NCBI GenBank assembly: GCA_041615815.1
Contig: JBFJCP010000014.1
Span: forward strand, 42,090 to 106,089
Length of the DNA: 64,000 nucleotides
Source: Gemmatimonadales bacterium
GTDB taxonomy: Bacteria; Gemmatimonadota; Gemmatimonadetes; Gemmatimonadales; GWC2-71-9
Reading direction: 5' to 3'
The position numbers and the translations under genes are program-made. This document shows positions 1 to 64,000 of this stretch, one piece after another. How positions within the stretch are numbered: position 1 is the stretch's first letter; each line of letters opens with the position of its first letter. Under the pieces are notes generated by a model. That model worked only from the letters and a program-made list of their open reading frames with translations. It ran no database searches and was not told where the DNA came from.

Positions 1-55
1 GCCGTTCGACGTGCACGCCGGCGTTGGGTGGGTCGGATTGGCGATCCCGTTCTGA
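1..55 (+). CDS. C-terminal fragment of a gene running off the left edge, possibly an outer-membrane protein
   Basis: Frame 2 reads PFDVHAGVGWVGLAIPF-stop (TGA 53-55). Alternating hydrophobic residues and a terminal Phe resemble a beta-barrel C-terminal signal. Confidence 0.35.
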   Translation, partial: PFDVHAGVGWVGLAIPF

Positions 56-203
56 GCGCCGACTCCAAGCAGACCTCGCCTGCGTACCGGTACAGCACGG
101 CGTGGATTGCCACGACCGAACGGGTTTTCTAGGATTCACTGGGAACGGGATGTAGAAGAGCGCGTGCGACACCAATCGATGCCGAGGGGGAGATCGAGAA
201 TCC

Positions 204-539
204 ATGGCCAGCAAACTCGCTGCGAAGCAGTGCGTACCGTGTAAGGGAGGTGTCCCGCCGCTTCGGGGCGGGGAGATCACGCAGTTGTTGGACCAGTTGG
301 GGGGTGGGTGGAAGGCCGTCGACGGTCACCACCTGGCGAAGGAATACAAGTTCAAGGATTTCGCCGAGGCGTTGGCCTTCACCAATCGCGTGGGCGCCAT
401 TGCGGAGGACCAGGGTCATCATCCCAATATCTACCTGACCTGGGGAAAGGTGGGCCTCGAGATCTGGACCCATAAGATCGACGGGCTGACGGAAAGCGAC
501 TTCGTGCTCGCAGCCAAGGCGGACGAAGCGCTCGACTAG
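204..539 (+). CDS. phhB: Pterin-4-alpha-carbinolamine dehydratase
   Basis: KEYKFKDFAEALAFTNRVG, GHHPNI and WTHKIDGLTESDF motifs; 111 aa. Confidence 0.93.
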   Translation: MASKLAAKQCVPCKGGVPPLRGGEITQLLDQLGGGWKAVDGHHLAKEYKFKDFAEALAFTNRVGAIAEDQGHHPNIYLTWGKVGLEIWTHKIDGLTESDFVLAAKADEALD

Positions 540-543
540 CGGG

Positions 544-2160
544 CTACGCAATACATCGCTCAATGAGGTCGTCGTAGCCATCTCGAGTCGGGTCCTGGGG
601 TAGGTGCCGCAGGGTCGTCAGTTCGGCTCGGGCGCGAATGCCCGGTTCGTCGATTCCCGCGAGCGCACCCAGGTGGATCCACGACCCAAGGCGGTCGCAG
701 ACACGTCGCAATAGCAGGGTGTCCTGCTCCTTCAGGCACCGGTCGAACGCCCGGCGATCGGGTCGCAGCCTGCCGGGCTCGAGCCGCTCCTCGAGCTGGG
801 CAAAGAAGCCGTCGTGGAGTCCCAGTCGGAGGGCATCGTTCAGTACCTGCATCCGCAGCGTGTGGTTGGTGCCCTCCCAGTTTTCGAAGACCACATTGTC
901 TCGCAGCAGGCGCGGCAGGACGCTGAAGGTCTCGATGGTGCCGTTGCCTCCCAGAATCTCGATCGCTCGGGTGATGGCATCGTGCGATAGATAGGAGGTC
1001 CGCACCTTGTTGAGGTTGAGACCCATCCGCAGAAAGGCTGTTTCGTCGTCGGGACCCTCACCGCTATCGACGCGCTGCTGGATCTGAGCGAGCCAGAAGG
1101 AACCCGCCAGCGCGGCTTCAGCATCGGCACGGATCATAGCAAGCGTTTCCTTGACCAACGGATAGCGGATGATGGTCTCGCCGAAGGCACGGCGGTGCTC
1201 GGCGTAGCCGCGTGCCACCAGGTAGGCTCGATGCGCGAGGGCCGCGCACGCGAACGCGTTGTAGAGACGGCTGGTGTCGATGATGAGCTCCATGGTATTG
1301 CGGAACCCGCGCTCGAGCGGCCCAAGCTGCTCGGCGTAGGCCCCCTCGAAACCGATCTCGGCCGTCACCATCGAGCGCGTACCCAGCTTGTCCTTCAAGC
1401 GCTTCAGCACGAAGCCGTTCGGCTCGCCACCGATCCGCCGGGGCACGAGAAACAACCCCAGCCCTTTGGTGCCCTCTGCGGCCCCCTCCGGCCGGGCCGT
1501 GACCAAGAACAGGTCCGCATCGGCGCTCGAACAGAACCACTTCTCACCCGTGATGCGCCAGCTGCCACCGGCCTCTCGGTGGGCGACCACGGCGTTGGCC
1601 CCCACGTCCGAGCCCCCCTGCACCTCGGTCAGGAATTGGGCACCCGCACAGTGGTCGCCATACACCGGGGTGAGCAGCCGGGGAAGCCACGCCGCTTTCT
1701 GCTCGTCGGTACCGAGGGACTGAAGAGCCCGAATTGCACCGGCGGTGCACGCTAGCGGGCAGTTGTGGCCACCTTCACCGACGTGAGCCGACAAGTAGAA
1801 GAGGGAGAGGATGAAGGGATGCGGATTGGGGATCGCTGCGTAGGCCGCCATCACCCCGCTCCCATAGATGAGGCTGCCAGCCCGGTGGTAGCTCGGATGG
1901 TGGGCGATTTTGGCCACGTAGCGGCCGATACCGTCGAACGTGTCCAGCACCGGCAGGTTCCCGGCTTGGTTGTTCTCAATGACCGCGGAATCCAGCGGCC
2001 CCGCCGCCACCGCACCAAAAGCCTCGAGGGCCGAACTACGGTTTCCCAGCCCTGCCCTGTCCACCAGCATCTGCAGCAGAGGGTCGGCGTGGTAGAAGTT
2101 TTTTGGCTGCGCCGCCAGCCATTCGCTGAGCGCCCTGCGGCCTTCTTCGACAGCCCTCAT
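544..2160 (-). CDS. Acyl-CoA dehydrogenase (AidB-like)
   Basis: CPLACT, FLTEVQGGSDVG, ITGEKWFCS, RLKDKLGTRS, GGNG and WEGT motifs. Start placed at ATG 2160, 7 nt after a GAGGAG Shine-Dalgarno. Confidence 0.9.
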   Translation of the reverse strand: MRAVEEGRRALSEWLAAQPKNFYHADPLLQMLVDRAGLGNRSSALEAFGAVAAGPLDSAVIENNQAGNLPVLDTFDGIGRYVAKIAHHPSYHRAGSLIYGSGVMAAYAAIPNPHPFILSLFYLSAHVGEGGHNCPLACTAGAIRALQSLGTDEQKAAWLPRLLTPVYGDHCAGAQFLTEVQGGSDVGANAVVAHREAGGSWRITGEKWFCSSADADLFLVTARPEGAAEGTKGLGLFLVPRRIGGEPNGFVLKRLKDKLGTRSMVTAEIGFEGAYAEQLGPLERGFRNTMELIIDTSRLYNAFACAALAHRAYLVARGYAEHRRAFGETIIRYPLVKETLAMIRADAEAALAGSFWLAQIQQRVDSGEGPDDETAFLRMGLNLNKVRTSYLSHDAITRAIEILGGNGTIETFSVLPRLLRDNVVFENWEGTNHTLRMQVLNDALRLGLHDGFFAQLEERLEPGRLRPDRRAFDRCLKEQDTLLLRRVCDRLGSWIHLGALAGIDEPGIRARAELTTLRHLPQDPTRDGYDDLIERCIA

Positions 2161-2289
2161 TGCGGCACTCCTCAAGAAAAACGTCACACGCGAAAAAAAC
2201 GTAACACGGGGGCGTCCGGCACGCCTACCCGGCGCCGCATCCGGTGCCTGGGAATCCCCCTGCCGGGTCGTCGAGCTGCCGGTGGGACG

Positions 2290-2484
2290 CTATTGAAGCG
2301 GCGGCTTGGGGACCAACACCACCCGGCAGCACAGCGGACCGTAGCATTCCCCGAAACAAATGAGACTGCCGAAGATGTAATACGGCTGAAGAAACGATTG
2401 GGCGCGCACAGGACTCGGCATTGCCGACGCGCCGACCGTCAGCGCGAGCATCAACCACGCGTGCTTCACGAAGCGCATGAACAT
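2290..2484 (-). CDS. Small secreted cysteine-rich peptide (64 aa: signal peptide plus ~36 aa mature part with C-x3-C-x4-CC)
   Basis: Strong SD GGAGGAGGT 6 nt before ATG 2484. Sec-type signal MFMRFVKHAWLMLALTVGASAMPSPVRA followed by QSFLQPYYIFGSLICFGECYGPLCCRVVLVPKPPLQ. Confidence 0.72.
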   Translation of the reverse strand: MFMRFVKHAWLMLALTVGASAMPSPVRAQSFLQPYYIFGSLICFGECYGPLCCRVVLVPKPPLQ

Positions 2485-3014
2485 CGCTGAACCTCCTCCG
2501 GTACGAGTGAGCCTTCCGGACAGGCGCACTCCTCATGGCTCATTCCTTGTTGAACGTCGATTGAATCGACGGCGAATCCGACCGGGCGGGCCGCTGGCAC
2601 CCACACGGCAATGACGGTGTCGTGCCGCACCACGTACAGGGCTGGCACGGATGCGCGGCCGAACATCTTGCGGTGCGCCCCGCGGTTCAGCCGACTCACG
2701 CGCGCCACGATGCGTTCGGCCTCGAGGAAGGCTCGGACCCGGTCCTCCCCACGTCCGACGACGACGACTTGAATTGCCGCTTCCATTGGGATGCCGGACC
2801 ATCGACGGAGCGCCCGGCTCGGCGTCCGGCATGTCAGGCAGTCTTGAGCGCGGATCACCCACGTAATGAGCAGCGGGGCCCGCCCGGTGGGACGCAGCAG
2901 CGGTGGGGCTCCATCCCCGACCTCGAGCGAACGGGTGCTTCCACCCCGCCCACACCACGCTACGCCGCCCATTGCTACGACGGCAATGATGAGCCGAGCC
3001 GTCCTACGCGCCAT
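2466..3014 (-). CDS. Membrane-anchored or exported thioredoxin-fold (redoxin-like) protein
   Basis: N-terminal hydrophobic anchor, LEVGDGAP, beta-strand leading into DCLTC (CxxC), and a later SVPALYVV cis-Pro-loop-like segment. Confidence 0.65.
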   Translation of the reverse strand: MARRTARLIIAVVAMGGVAWCGRGGSTRSLEVGDGAPPLLRPTGRAPLLITWVIRAQDCLTCRTPSRALRRWSGIPMEAAIQVVVVGRGEDRVRAFLEAERIVARVSRLNRGAHRKMFGRASVPALYVVRHDTVIAVWVPAARPVGFAVDSIDVQQGMSHEECACPEGSLVPEEVQRCSCAS

Positions 3015-4009
3015 CGGTTTGGAACCATGGCTTCGGGATCCACAAAAACCAGACGGCCGGCGTCATCCACGGCGAGCAACCGTGGGGTATCCTCGACCTC
3101 GAAAAGCCCCCGCCCCCCCAACGTCATCGCCAGGAGATTCCAGCGAACGGTGGAGCCTTCCATGTCGTAGTACTGGAGCAGCAGTGTGTCCCCGCCCGTC
3201 CAAAACACCTCCGAGAGCCGAGAGAACGACTGGAGCCACTGCTGCACGGCTCGGGCATTGACGCGCGGTGGCGGGTCATGGACGTCCCGAAAGTGCCGGG
3301 ACGGGAGGGGAACGCGGCGGTGCTCCGTGCTTCCCAAGCCAAACAGGTGCACGGCCGGATCCGTTGCGAACACGGCGATCACCAGTGAATCGCGCTGCGT
3401 CGCATGGGCGTGACCGACCATCCACACGACACTCGCCAGGCTCGGGCGGACCCGTGGAACCGGAAAGAGGCGTGCTGTGACGGTCTGCTCCCCCGTGTCC
3501 CACACATGGAGGAGCCGAGTGTCCGCTCGGTTTGGACCCCGCCCCATCAGCAACAGGGTTTCTCGATCCAGCCCGACGAAACCATAGAGCGGGATCAACG
3601 ACGTCACGGCGGTCCCGGTGACCTGACCAAGGGAGTCGAAGGTGCTCAGCCGACCGGAGAACTCGCTCACGATCATGGAGCCGTCTGCCAGCAAGCCTGC
3701 CGCCATGGGTGGCGTCGAGAACTCTCCCGGGCCGGTGCCATGAGCGCCGACGGTGCGCGTGAGTGTCCCGTCCAAGCGGTACTGACGTACTTGGTATTCC
3801 TTCATGTCCGCCACCAGGTATCCGCTCGTATCGACGCGGACACGAGGCGAGACATTGATGACCCGCGCGTTTTCTTCGAGCGAGATGGACCGTTCCCACA
3901 CCACCACCTCATCCAAGCGTCGCTCGACCGCCATCGGGCGCTCGCCACCTTGGGTACTACAGGCACCAATGCCCAGCGACACGAGGATGCCGGTCCGGTG
4001 GATGTGCAT
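2975..4009 (-). CDS. Lipoprotein with a 6-bladed beta-propeller (NHL-like)
   Basis: Lipobox-like LGIGAC. YLVADMKEYQVRQYRLDG..TVGAHGTGPGEF repeat pattern is typical of NHL/6-bladed propellers. Start moved to ATG 4009. Confidence 0.75.
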   Translation of the reverse strand: MHIHRTGILVSLGIGACSTQGGERPMAVERRLDEVVVWERSISLEENARVINVSPRVRVDTSGYLVADMKEYQVRQYRLDGTLTRTVGAHGTGPGEFSTPPMAAGLLADGSMIVSEFSGRLSTFDSLGQVTGTAVTSLIPLYGFVGLDRETLLLMGRGPNRADTRLLHVWDTGEQTVTARLFPVPRVRPSLASVVWMVGHAHATQRDSLVIAVFATDPAVHLFGLGSTEHRRVPLPSRHFRDVHDPPPRVNARAVQQWLQSFSRLSEVFWTGGDTLLLQYYDMEGSTVRWNLLAMTLGGRGLFEVEDTPRLLAVDDAGRLVFVDPEAMVPNRWRVGRLGSSLPS

Positions 4010-4233
4010 GCGGCCCGCCCTTGGAAAAGCCGGTGGCAAGCTGCAACGAGAAACCGACGACGGAGTAGGAAAAAACCGCTGTTGTGGACCGGAAAAACGC
4101 GGGGAGGGGAGGCTTGACGTGAGCAATGGGACGGTGAGAAGGTGTGACGGTTGGACGGTGAGGAGTGGCGCTGGCGACTTTCTAACCTTTTGACCTTCCG
4201 GCCGTCACGAACGTCCCGCCTTCCAACTTCTGC

Positions 4234-6342
4234 TCATCCGACGCGAAACAGCTCCATACCGCGTTCGTAGCGCCGCTCGATCCTCGCGCGCAGCGGTGCG
4301 TGGCGGGGCGTGGAGAGATTGGGATCCGCCTCGATGATCCGCAGGGCTGCTTCCCGCGCCGCCGTCACCAGATCGCCATCCGTGGCGAGATTGGCGTAGC
4401 GAAGGTTGAATCCGCCCGATTGGCGCACACCTGCCAACTCACCGATCCCGCGGTCCTGCAGATCTTGATCGGCGATCTTGAAGCCATCCGCCGTTCGGGC
4501 AAACCGCCGCAAGCGCTCGACCGTTTGGGGACTCGCACTCACCAGCAGAATGCAATGACTTTCATTGGCGCCGCGACCCACGCGACCACGCAGTTGATGG
4601 AGCTGCGCCAGACCGAACCGTTCGGGGTGCTCGATCAGCATCACCGCTGCGTTGGGAACGTCGATCCCAACCTCGATGACGGTGGTCGAAACGAGTACAT
4701 GGAGATCGCCGTCACGGAACCGGCGCATCGTTGCCTCACGCTCGTCCGCTCGCATGCGGCCATGAATCAACCCCACGGTAAACGGCGCCAATCGCTGTCT
4801 GAGCACGTCAGCCATCGTCGTGGCCGCTTTGAGATCTACCTTCTCTGATTCCTCGATCACCGGATACACGACGTACGCCTGACGACCGGCGGCACATTGT
4901 TGCTGGATGAACTCGTACACCGTGCGCCGGTCCTTCTCAAACCGCACGCCGGTCTTGACCGTGGGGCGGTTGGCCGGTCGTTGCTTGAGGATCGAAATGT
5001 CGAGATCGCCGTAAAGCGTGAGGGCGAGCGTGCGGGGGATGGGTGTGGCGGAAAGGAGCAAGACCTCCGGTGCTTCCCCCTTTTCGATCAGGGCGGCCCG
5101 TTGTTCCACCCCGAACCGATGTTGCTCGTCGATCACCACCAATCCGAGCCGCCGGAAATCCGTCTGTTCCTGAATGAGCGCATGGGTCCCCACGATCACT
5201 TTCGAATGTCCGGCGGCCACCCGTTCCCGTATAGACGCCTTCTCGCCCGCCGACAACCGACCCACGAGCACTTCCGGGACGATGCCCAGTGGCGCGAGCA
5301 GCTCGGCGATCGTGCGGCCGTGTTGTTCGGCGAGGAGCTCGGTGGGCGCCATGAAGACCGCCTGCGCATCGTTCTCCACCGCCAGCAGCATGGCGAAGAG
5401 CGCGACGATCGTCTTGCCGGTCCCCACATCCCCCATCAGAAGTCGATGCATGCGAACGTCTGAAGTCATGTCTGCCGTGGCCTCCCGAATGGCGCGCTTT
5501 TGATCGTCGGTCAGCTCGAATGGCAGCGAGCGCTTGAGCCGGGACGTGAGCTCGCGCTTGATCTCGAAGGACATCCCCTTCGTCGCGCGCTTGGCAAGAT
5601 GGCGCGCCCGTGCCACTACGAGCTGTAGATCGAACAGTTCGTCGTACGCGAGACGGCGGCGGCCGGCTTCCCAGCTCGGCTCAGCAGCAGCGGCACCGGT
5701 GGCCGCAGGTGGACGGTGGAGGAGATCCAATGCCTTGGCGAGCGGCAGGAGTTTGGCTCTCTGCCGTACCTGTGCCGGCAGGTGATCCTCCACCGTTTCG
5801 AGGATCGCATCCAGGTGATCGGCAATCACATTACGAATGACGCGATGAGACAGACCCTCCGTGGCGGGATAGATCGGGATCATGAGGCCTGCGCCGTCTC
5901 CTATCGTGTCTGGCGCATTCGCGGTTCCGGCCGATTCCTCCAACACGATCTGCTCCCGAGGCACTACCTGCCGACCGTGGTAGTACTTGATCGGACCAGC
6001 CACCAGCAGCAGTTGCCCGGGCTTGATCATCCGATCCAGAAATGCTTGGCCCGGCCACGCGCACTCGATGACACCCGAGGCGTCTCGCAGCACGGCGCGA
6101 AAAATTCGGAGCCGCTTGCGGGTGGGCATCACGGCTTTGGACACGACCCGTCCCACAAACGTGCCCTCCGCTCCCACGACGGCTTTCGCGATGGGCGTGA
6201 CGGAGGTGGCGTCCAGATATCGATGGGGGGTGTGATACAGGAGATCCTCGACGGTTCGAACGCCCAGCCGCTCAAACGCCTCGGCGCGCCGTGGCCCCAC
6301 GCCTTTCAGGAACTGAACCGGGGTATCCAGCCGGAATGCCAT
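4234..6342 (-). CDS. recG: ATP-dependent DNA helicase RecG
   Basis: LKGVGP, GDVGTGKT, DEQH, SATPIPRTL and QLRGRVGRG motifs. Confidence 0.97.
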   Translation of the reverse strand: MAFRLDTPVQFLKGVGPRRAEAFERLGVRTVEDLLYHTPHRYLDATSVTPIAKAVVGAEGTFVGRVVSKAVMPTRKRLRIFRAVLRDASGVIECAWPGQAFLDRMIKPGQLLLVAGPIKYYHGRQVVPREQIVLEESAGTANAPDTIGDGAGLMIPIYPATEGLSHRVIRNVIADHLDAILETVEDHLPAQVRQRAKLLPLAKALDLLHRPPAATGAAAAEPSWEAGRRRLAYDELFDLQLVVARARHLAKRATKGMSFEIKRELTSRLKRSLPFELTDDQKRAIREATADMTSDVRMHRLLMGDVGTGKTIVALFAMLLAVENDAQAVFMAPTELLAEQHGRTIAELLAPLGIVPEVLVGRLSAGEKASIRERVAAGHSKVIVGTHALIQEQTDFRRLGLVVIDEQHRFGVEQRAALIEKGEAPEVLLLSATPIPRTLALTLYGDLDISILKQRPANRPTVKTGVRFEKDRRTVYEFIQQQCAAGRQAYVVYPVIEESEKVDLKAATTMADVLRQRLAPFTVGLIHGRMRADEREATMRRFRDGDLHVLVSTTVIEVGIDVPNAAVMLIEHPERFGLAQLHQLRGRVGRGANESHCILLVSASPQTVERLRRFARTADGFKIADQDLQDRGIGELAGVRQSGGFNLRYANLATDGDLVTAAREAALRIIEADPNLSTPRHAPLRARIERRYERGMELFRVG

Positions 6343-7238
6343 CACTCCGCCAGGAGTCGCTCCGCGAACCGCTCAGGGTCGAACGGCTCGAGATCCTCGA
6401 GATCTTCCCCGACGCCGACGAACTTGATGGGGATGCCGAGCTCACGGTGGAGCAGCAGCACCGCACCTCCTTTCGCCGTCCCATCCAGCTTGGTGATCAC
6501 CAGGCCGCTCACCGGCACGGCTTTCGTGAATGCCCGTCCCTGTTGCAGGGCATTCTGCCCGACGGTCCCGTCGAGCACGAGCAGCGTTTCGTGGGGTGCT
6601 CCTTCGCGGCGTCGCGCGGCCACGCGGGCGATCTTGGCCAACTCCTTCATCAAGTCGCCTTGTGTGTGGAGCCGCCCGGCGGTGTCCACGAGAACGACCG
6701 TCGCCCCTCGGGCGGTCGCCGCTTCAATGGCATCGTAGACGACGGCGGCTGGATCTCCGCCGGCAGAACCGGTGACGCAGTCCACGCCGAGGCGGGTGGC
6801 CCATTCCTGCAGCTGCTCGCTCGCACCGGCCCGATACGTGTCCGCCGCCGCCAGTAGGACCCGATGGCCCTCGCGGCCCAACCGGTGTGCCAGCTTGGCG
6901 ATTTGTGTCGTCTTCCCCACCCCGTTGACCCCGAGCACGAGCACGACCGCCGGGCCGTGGCCGTCGCCCAGATCGAGTCCCGTCCCACCCGCTTCCGGCG
7001 GGCACGCCGCCACGATCTGCGTTTTCAGCCAATCCCGCACGCCCATCGAGTCCTTGAGCACCCCGCGGCGAAGTTGATCTTCTACCCCTTCCGCGAGGTC
7101 GAAAGCCAACGGCCCAAAGTCGGCTTCGATCATGACCCGTTCGAACGCGTCGAGTGTTCCATGATCCAAGCCCTTCACCAACACGCCTACATCCGTCAGG
7201 GCGACCTGCTTGATCCTTTGCCAGAGACTCTTCTTCAC
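6342..7238 (-). CDS. ftsY: Signal recognition particle receptor FtsY (short form, no acidic N-domain)
   Basis: GVNGVGKTT, DTYRAGA, DTAGR, TKLDGTAKGG and GVGE motifs. Start placed at GTG 7238. Confidence 0.96.
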   Translation of the reverse strand: MKKSLWQRIKQVALTDVGVLVKGLDHGTLDAFERVMIEADFGPLAFDLAEGVEDQLRRGVLKDSMGVRDWLKTQIVAACPPEAGGTGLDLGDGHGPAVVLVLGVNGVGKTTQIAKLAHRLGREGHRVLLAAADTYRAGASEQLQEWATRLGVDCVTGSAGGDPAAVVYDAIEAATARGATVVLVDTAGRLHTQGDLMKELAKIARVAARRREGAPHETLLVLDGTVGQNALQQGRAFTKAVPVSGLVITKLDGTAKGGAVLLLHRELGIPIKFVGVGEDLEDLEPFDPERFAERLLAE

Positions 7239-9064
7239 GGAAGCCCTCGGCGTTGCCGCCAAGCCCACTCACCCACGAACGCGGCAATGGCCAGCACGAA
7301 CAGCCACCACCGTCCCCGCGGATGATCCTCGACCAACGTGAATGCTTCACCCGCTCGCGCGGCGGCGGTCATGACGGCCCGAGGAGAGAATTCATCGGAG
7401 TATGCCTCCACCGCGGCCTGTCCCCGTGCTCCCCGCGCTTCCGGTGCCGCCCATTGGTAGATGCCGGGGGCGAGGAGAACCGAGGCCACGCCCCCAGCGT
7501 CGAAACGCAGCCATCGCGTCACCGTGGCGGTGTCGCCGGTCAGGGTCACGGCGAGACTGTCGGGAATGGAGTCCCCGCGCCACTCGAACACGATAGGCAT
7601 TCCCCGCTGCACCACGGGACTGGCCGTGAGCAGTAGGCCGCTGGCGGCGGACCCACGATCCGCCAACAGCCAGTCGGTGCCGGCGGCGAGGATGGCCCGA
7701 TAGGCCTCGCGCGCGGCGCCTCCCCGAAACCGCCAACGCCACAGCCCCTCGCCGGCGGTGGTCAGCGTGCGAATCCCCACCGAGTCTTTCCCGATGAGCA
7801 CCGCTCGCTCTGCCCCGCGGCGGCCCTGTCGCGCCGCGAGCGCGACCCACTCCATCTGGGTCGGTACGAGCGGGACCACCCCGGCCAACGGCGCGAGGGA
7901 GTCCCATTCGAGTCCAGCCAGCCGACCCGCCAGCGGTGAGACGGGGAGATCCGGCGCGAGATACCAATCGCCCTCGAACGTCTCGAGTCTGGGATCCGCC
8001 GCGGGCCAGAGCCAGACGGGGCGCCGACCCCGCCCCAGGGCCAGCTCGCGCCGACCTCGGACGATCAGGAGCCCAGCCCCGCGCGCGGCGGTCCGGACCT
8101 GTGCCTCGGACACGCGGCTGAGTGTACGCATGTCGAGCCAGCTGGTGGGCGTGACACGGGCAAACCCGCGGACCGTAGTGCGGGCCACATCCGAGAGCTC
8201 GGTCACGAGGAAGCGTCCTTCCCAGTCCGGCGGATCGACGACGACCACGATCGCAGGTTGCTCCGATACGTCCACGACGAGCAGCCGCTCATCGTCGCGT
8301 GACTCCTGGTCATCCGCCACCTCGACCCTCACACGCAACACCTGGGGTCCCGAGGGAAGAACCCGGGGCGGCAGCGTCACGGTCCGGCGTGCACTACCGG
8401 GCGCGGGCGGCAGAGCCACGGTCGTGCGCAGCAGTCGGCGCTCCCCAATGGCGACCGTGACGACGCCAGAATCAGCGGCCAACGGTCCCCACGTTGCGAG
8501 GGTCAGTGTGAGGGTGAGCGAGTCATTCCGCTGGAGACGCTGCGGCGCATTCACTCCCGTAACCGCCGCCGTGGCTACCGTGTCGCGTGCGAGCATCACG
8601 AAGCGGGTTCCCGGCGTGAGGGCGGGCGGTAGGCTCGCGGCGTCCTCGATTTCTCCGTCGGTCACCACCACGGTGGGTCCGCCGCGCGCCCTCGCCGCGG
8701 TGAGGGCGTCGCGGAGCCGTGTGGCTCCGCCTTCGGGGGCGGTGGTATCGAAGGGCGCCACCGCGGTGCCAAAACGCAGCACGGTACCGCCACGCGTGGT
8801 GAGCGCGAGTGCGGTGTCGACCGCGGCAGACCACTGTCCTCCGGTGCTCTGCATACTCAGGGAGGCATCGAGGAGGACGGTGGGCGCCCCACCCGATACG
8901 CGTCGGGTGCGGACAGGATTCACGAACAGCAGCACAAGCGCGCCCAGCGCGATCACCCGGAGCGTCGCGAGCCCCGCGCCGTGCCACCCCTGGCGCTCGT
9001 GCCAGAGGTAGACGTACCCCGCCGCAAGGGCCGCAAGCACGATCACGACGCTCACGGCAAGCAC
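7235..9064 (-). CDS. Membrane protein with a vWA-like domain
   Basis: Two N-terminal TM helices, LLDASLSM (DxSxS MIDAS) and VVTDGE. C-terminal TM ends EWAWRQRRGLP. Confidence 0.7.
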   Translation of the reverse strand: MLAVSVVIVLAALAAGYVYLWHERQGWHGAGLATLRVIALGALVLLFVNPVRTRRVSGGAPTVLLDASLSMQSTGGQWSAAVDTALALTTRGGTVLRFGTAVAPFDTTAPEGGATRLRDALTAARARGGPTVVVTDGEIEDAASLPPALTPGTRFVMLARDTVATAAVTGVNAPQRLQRNDSLTLTLTLATWGPLAADSGVVTVAIGERRLLRTTVALPPAPGSARRTVTLPPRVLPSGPQVLRVRVEVADDQESRDDERLLVVDVSEQPAIVVVVDPPDWEGRFLVTELSDVARTTVRGFARVTPTSWLDMRTLSRVSEAQVRTAARGAGLLIVRGRRELALGRGRRPVWLWPAADPRLETFEGDWYLAPDLPVSPLAGRLAGLEWDSLAPLAGVVPLVPTQMEWVALAARQGRRGAERAVLIGKDSVGIRTLTTAGEGLWRWRFRGGAAREAYRAILAAGTDWLLADRGSAASGLLLTASPVVQRGMPIVFEWRGDSIPDSLAVTLTGDTATVTRWLRFDAGGVASVLLAPGIYQWAAPEARGARGQAAVEAYSDEFSPRAVMTAAARAGEAFTLVEDHPRGRWWLFVLAIAAFVGEWAWRQRRGLP

Positions 9065-9765
9065 GCGGTCGCCTCCTCGAGTGTGAAACGTCCGTCGTAC
9101 AGCGCCCGCCCCACGATGACACCGTCCAGCCCAAGGCCTCGAGCGACGGCGAGCTCGTCCAGCCTGGCCACCCCACCGGCGGCGATCACGGACACTCCCA
9201 TCGTGGCCACCCGTGCCGCCCCTTCCAGGTCTGCTCCCTCGGCCCGCCCGTCGCGATCGAGATCGCGGTACACGACCGTGTGTATGCCATGGCCGCGGGC
9301 ACGCCGGACGAGTGCCTCAATGGCCATGGGTTCCCCGGCGTCCTCTACCCGGTGAGCAATGGTCCCTTGCCGCACATCGATGTTGACGGCGGGCTCGACC
9401 GTGTGGCCCAACAGCACGAGGAGCCGTTCGAACCGGCTCGACTGCGCCGCGGCCGTCCCAAGCACCACCCGGGTGGCGCCCGTATCCACCGCCTCGCGCA
9501 CCCATTCTTCGCCGTCAACGTTGCCACCCAGCTGCACGCGAGCGCCGGGCAGCGCGCAGATGCGGCGGATCACCGCTGTGTTGCTCTTACCGGTGCTGAA
9601 CGCGCGATCCATGTCCACGACGTGCAGCCACGTCGCTCCCTGGGAGAGAAACGTTGCGGCCTGCGTCACGGGGTCCGGGAGCGCGTCCCAGCGCTCGCGT
9701 GGGACCCGCTCTGCCAGGCGAAGGAGCCGCCCGTCCTGAATGTCGATGGCTGGGAGAACCTGCAC
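9052..9765 (-). CDS. hisA: HisA/HisF-family TIM-barrel protein (HisA-like)
   Basis: LPAIDIQDG, WLHVVDMD, VQLGG, RVVLGTAA, RDGRAEGAD, IAAGGV and IVGRALYDG motifs. Start placed at GTG 9765. Confidence 0.8.
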   Translation of the reverse strand: MQVLPAIDIQDGRLLRLAERVPRERWDALPDPVTQAATFLSQGATWLHVVDMDRAFSTGKSNTAVIRRICALPGARVQLGGNVDGEEWVREAVDTGATRVVLGTAAAQSSRFERLLVLLGHTVEPAVNIDVRQGTIAHRVEDAGEPMAIEALVRRARGHGIHTVVYRDLDRDGRAEGADLEGAARVATMGVSVIAAGGVARLDELAVARGLGLDGVIVGRALYDGRFTLEEATACLP

Positions 9766-9793
9766 GTCCGGAATGTACCCGCGGGGAGACGCC

Positions 9794-11053
9794 TCAGTCT
9801 CCTCCAGCGGTGACCGTGGGGGTGCTGTATTGAAAGATCCGATCGTAATACGTGCGCACCGAGTCGAACTCTGCACGACGGGCGGTGGGAACCGGCTCGC
9901 CGTCTCCGTAGCGCACCGCCGTCCGGGGGTCGAGGTGGCGACCGTTCTTGATGAACTCGTAGTGAACGTGGGCGCCGGTGGCCAACCCGGTGGAGCCAAC
10001 GAAGCCGATGCGCTCGCCCTGCCGCACGGTGGTGCCCGGCCGAACCCCCCGCGCAAGGGAGCTGAGATGCGCATACCGCGTCTCGACATCCTTGGAGTGC
10101 CGAATGGCCACCATGATGCCATACCCGCCCCACCGTCCAGCGCGGCTGACCACGCCGTCCGCGGTAGCCCAGACCTCGGCCCCGCGTGGGGCGCCGAAGT
10201 CGATTCCCAGATGTGGGCGGTACCGTTTGAGGACCGGGTGGTAGCGACGGTTGGAGAAGCGTGACGTAATGCGGTACGGAACGGGCGACAGCTTGAAGTC
10301 CCGCAGCAGCGCGCGCCCTTCCTCGTCGTAATAGGCGTTGCGACCGTCGTCCAGCGGGAGCACGTAGGCGGAATTCAGCCGATTGCGGGTCTCGATACGG
10401 GCCGCCGTGATGCGGCCGTAGCGAACATCGCCTTGGGGCGACTGGAGACGCTCGAACAGAATCTGAAACTCGTCACCGGGATGGATATCCCGCGTGAAAT
10501 CGATCACCCACCCGAATACGCCGTCGGCGAGATCCCATGCCAGCAAGGCCCGTTGCGCCGCCGGGAGCATGCTATCCGGAACGGCCGCATCCAGCGTCTC
10601 AAAGAGCGACGTTTGGATGGCACCCTGCACGAACTCCAGTTGCACGGTCCACGGGATGGGCTCCGAGGAGCCACTCCAAACTTCGCCGCCACTTCGTTCG
10701 AGCGTGAGGATGCGCTCGTCCCCCACCCGGACCACGACCCGGTCCGGCTTGGGGTGATTGACCGCGTACGTGAACTGGAACACCTGTCCGGCGCGCACGC
10801 GGCGTGGATTCAGCCCCTCGGCAGCGTCCAACACGGCGAACAGCTCCTGCCCGGAGATGTTGTGGCGCGCAAAGAGGTGGGTGAGGGTTTCGTTCCGGCG
10901 CATGGTATCCGCACGAAGCTCGTGAGCGGTGGTCACCATGATCGGTGCCGCCGTCGGAATCGTATCCCGTGGCTCCCACAGCCAGATCAGCGTGCTGACC
11001 AGCAGGGCCAGCACGCCGAATGGTGCCGCTCCTCGGAGTATTGCTGCGCGCAT
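9794..11053 (-). CDS. M23 family peptidoglycan endopeptidase (MepM-like)
   Basis: HLGIDFGAP (HxxxD) and GAHVHYE (HxH) motifs; N-terminal TM; TGATG overlap with ftsZ. Confidence 0.92.
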   Translation of the reverse strand: MRAAILRGAAPFGVLALLVSTLIWLWEPRDTIPTAAPIMVTTAHELRADTMRRNETLTHLFARHNISGQELFAVLDAAEGLNPRRVRAGQVFQFTYAVNHPKPDRVVVRVGDERILTLERSGGEVWSGSSEPIPWTVQLEFVQGAIQTSLFETLDAAVPDSMLPAAQRALLAWDLADGVFGWVIDFTRDIHPGDEFQILFERLQSPQGDVRYGRITAARIETRNRLNSAYVLPLDDGRNAYYDEEGRALLRDFKLSPVPYRITSRFSNRRYHPVLKRYRPHLGIDFGAPRGAEVWATADGVVSRAGRWGGYGIMVAIRHSKDVETRYAHLSSLARGVRPGTTVRQGERIGFVGSTGLATGAHVHYEFIKNGRHLDPRTAVRYGDGEPVPTARRAEFDSVRTYYDRIFQYSTPTVTAGGD

Positions 11054-12201
11054 CAATCCATTTGACGGCGGATGAACGTTGGGATCTCCATCTCTGAGAT
11101 CTCTTCGGCATCCGGCGGCGGTGCCGGCTTGGGAGCCGTCATCCCGCGGTTGGGGGGTGCCGCCGGCCGCGGCGCCCGTTGGGGAAAGGGTAGCACCCCG
11201 GGTGTCCCGGCGCGACCAAAGGGGCCTTCTTGCTGGCTCAGGGCCTTGTCGAATCCGGTGGCGATCACCGTCACCCGGACCTCGCCCTGCATGGCGGGAT
11301 CGTGAACCGCACCAAAGATGATTTCGGCCTGATCGCCGGAGGCATCGTGGATGATCTCGCTGATCTGGTTGACCTCCCCGAGCGTGAGATCTTCACCACC
11401 GGTGATGTTGACGAGGACACCCGTGGATCCGTTGATGCTCACGTCGTCCAGCAGCGGACTCGCGATGGCCTGCTGCGCGGCTTCCATGGCCCGGTCGTCA
11501 CCGCGGGCCACCCCAGTCCCCATCAGGGCGGAGCCGCCGTTCTGCATCACGGTTCGGACGTCGGCGAAGTCCACGTTCACCAGGCCGGTGACGCTGATGA
11601 GCGTGGAAATCCCCTGGGTCGCGTGGAGCAGAACTTCATCGGCCTTCTTCAGCGCCTCCTGAAACGGCACGTTCTTGCCGACTACCGAGAGGAGCCGCTC
11701 GTTGGGCACGACGATCATCGTGTCCACGTGCTTGCGCATCTCGGCGATCCCGATATCCGCCTGACGCATCCGCTTGCGCCCCTCGAAGAGGAACGGCTTC
11801 GTGATGATGCCGACGGTGAGGGATCCGACGTCGCGTGCGAGCTGGGAGATGATGGGCGACGCGCCCGTGCCGGTCCCACCTCCCATGCCGCAGGTCACGA
11901 ACACGAGGTCGGCGCCCTCCAAGACGCGCAGCACCTCGTCCCGATTCTCTTCGATGGCCTGACGCCCAATCTCCGGCCGCGCCCCGGCCCCGAGACCTCG
12001 GGTGAGCTTCTTACCAATCTGAACTTTCACGTCGGCTTTGTTGTGCAGCAAGGCCTGTGCGTCCGTGTTCACCGAGATGAACTCGACGCCCGTGAGATGC
12101 TCGTCGATCATGCGGTTGACGGCGTTCCCACCGCCACCGCCGACGCCCACCACCTTCATGCGGGCGTTCTGCGACACCGTCTCTTCCAATTCGAAGACCA
12201 T
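11053..12201 (-). CDS. ftsZ: Cell division protein FtsZ
   Basis: GGGTGTG tubulin motif, NVDFADV, and C-terminal EIPTFIRRQMD peptide. Confidence 0.99.
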   Translation of the reverse strand: MVFELEETVSQNARMKVVGVGGGGGNAVNRMIDEHLTGVEFISVNTDAQALLHNKADVKVQIGKKLTRGLGAGARPEIGRQAIEENRDEVLRVLEGADLVFVTCGMGGGTGTGASPIISQLARDVGSLTVGIITKPFLFEGRKRMRQADIGIAEMRKHVDTMIVVPNERLLSVVGKNVPFQEALKKADEVLLHATQGISTLISVTGLVNVDFADVRTVMQNGGSALMGTGVARGDDRAMEAAQQAIASPLLDDVSINGSTGVLVNITGGEDLTLGEVNQISEIIHDASGDQAEIIFGAVHDPAMQGEVRVTVIATGFDKALSQQEGPFGRAGTPGVLPFPQRAPRPAAPPNRGMTAPKPAPPPDAEEISEMEIPTFIRRQMD

Positions 12202-12219
12202 GGTCCCTCGTTCGCCCTC

Positions 12220-13452
12220 TTAGAAGAAGTCTTGCAGCCAGCGCCTGACTGGCGCGAGCAACTTACCGACAGACGTATCCACTGCTCCGTTGTCACGGAA
12301 ACGTTGCCGGGCGGCAAACAACACCAGACCGACCGGCACGGCATACCGTGGCGCCTGCACGCTGTCGACGAGTCCCGAGACGTGCGCTTCCGGCACAGCG
12401 GTGCGCACGGACATGGCAAACACCTCCCGCACCAACTCCACGATCCCCACCAGGTCCGCGCCGCCTCCCGTGAGGACGACACCGGCCGGCAACCGCCCAC
12501 CAAACCCGGCGGCCTCGATCTGATTCAGAACGAGCCGCAGGATTTCGTCCATGCGCGAGTTGATGATATGGGTGAGGAGCTCGCGTTTGGCCTCACGCGG
12601 TCCCTGGCCCGGCGTCCCGGGAAGGGCCACTACTTCTTCCGGATCCACCAACGGAGGGAATGCGACGCCCCACCGTTCCTTGATGCGCTCGGCATCGCGT
12701 TGGGTCACGCCCAAACCTTGCACGAGATCACTCGTGACCAGCCAGCCGGCAAACGGCAGCGACGAGAGGTGCCGCAGCTTTCCCTCATGAAAGATGGCCG
12801 TGGTCGTGAGTCCACCACCGAGATCGATCAAGGCGCATCCGAGCTCTTTCTCTTCGTCACTCAGACAGGCCAGCGACGCTGCGAGCGGTTCCAGCACCAG
12901 ACCGGCAATCCGATATCCAGCGCGGTCGACGGCTTTGCAGACGTTCTGCACGTCCTTGCTGTGCACCGAGACCAGACACATCTCGACCTCGAGGCGCATC
13001 CCCACCATGCCCACCGGGTCGTTGATCCCACCCTGAGAGTCGACTTTGTATTCGAGGGGGATGTAATGGAGGAGCTCGTATCCCTCCCCGAGGGGAACCG
13101 CCTTGGCCACTTCGTGCACCCGCTCGGCATCCGGCCGCGTGATCTCGTCACCCGTCACGGAGGCGAGTCCGTGGGACACCTGCGTGCGAATGTGCTCGCC
13201 GGCGATCCCGCAGTAGACACCGGGGACCTCCACACCGGCCATGCGCTCCGCGTCTCGGACCGCCCGGACGATGGATCGCGTCGTCTCCTCGATGTCCCGC
13301 ACTTTGCCGCGCTTCACCCCAGACGTGCGAGCCATCCCGATCCCGAGGATCTTGGCGCCGGCCATCCCCTCCTCGGGCATGGCCTCGGCGATGATGGCGC
13401 ACGTTTTCGTGCTCCCGAGGTTGAGACTGGCGACCAGATTCTCTCGCTTCAC
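12220..13452 (-). CDS. ftsA: Cell division protein FtsA
   Basis: LIDLGGG, AERIKE and VVLTGGGA motifs; lies between ftsQ and ftsZ. Start GTG 13452 overlaps the ftsQ stop. Confidence 0.96.
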   Translation of the reverse strand: MKRENLVASLNLGSTKTCAIIAEAMPEEGMAGAKILGIGMARTSGVKRGKVRDIEETTRSIVRAVRDAERMAGVEVPGVYCGIAGEHIRTQVSHGLASVTGDEITRPDAERVHEVAKAVPLGEGYELLHYIPLEYKVDSQGGINDPVGMVGMRLEVEMCLVSVHSKDVQNVCKAVDRAGYRIAGLVLEPLAASLACLSDEEKELGCALIDLGGGLTTTAIFHEGKLRHLSSLPFAGWLVTSDLVQGLGVTQRDAERIKERWGVAFPPLVDPEEVVALPGTPGQGPREAKRELLTHIINSRMDEILRLVLNQIEAAGFGGRLPAGVVLTGGGADLVGIVELVREVFAMSVRTAVPEAHVSGLVDSVQAPRYAVPVGLVLFAARQRFRDNGAVDTSVGKLLAPVRRWLQDFF

Positions 13453-14129
13453 ACGCCTCCTCGTCGGGCGAACACGCGTCCGGCGAACCGGGCATCGAGC
13501 AGCTCGAACCGTCGGCCCGTAGCGGCAAGGTGGTTCCGCACCGCGCCGAGCGCTCGAATCTCCTCGGCGCTCGGGATGCTGCGAACCACGAGCTCCTGAT
13601 TCGTGAGCTCCAACACGACTCCGTCCGGGCCCAACCGACGAGCACTCTGGACCTCGCGGTAGAGCGCCGAATCGCGAACGCGCACCTGCCACAGGGTCCG
13701 GACCAGCTGTGTATCCGGCCGAGGGATCACGGGCAAGTCGAGCCCAGTCACGGCCGGATGGTACGGGAGCGGACGGGCGGCCGTGTCGAGCGCCACCAGT
13801 CCCTCCGGTCCCGGCGCGAACGCCACCGCCGGGCGCTCCCGGAAGACGAGCTGCAGCGTCCCCGGTGGGCGGCGCCGGACTTGCGCGGCGACGACACCAG
13901 GGAGACGCTCTGCCCGCTCCTCGAGCGCTCGCCGATCGTCAAAAAGATTGAGCTCCGCCGGGAGCTCGAGCGCCACCAGAATGCTTTCCGGCGCCAGGTA
14001 GCGGAGACCCACCAGCTCGACCTGGCGCACCAGGAAGAAGTCCATGTGCCGCAGGAGGAGCGGACTGGCGAACACCGCCACGACGGCAAGGGCCAGGCCG
14101 AGACCAGCCAATCGGAGTCGAGCGCTCAC
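13449..14129 (-). CDS. ftsQ: Cell division protein FtsQ/DivIB
   Basis: Single TM, POTRA-like region (VRQVELVGL..VRRRPPGTL), LDARFAG C-terminus, dcw position. Confidence 0.88.
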   Translation of the reverse strand: MSARLRLAGLGLALAVVAVFASPLLLRHMDFFLVRQVELVGLRYLAPESILVALELPAELNLFDDRRALEERAERLPGVVAAQVRRRPPGTLQLVFRERPAVAFAPGPEGLVALDTAARPLPYHPAVTGLDLPVIPRPDTQLVRTLWQVRVRDSALYREVQSARRLGPDGVVLELTNQELVVRSIPSAEEIRALGAVRNHLAATGRRFELLDARFAGRVFARRGGV

Positions 14130-15505
14130 GCCGCGCTCCCCGCCAAACGGTGGAGAAGCTCGGCACCGACTTCCGTGATGTCCCCCGCACCCATGGTGAG
14201 CACGACATCTCCTTCTCTCACGAGTTGCAGCACCCGATCCGCCACATCCGCACGGTTCGGCACCCACACGACGGCGACGCCCGCCCCGCGCGCCGCGTCC
14301 GCCACCACTTCCCCGGTGACTCCCGGTATCGGCGCTTCACGCGCCGGATACACGGCCGTCACCAGCACCACATCTGCTGCGGCGAGGGCCGCTCCCATCG
14401 CGGCCCCATGCCGTTGGGTCCGCGTGTAGAGGTGCGGCTGAAACACGGCAACCAGGCGGGCGCCCGGAAAACGCTGCCGCGCCGCCTCAAGGGTCGCCGT
14501 CACCTCCGTGGGGTGGTGGGCGTAGTCATCCACCACCGTGATCCCGCGACGGGTGCCAAGCCGGTCGAAGCGCCGTCCAACGCCGTCGAAGCCGGCGAGC
14601 GCGCGTGCCGCCGTCGGAACATCTGCACCAACCGCCCATGCCGCGGCCACCGCCATGCCGGCGTTGCGGACGTTGTGGACGCCGGGCACCACGAGACTCA
14701 CATCCACCTCCGTGGCATCGGGCAGGCGCACGCGCGCCCGGGATCCTTCGGCATCCGTCGCGACGTTCGTCAACCGAACATCGGCGTCGGCACGCACCCC
14801 CACCCCCAGCGCTGCCCTACCCACGGCCGTTGCGACTCGCCTCGCGCCGGGGTCGTCGGCGCCTACGAACACACGCTCCGCGCGAGCCGCGAATGTGGCG
14901 AACGCCGCTTCCAGGGCGTCCACGGAGCCGTAGCACTCGAGATGGTCCGGCTCCACATTGTTCACGACCGCGACGGTGGGGCTCAGGGTCAAGAAGGCCT
15001 TGTCGTATTCATCGGCCTCCACGACGAACAGCTCGTCCCCACCGAAGCGCACGTTGCCGCCCCAGGCCGCCACCCGTCCTCCGACGATCCCCGTCGGATT
15101 CGCGCCCCCGGCGGCTAGGGCATGCGTCGTCATCGCCGTCGTCGTGGTCTTGCCGTGGGTGCCGGACACCGCCACGACCACGCCGCCCTCCACCACGTGT
15201 TGCAACGCCTCCGCGCGCCGAATCACCGGGATACCGGCCGCGCGAGCCGCGGACAGTTCCGGGTGGTCGGCCGGCACGGCGGCCGTGTGCACGACGGCAC
15301 GGGCACCAGCGATGTGGCTCGGGTCGTGTCCCGTCGCTACGGGTACACCTGCCCGGACCAGCTCCGCGGCCCCGCTCGCCTGAAGATCACATCCGGTGAC
15401 TGCCACCCCACGTCGCCTGGCAATGAGCGCCAGGGCACTCATCCCCGCGCCGCCTATCCCCATCAGGTGAAGGGGTCGAGGATTGTCCGGGGCGAACAGC
15501 TGCAT
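14126..15505 (-). CDS. murC: UDP-N-acetylmuramate--L-alanine ligase
   Basis: GIGGAGMSALA, GTHGKTTTT, VEADEYD and DDYAHHPTEV motifs. Confidence 0.97.
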   Translation of the reverse strand: MQLFAPDNPRPLHLMGIGGAGMSALALIARRRGVAVTGCDLQASGAAELVRAGVPVATGHDPSHIAGARAVVHTAAVPADHPELSAARAAGIPVIRRAEALQHVVEGGVVVAVSGTHGKTTTTAMTTHALAAGGANPTGIVGGRVAAWGGNVRFGGDELFVVEADEYDKAFLTLSPTVAVVNNVEPDHLECYGSVDALEAAFATFAARAERVFVGADDPGARRVATAVGRAALGVGVRADADVRLTNVATDAEGSRARVRLPDATEVDVSLVVPGVHNVRNAGMAVAAAWAVGADVPTAARALAGFDGVGRRFDRLGTRRGITVVDDYAHHPTEVTATLEAARQRFPGARLVAVFQPHLYTRTQRHGAAMGAALAAADVVLVTAVYPAREAPIPGVTGEVVADAARGAGVAVVWVPNRADVADRVLQLVREGDVVLTMGAGDITEVGAELLHRLAGSAA

Positions 15506-15557
15506 CGGTTGGGCAGCTAATATAAGGCGCCATCGAAACTTGCGAAAGCTTCTGGAC

Positions 15558-16652
15558 TTAGCTCACCAGGGACCGCAGCGCTCGAGCGATTTCGATCGCG
15601 GCGTTCGGGCGGCCACGCGCGGCGGCTGCTCCGCTCATTTGAGCAAGTCGCGCCGGTGCTCCCAGAAGTTGCCGTATCTGCTCCCCAAGGATTCCAGGCG
15701 TCAGCGTGCGTTCCGGTTGGTGTACGGCCGCCCCGGCTGCTTCGAGCGCGAGGGCGTTGCGCGTCTGGTGATCTGCGGCGGCAGTGGGTAGGGGGATCAA
15801 GACCGACGGGAGCCCCCACGCGCAAAGCTCGGCCGTCGTCATGGCGCCCGCGCGGGTCACTGCGAGATCTGCCGCGGCGTACGCATGGGCGATGGGGTCC
15901 CAGAATGGGCGAAGCAGACACCCGGGCCGTTCTTGAAAATGCGCGTACTGCTCCCACAGGCGGATTCCGGTGCTCCACAGCACCGTAATCCCATCCAGTA
16001 GGCCCTCCTGCAGTGCTCCAGCCGTGGCTCGATTGATTCCCCGTGCTCCCTGGCTCCCGCCCATGACGAACGCCACCGGGCGCTCGATCGGGATCTGCAG
16101 GAGGGCGCGGGCTTCGGGACGGCTGGGACGGGGGGTGGGTGGAGGAACGATGGGGTTGCCGAGCGTGTGAACCGTGGTTTCGGGCCGGATGCTCAGGCGC
16201 GTGGCCGCTTCCGGGAATCCGAGGTGGATCTGGCGGGCCCGCCGAGCCAGACAACGTGTCGTGATGCCGGGGTAGGCGTTCTGCTCTTGGAGTGCGACCG
16301 GAATGCCGCGCCGCGCGGCGCGAAAGACGATCGGACCCGCCGCGTAGCCTCCGGTGCTGATCGCCAATGCGGGTGTTTCTTGGTCGAGGAGCGCAGAGCA
16401 CGCCCGCCAGATCCTGATCCCGACCCCGAGCCACCGTGTGTTTCTCCACCACGTGCGACGATAGATGGGCTCGAAGGGGAGCAGGTGGAAGCGATACGGG
16501 CGCCGTGGCAGGATGGTGGCTTCGACGCCGCGCTGCGCGCCCACCAGGACGGGTTCGACGTTAGGATCCAGCTGCTGGATGGCGTCGGCGAGTGCCAGGG
16601 CGGGCATGAGATGCCCGCCGGTTCCGCCGCCAGCGATCAGGACCCGAGGCAA
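15558..16652 (-). CDS. murG: Undecaprenyldiphospho-muramoylpentapeptide beta-GlcNAc transferase
   Basis: GGGTGGH, EQNAYPG, GGSQGA, RAGAMT and HQTRNA motifs. Confidence 0.97.
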   Translation of the reverse strand: MPRVLIAGGGTGGHLMPALALADAIQQLDPNVEPVLVGAQRGVEATILPRRPYRFHLLPFEPIYRRTWWRNTRWLGVGIRIWRACSALLDQETPALAISTGGYAAGPIVFRAARRGIPVALQEQNAYPGITTRCLARRARQIHLGFPEAATRLSIRPETTVHTLGNPIVPPPTPRPSRPEARALLQIPIERPVAFVMGGSQGARGINRATAGALQEGLLDGITVLWSTGIRLWEQYAHFQERPGCLLRPFWDPIAHAYAAADLAVTRAGAMTTAELCAWGLPSVLIPLPTAAADHQTRNALALEAAGAAVHQPERTLTPGILGEQIRQLLGAPARLAQMSGAAAARGRPNAAIEIARALRSLVS

Positions 16653-16659
16653 CGGAACG

Positions 16660-17811
16660 TCAGCGGGCCGGCCGCTGGTGGGCGATGTTGATGAGAATGC
16701 CGGTGGCGATCAGCGCGACCACGAGGTGCGTCCCGCCGTACGACAAAAGGGGCAGTGGAAGTCCGGTGGTGGGCATGATGCCCAGCGTCACCGCGATGTG
16801 GAGCGCCGCCGTGAGACCGACGAGCGCGGTGACGCCGGTGGCCAAGAGCATCCCAAACCGGTCCGCGGCGGTCTTGGCGACGCGAAGGCCAAGCACCACG
16901 TAGAGGGTGTAGAGCGTCAGCGTCACCACCACCCCCACAAAGCCGTATTCCTCTCCGATCGTACTGAACAGGAAATCCGAAGCGGCGTGCGGGAGATAGC
17001 CCAACTTCTGGAGGCCCTCGCCCGGTCCCAGACCAAACAACTGTCCCGAGCCGATCCCCAGCAGCGATTGTCTCATTTGCCACCCGAGTGCGGCCGTGGT
17101 CTCCTCGCCGATACCGAAGATCGAGAGCAGCATTTTGAGAAATGCCGTGACGCGCTCGAGCCGATACGGCTCCGCGATGATCGCCCACGCAAAGAAGGGC
17201 AGCGATGCCAACGCCACGAGCAGGAAGTGCCCAATGCGGGCGCCCGCCGTGAAGACAACGATGCCGGTCAAAAGCGCCAACCGGGCAGCCGTCGAGAGAT
17301 CTGGCTGGATGACGATCAACCCGGTGAGGGGGACGAGAACGACGAGAAAGCGCGACAGCCCTTCCCGGAAGCTCCCCAACATTTTCTCCCGTTTGGTGGC
17401 GAGCATCGCCGTCCACATGACCGCGGCGAGTGTGGCCACCTCAGAGGGCTGGATGCTCAAGGGTCCGATCCGGATCCAGCGACGTGCGCCATTCACGACC
17501 GGGGCGATGCCGTGGGTGAAGGGCAGCACCACGATGACGAGGCCGATGGTGGCCACGGCCAGCAGAGACCAGGTAACCAGCTCGTCCTGCCACACGTGGT
17601 AATCCGTCTTGGCACAGACCACGAGCAGAATCCCTCCAAGGACGGCCGCGAGCAGCTGTTTGAACGCGAAGTACCAGCCCGGTCGCCCGAGCTCCACCGC
17701 GTGGATGCTGGACGCTCCATAGACCAATCCGATCCCCACGATGACCAGCGCGACAGCGACGATCCCCACCATCCGTCCCTGGGTGAGATCGCGTTCGCTC
17801 AACACCTGCAT
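16660..17811 (-). CDS. ftsW: Peptidoglycan glycosyltransferase FtsW (SEDS family)
   Basis: NGARRW, QPSE, QPD, GEEYG and PLLSYGG motifs; multi-TM. Confidence 0.95.
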   Translation of the reverse strand: MQVLSERDLTQGRMVGIVAVALVIVGIGLVYGASSIHAVELGRPGWYFAFKQLLAAVLGGILLVVCAKTDYHVWQDELVTWSLLAVATIGLVIVVLPFTHGIAPVVNGARRWIRIGPLSIQPSEVATLAAVMWTAMLATKREKMLGSFREGLSRFLVVLVPLTGLIVIQPDLSTAARLALLTGIVVFTAGARIGHFLLVALASLPFFAWAIIAEPYRLERVTAFLKMLLSIFGIGEETTAALGWQMRQSLLGIGSGQLFGLGPGEGLQKLGYLPHAASDFLFSTIGEEYGFVGVVVTLTLYTLYVVLGLRVAKTAADRFGMLLATGVTALVGLTAALHIAVTLGIMPTTGLPLPLLSYGGTHLVVALIATGILINIAHQRPAR

Positions 17812-19157
17812 CGTTCCTCCACCAGCGCGCGGAACCGAGCGCCCCGCTCCTCGAAGTTGGCAAACTGGTCGTAGCTCGCGCAGGCCGGGGCCAGGAGGAC
17901 AGTCGTGCCCGAGGTGGCCAGCTCGCCCGCACGGCGGACGGCCTCGTCGAACCTCTGCACCGTCTCTACCGGTGCGCCGCTCGCCGCGAGTGCGGGAGCC
18001 ACCAAGTGCCCGGCTGCCCCATACGCGACGACGGCGCGACAGTGTTTGGATAAGGCTTGGGCCAACGGCTCGTAGCGTTCGCCCTTGTGGTGTCCGCCGA
18101 CGATCAATATGAAAGGCCCTGTCATGGCCTGGACGGCCCGGATGGCGGCGGTGACGTTGGTTGCCTTCGAGTCGTTGACCCAGCGGACCCCATCGGTTTC
18201 CGCCACGGGTTCGAGGCGGTGGGCGAGCGGTTGGAACGTTCGCAGCCCCCCCGCGAGCGAAGAGGTCTCGACGCCGGTTGCGCGCGCGGCCAGGGCGGCA
18301 GCCAGGGCGTTGGCCACGTTGTGCTCGCCCAACAGGGGGAGCTCGTCCCGCCGCAGCACCGGTTCGTCCTCCACCATCAAATATTCGCCCACTCGATCGA
18401 ACCAGGCATCGGCCTCCGCGCCAATTCGGAAGTGTCGCCTCGTTCCCGGCACGCCGCGGGCGAGCGCCAGTACGGCGTCATCGTCGCCATTCAGCACCCA
18501 TACGGAGTCGGCCGTCGCGTTGCGGAAGAGTAGGCGTTTGTCCGCGTAGTACGCCTTGGCGTCGGGATACCGATCCAAGTGATCGGGAGCGAGGTTGGTC
18601 ACGACACCCACCGCCGGCGCGAGATGTGGCGCGTCATGGAGCTGAAAGGACGACGCCTCCACGGCAATCCAGTCCGGGAGGGTTGGCTCCCGCGCGACAT
18701 CGATGAGCGGACGGCCGATGTTGCCCGCCGCCTCGGCCCGCAGACCCGCAGTCTGTAAGAGATGGGCAATGAGCGCGGTGGTGGTGCTCTTCCCGTTGGT
18801 TCCCGTGACGACCACGAGCCGCACACTTTCGAGCGCCCGAACGGCAAGATCCAGCTCCGCCACGATTTCACGACGAGCGGATCGCGCTGCCTTCAGCGCG
18901 GGGGCGTCCGGCGGAACGCCAGGAGAGACAACCACCGCCACCGCGCGCCGGATACGGTCCAAGTCGTGACGACCCACATCCACCGCAACTCCGTCGTGGC
19001 TCAGCGTGGCGGCGGCGGCCCGGAGCACGGGCGTGTCAGCCAGATCGGACCCATACACCGCGACTCCTTGGCGCACGAGCCACTGCGCCGCGGCGATCCC
19101 ACTCCGCCCCAACCCGATCACCGCCACTTCACCCGACCGCCACCCGCTGGGAATCAT
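17799..19157 (-). CDS. murD: UDP-MurNAc-L-Ala--D-glutamate ligase
   Basis: GLGRSG, SPG, TGTNGKSTT, HRLE, NDSKATN and PACASYDQF motifs. Start placed at ATG 19157. Confidence 0.97.
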   Translation of the reverse strand: MIPSGWRSGEVAVIGLGRSGIAAAQWLVRQGVAVYGSDLADTPVLRAAAATLSHDGVAVDVGRHDLDRIRRAVAVVVSPGVPPDAPALKAARSARREIVAELDLAVRALESVRLVVVTGTNGKSTTTALIAHLLQTAGLRAEAAGNIGRPLIDVAREPTLPDWIAVEASSFQLHDAPHLAPAVGVVTNLAPDHLDRYPDAKAYYADKRLLFRNATADSVWVLNGDDDAVLALARGVPGTRRHFRIGAEADAWFDRVGEYLMVEDEPVLRRDELPLLGEHNVANALAAALAARATGVETSSLAGGLRTFQPLAHRLEPVAETDGVRWVNDSKATNVTAAIRAVQAMTGPFILIVGGHHKGERYEPLAQALSKHCRAVVAYGAAGHLVAPALAASGAPVETVQRFDEAVRRAGELATSGTTVLLAPACASYDQFANFEERGARFRALVEERCRC

Positions 19158-20275
19158 CGGATCTTGAGCGTCGACAGCGCCAGCAACGCACATAGCACGC
19201 CAATGATGTAGAGACGCGTGACGACCTTGGACTCGGGCCATCCGATCTGTTCGAAATGATGGTGTAACGGCGCCATGCGAAAGAGCCGATGTTGATCCGC
19301 GTAGTCCCGGCCCCGCCGGCGCTTGTGCCAACGATATACACCGGTCTGGAGAATCACCGATACGGCCTCGGCCACGAACACGCCACCGATCAAGAGCAGG
19401 AGAAACTCCGACTTCAACAGGATCGCCACCGTTCCAAAGGCACCGCCGATGGCCAGGCTCCCGGTATCACCCATGAAGACCTGGGCGGGATGCGCGTTGA
19501 ACCAGAGAAAGCCGAGGGCGGCCCCCATGAGGCTGGCGCAGAAGATCGCCATCTCCCCTGCCCCCCGCAGGTAGTAGACCCCGAGGTACTCCGAGGCATC
19601 CACCCGCCCAAACAGGTAGGCGAAGATGGCGAACGCACCAGCAGCAATGAACGTGAGGCCGGTGGCCAGCCCGTCGAGTCCATCAGTGAGGTTCACCGCA
19701 TTACTCGTGGCGGTAATCACGAACGTGACAAATACCACGTAGAGGATGCCGGGAAGGTAGAGCAGCACGTATTTGAACAAGGGCAATTGCGTGGCATTGG
19801 CCGGGAGATTATCCGCGAGGGGGAAGAACAGCAGGTACGACCCCAACGCCACTCCAAAGGTGATCTGGCCAATCAGTTTGTACCGCGCCACCAGCCCCCG
19901 GGACTTCTCCTGGATGAATTTGAGGTAGTCGTCGATGAACCCAATGGCACCCATCCACAGCGTGGCAACGACAGCGACCAACACGTATCGGTTGTCCAGA
20001 CGAGCCCACAGCAATGCGGGGATCAGCGTGCCGATGAGAATGATCAGCCCCCCCATCGTGGGGGTGCCCCGTTTCGTGTGGTGCGACGGTGGACCCTCGG
20101 CCCGCACCACTTGCCCGACGCTGCGGCGCTGCAACTGACGAATTAGCGCCGGTCCCACGACGAAGCTCAACAGGATCGCGGTCACCGTGGCGCCGGCCGC
20201 ACGGAACGTGAGGTAGTTGAACAGGTTGAAGGCGATGTGTTTCGCCGCGAGCGGACTCAGCAGGTGGTAGAGCAC
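19154..20275 (-). CDS. mraY: Phospho-N-acetylmuramoyl-pentapeptide transferase
   Basis: GTPTMGG, NAVNLTDGLDGL, FMGDTGS and MAPLHHHFE motifs. Confidence 0.98.
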   Translation of the reverse strand: MLYHLLSPLAAKHIAFNLFNYLTFRAAGATVTAILLSFVVGPALIRQLQRRSVGQVVRAEGPPSHHTKRGTPTMGGLIILIGTLIPALLWARLDNRYVLVAVVATLWMGAIGFIDDYLKFIQEKSRGLVARYKLIGQITFGVALGSYLLFFPLADNLPANATQLPLFKYVLLYLPGILYVVFVTFVITATSNAVNLTDGLDGLATGLTFIAAGAFAIFAYLFGRVDASEYLGVYYLRGAGEMAIFCASLMGAALGFLWFNAHPAQVFMGDTGSLAIGGAFGTVAILLKSEFLLLLIGGVFVAEAVSVILQTGVYRWHKRRRGRDYADQHRLFRMAPLHHHFEQIGWPESKVVTRLYIIGVLCALLALSTLKIR

Positions 20276-21621
20276 GAGCGTTCGCCGTCCGGGATGATAA
20301 AGGGAATCGCGCGTTCCAAGTGCATCCCGCGCGAGGCTTTCAGCAAGAGCAGTTCGTTTCCTCGGAGCCGAGCGGCCAAGGCCTCTCCCAGCGTCTCGGC
20401 GGTCTCGGCCGTCATCAGCCGCTCGCCCAGAACGGGACGATGCCGCTCGAATGCCGGAATGAAGGCTCCGATCGCAGCCACGAGCGCGGGACTCCGGGCC
20501 ATCACGGCGTCCGCCATGCGATCGTGCAGCTCGGGACTGGCCGGGCCCAACTCCAGCATGGACCCGAGCGCCACCACCAACGGCCGGTTTCCCTGCATCG
20601 CCGCTGCCGTATCCAGCGATGCTTCCAGGGACGCTGGGTTGGCGTTGTACGCATCGTACAGCACCACGAGCTCTCCATGGCGGATGACCTCACAGCGCCC
20701 CGGCGGGAGCGTGACCTGTTCCAGCGCCGCCGCCGCTGCCGCGAGATCCACTCCGAGCACCTCCGCCGCGCCAAGGGCAAGCATGGCGTTGTCCACCTGA
20801 TGCGGCCCGAGCACCGGAAGTCTGATCTGGTGACCGCGAAAGGTGAGCACGGCCTTCCCGTCATCGTCGAGCCGCCAAGCATCCGGTCGCACGGTGGCGG
20901 ACCGGTCCACCCCGGCCACGATCACGTGCCCGGCGAGCGTGGTTGCACGCGCCCCCAGTGCAGGTGGCGTGGTGCCCACGATGGCCACCGGCACGCGTTC
21001 GAGCAACGCGGTCTTCTCCTCGAAGGTCGCCTCGAGACTACCAAACCCCTCGAGGTGAGCGGCAGAGACGTTGGTCACGATCGCCATAGTCGGTTCAATG
21101 ATATCCCGGAGCCGAGCCATCTCGCCGGGCACACTAGCGCCCGCTTCGACCACGAGCGTCTCGGTCTCCTCGGGAGCACCAAGAATCGTGAGCGGCACAC
21201 CCACAAGGTTGTTGAGGTTCTCCCATGTGGCGTGCACGACCCATCGGGTCGCGAGGACACGGACGAGCATCTCTTTGGTCGATGTCTTTCCGTTGCTTCC
21301 CGTCACCGCCAGGACGGGGCCATCGAGCTCGCGCCGCCGGGCACGGGCGAGGCGGCCGAGCGCCGCGAGGGTATCCTCGACCTCGAACAGTCGCAGGCCT
21401 TCCACCGGGCGTGTCCCGCGCTGCACCACGGCACCCGTGGCGCCGCCCGTGCGTGCGTCCGCGAGGTAATCGTGCCCGTCGAATCGCGCACCGTGGAGCG
21501 CCACGAAGAGGGCGCCCTCCCCCAGTCTTCTCGTATCCGTGCTGATTTGGGTGAAGTGCTCTCCGCGCAGCGTGTCCGTTTCGAGTGCTCGGCAGACCCA
21601 CTCGCTGGTCCAGCGTCTCAT
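20257..21621 (-). CDS. murF: UDP-MurNAc-tripeptide--D-Ala-D-Ala ligase
   Basis: TGSNGKTSTKE, NNLVGVP, DAYNANP, MLELG and KASRG motifs. Start placed at ATG 21621. Confidence 0.96.
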   Translation of the reverse strand: MRRWTSEWVCRALETDTLRGEHFTQISTDTRRLGEGALFVALHGARFDGHDYLADARTGGATGAVVQRGTRPVEGLRLFEVEDTLAALGRLARARRRELDGPVLAVTGSNGKTSTKEMLVRVLATRWVVHATWENLNNLVGVPLTILGAPEETETLVVEAGASVPGEMARLRDIIEPTMAIVTNVSAAHLEGFGSLEATFEEKTALLERVPVAIVGTTPPALGARATTLAGHVIVAGVDRSATVRPDAWRLDDDGKAVLTFRGHQIRLPVLGPHQVDNAMLALGAAEVLGVDLAAAAAALEQVTLPPGRCEVIRHGELVVLYDAYNANPASLEASLDTAAAMQGNRPLVVALGSMLELGPASPELHDRMADAVMARSPALVAAIGAFIPAFERHRPVLGERLMTAETAETLGEALAARLRGNELLLLKASRGMHLERAIPFIIPDGERSCSTTC

Positions 21622-23084
21622 GCCGGTGCCCTCTGTCCCAAGGCGGTCCGCACGATCTCCCGCTCGTCGAACGGGAGCCGGTCCGTGCCAATCACCTGGT
21701 AGGTCTCGTGGCCCTTCCCTGCCAAGAGCAATGCATCTCCCGACCGTAACATGCTCACCGCCTGCTCGATCGCGGCCCGCCGCTCCGTGATGCGCAGGTG
21801 ACCGCCTTCCCCCATGCCCCGTTCGATGTCGTCGATGATGCGCTCGGGGTCTTCGGTCCGAGGATTGTCGGACGTGACGATGGCAACATCGGCGCCGCGG
21901 GCCGCGATCGTGCCCATGAGCGGCCGCTTGCGCCGATCGCGGTCGCCCCCGGCACCGAAAAGCACGATCAGCCGACCGGCGGTCAGTGGCCGGAGCGCCT
22001 GGATCGCTCGCTCGAGCGCGTCCGGGGTATGGGCGTAGTCGCGCACGACCAGGAAGTCGCCCTTCGCCAATCGCTCCATACGTCCCGGAACCTGCGGCGC
22101 GTTCGCGAGCCGCGCGCCGATCTCTCCGGGGGCGACGTCGAGCGCCCATGCCATTGCCGCCGCTGCCAGGGCGTTGTGGACGTTGAACGCCCCGAGGAGC
22201 GGCAGACGGACGTCCACCGACTCACCGGCGAGATCGAGGGTCAGCCCCGTCCCGCGGTCACCGACCTCGACACCCGACGCCCGCACGTCGCCACCGCGTT
22301 CCCATCCGTAGGAGATGCGGCGCACCCCATGGAGGATGGGCAAGGCCGTCCACGCAGGGTCGTCGGCGTTCACGACCTCCACCCCACCCGCGGTGAGGTA
22401 ACTGGACAGCTTCGCCTTGGCCGCAAAGTACGCTTCCTCGGTCTCGTGGTAGTCCAGATGATCGTGGGTCAGGTTGGTGTAGACGGCGCCCGCGAGGGTG
22501 AGGGTCTCGAGCCGGCGCTGATCCAACGCGTGCGAGGACGCTTCCATGACCACGCCGCGCACTCCGCGCGCGGCGAGCGCGGCAAGGGCACGCTGGAGCT
22601 CGACGGCTCCCGGAGTCGTCAATGACTGGAACTCGGGAAGCAGCGCTCCGGTGCCGTCCACCGCGCCGAGCGTGCCAAGGGAGCCCACACGGCCGTCGCC
22701 GTTCAACAAATGTCTCGTCAAGGCAACGGTGGTGGACTTGCCGTTGGTCCCGGTCACGCCTATGAGCCGGAGCCGTTCCCCCGGCCGCCCGAACCATTCT
22801 CGCGCGGCGATCGCCGCAGCCGCCCGACCGTCCCGCACGACGATTTGCGTCGGCGCTGCGTCCGTCGGCCGCGTGACCAGAGCGGCGGCGGCGCCGCGGC
22901 GGGCCGCGTCGCCGAGAAAGCGATGGCCATCCGTCATCGTCCCTTCGATGGCGCAGAACAGCGATCCGGGCTCGACCTGACGGGAGTCGTCGACCACGCC
23001 CCGAATCTCCGGAACCTGGGACGGGGCATTCACGAGCTGCCCCGCCGCCCGAAGAGCGGCCAGGATATCGGCGGTGGCGGTCAC
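21618..23084 (-). CDS. murE: UDP-MurNAc-dipeptide--meso-DAP ligase
   Basis: TGTNGKST, DHLDYH, DYAHTPD, DNPR (meso-DAP-type) and GKGHE motifs. Start placed at GTG 23084. Confidence 0.96.
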   Translation of the reverse strand: MTATADILAALRAAGQLVNAPSQVPEIRGVVDDSRQVEPGSLFCAIEGTMTDGHRFLGDAARRGAAAALVTRPTDAAPTQIVVRDGRAAAAIAAREWFGRPGERLRLIGVTGTNGKSTTVALTRHLLNGDGRVGSLGTLGAVDGTGALLPEFQSLTTPGAVELQRALAALAARGVRGVVMEASSHALDQRRLETLTLAGAVYTNLTHDHLDYHETEEAYFAAKAKLSSYLTAGGVEVVNADDPAWTALPILHGVRRISYGWERGGDVRASGVEVGDRGTGLTLDLAGESVDVRLPLLGAFNVHNALAAAAMAWALDVAPGEIGARLANAPQVPGRMERLAKGDFLVVRDYAHTPDALERAIQALRPLTAGRLIVLFGAGGDRDRRKRPLMGTIAARGADVAIVTSDNPRTEDPERIIDDIERGMGEGGHLRITERRAAIEQAVSMLRSGDALLLAGKGHETYQVIGTDRLPFDEREIVRTALGQRAPA

Positions 23085-25006
23085 TGGGACGCGGGTCGCT
23101 CGGCCCCGGTCACGGTCACGAGGGCCCCCATGGGCACGGCGGCGCCCGACGCCGGCTGGGTGGCGGCCACGCGGCCCCAACCGGTGAGACGCACCCGGAA
23201 GCCAGCCGCGTGCAGGCGTTCCACGGCCGCCCGCAGCGGAAGCCCCCGGACGTCGGGGACGGTGCGCCTGCCGACGGAATCGGGCTCCAACGGGGCCGGC
23301 CACGGCGTGACGAACGGCGCACTGCCAGCCCCCACGGCCGGCAAGCTGCGTTCGTCGGCCCGCTCGCTCGCCAACCGCTGCACGTCCAGGGCGGGGCTCC
23401 GGGTGGCAAGGACCTGCTCGAGGACCGCACGCGTCACGGGGGCCGCGGTGACACGCGCGTACACGCCGCGGGGGTCATCCAACTTGACCACCATGACCAA
23501 CTGAGGATCGTCGGCAGGGAAGATCGAGGCGAAGGTGGCCGTATAGGAGCCCGGGATGTACCCGTCCGGCCCCGCCCGGCGTGCTGTTCCGGTCTTGCCC
23601 GCCACCTCCGACGAGGTGAGCGCTACCGGATCGCCGGTGCCACCGCGGTACACGACCCCACGCAGCATCTCGCGGAGATGCGCCGCGACTTCGGACGACA
23701 CGACCCGACGCACGGGCTCGGGGACGTGGCGATACACGACCTCGCCATCGGGACGGCGAATCTCCCGTACGAGTGCAGGACGGAGCAAGACGCCCTCGTT
23801 GGCGATGGCGCCGTACGCCTGCGCGAGCTGCAGCGGTGTGACGGCCACTTCGTACCCAATCGCCAAGCTGGCGGCGGTGGTCCCACTCCACTGGTGGGGC
23901 GGACGAAGCAGACCCTTGGATTCGGTCGGGTACTCGATCCCTGTGGGGGTGCCCAGGCCAAAACGACGCAGCATCTCGAACTGCGCGTCCGGGGTGAGTG
24001 ACCTGGTGGCCTTTACGATTCCGATGTTGCTGGACCGCTCCACGACTTGTTGCAGCGTCAACCACCCTTCGGGGTGATCGTCCCTGATGGTGCGTCGGCC
24101 CAGCACGTAGGTGCCTTGCTCCCCGTAAATCGAATCGAACGGCGTGGCGAGACCGTGGTGCAGCAGCGCTGCCGCGGCGAAGATCTTGGCAGTGGATCCG
24201 GGCTCGAACACACTCGAGACGGCCGTGGCGCTCCGCGCCGCAGGACCTGCGGACGCGATGGCCAGGACTTCCCCCGTCCGCGCGTGGAGGAGCACGACGT
24301 CCCCCGCCACTGCATCGAGTCGATCGACCGCATCATCCAGGGCCTGCTGGCAGATGTCCTGCAGATCCGCGTCCAGGGTGAGCACGACATCGTGCCCAGG
24401 AATGGGAAAGGCTCCCAGTCGCGATGGAGACTCGTACTCGACACCAAAGCGATCTCTCAGGCGCACCGCCGTGCCCGGCGTTCCGGTGAGGAGCGAGTCG
24501 AGCGCGGCTTCGATCCCGCTGGCGGGCCGGCCGTGACCGCCGGGTCTTCCCAAGACGGGGCGCGCGAACCCCGGATTGGGGTGGAAGCGAACGAGTTCGC
24601 CGTCCAGGTGGACGCCTCCCATGCGCCGCAGCGGTTGCACCTGGGTGGCCGCATACCGGCCGGGAATGGCGGCCCACCGGCCCCGAAAGCGGCGCTCCAC
24701 ATCGCGCCGCCTCAGTCCCAGCGCCTTGGCCACCGCCGCGATGTCGCGCGCCGGATCTCGCAGTTGGTCACGAGCGAGGCCAACCTGATAGACCTCCTGC
24801 GTGGCAGCGAGGGTCAGTCCATTGCGGTCGAGGAGCGCGCCGCGGGGTGCCGGGAGAGACACGCGCGTCGTGCGTTGCGCATCGGCATTGGCCCGATGTT
24901 CGGGACCCTCCACCAGCTGCACCTGTACCGCGCGGGCCAGGATGAGGATGAGGCCCGCGGCAAACGCGAACTTGACGACATCCAACCGTACGGACGGATT
25001 GGCCAT
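23081..25006 (-). CDS. ftsI: Septal transpeptidase PBP3 with a C-terminal PASTA domain
   Basis: STAK (SxxK), SSN and KTG motifs; VPDVRGL PASTA-like tail. Confidence 0.95.
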   Translation of the reverse strand: MANPSVRLDVVKFAFAAGLILILARAVQVQLVEGPEHRANADAQRTTRVSLPAPRGALLDRNGLTLAATQEVYQVGLARDQLRDPARDIAAVAKALGLRRRDVERRFRGRWAAIPGRYAATQVQPLRRMGGVHLDGELVRFHPNPGFARPVLGRPGGHGRPASGIEAALDSLLTGTPGTAVRLRDRFGVEYESPSRLGAFPIPGHDVVLTLDADLQDICQQALDDAVDRLDAVAGDVVLLHARTGEVLAIASAGPAARSATAVSSVFEPGSTAKIFAAAALLHHGLATPFDSIYGEQGTYVLGRRTIRDDHPEGWLTLQQVVERSSNIGIVKATRSLTPDAQFEMLRRFGLGTPTGIEYPTESKGLLRPPHQWSGTTAASLAIGYEVAVTPLQLAQAYGAIANEGVLLRPALVREIRRPDGEVVYRHVPEPVRRVVSSEVAAHLREMLRGVVYRGGTGDPVALTSSEVAGKTGTARRAGPDGYIPGSYTATFASIFPADDPQLVMVVKLDDPRGVYARVTAAPVTRAVLEQVLATRSPALDVQRLASERADERSLPAVGAGSAPFVTPWPAPLEPDSVGRRTVPDVRGLPLRAAVERLHAAGFRVRLTGWGRVAATQPASGAAVPMGALVTVTGAERPASQ

Positions 25007-25009
25007 GGG

Positions 25010-25297
25010 TCAGGGATCCCCTGCGTCTGGAACGGTAATACGCACCATCTCACTGTCGCGGGGCAAGTGGAGGCCGAGGGATTCGGCTTTGGGCACCAGC
25101 ACGGCCCGGCTTTCGCCGCGGCGAATGCGCTGGAGCAGCTCGGCCCGGCGGGCCTCCAGCGTGGTCCGCTGCTCACGCAGCTCGTTCAATCTCGTGGCCG
25201 TCACGTGGGACGAGGTTTGGCGCGCCACGATCCAGGTCAGGATCCCGAGCGCGAAGAGGAGCCAGAGCAAGACCCAGGATCGCCCTCTAGGGGTCAT
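25010..25297 (-). CDS. ftsL: Cell division protein FtsL-like
   Basis: TM plus coiled coil, KAESLGL; lies between rsmH and ftsI. Confidence 0.8.
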   Translation of the reverse strand: MTPRGRSWVLLWLLFALGILTWIVARQTSSHVTATRLNELREQRTTLEARRAELLQRIRRGESRAVLVPKAESLGLHLPRDSEMVRITVPDAGDP

Positions 25298-26195
25298 GGG
25301 CCACGTGAAAGATGCGCAACTTGGCGCTCCGGGCTCGGCGGTTGGCGGCGATCTCTTCCGGACCGGGGGTCAGCGGTTTCCGCGGGGTGCGATGACCCAG
25401 GGAGCGCCCGCGGCACGTGCACACGGGCTGTTTGGGCGGACAAACGCACTCGCGCTCCCAGTCCTGAAACGCGTGCTTGACGATGCGGTCTTCGCCCGAA
25501 TGGTAGGTAATCACCGCGAGGAGGCCTCCGGGCCCGAGCGCGTCCCGCAAGGCTGGGAGGGCGCGTTCCAGTTCGGCCAGTTCATCGTTCACGGCGATTC
25601 GCACGGCTTGGAACAGTCGTGCGAAGTCGCGGGGGCCGGTGCGGGGTCCGAGGGCGGCGCGGATGGCACCCACGAGATCGTCACTCGTGCGTAAGGGCGC
25701 GCGGGTGCGCCGCGTGGCGATCCGATCTGCCAGGCGGCGGCTGCGCGGCTCGTCCCCGTAGCGGCGGAAGATCGTAGCCAACTCGGCCGGCGGGAGGGAA
25801 TTGAGCAGTTCGGCCGCTGTGGTCCCGGTCCCGGAGAGCCGCATATCCAGCGGAACGCCGGGCCGAAACGAGAAGCCGCGGTCGTCACGATCGAGGTGCA
25901 TGCTGGACACGCCGAGGTCGAGCAGGATCAAGTCCGGCTCGAACCTGGCGATGGCCTGCAGGGTGTCCGGCGCGCCGAACCGCCCCACCCGCCAGAGGAT
26001 GCCATCCTCACCGAGGCGCGCGCGCGCCTCGGCGATGGCGGCGGGATCACGATCGATCGCGAACACGTCTGCGCCCAGTTCGCGGCACCGTGCCGTGTGT
26101 CCGCCAGCACCGGCGGTGCAATCCACGACGCGTGACCGGCCGGCCGCCAGCCGTGCGATCTCGCCGGCGAGGACGGGCATGTGGCCGGCCGTCAC
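25287..26195 (-). CDS. rsmH: 16S rRNA m4C1402 methyltransferase RsmH (MraW)
   Basis: HMPVL, DCTAGAGGH, DLGVSS, FQAVRIAVN, HSGEDRIVK and RARSAKLR motifs. Start placed at GTG 26195; the longer track ORF runs through the tRNA. Confidence 0.96.
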   Translation of the reverse strand: MTAGHMPVLAGEIARLAAGRSRVVDCTAGAGGHTARCRELGADVFAIDRDPAAIAEARARLGEDGILWRVGRFGAPDTLQAIARFEPDLILLDLGVSSMHLDRDDRGFSFRPGVPLDMRLSGTGTTAAELLNSLPPAELATIFRRYGDEPRSRRLADRIATRRTRAPLRTSDDLVGAIRAALGPRTGPRDFARLFQAVRIAVNDELAELERALPALRDALGPGGLLAVITYHSGEDRIVKHAFQDWERECVCPPKQPVCTCRGRSLGHRTPRKPLTPGPEEIAANRRARSAKLRIFHVAHDP

Positions 26196-26271
26196 GGGCC
26201 CGCCCAATGCGGAACGGCCCCGCGTGCGGAGCAGGCGGGGCCGGGATGGGAATACATGTCGGGTTCTCAAG

Positions 26272-26345
26272 CGGGGCTGACGGGACTTGAACCCGCGGCC
26301 TCCGGTGTGACAGACCGGCACTCTAACCAACTGAGCTACAGCCCC
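26272..26345 (-). tRNA. tRNA-Asp (GTC), CCA not encoded
   Basis: GGGGCTGTAGCTCAGTTGGTTAGAGTGCCGGTCTGTCACACCGGAGGCCGCGGGTTCAAGTCCCGTCAGCCCCG folds as a cloverleaf with anticodon GTC. Confidence 0.97.
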
Positions 26346-26383
26346 AAAAAGCACAGCAGCGGAATGTAGGTCCGCTGCTGCGC
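26346..26383 (-). terminator. Intrinsic terminator downstream of the TPR gene
   Basis: GCGCAGCAGCGGA-CCTACAT-TCCGCTGCTGTGC forms a 13-bp stem (one G-U) followed by TTTTT. Confidence 0.75.
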
Positions 26384-26391
26384 CAATTCAA
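26363..26391 (-). promoter_or_regulatory. Sigma70-type promoter for tRNA-Asp and probably the dcw cluster
   Basis: TTGAAT-17 nt-TACATT, ending 17 nt before the tRNA 5' end. Confidence 0.6.
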
Positions 26392-26412
26392 GCCATCCGC
26401 GGTTCGTATCGC

Positions 26413-28164
26413 TCAGCGGCAGAACGCCTGACGGAGCTGAGGAATGCGGGCTTCGAACTGCCGGTATTGTTGTAAGAACTGTTGTGCGGTCGAGGCCGAG
26501 ACGGACGCCCCGATCTCGAGGGCCCGTTTCCCTCGGGACACCATTTGCGCGTCCTGGTTCACCAGCGCACACGACTTCTCTTCGGTCACCCGTCGGTCGA
26601 ACTCGAAGATCTGGAACATGAGCCCGAAGCCGAGGAAGAAGTTGGCCTGCTCGGTGAGCCGGTTCTGCACGTCGTTCTGCAACGCTTTTTCGAGCCAGGC
26701 GATGGCGATGTCCAAATGCATCCGCAACTGCACCATCTTGGTGGTGGGCTGGTAGTACAGCACGGCGGCATTCATGAGAACCGCCGTGTCCCTGCTCATG
26801 CCCGTCACTTCGTCCAGGAACCGGCCGGCCTGCAGGAGCCGCGCGGTGTCCAGCGGTACGACGGTATCGATGGTGAGTCCCTCGATGATGGCTCGGGCGG
26901 CTCCCAGCCTCGTGGCGACGTCGCTCGGGTCGAGCATCAGGATCTGCTCGTACGCACCCACCACCGAGTCGGTCATGCCCGCTTCATTGAATGCGTTGGC
27001 CCGGGCCCGCCACATGGTCACCGATTGGGGGAGCTCCTGGACCGCTTCACCGCTCCATCTCAGCAGCGCGTCGGTGTCATTGATCTGCTGGGACGCACCG
27101 ATCACTTGTAAGTAGAAAATGCTATCGCCCTTGAGGGCGTCATTCAGAGCATACTGCCGACCCAACGCGTCGAGCGCACAGACCCAGAGTTCCCCTTCCA
27201 CACAGGCACGCACTTTGAGGTCGAGGAACTCTCGGTCGTCGGGATTCTCCATGAGCCACTCGTCGAGCAGCGAGCGTGCCCGGGTGTATTCGCCGAGCGT
27301 TATGTATCCCGCGGAGAGGCCCAGCCGCAACTGCCGGTCACCTGGGCGGGCCATGAGCTGATTGGCGAACGCGTCGATGGCCTTCAGGGAGTCCCCTTCG
27401 GCTTGGTACAGCCGACCCAGCCGCTCCCATGCGCGCGTCAGCAGGGAGTCGCCGGTGGCAGCGCGCTGGTACATCGCGATCTGCGAGTCTGCCGGCGCAT
27501 TCGTGGCTTCCATCACCACGGCGGCGCACAGGGAGGCCGACGGGTGGTTGGGAGCGATCCGGAACGCGCGTTCTGCACGATCGCGGGCGCCATTGAAGTC
27601 GCCGCGGTCCCGCCGGTCCGTGCATTCGCGCGCCTGCTCCGCGGCGTCGACCTGGCGATCGAGCGAGTCGACGGTCAACTCGGCAAGTTGCCTGGCACCT
27701 CCCGTGGCCGAGCCGTGGACGCGGATCCAGCCGGACAACCCCGAGCGTCCAATGTCCACCATGCGGAGTTGGATGTGCGGTGCGGAGTCGTTGCGACCGA
27801 AGTCGCCTTCGATGTAGGCATCCGACCGCAGCGCTCGCGCCAACCGTTCCGCATCGGCGGCACCCAGAATCGCATTGGGGGGATAGCCGGATTCGCCCAG
27901 CATCTCCGATACCTGATCCGTGGAGATGATCGTGAGCTTGTTGCGGAACTTGGACTCCATGCGGCGCCGGACCTCGTGCGCGTATTGGACCGCGAGCGCC
28001 GAGTCGGTGGGCACCGCGGGTGACGGGACGAGGAAGAGCACGCGCTCCAGCTGCCGCCGCTGCCCGAATTGGGCCTCGACAGGAGCGGGGACGATGAGCG
28101 TGGCAGCGGTCGCGATTCCTGCTGCGACCATTGCCAGACGAGTGTTGACACGCGTAAACGGCAC
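26413..28164 (-). CDS. Exported tetratricopeptide-repeat protein
   Basis: Signal peptide ending VEA-QF and multiple TPR-like helical repeats. GGAGG SD lies 7 nt before GTG 28164. Confidence 0.8.
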   Translation of the reverse strand: MPFTRVNTRLAMVAAGIATAATLIVPAPVEAQFGQRRQLERVLFLVPSPAVPTDSALAVQYAHEVRRRMESKFRNKLTIISTDQVSEMLGESGYPPNAILGAADAERLARALRSDAYIEGDFGRNDSAPHIQLRMVDIGRSGLSGWIRVHGSATGGARQLAELTVDSLDRQVDAAEQARECTDRRDRGDFNGARDRAERAFRIAPNHPSASLCAAVVMEATNAPADSQIAMYQRAATGDSLLTRAWERLGRLYQAEGDSLKAIDAFANQLMARPGDRQLRLGLSAGYITLGEYTRARSLLDEWLMENPDDREFLDLKVRACVEGELWVCALDALGRQYALNDALKGDSIFYLQVIGASQQINDTDALLRWSGEAVQELPQSVTMWRARANAFNEAGMTDSVVGAYEQILMLDPSDVATRLGAARAIIEGLTIDTVVPLDTARLLQAGRFLDEVTGMSRDTAVLMNAAVLYYQPTTKMVQLRMHLDIAIAWLEKALQNDVQNRLTEQANFFLGFGLMFQIFEFDRRVTEEKSCALVNQDAQMVSRGKRALEIGASVSASTAQQFLQQYRQFEARIPQLRQAFCR

Positions 28165-28221
28165 CACGACGCCTCCGGTTGTTGCTATCGCTCCGGGATC
28201 AGGTTCAATCGCTCCCGACCA

Positions 28222-28296
28222 TGGGCGAAGAGGGATTCGAACCCCCGACTTCCTGCTTGTAAGGCAGGCGCTCTGAACCAACTGAGCTATTCGCCC
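28222..28296 (-). tRNA. tRNA-Val (TAC), CCA not encoded
   Basis: GGGCGAATAGCTCAGTTGGTTCAGAGCGCCTGCCTTACAAGCAGGAAGTCGGGGGTTCGAATCCCTCTTCGCCCA folds as a cloverleaf with anticodon TAC. Confidence 0.97.
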
Positions 28297-28303
28297 GCGC
28301 CCG

Positions 28304-28492
28304 CTACAGCGCGAGGCCGAGCGGGAAGAGCACGCAATACGCGAGCACCAATAAAATTGGTGCGAGCGTGGTCGACCCGCCAGCGAGCAACGCGTACCCA
28401 GCGGCGAGCGAGGCCACTGCACCGCCCAACAATAGCAGGTTGCTGCGCCGCAGGCGCAGCTGAGCGGCGGAATCCGCGCTGTTCCTAGACAT
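28304..28492 (-). CDS. Small two-TM membrane protein (DUF3098-like)
   Basis: SNLLLLGGAVASLAAGYALLAGG..LAPILLVLAYCVLFPLGL; a canonical promoter sits directly upstream. Confidence 0.7.
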   Translation of the reverse strand: MSRNSADSAAQLRLRRSNLLLLGGAVASLAAGYALLAGGSTTLAPILLVLAYCVLFPLGLAL

Positions 28493-28500
28493 AGACACTC

Positions 28501-28529
28501 AGGCTAACCCGAGGTTCCAAGAGCGTCAA
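28501..28529 (-). promoter_or_regulatory. Sigma70-type promoter, probably giving a leaderless or near-leaderless mRNA plus tRNA-Val
   Basis: TTGACG-17 nt-TAGCCT, then 8 nt to ATG 28492 with no SD. Confidence 0.65.
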
Positions 28530-29386
28530 GCAGCGGAATCCGACTCTCCGTCGGGAATGATCCATCCCTCGTCGAGTGCGGCTCGGCGGAGTCGGTTACG
28601 ATCGCGGCGCCACCACCACAGAATGGCGAGGAGCACGCCGACCACAGCCCAAAACGCCGAGAACGTGCTCATCAACAGCACCCATCCGTACCGATGACGC
28701 AGATCACGGCGCCAGCGATCTTCGAATTGTCCCAACGTGAGTTGATAGGTGGTCCGCAGGGCGCGATCGAAGTCGGACTCGCTCTTCAGCGTCGTGATGA
28801 GGGGCTCGAGACCGCGCTCTCCGCCGAGGCGTTCCAGCAACAGCACGGCGGTGGCCGCCAACGCGTAACTGGTTTCCGCACTTGCGGCGGTCTCGCTCCG
28901 GAGCATGCGGTTCAAACCACCGAGCGTCGGCACATCCCCACGGAGCAAGGCCCAATTCACGCGCAAGGCGTCCAGGCGATTCCACTCGTCGGCAGCGCGC
29001 ACGGCATACCCCTCGTCGAACCACCGGGGCACGACTGGGACCGCAGCGTGCAACGCCAGGTGCGCCAACTCGTGGCGGAGAATCTGCCGCGGGTCATCCA
29101 CGAGACGCACGATGACGAGATTGGCATGAGGAACGGCCGCACCGACTCCCCACTCCGGCAAGCGTCCGCGCGTCAGCGAATCGAACCGGCTGGCGTCACG
29201 GACGACAACGACCCGAACCGCTGCGTCAAAGGGGTCGATGATACCGGGCCAGGGGCCCGCCCGATCCGCCAGCTCGGCCAACGCGGCTGCCGCATCTCGG
29301 TCGCCCGGCCAGTAGAGGGCGGTCACCCGGCCCACATGCACCCATGCCGGCTCCTGCACTAGCAGGAGCGTAGTAAGGAATAGCGT
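28526..29386 (-). CDS. Peptidase MA-like (gluzincin) membrane protein
   Basis: LRHELAH (HExxH), PRWFDEGYA and a C-terminal TM. Start uncertain (ACG 29386 or GTG 29359). Confidence 0.8.
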   Translation of the reverse strand, partial: TLFLTTLLLVQEPAWVHVGRVTALYWPGDRDAAAALAELADRAGPWPGIIDPFDAAVRVVVVRDASRFDSLTRGRLPEWGVGAAVPHANLVIVRLVDDPRQILRHELAHLALHAAVPVVPRWFDEGYAVRAADEWNRLDALRVNWALLRGDVPTLGGLNRMLRSETAASAETSYALAATAVLLLERLGGERGLEPLITTLKSESDFDRALRTTYQLTLGQFEDRWRRDLRHRYGWVLLMSTFSAFWAVVGVLLAILWWWRRDRNRLRRAALDEGWIIPDGESDSAA

Positions 29387-30249
29387 TAGCGTGGTGGCTC
29401 CTGCCCTGCCTCCACCTGCTCCAGGATGTCCTGGCACCGCTTGCCCCAAGGACTGTATTTGTTGGCCTTGAAACCGCTGGCCCAGGTTTGCTTGGCAAGC
29501 TCGTGATCTCCACCGAACCACTGGGCCCGGCCCAGCTCGTAATAGGCTTCGATGAGATTGGGACCGAGCTTCAGCGTTTTTTCGAAGAAGGTGGTGGCAT
29601 CTTCGTACATCTCACGTTCCAGGTACACCAAACCCAAGTAATAGTGCGCGTAGAGGGTGGCTTTCTTGTCGTTGTCGAGTCGGATCGCCTTGCTGAGGTG
29701 CTCGATGGCCTCGCCAAAGATCCGTTTCTTCAGACAGATGTATCCCACATTGATCCGGGCCAACGAATTGGCCGGCTCGGCCATCAGCACTTTCTGGAAG
29801 GTCCCGAGGGCTTCGTCGTAGTCCTCGCTCAGCATTTGCGCCCAACCGAGGAGCGACTGTGCCTGCGTATCGCCCGGTGCCAGCTCCAAAGCCCGGCTGA
29901 GGGCCTGGGTAGCAGCCCCGTAGTCGCCGAGGGAAATGAGGTGCCAACCCTTCTCGATGTAGGTGGAGGCACCGAGGTTGTCCACGCGGGCGGCCGGCGC
30001 CGCTCCGGTGAACTGCGGAGCGCGATCCCCGGTCCATCCGGCCGCGATCTGCTTGTAGGTGTCAACCAGCTTCCGGATGTCCTCCTTCAGATCCGAGAGC
30101 TGGGCGATTTCGTAATCCACCGTCTTGAAGAGTTTGATGATCTCGCGTTTCACGGCCTCCCGGCTCTCGGCCGACGACCGCACGTTCTCCAACCGTTTGG
30201 CGATGGCGTCGTACTCCTCGCGCAGGGTCTGCACCATGGGCTCATTCAT
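29386..30249 (-). CDS. Coiled-coil plus TPR protein
   Basis: N-terminal amphipathic heptads followed by about five TPR motifs; overlaps the cheW stop. Confidence 0.85.
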   Translation of the reverse strand: MNEPMVQTLREEYDAIAKRLENVRSSAESREAVKREIIKLFKTVDYEIAQLSDLKEDIRKLVDTYKQIAAGWTGDRAPQFTGAAPAARVDNLGASTYIEKGWHLISLGDYGAATQALSRALELAPGDTQAQSLLGWAQMLSEDYDEALGTFQKVLMAEPANSLARINVGYICLKKRIFGEAIEHLSKAIRLDNDKKATLYAHYYLGLVYLEREMYEDATTFFEKTLKLGPNLIEAYYELGRAQWFGGDHELAKQTWASGFKANKYSPWGKRCQDILEQVEAGQEPPR

Positions 30250-30718
30250 GACCTACCTCCACGGTGAGGGCCTCCAGGGCGATTCGCTCGGTGGAGGTGA
30301 GCAACTTGGACGCGGCGAGGATGACCACCGTTCGTTGCCCCGACGACAGAATACCCGTGATGTACTCCGCCGCCAGGCCCCGAACCAGAGCGGGCGGCGG
30401 CGTGACGCGCTCGGCGTCGACCTTGAGCACCTCGAGGACGGCATCCACGACGACACCGACTCGGCCACTGTCGGATTCGACGATCATGATGCGCGTCTCA
30501 TCGCGCACCGGCGCCTCGGCCCCCACCCGCGTGCGGAGATCGATGACCGGGACCACGGCCCCACCGTAGGGCAGCATGCCCTCCAGAAACTCTGGCGCCT
30601 TGGGAAGTGGCGCAGGCTCCTGATAACGCAGAATCCGCTCCACCTCGAAGACGTTGATCGCGAAATCGCGTCCACCGAGGCGAAACGTGACGAGCTGGAC
30701 TTCGTCGCCGGCGCTCAC
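30242..30718 (-). CDS. cheW: Chemotaxis coupling protein CheW
   Basis: QLVTFRLGG, VERIL, PKAPEFLEG, VVPVIDLR and VGVVVDAV motifs. Start placed at GTG 30718. Confidence 0.92.
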   Translation of the reverse strand: MSAGDEVQLVTFRLGGRDFAINVFEVERILRYQEPAPLPKAPEFLEGMLPYGGAVVPVIDLRTRVGAEAPVRDETRIMIVESDSGRVGVVVDAVLEVLKVDAERVTPPPALVRGLAAEYITGILSSGQRTVVILAASKLLTSTERIALEALTVEVGHE

Positions 30719-31140
30719 GGGACGGCCACGGCCGAGGGCGGTGCCAGCCGTTCGGCGAGGTTCGCCACATCGATGATGGGGACGAGCCGTTCCGAGCGCG
30801 CGATTCCGAGCGCCCAGGGCAGCTGCCATCCCGCCGGCAGCGGCAGGTGATCCTCGCCCACCACGGTGTCGACGTCATCGACTTCGAACACGATCGGACC
30901 CGCGGGACAATGGGTGAGCACCCCCGTCCCGCGAAGCGCCGCGGGCGGGCGATCGTGCGCGATGAGCGCGGCGAGGTCCACCAGCGGAATGAGCCGGTCG
31001 CCCACGGCAGTCACGCCGCGGACTGCGGGCAGGACGCCGGGTGCCCGGTACACAGCGTCCAGATCGAATACGTGATCGAGATCTTCCAGCCGGAAGCCGT
31101 ACTGCTGGCCGTCGGTCCAGGCGAGGAGGTAGCCTTTCAT
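30715..31140 (-). CDS. cheW: CheW-like protein (divergent)
   Basis: [26 protein letters not shown] and LVPIIDV motifs. Confidence 0.8.
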
Positions 31141-32216
31141 GCGGTGCGCATCCGCTCGAGCGCCTGGACGATCCGCCTAGCGAGGTGCGGCAGCGACACC
31201 GGTTCCTCCGCAGCCCCACTGCTGAGGGCGACCTGGGGCATGCCGAAGATGACCGCGGTTTCGCGATCCTGCGCCATCGTTCGTCCCCCGGCTTCTCGCA
31301 TCGCCTGCAGTCCTTCCGCGCCGTCCCGGCCCATGCCCGTCAGCACGACGCCGACGGCGTCGCCTCCGAAGACCGTCGCCACCGATCGGAAGAGTGGATC
31401 GGCCGCCGGTCGCACGCCCCAGACCGGGACGTCGCGGCTGAGCGCCAGATACGGTCCGTCTTCATTCACAGCCACCCGCATATGATAATCTCCGGGGGCC
31501 ACGTACGCCGTGTCTTGAAGGAGGGGGACGCCATCCTCCGCCTCGACCACACGGAGCTGGCTCGCGTGGTCGAGACGTTGCGCCAGGCTGCGGGTGAACT
31601 TGGGGGGCATGTGCTGCACGATGAGGATGGCCGCACCCTGGCCTGGGGTGATCCGGGGAACGATCTCGGCCAAGGCCCTCGGTCCCCCTGTGCTCGCGGC
31701 GAGCGCGACGACCGCCCGGGCCCGACCCACGAGGGGAGGGCGCGGTGGTCGCGACGGCGCAGGTGCAATCCCCGCCAGCATCGGCACGCGATCCAGGTGG
31801 GCCTGGCGGGCCGCATCCAACGCGCCGAGCAGCCCATCGCGCAGGGTGTCGAGCGCCCCCGCGTCTCGACCTTCCGGTTTCGCCACGACTTCCACGGCGC
31901 CCAACTCGAGTGCGCGAATCGCCGCGTCGGTGCCCGGACCGACGTAGGCGCTCACCACCACGATTGGACGAGGCGCCTCGCTCATGATGTAGCCGATGGC
32001 ATCGAGGCCGTCGAGACGGGGCATCTCGATATCCATCGTGACCAGGTCGGGCTCGTAGCGATGCGTCTTCTCGATGGCATCCTGCCCGTCACGGGCGGTC
32101 GCGACGACCCGGAAGGCGTCGCTGCAACCGATCAGGTCGGACAGGACTCGGCGCATGAACGCGCTGTCGTCGACCACCAGCACGGTGGTCCGGCCGTCAG
32201 AGCTCTTCGACCGCAT
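31137..32216 (-). CDS. cheB: Chemotaxis methylesterase CheB (receiver plus esterase domain)
   Basis: [25 protein letters not shown] and TGMGRDG motifs. Start placed at ATG 32216. Confidence 0.96.
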
Positions 32217-32691
32217 GCCCGACGGACCGCACGTGCACCGTACCGTTGGCCACATCAAACCACACCGACCGGCCGGTCTCGCCACCCACCGCTTCCCCAA
32301 CGATGGGGATGCCGGCGCTTCGCAGGCCGAACCGGCAGGCGACGACATTGCGCTCGCCGATGTGAATGGTCCCCGCTTGGAGGAGATCAGCGAACATGCT
32401 CGCGCCTCCAATGAGGCGCGCCGTCACGCGGCGGACATCCGCGCCGCACTCCCGCATCTGCGCCACGGTGTGGGGTATGGCCGTATCCGCGGCCCGACCG
32501 GGATGGGCCGGATGCTTGGAGAGCGCGCGTGTGGGGAGGAGGACGTGCGCCAACGCCCCGACCTGCGTGGCCTCGTCGTACAAGATGACCGCTACGCAGC
32601 TGCCAAGGCCCAACGCGGAGAGGGTACCGGTCCCGCGCGCAATGGCGACCTCACCCATCCGCACCAACCGCTGGTCGGGTATCGTGGTCAC
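32197..32691 (-). CDS. cheD: Chemoreceptor glutamine deamidase CheD
   Basis: [26 protein letters not shown] and VGGETGR motifs. Start placed at GTG 32691. Confidence 0.93.
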
Positions 32692-33500
32692 GGACGGCGG
32701 TAGATGCGCTCCCGGGCGTTTTCCAGCACGAGTCGCTGCCGCGCCTCGCCAAACAGCACTTCCACCTTGCCGAGGATCAGGAATCCTCCCGGGCGCAGCG
32801 CATCGATGAAGCGGGCAAAGAGCCGGTCCTGACTGGGGCGGTCGAAGTAGATGACCACGTTGCGGCAGACGATGAGATCGTAGGGCGGCGACGGCGGTGG
32901 GTCTCGGAGCACATCGTGCTGGGCGAATTGCACCAGGTCTCGGACGGCTGGAGCGACGATCCATCGCTCGCCCGGCGTGAAGTACCGGGCCATCACCTCG
33001 GGCGGCGTTTCCTCGAGCGTTCCCTGAGGATACGTGCCGCGGGCAGCGCGTTCGAGACTCTTGCGATCGAAATCCGTGGCGTCGATGGAGATGCGGACCG
33101 AATCGTCACCGGTCCGCCGGGCGTGCTCGAGAAACACGATGGCGAGCGTATACGGCTCTTCACCGGAGGCGCAACCGGCTGACCACACGCGCCGGTGCCC
33201 AGGTCCTCGCCCCCACAGTGCCGACACCACGTCCCGCATCACCACGTCCCACGTTTCGCGATTGCGAAAGAACTTCGTCACGTTGATCGTCAACGCTTCG
33301 AGCAGCCGGTCGTATTCGCCGCGGTCGTCGTCCAGTACCTCCGCATACTGGGCGTACGTGTGCACGCCCCGGGCCCGCATGCGAACGGCGATCCGCCGGC
33401 GCAGACAACTCTCCTTGTACGACTCGCACCATACGCCGCGCTCGGCTGCGACCTTTCCCATCAATCGGACCAGGTCCGCATCCCGCTCGTTGGGCTTCAC
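32688..33500 (-). CDS. cheR: Chemotaxis methyltransferase CheR
   Basis: TINVTKFFRN, WSAGCASGEEPY and CRNVVIYF motifs. Confidence 0.96.
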   Translation of the reverse strand: MKPNERDADLVRLMGKVAAERGVWCESYKESCLRRRIAVRMRARGVHTYAQYAEVLDDDRGEYDRLLEALTINVTKFFRNRETWDVVMRDVVSALWGRGPGHRRVWSAGCASGEEPYTLAIVFLEHARRTGDDSVRISIDATDFDRKSLERAARGTYPQGTLEETPPEVMARYFTPGERWIVAPAVRDLVQFAQHDVLRDPPPSPPYDLIVCRNVVIYFDRPSQDRLFARFIDALRPGGFLILGKVEVLFGEARQRLVLENARERIYRRP

Positions 33501-35116
33501 TTGAGGGCTTGCATGGTTTCGAGGTTCGCCCGGGCCAACTCGTGATTCGGGTTCAGCTCGAGCACCATCTGCCAGAGGCTCGCTGCCCCGTCGTGGTCAT
33601 GTTGCTTGTAGGCGATGTTGCCCAACCGGAAGTAGACGTCCTCCCCGAGCTTGGGATCGAGGCGAACCGCTCGCTGGTAGCTGTCCCACGCGTCGTTGAA
33701 GCGGCCAGCCCGATAGAACAGGTCACCCAGATTCTTGGAGATTTGGGGCAGCGAAGGGTCGTCGGTGAGCGCTTGTTCCAGTACTTCCTGGGCGTCGTCG
33801 CGATCGCCGCGCACTTCCAGGAGGACCGCAAGGTTGTTACGCAGCACGACCTGATCGGGGAACTGCTCGAGCCCCTCGCGGATGAGACGCTCGGACTCGT
33901 CGTACCGCTCCAGACCTGCCGCCGCGAGCGAGCGCGCCCAATACCACAGTTCGGTGAGCGCGCGGTCCCGAGCGACCTCACGCGCGCGGTCGAGCCGACC
34001 CGCCGCCACCTCGCAATCGCCACGGCGCAGAGCCGCCACTCCCCAGCCGGTGAGCACTCGGGGATCGTGGCGCGCCTTCGAGGCCGCTTCGGCGTACACA
34101 CTTTCGGCTTCCTCGAGCCGGTCCGCCTTCTCATAGCTGAGCGCCAGGTTGTACAGGATCGACGGCTTGGGCCCCTCCCGCTCCGCCGCCTTCTTGAGGA
34201 GTTCCGCCGCCTCGGACCACCGCGCCTGTTTGAGCGCGATCAAACCCAAATGGAACCACGCCGACCCGTCCTCCGGCCGGAGCTCGACGACCTGCCGGAA
34301 CTCGCGTGCCGATTCATCCAACATCCCGGCCTTGAAGAAGGCGACCCCGAGATTCCGGTGCTCGCCCATGCGCGTGTCACTGACCTCTTCGGTCGGGGGC
34401 GCTTGACTGCGCCCCGTGGGGTGCAGAAAGCCGGCGGTCAGGAGCCCATACAGCGCCTTGCCCACGTCGAACTCGTTCATCCCCGAATCTTCGACCACGT
34501 GTGCCACGTCCCGCACGCCGTCTACGAGCGGCAGAATACGCTCTTGCTCCGATGTCAGCGTGACGTCCGAGCTGCTGAGCCGGCCACGGTCGACGGAAAA
34601 GATGATATCGAACGACGGAATCTTCTTTTCGATGAGGCTCCACTCGTCCACGCGGCGAGCGCCCTCCAGCAACAACGATTCCGGATTGATGGAGATGGCG
34701 AAATCGTGCCGGTCGGGACGCACGTCGCCTTCGAACTGGAAGTTTCCGCTGGACCAGGTGAAGAGATTGTAGACGGCCTCCTCGATCTGCACCCGCACGT
34801 AGTGCTCGAGGTCGTCTCGCGAGAGCGCGCCCTGCTGCACCAGGATTTGTCCCAATCGTTGGTCCGGCGTTCGCCCTTGCTGCTCCACCGCGGCCACGAG
34901 CTCCTGCTGGGTGATCTTGTCGTTCTTGACCAGGATATCGCCGAGGCGATCGCGTCGATTCACGATCATCGCGTCCGCGATCCGTCCCCGTTCGAAGTAG
35001 ATGTGCCCCAGATTCTGCCGATCGCTGATGGTCAGGCATCCCGTCTTCTGCCCGAGGGCGAGGAGCTGGAGCACGTCGGGAAGTGACGCCTCTTTGAGGC
35101 TGCCGCGGATGGCCAC
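33497..35116 (-). CDS. DUF4388 (PatA-N-like) + tandem MshEN-like motif + TPR protein
   Basis: MAIRGSLKEASLPDVLQLL..KTG, two RLGxILV..Q motifs, LLLEGARRVDEW, and C-terminal TPRs. Confidence 0.85.
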   Translation of the reverse strand: MAIRGSLKEASLPDVLQLLALGQKTGCLTISDRQNLGHIYFERGRIADAMIVNRRDRLGDILVKNDKITQQELVAAVEQQGRTPDQRLGQILVQQGALSRDDLEHYVRVQIEEAVYNLFTWSSGNFQFEGDVRPDRHDFAISINPESLLLEGARRVDEWSLIEKKIPSFDIIFSVDRGRLSSSDVTLTSEQERILPLVDGVRDVAHVVEDSGMNEFDVGKALYGLLTAGFLHPTGRSQAPPTEEVSDTRMGEHRNLGVAFFKAGMLDESAREFRQVVELRPEDGSAWFHLGLIALKQARWSEAAELLKKAAEREGPKPSILYNLALSYEKADRLEEAESVYAEAASKARHDPRVLTGWGVAALRRGDCEVAAGRLDRAREVARDRALTELWYWARSLAAAGLERYDESERLIREGLEQFPDQVVLRNNLAVLLEVRGDRDDAQEVLEQALTDDPSLPQISKNLGDLFYRAGRFNDAWDSYQRAVRLDPKLGEDVYFRLGNIAYKQHDHDGAASLWQMVLELNPNHELARANLETMQALK

Positions 35117-37080
35117 TAGTACATCTCCTCGATGGCCCGCTCACCGGGATCGGGCCAGGTCCACACCATCTTCTCACGGCTGGTGACCCCACCCCGCGGC
35201 GACGCGATGACACCACTGGTGCGCATGCCGGTGGGCCGCGGCCGGACGGGTTGCGCTCCCTCTACTAGCTCGCGAGCCAGGCTCACCGACGGCGACACGC
35301 CCCGCGTCTCCGCGGTGTCGAGCACGCGCTGGACCATGCCGACCACCGCTCGAATCCCGTCGGCCGAGCGGGCTGCGAGGTAGTCCGCGAGGTCGTCACT
35401 CACCTCACCATGCCGCTCCTTGAGCTTGCGGGCCACGATGGCGCGCCGCAGCTCGCGGTCCGGCGTCCCGATGGCGACCACCTGTCCCATTTCCAAGAGC
35501 GCCGCGAGTTCCCCGCCAAGACCTTCCGAGACGCGGGGCGCGGTGGTGAGCGTGACCACCACCTGTCGGTGCGATGCCCGGAACTGCGCGATGAGATGGG
35601 CCAGCTCTTCCTGCGGACGCTCCTTGCCAGCCAGCAGCTGCACGTCATCCAGCAAGAACGCGGTCACGGGTTGATAGCGGGACAGCCAGATGCCCAGTCG
35701 GTCACCCTCGAGCGCGTCCTCGAGCTCGTCTTCGAATTGTTGGGCGGAGAAGCACGCGACCATGGCGCTGGGCTTGGCGGCGAGGGCGTTGCCGATCGCG
35801 TGGAGCAAGTGCGTCTTGCCGACCCCGCTGGGACCCACCAGAACCACGAGGGGCCGTTCCACACCCGGCGCCTCGAGCGCGACACGAGCCGCTTGGAGTG
35901 CCGCGCGATTGGCCTCTCCCTCCACGTAGGTCTCGAACCGCCATGCCGCCGACGGCGCGGGCGGGGGAACCTGATGCTTGGTCGCCTCTTGCACGAGCGC
36001 CTCGGCTTCCGCCACGCGGTCCGGATCGGTGAACGCCGGGTCTTCCACCCGAGCGGGATCGACGGTTTGCATGACACCAGCCAGCGAGCGAAGACGTTTC
36101 ACATCGCGCTCGAACTCGCGCAGGGCCTGGTCGACGGCGACCGAGACGTCCTGGAGCAACAGCTGTTCGAGCCGCGCCGTGCGATACCCCTCTTGCTGCC
36201 ACCGCTCGATCCCCGCCTCGAGACGGGTCCGCCACTGCTCGACCTGGTGCTCCACGGCCTCGGTGACGTCGGACAAGAATGCCGCGAACTCGTCACGCGA
36301 CGGCGCGGCTCCAGCTCCCACCGGCATCGGCGTGCCACCCCCCACCGCCGCAAGGGCGGCGCCCTCTCCCGCCACCAACGCCTGGACCATGTCCGCATTC
36401 AGGGCCTGCTCGCTCACCGCCTGAAGCGCGACAACGCGATTCAGATAGCCGAGGAGCTCGCGAATGCTCGAGACTTCGAGCCGCGCCAATGTCTCGACCA
36501 CGTCTGCAGCCAATTCGGCGCCGCGTTCCCGGGCGCGTTGTTCCAGCACGGCAATTCGCGTCTGGAACTCTGGGAGGCCGATGTCCACCACCAGACCGCC
36601 GGCCAGGTTGGCGCGGAGCTGATCGTCGAGATCCTCGATCTCCGACGGCGCCTTGGTGCCCGTCAACACGACCTGCTTACCCGACTGCTGGAGCTGGGTC
36701 AGCACTCGGGAGAGCTCGCTCTGGAGGTCGGTCCGACGGGAGAGATACTGTACGTCGTCGAGCAACAAGAAATCGACCTGGCTGAAGCGGTTGCGGAACG
36801 CTTCTGTCTGTCCCGCGGCGGCGGCGGCCTGGAACGCCTCCTGAAACTCCTCCAGCGACAGGTAGGTCACGGTGCTGGCGGGCGTGAGCATGTTGGCCAG
36901 CTGACCGATGGCCATCACGAGGTGCGTCTTCCCGAGACCCGGGCCCCCATGAATCACCAAGGGGTTGTACGCGGTCCCCGGCGCCTCGGCCACGGCGCGT
37001 GCAGCGCTGACGGCCAGTTGATTGGCCGGCCCCACGACGAAGGTGCCGAACGTGTACCGCGGATTGAGGCCCGCCGTCAC
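35116..37080 (-). CDS. Protein with two tandem DnaA/Hda-type AAA+ modules and no DnaA domain I or IV
   Basis: Module 1: [35 protein letters not shown]. Module 2: [31 protein letters not shown]. Confidence 0.88.
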
Positions 37081-37676
37081 GCCGGCGTCTCCTGGCTCAG
37101 TCTCCGGAGCACTCGCTCCGAAACCGCCTTGAGGGTCTCGAAGATCCCACTGCCGTTGAGCGCCTCGGCCGAGAAGCTCGGCACGCCTCGGAAGTTCAGG
37201 GCGTCGTCGAGTTCTTCGGGCGAGAGAATGAGATCTCTGGGCAGATCTTGCTTGTTGTACTGCAGCACCAACGGCAGCTCCCGGATGTCGACGCCTTGCT
37301 CCAGGAGGTTGATCTGTAGGTTCTGCATGCTCTCGAGATTCTCGTCGAGCTGCCGCGCTTGGGAGTCGGCGACGAAGACCACACCATCGGCGCCTTGGAG
37401 CACGAGCTTGCGCGTGGCGTCGTAGTAGACCTGCCCGGGCACCGTGTACAGCTGAAAGCGGGTGGTGAAGCCCGAAATGGCACCGAGCTCGAGGGGCAGA
37501 AAATCGAAGAACAACGTGCGATCCGTTTGGGTCGCCAGCGACACCATTCGGCCCCGCCGACCCTCGGGTACTCGGGCGTAGATATACTGCAGATTCGTCG
37601 TCTTGCCGGACCGACCGGGCCCGTAGTAGACGATCTTACAGGTGATCTCGCGGGTGGTGAAATTCACGAGGGACAT
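37077..37676 (-). CDS. mglA: Small Ras-like GTPase MglA
   Basis: [29 protein letters not shown] and NKQD motifs. Start placed at ATG 37676. Confidence 0.96.
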
Positions 37677-37680
37677 GGGA

Positions 37681-38151
37681 TCACCGTCCGAAGAGGGCCG
37701 CGAGGCTCTCGTTGAGCTCACGCTCGAAGTCTTTGGCGAGCACGAGTTTTTTGGCCGTGGGCTCGGGGCTGGCTTCGAGCAGCTCGCGCACGAGCTCTTC
37801 GAAAAACAGTTGCACCAACCCCACCGAGGAGTCTCCGCCATACACGGCAAGGAGCAGCATGCGCCCCCGCGGCAGCTCGAAGCCGCCGAGGAAAACACCG
37901 TGTTGCGCGCCCTGATGATTCAGGGACTGGAACGACGCGTCGCTGAGCATCTTCGCGATTTCCCTGCTCGACGACATGATGGCCGCGCCAAGGGCCGCAG
38001 CGGACATCACGTCCACAGCGCGCGTGAACCCGTGTTGCGCGAGCACCTGACCGGCCGGCGTCATGAGGAGCGTCAACCGAGCCTGGCTTTCCCGTACGAA
38101 CCGCTCCAACGGTTCGACGGTCCACGGCTCGACCGCCCGGGTGAGATTCAC
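37681..38151 (-). CDS. mglB: MglB (roadblock/LC7 GAP of MglA) with a C-terminal amphipathic helix
   Basis: [18 protein letters not shown] and SSVGLVQL; immediately upstream of mglA. Start placed at GTG 38151. Confidence 0.85.
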
Positions 38152-38519
38152 ACGACCGCCTCGGCGACCCGCCGCATTTCCAACCGAAGCAGTCCGATAT
38201 TCACGTCCCGATCCCCCACGGCCACCACCAGCACGCCATCCGGTGCCGGAACGGCCAGAATGGTCCCCCCGTGCGCCTGGAGATGGAGAAACCGCGGAAC
38301 CCCTCCCCCCGCGGCTTCGCTTGCCTTTCGCAACCGCTTGGCGAGGCTCGCCGCCAACGCCGCCACGGCGTTGCCGCGCACGCCTTCCATGAGCGACTCG
38401 GCCACGACGAGTCCGTCCTCGCCGGCCACCAGCATCGCACCGCGCACTCCCCGAATGCGGGTGATCCGTTCCAACGCATCCGTGAACGCGAGCGTCACCG
38501 ACGTTGCTCCTTGAGCCAT
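38148..38519 (-). CDS. Roadblock/LC7 domain protein
   Basis: GVRGAMLVAGEDGLVVAE, VAALAA and NIGLLRLEM motifs. Confidence 0.88.
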   Translation of the reverse strand: MAQGATSVTLAFTDALERITRIRGVRGAMLVAGEDGLVVAESLMEGVRGNAVAALAASLAKRLRKASEAAGGGVPRFLHLQAHGGTILAVPAPDGVLVVAVGDRDVNIGLLRLEMRRVAEAVV

Positions 38520-39346
38520 TGGCGCGCGCGGCGCGATGCCCGTTCCGCCAGTACCCCGAGCCGTCCCTGCGGGACGGACCGGTCACGGGACATGAGCAGG
38601 ACGGTCCGCTCACTCGGTCGAGCGAGCAGCAGGTTGCCGCCGTCCCCCTCGACGAGCATCGACCGCCACTCGCCGAGCTCCAAGAGCCTGGCGGTGCGCT
38701 CCGCTTCTTGCGCCGCTCCTGCGAGGTGGGCCGCCACCTCTTCGGCGATATCGGCCCCATCCACGGCGTGGAGGGACCCGGTGAGCACCAACCCGCGCTC
38801 GTCGACCAGCAGGATCCCATCGCCGCCGCCGCCTTCCAGATCTTCCCACGGGGTCGGTGGGGTGGGAGGGGCCCGCGGCGCCGACGCTCGGGGTTCCTCT
38901 GGGGCCGGCGGTGCGTCCGGCCCCGCGGCCGGTTCCGTAGGTGGCGCCGAGCCCTCACGAACGCGTTGGAGGGCCTGGACCACGGTTTGATCAGTCGGAT
39001 CCGCCGCCAGGGCAAACTCGAGGTGCTCGACCGCCCCATCCAAGTCCCCCCAGCGATAGCACAAAAACCCCAGCCCTTTGTGGGCTCCGAGATGGCCAGG
39101 GTCCAGCTCCAGACCCACGGTCCACTCGTGGTACGCCCGCTCGAAGTCACCCAGATCGATCAGGACCCGGGCGTACAGATCGTGCGCGGCCGAGAGGTCG
39201 GGATGCCGCACGACACCCGACGCGGCGATGCGCGCGGCGGAATCGGTCTGCCCCCGCGTCCGCAGGGCCTCGCCGAGCCGCAGGAAGACGAGGCTCGCGG
39301 GATCGCGAGCGAGCTCGGCTGTCATGGCCTTGATGTCGTCAGCCAT
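38495..39346 (-). CDS. TPR + Pro-rich linker + roadblock/LC7 fusion protein
   Basis: N-terminal TPRs (ELARDPASLVFLRLGEALR), P/A-rich linker, then ILLVDERGLVL..LLELGEW roadblock-like domain. Start placed at ATG 39346. Confidence 0.8.
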   Translation of the reverse strand: MADDIKAMTAELARDPASLVFLRLGEALRTRGQTDSAARIAASGVVRHPDLSAAHDLYARVLIDLGDFERAYHEWTVGLELDPGHLGAHKGLGFLCYRWGDLDGAVEHLEFALAADPTDQTVVQALQRVREGSAPPTEPAAGPDAPPAPEEPRASAPRAPPTPPTPWEDLEGGGGDGILLVDERGLVLTGSLHAVDGADIAEEVAAHLAGAAQEAERTARLLELGEWRSMLVEGDGGNLLLARPSERTVLLMSRDRSVPQGRLGVLAERASRRARQWLKEQRR

Positions 39347-40496
39347 GAACCGAGCGCACGAGCGCGTCGAGTGTCTGTGCGGCCGTGACGGCCTCCTGCA
39401 CCCGCTGGAGGTCGGCCACATCGGCTTGGGAGTCGTGCTCGCCAATCTTCAGCCACCGCTGCCACCACTCCACCGCCTCGTGGAAGCGGCCCTGGAGCGC
39501 CAGTGCGTCCCCCAGCAACCGATGCGCGGAGACGAGCAGCGGATCCAACCTGAGGGCGCGCCGCAAGTTTTCTTCCGCCTCGTGCGAGCGGTTGGCCGCC
39601 AGCTCCAACCGGCCCAAGAGGGCGTACACCACGGGCTCGTGGGGTCGGAGGGAGCGGGCCTGCTCCGCCCATCGTCGGGCTGCTTCCAGGTCGCCGGTCT
39701 CAGCGGCTGTGGTGGCGCGGGCCATCAGGTCGTCCAAGTCCTCAGGAGCCTCGACAGATTCACTACTGGACCGCCGGCGATCCGTGATCACCAGCACACC
39801 CGCGCTTTCCAGCCCGAAAATCGTCTTGGCGACCTCGAATTCGGACCGGCCAAGGAGAGTCGCGATGCCGCGAACGTCGCGATCCCCATCGATCGCGGCC
39901 ATGACTTCCCACTCCGTGGGCAACAGATCGAGCGCTCCCTGGTCGCCACCCCCCGTGGGCGCGAAACTCGGTACCACGCCGAGGTTGGGGATCTTGCCCT
40001 CGATTTGCGACCACTCGTCGATCCGCCGAGCGCCTTCCATGAGCAGGGACTCGGTGGGGATCCGAACCGTGGCGTCCGCGGGCATGTCCGCCGCATTCTC
40101 TTCGGCGAAGGAAAAATACCCCTCGCGCCAGCTCAACAGCTCGAAGATGACCTCTTCCACCTGGAACCGGACGTGCCGCTCGAGCTCGCGCTGGGAGACG
40201 GCACCGATGGTCACCAACAGCTCGCCGAGCCGGCGCCGATCTCCTCGGTGTTGCATGTCACGGGCGCGCTGCAGATCGGCTTCACTGACCTTCCCCGCCC
40301 GGATGAGCAGATGACCGAGGGGATGCGGGTTGCTCTGGATCTGCGCAAACACCACGGCGCCGTCCTGAAACACGACGGTTCCCTGGTTGCGCCGGAGGTT
40401 GGACACCACGGTGAGGGTACCGGTCTTGCGGCTCAGGTCCAGTAGCTGGAAGACATCGTGGATTCCCAGCTCCTTGAGGGGTCCCTCGATGGCCAT
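39339..40496 (-). CDS. DUF4388 + MshEN-like motif + TPR protein (paralog of 33497-35116)
   Basis: MAIEGPLKELGIHDVFQLL..KTG, PLGHLL../RLGELLV..Q, LLMEGARRIDEW, and TPRs. Confidence 0.85.
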   Translation of the reverse strand: MAIEGPLKELGIHDVFQLLDLSRKTGTLTVVSNLRRNQGTVVFQDGAVVFAQIQSNPHPLGHLLIRAGKVSEADLQRARDMQHRGDRRRLGELLVTIGAVSQRELERHVRFQVEEVIFELLSWREGYFSFAEENAADMPADATVRIPTESLLMEGARRIDEWSQIEGKIPNLGVVPSFAPTGGGDQGALDLLPTEWEVMAAIDGDRDVRGIATLLGRSEFEVAKTIFGLESAGVLVITDRRRSSSESVEAPEDLDDLMARATTAAETGDLEAARRWAEQARSLRPHEPVVYALLGRLELAANRSHEAEENLRRALRLDPLLVSAHRLLGDALALQGRFHEAVEWWQRWLKIGEHDSQADVADLQRVQEAVTAAQTLDALVRSVHG

Positions 40497-40499
40497 GGA

Positions 40500-43199
40500 T
40501 CAGGCCGCCTCCGTCCGGAAGATCTGCTGAAGATCTTGTGCGGTCCGGACGTGTTTCCGCGCCTCTTGGGCGTAGCGACTCGAGGGATCGACCGCGACCA
40601 CGCGCTCCCACCGCCCAACGGCATCGCGGTAGCGACGCAGGCGCGCCAGCGCCACGCCTTCAAAGAACAGCGCGGCCGGGTGATCGTGCTCGAAGGCCAA
40701 CACCCGGCGGAAGGCGTGCAGCGCGTCCGGCACCCGATTGTCGTCCAGCAACGCATGTCCGAGCGCCAAGATGGCCTCGACGTCGGACGGGTCGCTGGCA
40801 AGGGCTTCCACGAGCAGGTGGATCGCGGCTTTGGGCTTTCCGTTTCGTCTATGGAGCTGCGCGAGCGCCAGGGCAGCCTCGGTGAGGGTCGGTAGGGCCT
40901 CCAGGGCGGAGCGATACGCGGTCTCGGCCTCGTCGTCACGGCCGCGGGCTTCGTGCACTTTGCCGAGGTCAACGCGCAATTGGACGATGCGCGGATCGAG
41001 GCTCAGCGCGTCCCGATAGGCGCGCTCGGCGGCCTCGAGATCCCCCATGCGCATGGCGACATCCCCTTCCAGCTTCAGGATGTCGGCCCTCTGGGGTGCC
41101 TGCCGACGCGCCTGCTCGAGTGAGGCGAGTGCCGCGGCGGGATCGCCCGCGGAAAGCTGGGCTTGGCCAAGGGCCGTAAGGACATCCGCGTCCGCGGGAC
41201 GATCCCGGGCCAGGGCACCGGCGTCGTCGACGGCTTCGCTGCCCCGACCGAGCGCCACTAGTTGGCGCACGATGCCGAGCCGTACATCCTGCCGATCCGG
41301 GGCGAGCGCCTGCGCGTCACGGAAACGGTCGAGCGCCTCCCCGTGCAATCCCCGTCGGGCAAAGATCTCACCCGCCAACACCTGCGCGTCCACCTGATCC
41401 GCACCCCGGCCCAGCGCGCGGTTGACCTCCGCGGCGGCGAGCTCAAGGAGCCCCTTGTGCAGGTAGTCCCGCGCCAGAGCCAAGGGGTCGGTGGATGCGG
41501 GCGCTTTCCCGACTGGCTCCCGCTCCAGCTCGGCGAACAGGCCGTCCAACATCTGCTGGTCGAACTCGATGTGCTGGCCGGACAGCTCCGTCGCCACTTC
41601 ACCCGAAATCTCCGGGACCACCGCGATCGTGGGATCCTCGTACTGGAGGTCGATGGCGAGCTGGAACTTCTGCGGGATGTAATACGGATCGAGCTGTTGT
41701 GCCCGCGTGACGGCCCGAAGCGCGCCGTCGTAGTCGTTGAGCTGCGAGAGTACGAAGCTCAGGTTGTAGTGCGCCTCCGCGTTGTTCGGCTCGCATTCCA
41801 CGGCCCGGGCGAATGCGTTCCGAGCGTCGGCGATACGATCCATCTCGGTGAGGACCCACCCAATGCCATTCCACGCTGAAGCCGAGCGTCGATCCGAGCC
41901 CAGCGCCTGCCGGAATGCCTGGATGGCGAGCTCGAACCGCCCGAGCTTGAATAGCAGGAACCCGAGGTTGAGCTGGGGCACGGTGAGCCCGGGCTGCGCG
42001 CGCAGCGCGTCCCGCAACGTCTCGACCGCTTCCTCATGCCGCCCCGTCTGTGCGAGGGTAATGGCCAGGTTGTTCTTGGCGAGCGCATAGTCCGGCGAGG
42101 CGGTGACGGCCTGCTCGTAGCAGGCGACAGCCTCTTGGAACTGGCCCAGCTGATGAAGGACGACGCCGCGCTCGTTCCAAATCTTGGGAGAGTCCGGTTG
42201 TTCCTTCGCTAAGCGCTCATATTGCTCAAGCGCCGCGGGGTAATCGCGCTTGAGCAGCTCCACCTCGGCCAACGCTTGCAGCACGAGGTGACGGTCCTCA
42301 CCCCGCTCGAGTGCCAGCCGGTATTCGCGAATGGCCTCGTTGTAATACCCCTGTTGCCGAAAGGCCAGCCCCAGATTGAAGTGCGCCAACTCGTCCTCGG
42401 GGTCCTGCATGGCCGTGAGGGCCTCGAGGCTGCGCCGGGAGACCCGTTTTCGCTCCGCCTTGAACCGTTCGAGCGACAGATTGGTTTGGGCGCGGGCAAA
42501 CGTGGGGTTGAGCTGGATGGCTCGTTTGGTGGCGGCGCGGGCGTCTTCGTGACGACCGAGATCACCGAGGACGAAGGCCATTTGGTAGTACGCCTCGGCA
42601 TTGTCCGGGCCCAGGGCCGTGGCTCGCTCCAGGATGCCCAAGGCGTCCTGGTTGAGTCCTCGATTGTACAGGACCTCGCCGAGATAGAGGTGTACCACGC
42701 TGCTCTCGGGGTCGAGCTCACGCGCGCGCTCGAGGGCGTTCGCAGCCGCTTCGAGATTCCCACGGTTCTTTTCCACGAGCCCGACCTGTATCAACGCGGC
42801 CATGTCGGCGCGGTCTCGCTCCAGCATGGCGTGAAACTCCCGGAGCGCCGCATCGGCCTCGCCCAGTGCCGCGTAGGCCCGACCCAACTCCCACCGCGCG
42901 GACCGATCCGTCGGGTCCCCCCGCAGCCGCTCTTTGAGCTCGGCCACCCGCTGGTCGTAGTAGCCAGTCTCGGTGTAGGCCAACTCTAAGTTCCGCTGCG
43001 CCACCTGCATCTTGGGGTCGAGCTCGAGGGCGCGCAGGAACTCCCGGATGGCCTCCTGCACCAAGCCACGTTCGTAGTACAGCACGCCGAGATTGTTATG
43101 GGCGCCTGCATCGGACGGATCGATGCGGTTCGCGAAGGACCGCAGCGTACTGCGGTCCTCCGGGGACATGACGTGTGGGGCTCCGACGTCAGCCGACAC
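40500..43199 (-). CDS. Large cytoplasmic TPR scaffold protein
   Basis: Many TPR motifs (AHNNLGVLY, AHFNLGLAF, AHYNLSFVL) across ~900 aa; no signal peptide. Start is 43199 or 43169. Confidence 0.88.
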   Translation of the reverse strand: MSADVGAPHVMSPEDRSTLRSFANRIDPSDAGAHNNLGVLYYERGLVQEAIREFLRALELDPKMQVAQRNLELAYTETGYYDQRVAELKERLRGDPTDRSARWELGRAYAALGEADAALREFHAMLERDRADMAALIQVGLVEKNRGNLEAAANALERARELDPESSVVHLYLGEVLYNRGLNQDALGILERATALGPDNAEAYYQMAFVLGDLGRHEDARAATKRAIQLNPTFARAQTNLSLERFKAERKRVSRRSLEALTAMQDPEDELAHFNLGLAFRQQGYYNEAIREYRLALERGEDRHLVLQALAEVELLKRDYPAALEQYERLAKEQPDSPKIWNERGVVLHQLGQFQEAVACYEQAVTASPDYALAKNNLAITLAQTGRHEEAVETLRDALRAQPGLTVPQLNLGFLLFKLGRFELAIQAFRQALGSDRRSASAWNGIGWVLTEMDRIADARNAFARAVECEPNNAEAHYNLSFVLSQLNDYDGALRAVTRAQQLDPYYIPQKFQLAIDLQYEDPTIAVVPEISGEVATELSGQHIEFDQQMLDGLFAELEREPVGKAPASTDPLALARDYLHKGLLELAAAEVNRALGRGADQVDAQVLAGEIFARRGLHGEALDRFRDAQALAPDRQDVRLGIVRQLVALGRGSEAVDDAGALARDRPADADVLTALGQAQLSAGDPAAALASLEQARRQAPQRADILKLEGDVAMRMGDLEAAERAYRDALSLDPRIVQLRVDLGKVHEARGRDDEAETAYRSALEALPTLTEAALALAQLHRRNGKPKAAIHLLVEALASDPSDVEAILALGHALLDDNRVPDALHAFRRVLAFEHDHPAALFFEGVALARLRRYRDAVGRWERVVAVDPSSRYAQEARKHVRTAQDLQQIFRTEAA

Positions 43200-43809
43200 G
43201 TATGGCGTCGAAGATGGCCTTCAGAGACGCGAGATCCGGCAGGAGGAGGAAGTGTCCCTTGAGCTTCCTGCCCGCATCCTCGAAATGGAAGTTGCTTTCC
43301 ACGCAGAACACAACGTCCCGATCGTGGCTGAAGCTCACGAAGGCCGTGGTGAGGACGGCCGCGGCCTGATCGATCACCAGGCCCGGCACCGAGGGCAACA
43401 GCATCATCCCCATGAAATCCGAGAGGGCGTTCATATAGGCACCACCGAGGATGTTCCCCGCCTCTTTGAGCGCGGACTGTTCCAATTCCCCAAACGTGGT
43501 GGTGGAACCCGGCTGGCGGCGCAGCAGCAAATCGCACAGCAGGCGCGCGTTGGCGTCCGGCAGGATCAGCAGCGTGCGGCCGGTGAGATCGCCTAGCATA
43601 TGCATCAGGACCGCGGCCACGACATCCTCGGGATCGCCGAGCATCTCCGGGACTTGCTCGACCCCCCGAACCTCGATCTCGGGCACGCTGATCATGATCT
43701 TGCGCTGGGTCAGCTGGGACAGCGCCGTCGCGGCGTGACCGGCTCCGATGGTAGCTACCTCTCGGACCGCGTCGAGTTGCAGCTGATGTAGGTCGCGAAG
43801 GTCGTCCAT
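43189..43809 (-). CDS. cheC: CheY-P phosphatase CheC
   Basis: DAVREVATIGAGHAATALSQL, ISVPE and SALKEAGNIL motifs. Confidence 0.94.
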   Translation of the reverse strand: MDDLRDLHQLQLDAVREVATIGAGHAATALSQLTQRKIMISVPEIEVRGVEQVPEMLGDPEDVVAAVLMHMLGDLTGRTLLILPDANARLLCDLLLRRQPGSTTTFGELEQSALKEAGNILGGAYMNALSDFMGMMLLPSVPGLVIDQAAAVLTTAFVSFSHDRDVVFCVESNFHFEDAGRKLKGHFLLLPDLASLKAIFDAIRVG

Positions 43810-43821
43810 GCCGTCTTTCTC

Positions 43822-45684
43822 CTAGACCAGCCCGCCGGCGTCCAGAATGAGAGCGGGAGCCCCGTCCGCCAAGATAGTGGCGCCGCCGAAAATGGGCATC
43901 GTCCCGCGGGGGGGATCAAAGGACTTCACCACGATCTCCTGCTGGCCAGCCATCCGATCCACCACCAGCCCGGACAGTCGATCCCCAATCTCGATGACGA
44001 TCACCGGGCGCTGAAGCGGCCCACCCTCGGGGGTCCCCACCAGCGCTCGAAGATGGAGCAGCGGGATCACGCCGCCCCGGAACTGCATGGCGTCCCGCCC
44101 ATCCACCTGGGTGACGGCCTGCGGATCGAGGTCGACGGCCTCGGCCACGTGCGTGATGGGAAGCGCGTAGCGCTCGTCCCCCACCTCGGCGATCAGCGCC
44201 CGCACGATCGCGAGCGTCGTGGGCAGCCTGAGCGTAAAGGTGGAACCCTCCCCCGCCACGCTCCTGATCTCCAGCGTTCCTCCCAGGGACCGCAGCCGAC
44301 TGGCCACCACGTCGATGCCGACCCCGCGCCCCGAAACGTCGGAGACCTGCTCGGCGGTACTGAAGCCCGGGCGTCCCAGCACTCGCAACAAGAGATCGTC
44401 GCTGAGCCGGTCCACGTCTTCGGCCACCAGCCCGTCCTCCTTCGCACCCGCCAGAATCCGCTCCCGGTCAATCCCCTGACCGTCGTCCTGCACCCGAATC
44501 GCGACCGTGGCCCGCTCCCTCGTCGCGCTCAGCAGGATGCGTCCTTCCGGGGGCTTACCCTCCAGCTTACGCTGGTCGGGCATCTCGATACCGTGATCTA
44601 CGGCGTTGCGGATGAGGTGGACCAGCGGGTCCCCGATTTCGTCCAGGATGGCCCGGTCCAGCTCGATTTCCTTCCCCTCCAGCTGGAGCGCCACCCGTTT
44701 CCCCAGTTGCCGGGCGAGATCTCGGACCAGGCGGGGGAACCGATCGAAGACCTGCCACACCGGCGTCATGCGTGCCTCGATGATCTCGCTCTGCAGCTCG
44801 GTGGCCAGACGGGAGATCTTGAGGGTTACGTCCTCGAGGTCGGGGTCGGCTCGCGCGGCCACCAACTCCGCCAGACGTCCCCGGGCGGTGACCAGCTCGC
44901 CAATCCGGGTCATGAGCCCGTCCAGCCGCCGCAGATCCACCCGCATGTGACGCGCGCGGCCCGCCCCGACGGCCGCCCCACCGGTGTCGATCTCGCCGAT
45001 CATCACTTCGGCCACGTCGCCAGCCGCCCGAATGGTGGCTTCGAGCGTGGCGTCGTCCACCGTGGCCTCGATCCGGAGGGCAAAGCGGCCGTCGAACTCG
45101 TCGCGCTCCAGCGCCACCGGAGCGGGGCGCAGCGAATGGACCGCGCCCAGCTGCTCGAGCCGGCGCACAATCACCAGCGCTCGCGCGCCCTTGAGCTGGG
45201 TCTCTTGGCGCAGCGCGATTCGCACGCCGCGACCACCGGCCTCCGCACGCGCGACCATGGGTGCCGCCGGACGGGAACCACTGGGACGGGCGACGCGCCG
45301 CTCCATCGTGCCCGCGAGCCGGTCGAGGCCCTGGAGCACGTCAGCGGTTTCCACCTCGTCTTCGCGTCCCGCCACCGCCGCCTCGGACGCTTGCTCCAGC
45401 ACGTCAGCCGCGCGAAACAGGAGCTCCAGGCTCTCCTCGGTGACGGCTCCTTCACCGCGCCGCAGGAGATCCAGGAGGTTCTCGGCGCGATGTGCCAGCT
45501 CCGCCACGGTTGCATACCCCAGCGACGCGGCCATGCCCTTGATGGTATGCACCGCCCGGAAGATCTCCACCACGGGCTCGGTCGCGGCCGGATCACGTTC
45601 CCAGTCCAGCAGCATTCGGTTGAAAGTGGCCAGGTGGTCCCGAGTCTCGGCGAGAAAGAGCTCGGCGTACTGCGGGAGGTCCAT
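43822..45684 (-). CDS. cheA: Chemotaxis histidine kinase CheA
   Basis: FRAVHTIKG (Hpt), HLIRNAVDHGIE, DDGQG, GRGVGIDVV and a C-terminal CheW-like domain. Start placed at ATG 45684. Confidence 0.97.
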   Translation of the reverse strand: MDLPQYAELFLAETRDHLATFNRMLLDWERDPAATEPVVEIFRAVHTIKGMAASLGYATVAELAHRAENLLDLLRRGEGAVTEESLELLFRAADVLEQASEAAVAGREDEVETADVLQGLDRLAGTMERRVARPSGSRPAAPMVARAEAGGRGVRIALRQETQLKGARALVIVRRLEQLGAVHSLRPAPVALERDEFDGRFALRIEATVDDATLEATIRAAGDVAEVMIGEIDTGGAAVGAGRARHMRVDLRRLDGLMTRIGELVTARGRLAELVAARADPDLEDVTLKISRLATELQSEIIEARMTPVWQVFDRFPRLVRDLARQLGKRVALQLEGKEIELDRAILDEIGDPLVHLIRNAVDHGIEMPDQRKLEGKPPEGRILLSATRERATVAIRVQDDGQGIDRERILAGAKEDGLVAEDVDRLSDDLLLRVLGRPGFSTAEQVSDVSGRGVGIDVVASRLRSLGGTLEIRSVAGEGSTFTLRLPTTLAIVRALIAEVGDERYALPITHVAEAVDLDPQAVTQVDGRDAMQFRGGVIPLLHLRALVGTPEGGPLQRPVIVIEIGDRLSGLVVDRMAGQQEIVVKSFDPPRGTMPIFGGATILADGAPALILDAGGLV

Positions 45685-45685
45685 C

Positions 45686-46048
45686 CTACCCCAGGACCCG
45701 TTGGACGGCCTCGAGCACCCGCGACGGCTGAAAGGGCTTGACGACGAAATCCTTGGCCCCGGCCTGGATGGCTTCGACGACGAGTGCCTGCTGCCCCATG
45801 GCACTGCACATCAAGACGCGGGCATTGGGATCGACCTTCACGATCTCCCGCACCGCGTCGATGCCGCCCATGTCCGGCATCACGATATCCATCGTGACCA
45901 GGTCGGGGTTCAGCTGTTTGTACTTCTCGACAGCCTGCACACCGGTTTCGGCTTCGCCAATGATTTCGTAACCTGCTTGCGACAGGATGTCGCTGATCAT
46001 CGTCCGCATGAAGATCGCGTCATCGCAGACGAGCACCGTGTGGCTCAC
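45686..46048 (-). CDS. cheY: Single-domain response regulator CheY (Bacillus/Thermotoga/DifD-like)
   Basis: DDAIFMR, MDIVMP, CSAMGQQ and KPF motifs. Confidence 0.96.
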   Translation of the reverse strand: MSHTVLVCDDAIFMRTMISDILSQAGYEIIGEAETGVQAVEKYKQLNPDLVTMDIVMPDMGGIDAVREIVKVDPNARVLMCSAMGQQALVVEAIQAGAKDFVVKPFQPSRVLEAVQRVLG

Positions 46049-46056
46049 ACACCCTC

Positions 46057-46491
46057 CTACGACGGAAACATCGGACCCAACAACGCATCGAAATCGAGGA
46101 GTACGAACGACAGGTCCGCGCGACGGCCGACCGCGCGGACCACCGCCGGGTCCACCCCGGGGAGCGCACTGCGATCGGCGAGATCGGCAGACGGCACCGC
46201 CAACAGATCGATGACCTCGTCGACCACCAAGCCCACGGTCCGCGGCCCCACATCCAGCAACAGGATCGAGCCCCCGTCGCTCGCCGCCTCGTGGCCGAGT
46301 GCCCGCCGTCCGTCGACCAACGTGACGAGGGCCCCTCGCACGTTGATGAGGCCGGCCACCGCATCAGGCGCGCCCGGGACTCGGGTGGCTGACTGCGTCG
46401 AGAGGATCTCACGCACGGTCGCGGCCTCGGCCGCACAGGCCAGATCGGCCACTCGAAACACGAGAAGCCGGACGCCGGAAAAGTCGGCCAT
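46057..46491 (-). CDS. cheW: Chemotaxis coupling protein CheW
   Basis: LLVFRV, VREIL, TRVPGAP..GLINVRG and GLVVDEV motifs. Start placed at ATG 46491. Confidence 0.92.
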   Translation of the reverse strand: MADFSGVRLLVFRVADLACAAEAATVREILSTQSATRVPGAPDAVAGLINVRGALVTLVDGRRALGHEAASDGGSILLLDVGPRTVGLVVDEVIDLLAVPSADLADRSALPGVDPAVVRAVGRRADLSFVLLDFDALLGPMFPS

Positions 46492-46492
46492 C

Positions 46493-47488
46493 TTATTTGA
46501 AGAAGCCAAGATACTCCAGCGGGGTTGAGCGAGCAAGCAGTGTCGGATCACCGCTTGCCACCGCCAGACACTGCCGTAGATCCGCGGGCCATTCGGAGCG
46601 GTAGCAGACCTCTTGGCGCGTCGTCGGATGGCGAAACCTGAGCATCGCCGCGTGCAGGGCCTGACGCGGCGCCGACGCTTCCAGGGCCTGGGCACGCTCC
46701 CGCCCCACCCCAGAAATCCGCCGGGCCCCGCCCCCACCATAGGTGGGATCGCCCACGACCGGATGGCCGATGTGGGCCGCATGAACGCGGATCTGATGCG
46801 TACGTCCGGTCGCGAGGCGGACCCGCACCAAATCGCAAACGTCGAACCGAGCCACCGGCTCGAATCTGGTCTGCGCCGCCCGCCCGGACGCGAGCACGGT
46901 CATGCGTTTGCGGTCCTTCGGGTGCCGGGCCACGGGTGCATCGACCTCCCGCGGTCCGTCCATATGCCCCCAGATCAAGGCGGCATAGACCCGCTCCACC
47001 GCTCGCCGTCCCAGGGCGGCGGTCAGCCGTCGATGCGCGTCATCGACTTTGGCGACCACCATGAGGCCCGAGGTGTCCTTGTCCAGTCGATGCACGATGC
47101 CCGGACGTCCGGCCGCGGACTTGGACAGCGGCGTGTTCCGGGCAACCAAGGCGTTGAGCAGCGTCTTGTCCCAATGGCCCGGCGCCGGGTGGACCACGAG
47201 ACCAGCGGGTTTGTCCAGGATCAACAGGGCTTCGTCCTCGTGCACGACGTTCAGATCCACGGGATACGGGGAGAGTGTGCGCGGCGGGTCCCGGTCCTCG
47301 GCGATGAGCACGTCGATGAGGTCGCCCCGCTCCAACGTACGCGATGCCCGGGCGGTCCGTTCATTGACGCGGACGGCTCCATCGGCGATGAGCCGGGCAG
47401 CCTGCGTGCGCGAGAGGGCGAGCTGATCGGCGAGGAAGCGGTCGAGCCGCTCGGTCTCAGCCAGGACCTGAAAGGTACGGGTGGAAAT
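46493..47488 (-). CDS. rluD: RluA-family pseudouridine synthase (RluD-like, with S4 domain)
   Basis: DKPAGLVVHP, HRLDKDTSG and GRTHQIRVH motifs. The S4 motif ERLDRFLA..SRTQAARLI lies in frame upstream of the track start, so the start is probably non-canonical (ATT 47488). Confidence 0.92.
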   Translation of the reverse strand: MSTRTFQVLAETERLDRFLADQLALSRTQAARLIADGAVRVNERTARASRTLERGDLIDVLIAEDRDPPRTLSPYPVDLNVVHEDEALLILDKPAGLVVHPAPGHWDKTLLNALVARNTPLSKSAAGRPGIVHRLDKDTSGLMVVAKVDDAHRRLTAALGRRAVERVYAALIWGHMDGPREVDAPVARHPKDRKRMTVLASGRAAQTRFEPVARFDVCDLVRVRLATGRTHQIRVHAAHIGHPVVGDPTYGGGGARRISGVGRERAQALEASAPRQALHAAMLRFRHPTTRQEVCYRSEWPADLRQCLAVASGDPTLLARSTPLEYLGFFK

Positions 47489-47494
47489 GGCCGG

Positions 47495-48016
47495 TCAGGC
47501 CTCGGCGGCGTCCGCGCGCTCCCCAGCCGTGAGGGTGTCCTGCCGTCCCTCCTGCCAAAAGGCCATTGCCAGCGCGATGGCGCCGCAGGTGACGGCGATG
47601 TCGGCGACGTTGAAGGTTGGCCAGTGGAACGGACCGATCCAGACGTCAATGAAGTCGATCACGCCTTGGGCGCTACGGATGCGGTCCACGAGATTCCCCA
47701 CCGCGCCACCACACACGAGGCCGAGCGCGGTGAGGCGGAACCACTGGGACGGATGGGTGCGCTGAGCCATGGTCCCCAGCACCACCAGGGCGGCGATCGC
47801 GAGCCCCATGAACACCCACCGCGAATACTCGCCCACGTGAATCCCGAACGCGGCACCCGGATTGTAGACGAGCCGGAAGAGCAGCCAGTCTCCAACCACA
47901 CGGACCGGGATCCGGGATAGTGTGCTGACGGCGATCTGCTTGGTGATGAGGTCCAGCACCACCACCGTGACGCCAACAGCCCAAAACAGCCTCCGCCAAT
48001 TACGCCCGTTTTCCAT
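47495..48016 (-). CDS. lspA: Lipoprotein signal peptidase II
   Basis: YNPGAAFG, GAVGNLVDR, VIDFI and FNVAD motifs. Start placed at ATG 48016. Confidence 0.96.
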   Translation of the reverse strand: MENGRNWRRLFWAVGVTVVVLDLITKQIAVSTLSRIPVRVVGDWLLFRLVYNPGAAFGIHVGEYSRWVFMGLAIAALVVLGTMAQRTHPSQWFRLTALGLVCGGAVGNLVDRIRSAQGVIDFIDVWIGPFHWPTFNVADIAVTCGAIALAMAFWQEGRQDTLTAGERADAAEA

Positions 48017-48383
48017 CTTCTTCCTTGGCCTTGCACTTGATGCAGAGTCTCGCATGCGGAAGGGCGTCGAGCCGCTCGAAGCCGATGGCCTCGCCGCACT
48101 CGTGACACTGCCCGAATTTGCCCGGATCAAAATAGAGTCGCCGCAACGCCTCGTTGACGTGCCAGAGGTAGCGGCCCTCTTTGGACGCAAAGAGGAACTG
48201 TTTCTCGCGCTCCATCGCGTCGGTCCCCTGGTCCGCCATGTGGAACGAGTATGACGACAGGTCCCCGTCGGAAGACTGCAGGGTACCGCTGAACTGCTCG
48301 CCATAGTAGCCGAGCTCCTTCATGACGCGGCTGCGCTCTTCCAACAGCCGCTTCTCCAGGTGGGCCAGCTGTTTCTTGTTCAT
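48000..48383 (-). CDS. TraR/DksA C4-type zinc finger protein
   Basis: Coiled coil with HMADQGTD tip; CHEC..ERLDALP..CIKC. Confidence 0.92.
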   Translation of the reverse strand: MNKKQLAHLEKRLLEERSRVMKELGYYGEQFSGTLQSSDGDLSSYSFHMADQGTDAMEREKQFLFASKEGRYLWHVNEALRRLYFDPGKFGQCHECGEAIGFERLDALPHARLCIKCKAKEEDGKRA

Positions 48384-51300
48384 CGTGTATTCCCGCCGCT
48401 CCCGCGGCTCTTCGAATCGGCCGGCGGCCCGTCGTGTCGGCGAAGCGACAGGACGACCTCGCGACCATCGATGTCCACTGTTTCACGCACGTCGGATGTA
48501 GAAAGGTCCCTTCCTACCTCGACGTGCCGAGCCAGGGTCTCCCCGGCGATGAAGCTTCGGAAAGCCCCGGCAGCCGCCAAGACATCTCCAGCGCCGGAGA
48601 TGCTCAATTCGATCCGTGTATTGTAATCGTACGCGGCCTCTTTGCGCAGGCGCTGGACCCGATTGACGACTTCCCGGGCCACGCCTTCGCTGCGCAGCTC
48701 GTGGGTGAGCTCCGGATCCAAGGCCACCACCAGCGGTCCTTCGCTCTCCACCAGCCAATCGGTGATGACCTCACGCTCGACGATCACGTCCTGGGGCTGG
48801 TACTCGAACGTGCGGCCGTTTACCTGGACGGTCTGTGGCGCTCCACCTTCGAGCGCGCGCAGCTGATCGGCGGTGAGCTGGGCGGTTGCCCGCGCGGCCA
48901 CGGGCGTGTCCTTTGCATAAACCTTGCCAAGCGTGCGGAAGTTCGGTTTCGCCCGGAGCCGCACGAGGTCCTCATCAGAGGCCACCATACTCACTTTGCG
49001 AACGTTCACCTCACCCGCGAGGAGATCGAGCAATTCCCGGGACACATGACTGCGCACGGCGCCGGGCATGGCCACGCGCATTTGCGCCAAGGGCTGCCGC
49101 ACCCGGAGATTGGCCCGCTCCCGGGCGGCGCGGGCGAGAGACGCCAGTCGGCGGACCGCGTCCATGGCGGTCTCGAGTCCCTCCACGCGGCGGCCGCAAT
49201 CCTCCGGGATCGGGCTCAGGTGCACCGACGTGCCGGTCAACCGCCGGTGGATCGCGTCGCTGAGGAAGGGAGCTGCCGGCGCCAGGAGCCGCGTGACGGC
49301 CACGAGCGCCTCGTGGAGTGTGGCGAGCGCCGCCGGGTCCGCGGCGGTGTCCGGCGCCCAGAAGCGCGGACGGTTGACCCGTACGTACCAGTTGGACAAT
49401 TCCTGATCGCAAAACTGCATGATGGCCCGCGCCCCGGTCGTGACGTCATAGCCAGACCACGCCTCCCGCACCGCCCTGCTCAGCGAATCGAGTCGGGAGA
49501 GGAGCCAACGATCCACCAGCGGGCGCTCCGCTGCCGACGGGGCGCCGGTCTCCGGTGTCCACGCTTCGGCATACAGCGCGAAGAAGCCATACGTATTGCG
49601 GAGCCGCGTCAGGAACCCAAGCGAGACCTCGGGAATCTGACTCGGATCGAACCGCTTCTCCAGCCACACCTGGCTCGAGGCCACCAAGTACAACCGAACC
49701 GCGTCCGCACCGAATTGGCGGACCACGTCCACGGGGTTCACCACGTTGCCGAGCCGCTTGGACATCTTGCGTCCCTCGGCGTCGAGCACGAGCCCATTCA
49801 CGATCACGTGGCGGTATGCCGGACCGTCGCGAACGCCCACGGCAATGGCGAGGAGCGAATAGAACCACCCGCGGGTCTGATCGAGCCCCTCGCAAATGAA
49901 ATCCGCTGGGAAGTGTTCCTCGAACGCCTCCCGATGCTCGAAGGGGTAGTGCCATTGCGCAAACGGCATGGCGCCGGAATCGAACCAGGCGTCGATGACC
50001 TCCGGGGTGCGCCGCATCACGCCGTCGCACTCGCGACAGCGAAACGTCAGCTCGTCGATGAACGGCTTATGTGGATCGAAGTCCTCGGGGAGGGCACGCC
50101 CAGCCTGCGCGGCCAGCTCCTGATAGGACCCAATGACGACCCGGTGCTCCTTGGGATCGCGATCGCAGAGCCAGACGGGGAGGGGGGTGCCCCAATATCG
50201 ATCGCGGGAGAGCGCCCAATCCACGTTGTTCTCGAGCCATTCACCAAACCGACCCGCCCCTACCTCCGGGGGGTTCCAGTCCACCGCCCGGTTGACCTCG
50301 ATCATCCGGTCTTTGAAGGCCGTCGTACGCACAAACCACGATTCCCGCGCGTAGTAGATGAGGGGTTCGTCGCACCGCCAACAAAAGGGATACGTGTGTT
50401 CGTACCCTTTGGGCTCATAGCGCCCGAAAACCTTGCCTTCCGCCACGAGCCGATCCGCGATGATCTGGTTGGCTTCGAACACCGTGAGCCCTTCGATCGC
50501 ATCCCAGTTGGTGGCGGTAAACCGACCACTGGCGTCCACGGGGTTCACGAAGAACAGCCCCTCGCTCATCACGGTGGCATAGTCGTCGGCCCCGAAAGCC
50601 GGAGCCATGTGCACGAGCCCCGTTCCTTCTTCGTTCGTGACGAACTGGCCGGCCACGACGCGAAACGCCCGCGCCGCGTCCACCTCGACCGCGTCGAGCA
50701 GCGGCTCGTACCGTTGGTCCACCAGATCCGCCCCGCGCCACGTGCCGACCGTGGACAGACTCGCCAGGGGTGCGCCGCCGGTGGCACCGGGGATGGCCTT
50801 GGTGCGGGCGATGGTCTCTTCCACGATGATGCGTCGTCCGTCGCCGACTTCCAGCTCCAAATATTGAAAGTCGGGATGCACGGCGATGGCGACGTTGGAT
50901 GGCAAGGTCCAGGGTGTCGTGGTCCACACGAGCAAATAGCGATCGTCTTCCCCAACCAGCCGGAACAGCGCGTATATGGACGGACTGCGATGCGTGGCGT
51001 AACCCTGCGCCAATTCGTGGCTGGACAACGTCGTTCCGCACCGTGGACAGTACGGCAGCACCTTGTGCCCCTGATAGAGTAGGTCGCGATCGGCGAGTTG
51101 CTTCAGGATCCACCACACACTCTCGACGTAGTCGTTGGCATAGGTCACGTAAGGACGTTCGTAATCGAGCCAGTATCCAATGCGCTCGGAGAGAGCCTCC
51201 CAGTCTTCTTTGTATCGAAACACACTCTCCTTGCATCGCCGATTGAACTCTGCCACCCCGAGACGCTCGATATCCGGCTTGCCGCTGATCTCCAGCGCTT

Positions 51301-51592
51301 TCTCGACCTCAATCTCCACCGGGAGCCCGTGGGTATCCCACCCGGCAATCCGTGTCACGGATCGGCCCAGCATCGTGTGATACCGATTGATCAGGTCCTT
51401 GATGGTCCGCGCGAAGACGTGGTGGATCCCGGGCCGCCCGTTGGCGGTGGGCGGGCCTTCGTAGAACACGAACGGTTGGCCGTCGCGGGTGCGTTCCAGT
51501 GTGCGCCCGAACAAATCCTCGGCGCGCCATTGCTCGAGGAGACCGCGCTCCAAGACGTCGGGCTCTTCTGCGGGCAGTGGATCGTAAGGCAT
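48380..51592 (-). CDS. ileS: Isoleucine--tRNA ligase, IleRS2 type
   Basis: GPPTANGRPGIHH, GWDTHGLP, WTTTPWT, DQTRGWF and KMSKR motifs; IleRS2-type C-terminus. Start placed at ATG 51592. Confidence 0.97.
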   Translation of the reverse strand: MPYDPLPAEEPDVLERGLLEQWRAEDLFGRTLERTRDGQPFVFYEGPPTANGRPGIHHVFARTIKDLINRYHTMLGRSVTRIAGWDTHGLPVEIEVEKALEISGKPDIERLGVAEFNRRCKESVFRYKEDWEALSERIGYWLDYERPYVTYANDYVESVWWILKQLADRDLLYQGHKVLPYCPRCGTTLSSHELAQGYATHRSPSIYALFRLVGEDDRYLLVWTTTPWTLPSNVAIAVHPDFQYLELEVGDGRRIIVEETIARTKAIPGATGGAPLASLSTVGTWRGADLVDQRYEPLLDAVEVDAARAFRVVAGQFVTNEEGTGLVHMAPAFGADDYATVMSEGLFFVNPVDASGRFTATNWDAIEGLTVFEANQIIADRLVAEGKVFGRYEPKGYEHTYPFCWRCDEPLIYYARESWFVRTTAFKDRMIEVNRAVDWNPPEVGAGRFGEWLENNVDWALSRDRYWGTPLPVWLCDRDPKEHRVVIGSYQELAAQAGRALPEDFDPHKPFIDELTFRCRECDGVMRRTPEVIDAWFDSGAMPFAQWHYPFEHREAFEEHFPADFICEGLDQTRGWFYSLLAIAVGVRDGPAYRHVIVNGLVLDAEGRKMSKRLGNVVNPVDVVRQFGADAVRLYLVASSQVWLEKRFDPSQIPEVSLGFLTRLRNTYGFFALYAEAWTPETGAPSAAERPLVDRWLLSRLDSLSRAVREAWSGYDVTTGARAIMQFCDQELSNWYVRVNRPRFWAPDTAADPAALATLHEALVAVTRLLAPAAPFLSDAIHRRLTGTSVHLSPIPEDCGRRVEGLETAMDAVRRLASLARAARERANLRVRQPLAQMRVAMPGAVRSHVSRELLDLLAGEVNVRKVSMVASDEDLVRLRAKPNFRTLGKVYAKDTPVAARATAQLTADQLRALEGGAPQTVQVNGRTFEYQPQDVIVEREVITDWLVESEGPLVVALDPELTHELRSEGVAREVVNRVQRLRKEAAYDYNTRIELSISGAGDVLAAAGAFRSFIAGETLARHVEVGRDLSTSDVRETVDIDGREVVLSLRRHDGPPADSKSRGSGGNTR

Positions 51593-52422
51593 CAGGGCAT
51601 GCGCTCCAGGACGGTGCTGACGAGACGGGTCAGATTGGGCTCCGCTCGCTGTGCCACCGCAATGATCTTCTGGATGTCCGCAGGCTCCAGCGCGTCCGGG
51701 AGGCACATGTCCGTGATGATGGAGATTCCCAGCACTCGCATCCCGCCATGGATGGCCACGATGACCTCTGGGACCGTCGACATCCCGACCACGTCCGCCC
51801 CGATGCGTCTGAGAAATCGATACTCAGCACCGGTCTCGAGGTTTGGCCCCGTGACGGCGACGTACACCCCCTCGCGCATGACGATCTGGAGCGCTCGGGC
51901 CGCCTCGCGGGCCAGCGCCCGCAATCCCGGATCGTACGGAGCGGACATATCCGGAAAACGCGGTCCCAACGCGTCGTCGTTGGGCCCCACCAACGGATTG
52001 TCGCCCAGCAGATTGATATGGTCCGCGATCAATACCAGATCGCCAGCCTGCCACAACGGATGCATGCCTCCACATGCATTCGACACGACGAGGGTCTCCG
52101 CTCCCAGGGCACGCATCACCCGCACCGGGAACGTGATCTGCTGCATCGAGTACCCCTCGTAGCGATGGAATCGACCCTGCATGGCCACGACGGCCTTACC
52201 GCCGAGTGTTCCCAGCAGGAGGCGCCCCGCGTGGGTCTCCACGGTCGAGAGTGGGAAGCCGGGGATCTGGTCGTACCCGATGGCTGACGCCACCGTCATC
52301 TCATCCGCGAGTCCCCCCAGTCCCGTGCCGAGAATGAGCGCCACGGTCGGATCCACCTCGCTCTGCTGCCGAACCGCGGCCACGGCCTCTCGAATGGACT
52401 GCGGAAGCGCGACCGTTGTCAC
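51592..52422 (-). CDS. punA: Purine-nucleoside phosphorylase (trimeric type)
   Basis: ILGTGLG, GRFHRYEG, GPNLET and VGMSTVPE motifs. Confidence 0.95.
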   Translation of the reverse strand: MTTVALPQSIREAVAAVRQQSEVDPTVALILGTGLGGLADEMTVASAIGYDQIPGFPLSTVETHAGRLLLGTLGGKAVVAMQGRFHRYEGYSMQQITFPVRVMRALGAETLVVSNACGGMHPLWQAGDLVLIADHINLLGDNPLVGPNDDALGPRFPDMSAPYDPGLRALAREAARALQIVMREGVYVAVTGPNLETGAEYRFLRRIGADVVGMSTVPEVIVAIHGGMRVLGISIITDMCLPDALEPADIQKIIAVAQRAEPNLTRLVSTVLERMP

Positions 52423-52922
52423 GAATCCTCCGGCATCCGCGGCACGGCGCCATCGTTTGCATGACGCGACAATGCTTCGACCTGGGCCATGTACCGTTCC
52501 AACAGCGACCGAAACGCCGTGAGATATCCGCTGAACTCATGGTGCGCGGATTCAATGTCCCGGCGAAGCGTCACTTCGCGGGTGCGAGCCGCCGACACGA
52601 TCTGCTCGGCACGCACTCGCGCCTCCTGCAACACGAGCTCCATCTGCTTCTTGGCCGCCTCCTCGGCATCCTGCCGCACCGTCTGCGCCAGCAAGACACC
52701 GTCGTTGATCGCTTTCTCGCGGTCGCGGTATGCCTTCAGTTGCTCGCGCATGTTGTTGAGCCGCTCTTCGAGCAGCACGCGCTCTCGAAACAACCGCTCC
52801 ATCTCGTCGGCCACGCGCGCTTTGAAGTCTTCGACGTCGGCGCGATTGTAGCCAAACATCTCTCGGTGGAATTCCTGACCACGGACATCGACCGGTGTGA
52901 GGCGGAATGCGTCATCGTTCAT
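52419..52922 (-). CDS. divIVA: DivIVA domain protein
   Basis: LTPVDVRGQEF..FGYNRADVEDF N-domain followed by a long coiled coil. Start placed at ATG 52922. Confidence 0.92.
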   Translation of the reverse strand: MNDDAFRLTPVDVRGQEFHREMFGYNRADVEDFKARVADEMERLFRERVLLEERLNNMREQLKAYRDREKAINDGVLLAQTVRQDAEEAAKKQMELVLQEARVRAEQIVSAARTREVTLRRDIESAHHEFSGYLTAFRSLLERYMAQVEALSRHANDGAVPRMPEDS

Positions 52923-53614
52923 TGTGGGCGTTCTCCAAACAACACGGTCCCCAAACGCAGAATAGTGGCGCCTTCTGCCACGGCCGCGGGAAAATCCCCC
53001 GACATCCCCATCGAAAGCGCCGGTAACCGCCACCCCTCTCCCGACAGCGCCTCTCGCAAGCCGCGCAGCGCTCCAAATACGGCCCGCTGTCGTCGCTCAT
53101 CGTCCGTGAAGGGCGCCATCGTCATCAGCCCCTCCAGCCTGAGATGGGCGCTCGCCCCAATTCGCCCCGCGAGCTCACTCGCCATGACAGGGTCGCACCC
53201 ACTCTTCTGTGTCTCCCCTGCCACGTTGACCTGGAGTAACACCGGCAACCTGGCGTCCGGCGCGAGCCGACCCATCGCCTGTTCGAGCGCCCGTGCCACT
53301 CGCTCGGAATCCACGGATTGCACCATGGCAAACCGGTTCGGGACGAGCTTGGCCTTGTTGGTCTGGAGGTGGCCGATGAGGTGCCAACGGACCGGCACGG
53401 TCGCCAGTTCCTCCTGTTTGCGCAACGCTTCCTGTACACGATTCTCTCCCACATCCAGGAGCCCGGCCGCACACGCCGCCTGGACGGCGAGTGGGGGGTG
53501 TCCCTTCGTCACCGCCACGATGCGCACGTCGCCCGCGAGCCCCTCACGGGCCTGAATGCCGGCGATCGTCTCGCGCACCCGGGCCAGGTTTCCCGGAAGC
53601 GCGTCAAAAGTCAT
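52919..53614 (-). CDS. yggS: PLP homeostasis protein YggS
   Basis: VAVTK, GENRVQE, HLIGHLQTNK and LSMGMSGD motifs. Start placed at ATG 53614. Confidence 0.95.
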   Translation of the reverse strand: MTFDALPGNLARVRETIAGIQAREGLAGDVRIVAVTKGHPPLAVQAACAAGLLDVGENRVQEALRKQEELATVPVRWHLIGHLQTNKAKLVPNRFAMVQSVDSERVARALEQAMGRLAPDARLPVLLQVNVAGETQKSGCDPVMASELAGRIGASAHLRLEGLMTMAPFTDDERRQRAVFGALRGLREALSGEGWRLPALSMGMSGDFPAAVAEGATILRLGTVLFGERPQ

Positions 53615-53726
53615 AGCCTTGAAACTTAGTCGCCAGGTTGGGGGGCTACAACGTGAATGGGCGGGATGGAGATGAGCCCAACGGGCCAAACGCGGCGTCC
53701 CACGCGATCGCCCATCCCGCGCACTC

Positions 53727-56129
53727 TCACTGACTGTCCGGAAACACCTCGAAGCTGTCCGGCGGCTCCACGCCCAACTGGGCGTCGAGGAGCAGATCCG
53801 CCAGCTGCGGGATGGGCGCCAGCTTGAAGGCCCGCTGCAAGTTCTCCAAGGCGCGCGCCGAATTCCCTGCGGCGGCGTAGGCCTGCCCCAGCGCATAAAA
53901 CGGATAACTCAAGTTGGTGGCGATGTTGAGACTCGTGGGATCGAGGTCGAGCGTATCCGCCTCGAGGAGTCCCGAGTAGCGGTAGACGTGCCATGCCAAC
54001 GAGTCCGTGCGAGGGACGTCGACCGGAACGCCGAGAAGACCAGGAGCCAACCGGGTCGAGTCCGGTGCTTCCCGGACGTTCAGCCGGAACACCAGCGCCT
54101 CCTGCGTGAGCCATGGACCGAGTTGGACCCAGTTGCCGCTTCCGGCCGTGAGGGCAAAGTAGAGTGGCCGGCGCTGCCAATTCTCTTGGATGAGCCTCAG
54201 GATCAAGACGTCCTTCACGTACAGCGGCGATCCCTCCGGGTACGTCTGCTGCACGCGGCCAACGCGGTAGTTGAGCCCGCGAGGGAGCAGCATGGGACGG
54301 AGCGCCGCAATATCCTCGTCTGGCCAGGTGTGGAGCGCGGGCGGGGGTTGATCGGGGGCCAGATCCGCATACCACGGTGCCTGCTCCGGCTCGAACGGTC
54401 GTACCGGATTGTCGCGCAGCTGGCGAATGTACCAGTCCGTGTTCCCCAGGGAGAGATTCACCACGGACACGTCGCGGCGCACGCCCTCCACCTCTTGAAT
54501 GTACCAGAGCGGGAAGGTGTCGTTGTCGCCGTTGGTGAAGACGATCCCGTACGGCTCAACGGACTGCAGCAGATCGTAAGCGAAATCCCGCGCGAGCGTG
54601 GCCTCGGGCCCGTGGCGGCGGCTCGCGGCGTTGAAGTTGAGCGCAAAGGGCAGGAGCGCCAAGCCGAGGATGGCCGACGTGGGTGATATCCGGGGGCTCG
54701 CGCCATTCATGCGGGCGCGGAACAGCCGATAGAGTCCCGCGAGTCCAGCTCCAGCAAAGAGGCCCCACACCTGGAACGATACGGTGAAGAAGTAGTCGCG
54801 CTCCCGCACCTCGTGCATTTCCATATCGGGAAACAGATCCCAGCCGATGGAGAAGCCGGGCTTGAAGTTCATGTACCCCATGAGACCCGGTCCCGTGGTG
54901 ACGAACAGGATCACCAGAAGCCAGAACATGGAGCGATCCCGCTCCTTGATCACCGTGGCGCCATAGATGCCGAGCGCCGTGAAGATGAGGGTGAAGGGAA
55001 GCCGCACACCGGCGAAAACCGGCTGTGTGGGGGCCAGACCGTTGGCCCACTGCCAATCGAAATACTGCAGGTAGTTCTGGATTTGGACCAAGAGAATCTC
55101 GAACGACCGTCCCGGGTTGCCAGGACCCGACGGGAAGATGGGATTGTCGGTCGGCAACCGCGGCGGATACTGCTCCCGCCGGATCACGGCCAAGAGACTC
55201 TCCCACGTCGATGGATCCGCCTCGTTGATGAACGGTCCCACGTTGGCGCGGATGTACAGGAACAGGTACGTCGATGCGCCGATGGCGGCGATCCCGACCA
55301 CCGCGAGGGCAAAGCGGAACCCTCCGATGGTCGCCGCGTAGGAAGCCGCCGCCAGGAAGACCACCCCACCCACCACCATCAGGGTCGTGCTCCCGAGCCC
55401 CGTGCCGATCAGGAGGGCCCACACCCCGGAGAGCACGGCCCATTGCGCCCACTCGATACGGCGATCCGTGGGGTCCTTTGCCGGATCGGTGCTCAGCACG
55501 TGGGCCATGTACAGGATCAGCGCCGGGCCCACGAGCAGCGTCAGCAGGTGGGTGCCCAACGATACCGCGGCCAGATACACGATCACCATCAGGAGGTGGG
55601 CAGCGCGGTGCGTGCCCCGGTGCTTTCGCCAGAGCCAGGCCAGCCAGCAGATGACGGCAATGCTGAAGGTGGAGACCATGTAGACTTCGGTCTCGTTCGA
55701 ATTCTGCCAGACCGTGAAGACGAACGCGGACGCGAGCGCCGCTGCGGCCGCGCCGCCCACCGTGAAGACGGGATCGTTCTCTCGCTCCCCCTCCCCCACC
55801 GCCGCCAACGCCATCGTGATCACCAGGAAGAACATCGCCGCCGCGGCCGCGCTGAACGTGGCGGTCATGAAGTTGGTGCGATACGCGAACTCGCCGATGG
55901 GCATGAGGGTGGCCCAGACGTTGGCGATGAGCACGAAGAGCGGAGTCCCCGGCGGGTGCGGAATACCGAGAATCTTGGCGGTGGCGAGGAACTCGCCGGC
56001 GTCCCAGAACGTGACGGTGGGAGCGAGCGTCCACACGTAACCGGCGAACACTACGGCGAACACTGCCAGCGCCGCCTTGTACGGTGGTCGGCGATCCGCC
56101 GAATCGATTGGCGTGCGATCCTCGGGCAT
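53727..56129 (-). CDS. DUF2723/TMEM260-like multi-TM glycosyltransferase (GT-C fold)
   Basis: LAPTVTFWDAGEF..GIPHPPGTP, ETEVY, RERDYFF and GDNDTFPLWY motifs; many TMs; C-terminal TPR-like helices. Confidence 0.88.
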   Translation of the reverse strand: MPEDRTPIDSADRRPPYKAALAVFAVVFAGYVWTLAPTVTFWDAGEFLATAKILGIPHPPGTPLFVLIANVWATLMPIGEFAYRTNFMTATFSAAAAAMFFLVITMALAAVGEGERENDPVFTVGGAAAAALASAFVFTVWQNSNETEVYMVSTFSIAVICWLAWLWRKHRGTHRAAHLLMVIVYLAAVSLGTHLLTLLVGPALILYMAHVLSTDPAKDPTDRRIEWAQWAVLSGVWALLIGTGLGSTTLMVVGGVVFLAAASYAATIGGFRFALAVVGIAAIGASTYLFLYIRANVGPFINEADPSTWESLLAVIRREQYPPRLPTDNPIFPSGPGNPGRSFEILLVQIQNYLQYFDWQWANGLAPTQPVFAGVRLPFTLIFTALGIYGATVIKERDRSMFWLLVILFVTTGPGLMGYMNFKPGFSIGWDLFPDMEMHEVRERDYFFTVSFQVWGLFAGAGLAGLYRLFRARMNGASPRISPTSAILGLALLPFALNFNAASRRHGPEATLARDFAYDLLQSVEPYGIVFTNGDNDTFPLWYIQEVEGVRRDVSVVNLSLGNTDWYIRQLRDNPVRPFEPEQAPWYADLAPDQPPPALHTWPDEDIAALRPMLLPRGLNYRVGRVQQTYPEGSPLYVKDVLILRLIQENWQRRPLYFALTAGSGNWVQLGPWLTQEALVFRLNVREAPDSTRLAPGLLGVPVDVPRTDSLAWHVYRYSGLLEADTLDLDPTSLNIATNLSYPFYALGQAYAAAGNSARALENLQRAFKLAPIPQLADLLLDAQLGVEPPDSFEVFPDSQ

Positions 56130-56139
56130 ACGGATTATG

Positions 56140-56175
56140 GGTATTGGTGTCGGTGTTGGTGTTGGTGTTGGTGTT
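56140..56175. repeat. Hexamer tandem repeat, (GGTGTT)x6 with two variant units
   Basis: ggtatt ggtgtc ggtgtt ggtgtt ggtgtt ggtgtt fills most of the cdaA-DUF2723 spacer. Confidence 0.9.
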
Positions 56176-56978
56176 TACGCCGCTGAGGCGTCGCGGCCGG
56201 CGGCAGCCAATTCCAGGGAGGGGCGTTCCCGCCCGGTGAGTGCTTCGCGGACCTCTTCCGGTGTCACACCTCGCCGGAGCATCCCTCGAATGGCCAGCGA
56301 GATCTTGGACGTCTCCTCCGACACGACGATCACAATGGCGTCGGTTTCCTCGGATAGCCCGAGGGCGGCACGATGGCGCGTGCCCAACGATCGGTCGCTC
56401 ACTGGAAACTGGGTCAAAGGTAACACGACACCGGCTGCGACGATGACGTCATCCCGGACGATGACGGCGCCGTCGTGCAGCGGCGAGTAGGGAGTGAAGA
56501 TGGTCGTCAACAAATCGGCGGAGACGGCGGCACGCATTTCGGTGCCGCTCTCGAGATACTCGTTGAGCGCCGTTTCCCCTTCGACGGCAATGATCGCCCC
56601 GGTGCCATTGCGCGAAAGTCGCGTCACCGCCTCGGTGACCTCGTCCGCCACCGCCCGGGTGTTGGTATTGCTCAGGAACCGGATGGCCCGGGAGCGTCCC
56701 AGCCGAGCAAGGGCGTGCCGGAGCTCGGGCTGAAATACGACGACGGCTGCGAACGCTCCATACGTGAACACCACGCCGAGGAGCGTCGTGATGACGTGGA
56801 AGCGGAGCACCACCGCTGCGAAATAGATGACCCCCAACACGAGGAGGCCGACCAGAATCTGCAGCGCCCGTGTCCCGGCGAGGAACAACAGCAACCGATA
56901 AATGACGTATGACACGAGCAAGATCTCGATCACGTCATACCAGTCGGGCACCAGAAAACGCAGCTGCTCGAACGGCAT
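56175..56978 (-). CDS. cdaA: Diadenylate cyclase CdaA
   Basis: Three N-terminal TMs, FQPELR, LHDGA and GTRHRAA motifs. Start placed at ATG 56978. Confidence 0.95.
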   Translation of the reverse strand: MPFEQLRFLVPDWYDVIEILLVSYVIYRLLLFLAGTRALQILVGLLVLGVIYFAAVVLRFHVITTLLGVVFTYGAFAAVVVFQPELRHALARLGRSRAIRFLSNTNTRAVADEVTEAVTRLSRNGTGAIIAVEGETALNEYLESGTEMRAAVSADLLTTIFTPYSPLHDGAVIVRDDVIVAAGVVLPLTQFPVSDRSLGTRHRAALGLSEETDAIVIVVSEETSKISLAIRGMLRRGVTPEEVREALTGRERPSLELAAAGRDASAA

Positions 56979-58147
56979 CACGCCCTCCCGACGGCGTGGG
57001 CGAGATCCAGCGCCTCGCGCACGATACTCGCATTGTGCACCCGAAACAGCGTGGCGCCCAGTTGGCAGGCCGCCACGCACACCACCGCCGTGGCTTGATC
57101 CTGAGCTCCCACGTCTCGATCGGCGACCCCGAGGAATCGCTTGCGGGACGGTCCTACCATCACCGGAAATCCCTGGGCCACCAGCAAGGCCATGCCACGA
57201 AGCGCAGCGAAGCTCTGTGCCGGCGTTTTGGCGAATCCGAGTCCTGGATCCAACACGATCCGCTCCCGAGCCATCCCGGCGTGCGTGGCCCGCTCCACAG
57301 CCTCGCCCAACTCCGCGGCGGTCTCGCCCGCCACATCCTCATAGGTTGCCCGTTCATAACTCGCCATGGTGTCCGTGGATCCCCGCGAGTGCATCAACAC
57401 GAGTCCCGCGCCGTGCGACGCGCACACGTCGGCGATGTGTGGATCGAGCCGAAGCCCCGACACGTCATTGATCGCCCAGGCACCCGCGTGCAGGGCCCGC
57501 TCGGCAATCTCCGCCTTGACCGTATCGATGCTCACCGGGACGCCGGGCAACGCGCGCTCGAGCCGCTCCAGCACAGGGGCGAGCCGATGCCACTCTTCGT
57601 CCACCGTCACCGGCGTGGCGCCGCCCGGCCGTGTAGACTCCGCACCCACGTCCAGCATGTCCGCACCGGCTGCGACGAGGGCCTCGGCGTGGGCAAGGGC
57701 GGCATCGGGCTCCAGATAGCGCCCCCCATCGCTGAATGAATCCGGGGTGACATTGAGAATCCCCGCCACTACGGGACGATCGAGCTTCACCGTTCCCCGA
57801 CGGGTGACCCACCGATCCGGGGGCTCCACCAATCCCCGTAGTGCGCCGGTGAGTGCCTCGGCCTCCGCACCCGCCAACGGCGCGGCGCCGGGACGCGCAA
57901 GCCCAACCAAGCGGGCCGCGCTGCCGGCCAACAGCACCCAGCCGTTGCCGGTGAGCGACTCCAGTCCCTGACGCTGGGCGATTTCGACGAGCGAACGGCA
58001 GTGGTCGTGGGAAACGTCATCGAAGACGATGGCGGCGGGACTCAAGCCCCGAGCGGCGGCGTCAGCGTGCGCCGCGTCCATCCCCCGCCGCACCAGCGCG
58101 TCCCGAACGACTGCCGGGGTGCGCGAAGCCAGCGGGGTGAGATTCAC
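56978..58147 (-). CDS. folP: Dihydropteroate synthase with an N-terminal extension
   Basis: [28 protein letters not shown] and SRKRF motifs. Confidence 0.95.
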
Positions 58148-60135
58148 GCGCCCGCCGGCTCGGCCGGCGGGGTGCCCAGGACCGGCCCCCGACCGGTTCC
58201 GGGTGCCTTGTCCGCCGCCGGTATCTGCTTGCTTCCCTCCAGCGGCGGTGCGGGAGCGGGCGCCCGAGCGGGCAACTCCTCCCCTTTGGCCAGCAACTCC
58301 ACTTCCTCCCGATCCAGCGTCTCTCGCTCGAGCAGCGCCTCGGCCATCTTGTGGAGGGTCTCCATATCCCCCTCGAGAATCGACCGCGCCCGCTCGTACG
58401 CATCGCCGAGGATCCGCTTCACCTCGGAATCCACGAGTTCGGCCGTCTTCTCCGACACCTCTCGGTGCTGGCTGATTTCGCGTCCCAGAAAGATCTGCTG
58501 CTCGCGGTCGCCGACGGCCACGGGGCCCAAGACGTCACTCATCCCAAACTGCGTGACCATCCGGCGGGCCATCTCGGTCGCTTGCTGGATGTCCTGGGCC
58601 GCACCGGTGGTGACCTTGTCCGATCCGAAGATCAGCTCCTCCGCCATCCGCCCACCGTACGCCATCGCCAAACGCCCCAGGATGTACTCCTTGGTGTAAT
58701 TGTGGCGGTCCTCCTCCGGCAGGGAGAACGTGATCCCCAACGCCCGCCCCCGGGGGACGATCGAGACCTTGTGCACGGGATCCAATCCGGGCACGCGAAG
58801 ACTGACCAACGCATGGCCCGCTTCGTGGTAGGCCGTGAGCCTCCGCTCCTCTTCTGAGAGGACGAGACTCTTGCGCTCGACTCCGAGCATGACCTTGTCC
58901 TTGGCATCCTCGAAATCGACCATCTCCACGTGCTGCTTGCTGCGTCGCGCAGCCAACAGCGCTGCCTCGTTCACGATGTTGGCGAGATCTGCGCCGGCGA
59001 GCCCCGGGGTGGCCCGGGCAATCACATCGAGCTTCACATTGTCGGCCAATGGGATCTTGCGCGCGTGGACCTTGAGAATCATCTCGCGTCCGCGCACATC
59101 CGGCATATCCACCACGATCTGTCGATCGAACCGTCCCGGGCGGAGCAACGCAGGATCCAGCACGTCCGGCCGGTTGGTGGCCGCAATCAGGATTACACCC
59201 TCGTTGGACTCGAACCCGTCCATTTCGACCAGCAACTGATTGAGCGTCTGCTCACGCTCGTCGTGCCCTCCACCCAGCCCGGCGCCACGATGCCGGCCCA
59301 CCGCGTCGATCTCGTCGATGAAGATGATACACGGCGCATGGGCCTTCCCCTGCTCGAAGAGATCGCGCACCCGCGAGGCGCCGACCCCGACGAACATTTC
59401 CACGAAATCGGATCCCGACATGGAAAAGAACGGGCGCCCGGCTTCACCCGCCACCGCCCGTGCCAACAGCGTCTTCCCCGTCCCTGGGGGGCCCACCAGC
59501 AAGACACCCTTGGGCAACCGTCCACCCAGGCGCTGGAACTTCTGAGGGTCCTTGAGGAACTCGATGATCTCCTGCAGCTCCACTTTGGCCTCATCAGCAC
59601 CCGCCACGTCCTGGAACGTCACCTTCGGCGTGTCGCCCGTCAGGAGCTTGGCCCGCGATTTCCCGAACGAGAAGGCGCGGTTTCCGCCCTGCTGGACCTG
59701 ACGGAAGAAGAAGATCCACAGCCCAATGAGGATCACCCACGGCAGGAGCTGGATGAAGACCGTGCCAAACGACGTCTTGGGCTCTTTGCCGGTGATCGCG
59801 ACTTCCTTTTCCTCGAGCCGCTCGAGGAACAACTCCGAGTCCTGGATGGGGAGGACCACCGAGAAGCGCTGGGTCTCCCTGCCGGCGGTGGCGACGGACT
59901 GTTTGAACTCACCTTTGACGAACTTGCCCGAGGTGATTTCCACCTGAGCGATGTTGTTGGCCTCGAGCTGTTCTTGGAGGGTCGTGTAGGAGATTTCCTG
60001 ATACCCATCCCGGTTCGCGTCGATCATCTGATAGAACGCGATCGGAATGAGGATGATGAGCAGCCAGAACACCACATTTCGGCTGAGCGCGGCCCAGCTG
60101 AACTTACGGTTCGGCGGTGAAGGTCGATCGGCCAT
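58144..60135 (-). CDS. ftsH: ATP-dependent zinc metalloprotease FtsH
   Basis: Two TMs, [15 protein letters not shown] region and HEAGH. Confidence 0.98.
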
Positions 60136-60136
60136 C

Positions 60137-60688
60137 CTAGTCTCTCAAACTCCCTACGAAAGGCAGATGGCGGTAGTCCTCGGCGTAATCGAGTCCGTAG
60201 CCGACCAAGAACTCCGACGGAGCGTGGAAGCCGACAAATTGCGGCTCCAGCTCCAGTTTGTCCGCCCGTCGCTTGTGCAACAGCGTACAGATTTCGAGGC
60301 TCTGGGGATCGCGGGTGTAGAGCAGCCGCACGAGCCGATTCAACGTGGCCCCGGAATCGATGATGTCTTCGACCAACAGCACGTGCTTGCCCTCCAACAC
60401 CGTCTGCGGATCGTAGAGTAACCGCACGTGTCCGCTGGACGTCTTCCCCTTGCCGTATGAGGCGGCCACGATGAACTCCAGTTGGTGCGGCCGGGGAACC
60501 TCCCGCACCAAGTCGGCCATGAACATGAAGCTCCCCTTGAGCAGCCCCAGGACCAAGAGTTCGCCGTCCCGATAATACTCTCCAATCTCACGCCCCAGTT
60601 CCGTGACGCGTTCCGCAATGGCCTCCGCATCGTACACCACGTCGACGTTGGAGAGCCCTCGCACACGATCAAGCGTCTCGGGTGGCAT
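60137..60688 (-). CDS. hpt: Hypoxanthine phosphoribosyltransferase
   Basis: [22 protein letters not shown] and FLVGYGLD motifs. Start placed at ATG 60688. Confidence 0.95.
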
Positions 60689-62048
60689 GCACCTCCACTC
60701 GTAGTGCCGGCATCCCGCGTGGTGGAACGGCCACGCTCGAGCGACAGATTCCAGGAATCCACACGACCGCCTCCCCCCTGACGAGCAGCGGATAGCTGCC
60801 TCGCTCCCTCCACGGGATTCGCGCCTCCATGAGGAGACGGCGGACCTTCCGATGGCCGATCCCGCCCAATGGGACGAGCGCATCTCCCGTGGCCAGTCCG
60901 CGTACCTGCCCACCTCCTGCCGTGACCCACGTGGTGAACGAGGCCCGCACCGGCTCGAGCGCCCGGCACTCTTCCCAACCGATCTCCCACCGACCCCACT
61001 GGATCCGACCCGGCTCGACCCCACCCCATGGCCGGGGTAGCGCCGGCTCGCTCGCCTGGCGCACCCACACCGGACTCACGATGCGGAGCCGATCAAACGC
61101 GATCTCGGCCTCCCACCCACCACCAAGCTCCAAGCGCCGGCCACTCGGCGCTGCGATCGCGAACCGCCAAAGCCGCGCGGCACGACGGGGACTCAATGCG
61201 CAGCCCGCCTCGCGGGCGAGCGCACGCAAAAGGGCCTCCGATAACAATTTATCATACTCCCGCAGGGGGGGGCGAGCAACCTCGCCACGCCCCGCCTGCA
61301 CCCGGCAGTCCAGGTCCGGGAGTGCGCGCAACACCGTGCTCCATGCCCGACGCTCTTGGTCCGCATACCGAGCCAGATCCAGCAAACGATGTTCCACGCC
61401 CCGCCCAAATCGACCGCGCAAACGGGGCAGCAAACGATGGCGAATCCAGGAGCGGTCGTGTCGCTCGTCCGCATTGGCCGGATCGTGATGGACGGGAAAG
61501 ACGACATCCAGATCTTCTTCCCTTGCTCGGAGCCAATCCGCCAGTTCGGTACGCGTAAAAGGAAGCAAAGGCCGCACAAGGCCGTGTTGGGTCTGTCCGG
61601 GAATCCCGGCCAGGCCAGCGGTGCCGCTACCCTTGAGCACGCGGAAAAGGACGGTCTCCACCTGATCGTCCGCATGATGCGCGGTTACCAGGTACCTGGC
61701 GCTCGCTTCCTTCTTCAAACGAAACAGGGCCCGATACCGCGCTTCCCTGGCCTCCGTCTCGGACGTGCCCACTCCCAACGAGAGCCCGACCCGGTGGCAC
61801 GGGAGCCCGTACCGCGTGGCGAGGCTGACAACCCGCTCCGCCACCGTGGCGCTCTCGCGCCCAATCCCGTGATCGACGTGCGCCACGGCGAGCGCTACCC
61901 CCAGCGTGGGGGCGACATCGCTCAAGAGATCCAAGAGCGCCACGGAATCCGGTCCCCCGCTCACTGCCAAGAGGGCGAGCCCGGGCTCCGCGAACAGTCG
62001 CTCGTCTGTGACGTGCCGTAGGAACCGGGATCGGAGATCGCGCGTCAT
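60669..62048 (-). CDS. tilS: tRNA(Ile)-lysidine synthetase
   Basis: AVSGGPDS, AHVDHG, AHHADDQVET and RPLL motifs; tilS-hpt-ftsH synteny. Confidence 0.95.
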   Translation of the reverse strand: MTRDLRSRFLRHVTDERLFAEPGLALLAVSGGPDSVALLDLLSDVAPTLGVALAVAHVDHGIGRESATVAERVVSLATRYGLPCHRVGLSLGVGTSETEAREARYRALFRLKKEASARYLVTAHHADDQVETVLFRVLKGSGTAGLAGIPGQTQHGLVRPLLPFTRTELADWLRAREEDLDVVFPVHHDPANADERHDRSWIRHRLLPRLRGRFGRGVEHRLLDLARYADQERRAWSTVLRALPDLDCRVQAGRGEVARPPLREYDKLLSEALLRALAREAGCALSPRRAARLWRFAIAAPSGRRLELGGGWEAEIAFDRLRIVSPVWVRQASEPALPRPWGGVEPGRIQWGRWEIGWEECRALEPVRASFTTWVTAGGGQVRGLATGDALVPLGGIGHRKVRRLLMEARIPWRERGSYPLLVRGEAVVWIPGICRSSVAVPPRGMPALRVEVHATRDA

Positions 62049-62064
62049 ACCAACCGGGGCGCTC

Positions 62065-62544
62065 TTACCTGCGAGAGGGCTTAGCGGCGCGTCGTTTGGC
62101 CGTGGCGAGGTAGCCCGGGCGAAGCCCCAACAGACCGGATAGCTTCCGCATCAGATAGTCCTCGTGCCGCGCCAGCTGGCCATCCGAGAAGACCAACCGC
62201 CACATGACTTCGGCCAAGACCATCTTCTGGCCTTCGTCGTACTGTTCCGCGATCAACGAAGTGAACTGGAACAGGTCGACGGCCTGCCGCCGTTCCTGCT
62301 CGGCCAGGGCCATCAGCTCCCGCGCCATCGCAGCCGGGAGGTCGAAGTGCCGCATCAACGCTTCTTGAATGTGATCCTGCTCCGCGTCCGTGAACTCCTC
62401 GTCGGCATGCGCCAGCTCGAGCAGGAGCGCACACGCGGCAATCTGGATGGGATCCGGCCGCTCCTCGGTGGGCGCGGGATGGGCCGGTTCCGAGGCCACC
62501 GGCGTCGCATGCTTGGTAAAGAACGTCTTGATGGAATCGAGCAT
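62065..62544 (-). CDS. TerB family protein
   Basis: AACALLLELAHADEEF, DLFQFTS and DGQLARHEDYLMRKLS motifs. Confidence 0.85.
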   Translation of the reverse strand: MLDSIKTFFTKHATPVASEPAHPAPTEERPDPIQIAACALLLELAHADEEFTDAEQDHIQEALMRHFDLPAAMARELMALAEQERRQAVDLFQFTSLIAEQYDEGQKMVLAEVMWRLVFSDGQLARHEDYLMRKLSGLLGLRPGYLATAKRRAAKPSRR

Positions 62545-62649
62545 TTACACTGCCTCAGCGTTGATCGGGAGCACAAGCCAGCGCGGTGCTCCACCACCGT
62601 CCGTCACGGTTCATCGGGGTGTCCATGCCCCGCGCTGCTGCGCCAGGCG

Positions 62650-63336
62650 TCACGGGGCTGACGGCGCGTTCCATTGCACGAGCTCCTCTAACGGTTTGCG
62701 CGTCAGGTCCGGCACCACCGCGTCGTCGGTGGGATATCCTACGGGAAACAGAATATAGGGTTTCTCGTTCACCGGCCGGCCGAGCAGTTGCGACAGGAAT
62801 CCCATGGGACTCGGCGTGTGGGTCAGCGTCGCCAGACCCATATCGTGCAACGCCGCGATGAAGAGACCGCAGGCGATCCCCACACTTTCATTGACGTAAT
62901 AGTTGGTGACCTTCCGACCCCGATCGTCAGAGCCGTAGGACTCCTTGAACACCACCACGAGGTACGGGGCGATCTCCAGATACTCCTTGTGCCAACCCGT
63001 TCCCAGTGGCGCGAGGGCATCGAGCCAAGCCTTCGGGAATCGATGCTCGTAGTTCTCCCGTTCCTCCGCTTCGGCGGCCTGACGGATCTGCCGCTTGAGG
63101 TCGGGATCGTCCACGATTACGAAGCGCCAGGGCTGTCGATGCGCGCCCGACGGCGCGGTGGCGGCGGTTCGGACGGCGTACTCGATGCACGCCCTCGGAG
63201 GGGCTTCGGACGTAAAGAATCGCACCGACCGGCGCCGCCGCATCCGACCGTAGAATTCCCTCGCTCGTTGCTCCATCTCTTCCGCCGACAGGCGGTGAAA
63301 CTCGAGCGGCACGAATCGACTCTCCGTCCCCGTCAT
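62650..63336 (-). CDS. Nitroreductase family protein, iodotyrosine-deiodinase-like
   Basis: RRRSVRFF, TAPSGAHRQPW, AEAEERENY, LAPLGTGWHKEYL and THTP motifs. Start is 63336 or 63351. Confidence 0.88.
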   Translation of the reverse strand: MTGTESRFVPLEFHRLSAEEMEQRAREFYGRMRRRRSVRFFTSEAPPRACIEYAVRTAATAPSGAHRQPWRFVIVDDPDLKRQIRQAAEAEERENYEHRFPKAWLDALAPLGTGWHKEYLEIAPYLVVVFKESYGSDDRGRKVTNYYVNESVGIACGLFIAALHDMGLATLTHTPSPMGFLSQLLGRPVNEKPYILFPVGYPTDDAVVPDLTRKPLEELVQWNAPSAP

Positions 63337-63495
63337 GCGCAGCCTCGTCATCCTGACCCGACGTGGAAAGTTACCGAACCATTGGCGGCCGTGCTGAGCG
63401 CGTTTCACAAAAAAGGAGCGCGACCCATTCGAGCCGCGCTCGTCCGCTACTCCTCGGTGTCTTCCTGTTGTCCACCCATCCGCCACTCGGCGCCG

Positions 63496-64000
63496 TCAGA
63501 AATCGGGCTGGAGCACCCAGAGACCCGTATTCATGTCCGACACGTAGACCAGTCCGTTGTGGAGCTGGGGAGCCCACGTGCAGGTGCCACTTCCCGGACA
63601 ACTTCCGGGGCCGTCATACCGGAGACTCCCGATCTCTCTGCTTTGCAGCTCCAAAGCGCCCACCAGTGAACCGCTCACGTCCAGCGCGATGAGACCATTG
63701 CCGTACCACGCGAGATAGAGAATCTGCCGATTCTCGTCCATCCAGAAGTTATGGGGTGTTGTCCCCGGCGATTGGAAGGTGGCGACTTCCACCGGCTGCG
63801 AGAGACTGGTGACATCCACCACGTGCATCACCCCGGGCGTCCCAAAGTCTTCTTCGCCCACGAACACGTATTCGCCGCCGGGCCAGTACCACGCGTTGTG
63901 CGTCTGTCCCCCCGCCGTCTGCAGCCGGCCTACCTCCACAGGATCGCCCGGCGTGCCTCCCGCGACGCCGTTACCGACATCGAGGATCACCAGTCCGGCA
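63496..64000 (-). CDS. C-terminal part of an LVIVD-repeat (choice-of-anchor B-like) beta-propeller protein, partial
   Basis: GLVILDV, THNAW, YVFVGEE, HVVDV, YLAWYGNGLIALDV and YVSDMNTGLWVL; the frame is open to the window edge. Confidence 0.75.
   Translation of the reverse strand, partial: AGLVILDVGNGVAGGTPGDPVEVGRLQTAGGQTHNAWYWPGGEYVFVGEEDFGTPGVMHVVDVTSLSQPVEVATFQSPGTTPHNFWMDENRQILYLAWYGNGLIALDVSGSLVGALELQSREIGSLRYDGPGSCPGSGTCTWAPQLHNGLVYVSDMNTGLWVLQPDF

Follow-up and report, generated by a model that had tools for sequence, protein, structure and literature searches.

A recurrent propeller, redoxin and cysteine peptide gene cassette in Gemmatimonadota with a possible role in the maturation of secreted disulfide peptides

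Three overlapping genes of an uncultured Gemmatimonadales bacterium (Gemmatimonadota), which code for a predicted propeller lipoprotein, a thioredoxin-fold protein with a CxxC motif (“redoxin”) and a small cysteine-containing peptide, almost certainly constitute a real functional unit. By analogy with characterized systems, this cassette likely works like a secreted disulfide peptide together with a dedicated thiol-disulfide partner. In our preferred reading, to which we give an even chance, the propeller and the CxxC protein would form a lipid-anchored maturation platform, which binds the cysteine framework of the peptides and sets or corrects their two disulfides.

The cassette occupies the minus strand of the analysed window, a stretch of 64,000 nucleotides (Table 1). 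The propeller and redoxin genes overlap by 40 nt and the redoxin and peptide genes by 19 nt, and the Shine-Dalgarno sequence GGAGGAGGT ends 6 nt ahead of the peptide ATG. The GC3 values of the cassette genes (0.72-0.78) and of the flanking genes (0.74-0.80) are alike. The cassette DNA is no assembly artefact, because one contig from another study (run X5) spans positions 817-4008 with zero differences, and runs X6 and X7 from two further studies cover parts of this region. The original prediction had described three overlapping genes between recG and an acyl-CoA dehydrogenase gene, and the open reading frames and coordinates agree, as do the Shine-Dalgarno sequence, the mature part of the peptide and its C-x3-C-x4-CC spacing. 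Likewise, the propeller fold assigned to the first gene, a predicted lipoprotein with a lipobox-like IGAC, is borne out by a six-bladed model, and the assignment of the middle gene to a thioredoxin-fold protein with a CLTC motif by its model and a Foldseek search.

Table 1. Positions of the cassette genes, their sequence elements and the flanking genes in the window.
Feature	Position	Strand	Remarks
Propeller ORF	2975..4009	-	344 aa; lipobox-like IGAC, Cys17; six-bladed, NHL/DUF5128-like; predicted lipoprotein
CxxC redoxin ORF	2466..3014	-	182 aa; TlpA/ResA-like thioredoxin fold; N-terminal anchor or lipoprotein signal; start uncertain
CLTC motif of the redoxin (Cys59-Cys62)	2829..2840	-	Cys62 in 36/36 and Cys59 in 34/36 aligned sequences
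Shine-Dalgarno sequence GGAGGAGGT of the peptide gene	2491..2499	-	Within the 3' end of the redoxin gene
Peptide precursor ORF	2290..2484	-	64 aa; signal-peptide-like N-terminus
C-x3-C-x4-CC core of the peptide (Cys43, 47, 52, 53)	2326..2358	-	
Block of acyl-CoA dehydrogenase gene and cassette	540..4233		Between recG and the pterin carbinolamine dehydratase gene; context, no conserved part of the system
recG	6345-4234		Upstream of the cassette
AidB-like acyl-CoA dehydrogenase gene	2187-544		Downstream of the cassette

The relatives of recG place the host in Gemmatimonadota, order Gemmatimonadales. In both genomes of the same genus, the end of recG lies less than 100 nt from the pterin dehydratase gene, and therefore, the acyl-CoA dehydrogenase gene and the cassette represent a 3.7-kb insertion in the present genome. 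The recG-dehydratase interval is variable in general, the dehydratase gene being found at most 300 nt away in 13 of the 73 relatives with room to see it. A functional link of the cassette to recG or to the acyl-CoA dehydrogenase was rejected, since neither the cassette redoxin nor a dehydrogenase of the window type adjoins recG in any of 80 relatives. Elsewhere, integrase or transposase genes flank four of 31 cassette loci and ECF sigma factor genes flank three. Among the 121 neighbour proteins from these 31 loci (examined over no more than 520 aa each) there is no fourth component recurring across lineages, and no conserved sensor, regulator or dedicated exporter.

The recurrence of the trio carries the argument for a functional unit. 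At E 1e-40, the propeller profile identified at least 47 places, distributed over 35 of 401 genomes of the phylum (the best five candidates per genome were scored), and all places except that of the window, i.e., 46 loci, were examined. A redoxin homologue is encoded on the same strand within 2.5 kb in 38 of these loci. Using a strict filter (hydrophobic N-terminus, 40-110 aa, C-x3-C-x3-7-CC), a peptide was found in 27 of the 38 redoxin-bearing loci versus one of the eight others, and in none of the 46 on the opposite strand. Applied to the whole 4.19-Mb host genome, the same filter retained two open reading frames, namely, the window peptide and a TTG-started frame without a Shine-Dalgarno sequence. 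With a relaxed filter (ATG start, Shine-Dalgarno-like word, at least four Cys including a CC pair), signal-bearing peptides are present in 35 of the 38 redoxin-bearing loci versus none of the eight others; the background amounts to six matches in the host genome, including the window peptide, and four in 0.77 Mb of recG loci. As the filters had been shaped after the first loci seen, a held-out test was run on 33 loci of weak redoxin-profile matches, which are absent from all alignments and seven of which are cut by contig ends; one further match was left out because its locus was already among those collected. A CC peptide was found in seven of the eight held-out loci with a propeller (the eighth has a two-Cys peptide), versus none of the 25 without one, nine of which show an ordinary W-C-x-P-C motif. 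Small Cys peptides thus recur next to homologous propeller/redoxin pairs, as had been anticipated for this locus.

The cassettes span five family-level groups. Of the 35 genomes, 22 come from one family, in which many cassettes lie at a single chromosomal site next to nuo/phosphoglucomutase and MacB genes. The independent events are therefore far fewer than 35. Eight of the 46 propellers, some of them among the best-scoring, occur without a redoxin, so the propeller can stand alone. One might suspect that unrelated exported genes have come together by chance, or that the small open reading frame is spurious, in view of the many unrelated insertions in the recG-dehydratase interval and of single-sequence searches, which find no close homologue of the window peptide and only the protein itself for the window redoxin. 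Judging from gene co-occurrence, however, this explanation is already refuted, and the recurrence counts with their controls, the purifying selection on the peptide genes and the profile-level homology of all three parts leave it a next to negligible probability.

The 64-residue precursor is likely exported via a Sec-type signal. Its leader displays n-, h- and c-regions as judged by eye, with a putative cleavage site at V26-R27-A28 and a second possible one at A19-S20-A21; AxA-Q-like cleavage sites occur in 19 of 31 peptides. In the alignment of the 31 peptides retained by the strict filter, Met1 and the four Cys alone are invariant, the latter as a consequence of the filter. The frameworks C-x3-C-x4/5/6-CC (30 of 51 peptides) and C-x4-C-x4-9-CC are the commonest, some peptides contain six Cys, and even Cys counts predominate. 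The cores are aromatic, hypervariable and not rich in His or Met, and their net charge spans -7 to +5. There is no Trp in the mature window peptide and no conserved Trp column in the 31 aligned sequences. The window core is nearest to those of loci L079 and L085 (non-Cys identity 0.32 and 0.27), the propellers of which are approximately 30% identical to that of the window. According to their substitution pattern, the peptide genes are under purifying selection (pooled dN/dS 0.33 over eight close pairs, with an equal value for the core alone). Among 35 loci, 24 harbour one peptide gene, six harbour two and five harbour three. A sequence search of the PDB with the peptide profile yielded signal-region noise alone (best E 0.12).

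AF2 modelled the propeller from an alignment in which the window protein was joined by 129 of its best 150 relatives (self match, fragments and long forms left out). The model (pLDDT 93.5) comprises 24 blade strands that form six four-stranded blades. A search over 1.84 billion cluster representatives retrieved 4132 relatives at E 0.001, of which 157 reach 1e-30, and in a fold search the top matches are six-bladed NHL and DUF4221 proteins. The top structural matches are the DUF4221 protein BVU_1028 from Bacteroides (Z 22.1, 308 aligned residues, rmsd 3.6) and BF0058 (Z 20.6). DUF5128 (PF17170) matches 45 of 130 family members at E 0.01 (best 2e-8), and the window propeller itself has no Pfam match. 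The lipobox Cys17 column is conserved to 75%, and 116 of the 130 members contain zero Cys in their last 300 residues. Conserved residues cluster in loops and include one His only; therefore, no metal-ligand set stands out. An enzymatic role of the peptidyl-amidating-lyase or lactonase type was provisionally set aside, because such enzymes (Z 17-19) are tied with non-enzymes and a conserved metal-ligand set was not seen. A complex prediction for the propeller (residues 26-340) with the mature peptide (29-64) scored 0.02 versus a mark of 0.32, the peptide fold itself being uncertain in this prediction, and it carries no weight in what follows. In one public protein, P0034, a propeller is fused to a CxxC domain (probability 98.3%). 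Longer fused forms beyond P0034 were not found among 7987 candidates, which is weak evidence, and a pattern-based locus search of metagenome contigs with a single propeller query gave no match.

The redoxin is modelled as a TlpA/ResA-like thioredoxin fold with an N-terminal helix (pLDDT 76.6) and with the CxxC at the start of helix 1. Foldseek matches range from E 1e-5 to 1e-3 and are mostly reducing enzymes (ResA, CcmG, DsbE), along with peroxiredoxin-like proteins, which rank 2-5. The redoxin profile matches ResA/StoA-type proteins weakly (best E 0.045), with the CxxC in register with the WCPPC of 3kcm, and by profile, redoxin homologues surface beside related propellers. The alignment consists of 36 members, as the truncated copies L071, L072 and L081 and the near-duplicate L102 were left out. 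The family motif is C-L/V/F-x-C. Besides the invariant Cys62 and the nearly invariant Cys59, the lipobox position Cys21 is conserved in 33 of the 36 sequences, and Arg70 and Arg101 in 35 each, while the cis-Pro column contains Pro in 20. The window copy has Cys59 as well as Pro124. Cys59 is replaced in two sequences, and the loci of both still have peptides. Because the second Cys is invariant but the first Cys and the cis-Pro column are not, the protein is atypical for a catalytic redoxin, and it is in this feature, as read from the alignment, that the folding hypothesis is most vulnerable. In four of the 38 loci (L071, L072, L081 and L123) the redoxin gene is truncated or frameshifted. A gene caller picked a 168-aa form, yet homologues favour the longer start, which retains Cys21; the lipobox is unusual in having a Trp ahead of the Cys. 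Conservation does not extend to the Cys-rich tail, which is encoded where the redoxin gene overlaps the peptide gene.

Pairwise identities in 25 complete cassettes correlate closely between propeller and redoxin (Spearman 0.90) and less so where the peptide core is compared (0.36 and 0.33, the former with the propeller). Short cores are noisy, and correlations among non-independent kin do not prove co-evolution. Where propellers are less than 60% identical, the non-Cys identity of the cores is only 0.11-0.15.

The cassette resembles several known systems in part and yet fails membership in the class II bacteriocin operons, the mau cluster, the bufferins, NHLRC2/SOQ1 and the NVEALA system. Class IIa bacteriocins possess a double-glycine leader and a YGNGV-type motif. 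Their operons share with the cassette a small exported peptide and a dedicated CxxC accessory gene alongside (here in 35 of 38 loci). In contrast, the cassette leaders are hydrophobic and signal-like rather than of the double-glycine type, no C39/peptidase-ABC exporter family is found among the 121 neighbours of the 31 loci, and the cassette includes an obligate propeller partner, resides in a diderm host and lacks a YGNGV-type motif. For pediocin PA-1, PedC, a secreted CxxC thioredoxin-fold accessory protein, is proposed to set the peptide disulfides (PMC4919988).

Both folds of the cassette pair are also found in NHLRC2/SOQ1, and in NHLRC2 the Trx-like and six-bladed NHL propeller domains form one cleft (PMC6107167). 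According to the same study, the human NHLRC2 Trx-like domain showed no insulin-reduction activity, and bacterial NHLRC2 homologues showed no conserved neighbours, whereas the cassette pair travels with peptides (PMC6107167). The NHLRC2 and SOQ1 propellers align with that of the cassette at Z 18.4-18.6, which is tied with many unrelated propellers, at 13-14% identity. The cassette usually encodes two separate lipoproteins with the propeller first, the P0034 fusion has the reverse domain order, and CLTC or CLGC stands in place of the CCINC (CC(I/V)NC) motif.

In methylamine dehydrogenase, the small subunit, which has two Trp for the TTQ cofactor, has a propeller partner. The mau cluster thus combines the same elements as the cassette, i.e., a dedicated CxxC protein, a small disulfide-rich protein and a propeller. 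However, no MauE match was found in the 95.7% complete host genome, the cassette peptides are without a conserved Trp pair, hypervariable and multiple, and the cassette propeller has six blades. Within this cluster, the CxxC protein MauD is required for the small disulfide-rich periplasmic protein (10.64898/2026.03.05.709764). Bufferin precursors are likewise small, contain Cys and carry a Sec signal peptide, and bufferins need an MNIO (DUF692) enzyme and a DUF2063 partner (PMC11626156). In contrast, no MNIO (PF05114) is found in the 95.7% complete host genome or among the 121 neighbours of the cassette.

In Bacteroidota, propeller lipoproteins of the DUF5128/DUF4221/BF3164 type occur with NVEALA (PF14055) peptides in the same gene layout. 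The cassette propellers are akin to these proteins, as reflected by the DUF5128 matches and the structural similarity to BVU_1028 and BF0058. Yet, none of 31 cassette peptides matches PF14055 at E 0.1, and the Cys framework differs. No paper with the term NVEALA was found, and that system is itself uncharacterised. Nor did the literature searched contain a description of the trio; subscription journals and bioRxiv supplements lay outside the search and could hold one.

A plausible course of events can be outlined for the maturation platform. The precursor would cross the inner membrane by the Sec route, and signal peptidase I would release a core of approximately 36-43 aa. Oxidising power might be supplied by the general DsbA/VKOR pair of the host, in the genome of which DsbA-family and VKOR genes lie side by side, while DsbB, MauE, MNIO and type I glutaminyl cyclase find no match in this 95.7% complete assembly. 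The cassette CxxC protein could then be an isomerase or holdase devoted to a difficult framework that contains adjacent Cys, comparable to what is proposed of PedC for pediocin, and the propeller may keep the substrate beside it, as in the propeller/Trx-like cleft of NHLRC2. If the pair reads the Cys framework and not the side chains, one pair could for this reason handle a number of unlike peptides. The active product would then be the folded peptide, presumably a signal or an antagonistic molecule that acts outside the cytoplasm. This reading is favoured because peptides are nearly confined to loci with the redoxin, the partners move together, one pair is found with several unlike peptides and PedC, MauD and NHLRC2 provide precedents. 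Several points speak against it: the atypical Cys and cis-Pro columns of the redoxin, its reducing fold neighbours, two DsbD_TM genes in the host, the propellers without a redoxin, the broken redoxin genes, the negative insulin-reduction result for human NHLRC2 and the fact that the fusion is a single sequence.

Alternatively, a secreted signal or antibacterial peptide might have the propeller lipoprotein as its cognate receptor or immunity protein, while the CxxC protein merely aids folding. Variable peptides and a lipoprotein propeller whose conserved residues gather in loops would fit such a role, the orphan propellers in 8/46 loci resemble orphan immunity or eavesdropping genes, the cassette is found at many sites, some of them beside integrase/transposase genes (4/31 loci), and PedC offers a precedent here as well. 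However, one propeller occurs with two or three dissimilar peptides in 11 of 35 loci and tracks the redoxin more than the peptide, the net charge of the cores varies widely, the dN/dS of close pairs reveals no diversifying selection, and the neighbourhoods lack a conserved sensor, regulator or dedicated exporter. We consider this explanation rather unlikely. A shared maturation platform is more likely than a one-to-one receptor, as suggested by propellers and redoxins that diverge together, cores that vary and the loci with two or three peptides. Accordingly, the original proposal is supported as regards the recurrent trio and both folds. The disulfide bonding of the peptide, its folding by the redoxin and the pyroglutamate suggested for its N-terminal Gln, for which the host genome has no type I glutaminyl cyclase match, stay predictions, and the receptor or immunity role given to the propeller is less favoured, given the correlations of 0.90 versus 0.36 and the two to three peptides per pair.

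The redoxin features also suit two further explanations. The CxxC protein may be a structural or single-cysteine partner, such that the three products form one periplasmic or surface complex with the peptide as a small exchangeable subunit, reminiscent of methylamine dehydrogenase, which has a small disulfide-rich subunit and a propeller, or of the NHLRC2/SOQ1 redox module. Cys62 as the sole invariant CxxC residue, Arg70 and Arg101 being better conserved than the cis-Pro, the peroxiredoxin-like folds among the top ranks and the P0034 fusion are in line with this arrangement, and in SOQ1 electrons move from the Trx domain to a partner domain (10.1101/2024.11.01.621559). Yet, no peptide residue is conserved beyond the Cys, MauE is not found in the 95.7% complete host genome and the propeller shows no conserved metal-ligand set; as the mature window peptide is devoid of Trp, this copy cannot have a tryptophan-quinone cofactor. 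Such a complex appears unlikely. Moreover, C-x3-C plus CC can chelate metals, and the peptide could be a periplasmic metal binder. Electrons from DsbD/CcdA would then allow a TlpA/ResA-type reductase to keep the four peptide thiols reduced, and the propeller would act as a scaffold or as a partner to which or from which the metal is handed over. The reducing TlpA/ResA/CcmG fold neighbours and the two DsbD_TM genes would agree with this, as would the copper binding reported for the Sec-exported Cys peptides of bufferins (PMC11626156). On the other hand, an MNIO gene was found neither in the 95.7% complete host genome nor among the 121 neighbours, metal-resistance or TonB-receptor neighbours do not recur (one MerR and two RND pumps in 31 loci), the aromatic, hypervariable cores are not those of a His/Met-rich binder, and two or three divergent paralogues per locus are unexpected for a simple chelator, so that we regard a metal-binding role as decidedly improbable.

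Returning to the maturation platform, a more far-reaching version of it is conceivable but doubtful: the pair might be a split NHLRC2-like periplasmic machine that recognizes the C-C-CC framework only and matures libraries of hypervariable disulfide mini-proteins, in a layout common to Gemmatimonadota and other diderm phyla. If true, secreted disulfide peptides of bacteria would gain a so far undescribed class, the large family of DUF5128-like propellers would obtain a function, and a testable model for the ligand of the Trx-propeller cleft would become available.

Few descriptions exist of bacterial Sec-exported disulfide peptides that come with folding partners of their own, and the cassette offers a defined set of three genes amenable to expression in a laboratory host. 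Its peptides represent a natural library of compact two-disulfide scaffolds, and the propeller family, with at least 157 close clusters at 50% identity, obtains a candidate function. The pair is also a simple bacterial model of the Trx-plus-NHL arrangement of human NHLRC2. None of the three cassette parts has a family name: searches of Pfam and NCBIfam gave no match above noise for the three window proteins, the 31 peptides or the 36 redoxins. The expectation that standard annotation would miss the peptide did not hold, since gene callers do find it, and the exact 64-aa product is present, without a name, on 107 contigs of a predicted-protein collection.

The host genome encodes two distant paralogues of the window propeller, a predicted six-bladed NHL/DUF5128-like lipoprotein, and the genome-wide peptide filters, strict or relaxed, returned no real-looking CC peptide adjoining either of them. 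Among the loci from related genomes, the propellers at L031, L073, L074, L076-L078, L103 and L104 score high, yet occur without a redoxin and without a peptide. The L031 propeller is one of four propeller genes in a row, adjoined by an efflux gene, and mobile-element-like genes adjoin the propeller at L074 and L075. More distant propellers (L036, L037 and L183) also have small peptides as neighbours; these bear a signal and contain between two and four cysteines, none of them in a CC pair, and may represent sister systems with other cysteine frameworks.

Cassettes at L082, L084, L087, L089, L093, L105 and L122, all from one genus-level group, occupy a constant site, flanked by nuo/phosphoglucomutase genes and a PIG-L/MacB block; they carry as many as three peptides, which differ in spacing class and keep a conserved order. 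At three further loci (L069, L080 and L072) the redoxin homologue has lost its first cysteine and kept the second (Y-x-x-C, V-x-x-C), and Cys peptides still adjoin it; the L072 copy is also frameshifted. The public protein P0034 joins a propeller to a CxxC domain within 482 amino acids, with no signal between the two; the fusion may be genuine or may have arisen artefactually through assembly or readthrough.

In Gemmatimonadales, recG and the pterin carbinolamine dehydratase gene enclose an insertion hotspot, an interval that ranges from 0 to more than 4 kb (window, L114, L115 and L188-L267). Three relatives (L222, L224 and L226) harbour another, distant propeller near this interval, without the cassette's redoxin. 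In the window, an AidB-like acyl-CoA dehydrogenase gene was inserted together with the cassette; it was not found adjoining the cassette in 31 other loci scanned. The stretch between recG and the propeller yielded no sigma-70-like promoter; its minus strand is rich in pyrimidines and contains short CCGTC/CACC repeats.

Locations of the features discussed
Feature	Location	E-value
Propeller paralogue, host genome	G000:C2:75174-76442	1e-20
Propeller paralogue, host genome	G000:C3:159105-160748	1.5e-14
Redoxin homologue, first cysteine lost	L069:5042-5560	
Redoxin homologue, first cysteine lost	L080:4028-4504	
recG-dehydratase interval	window 540-4233	
AidB-like acyl-CoA dehydrogenase gene	window 544-2187	
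recG-propeller intergenic stretch	window 4030-4230
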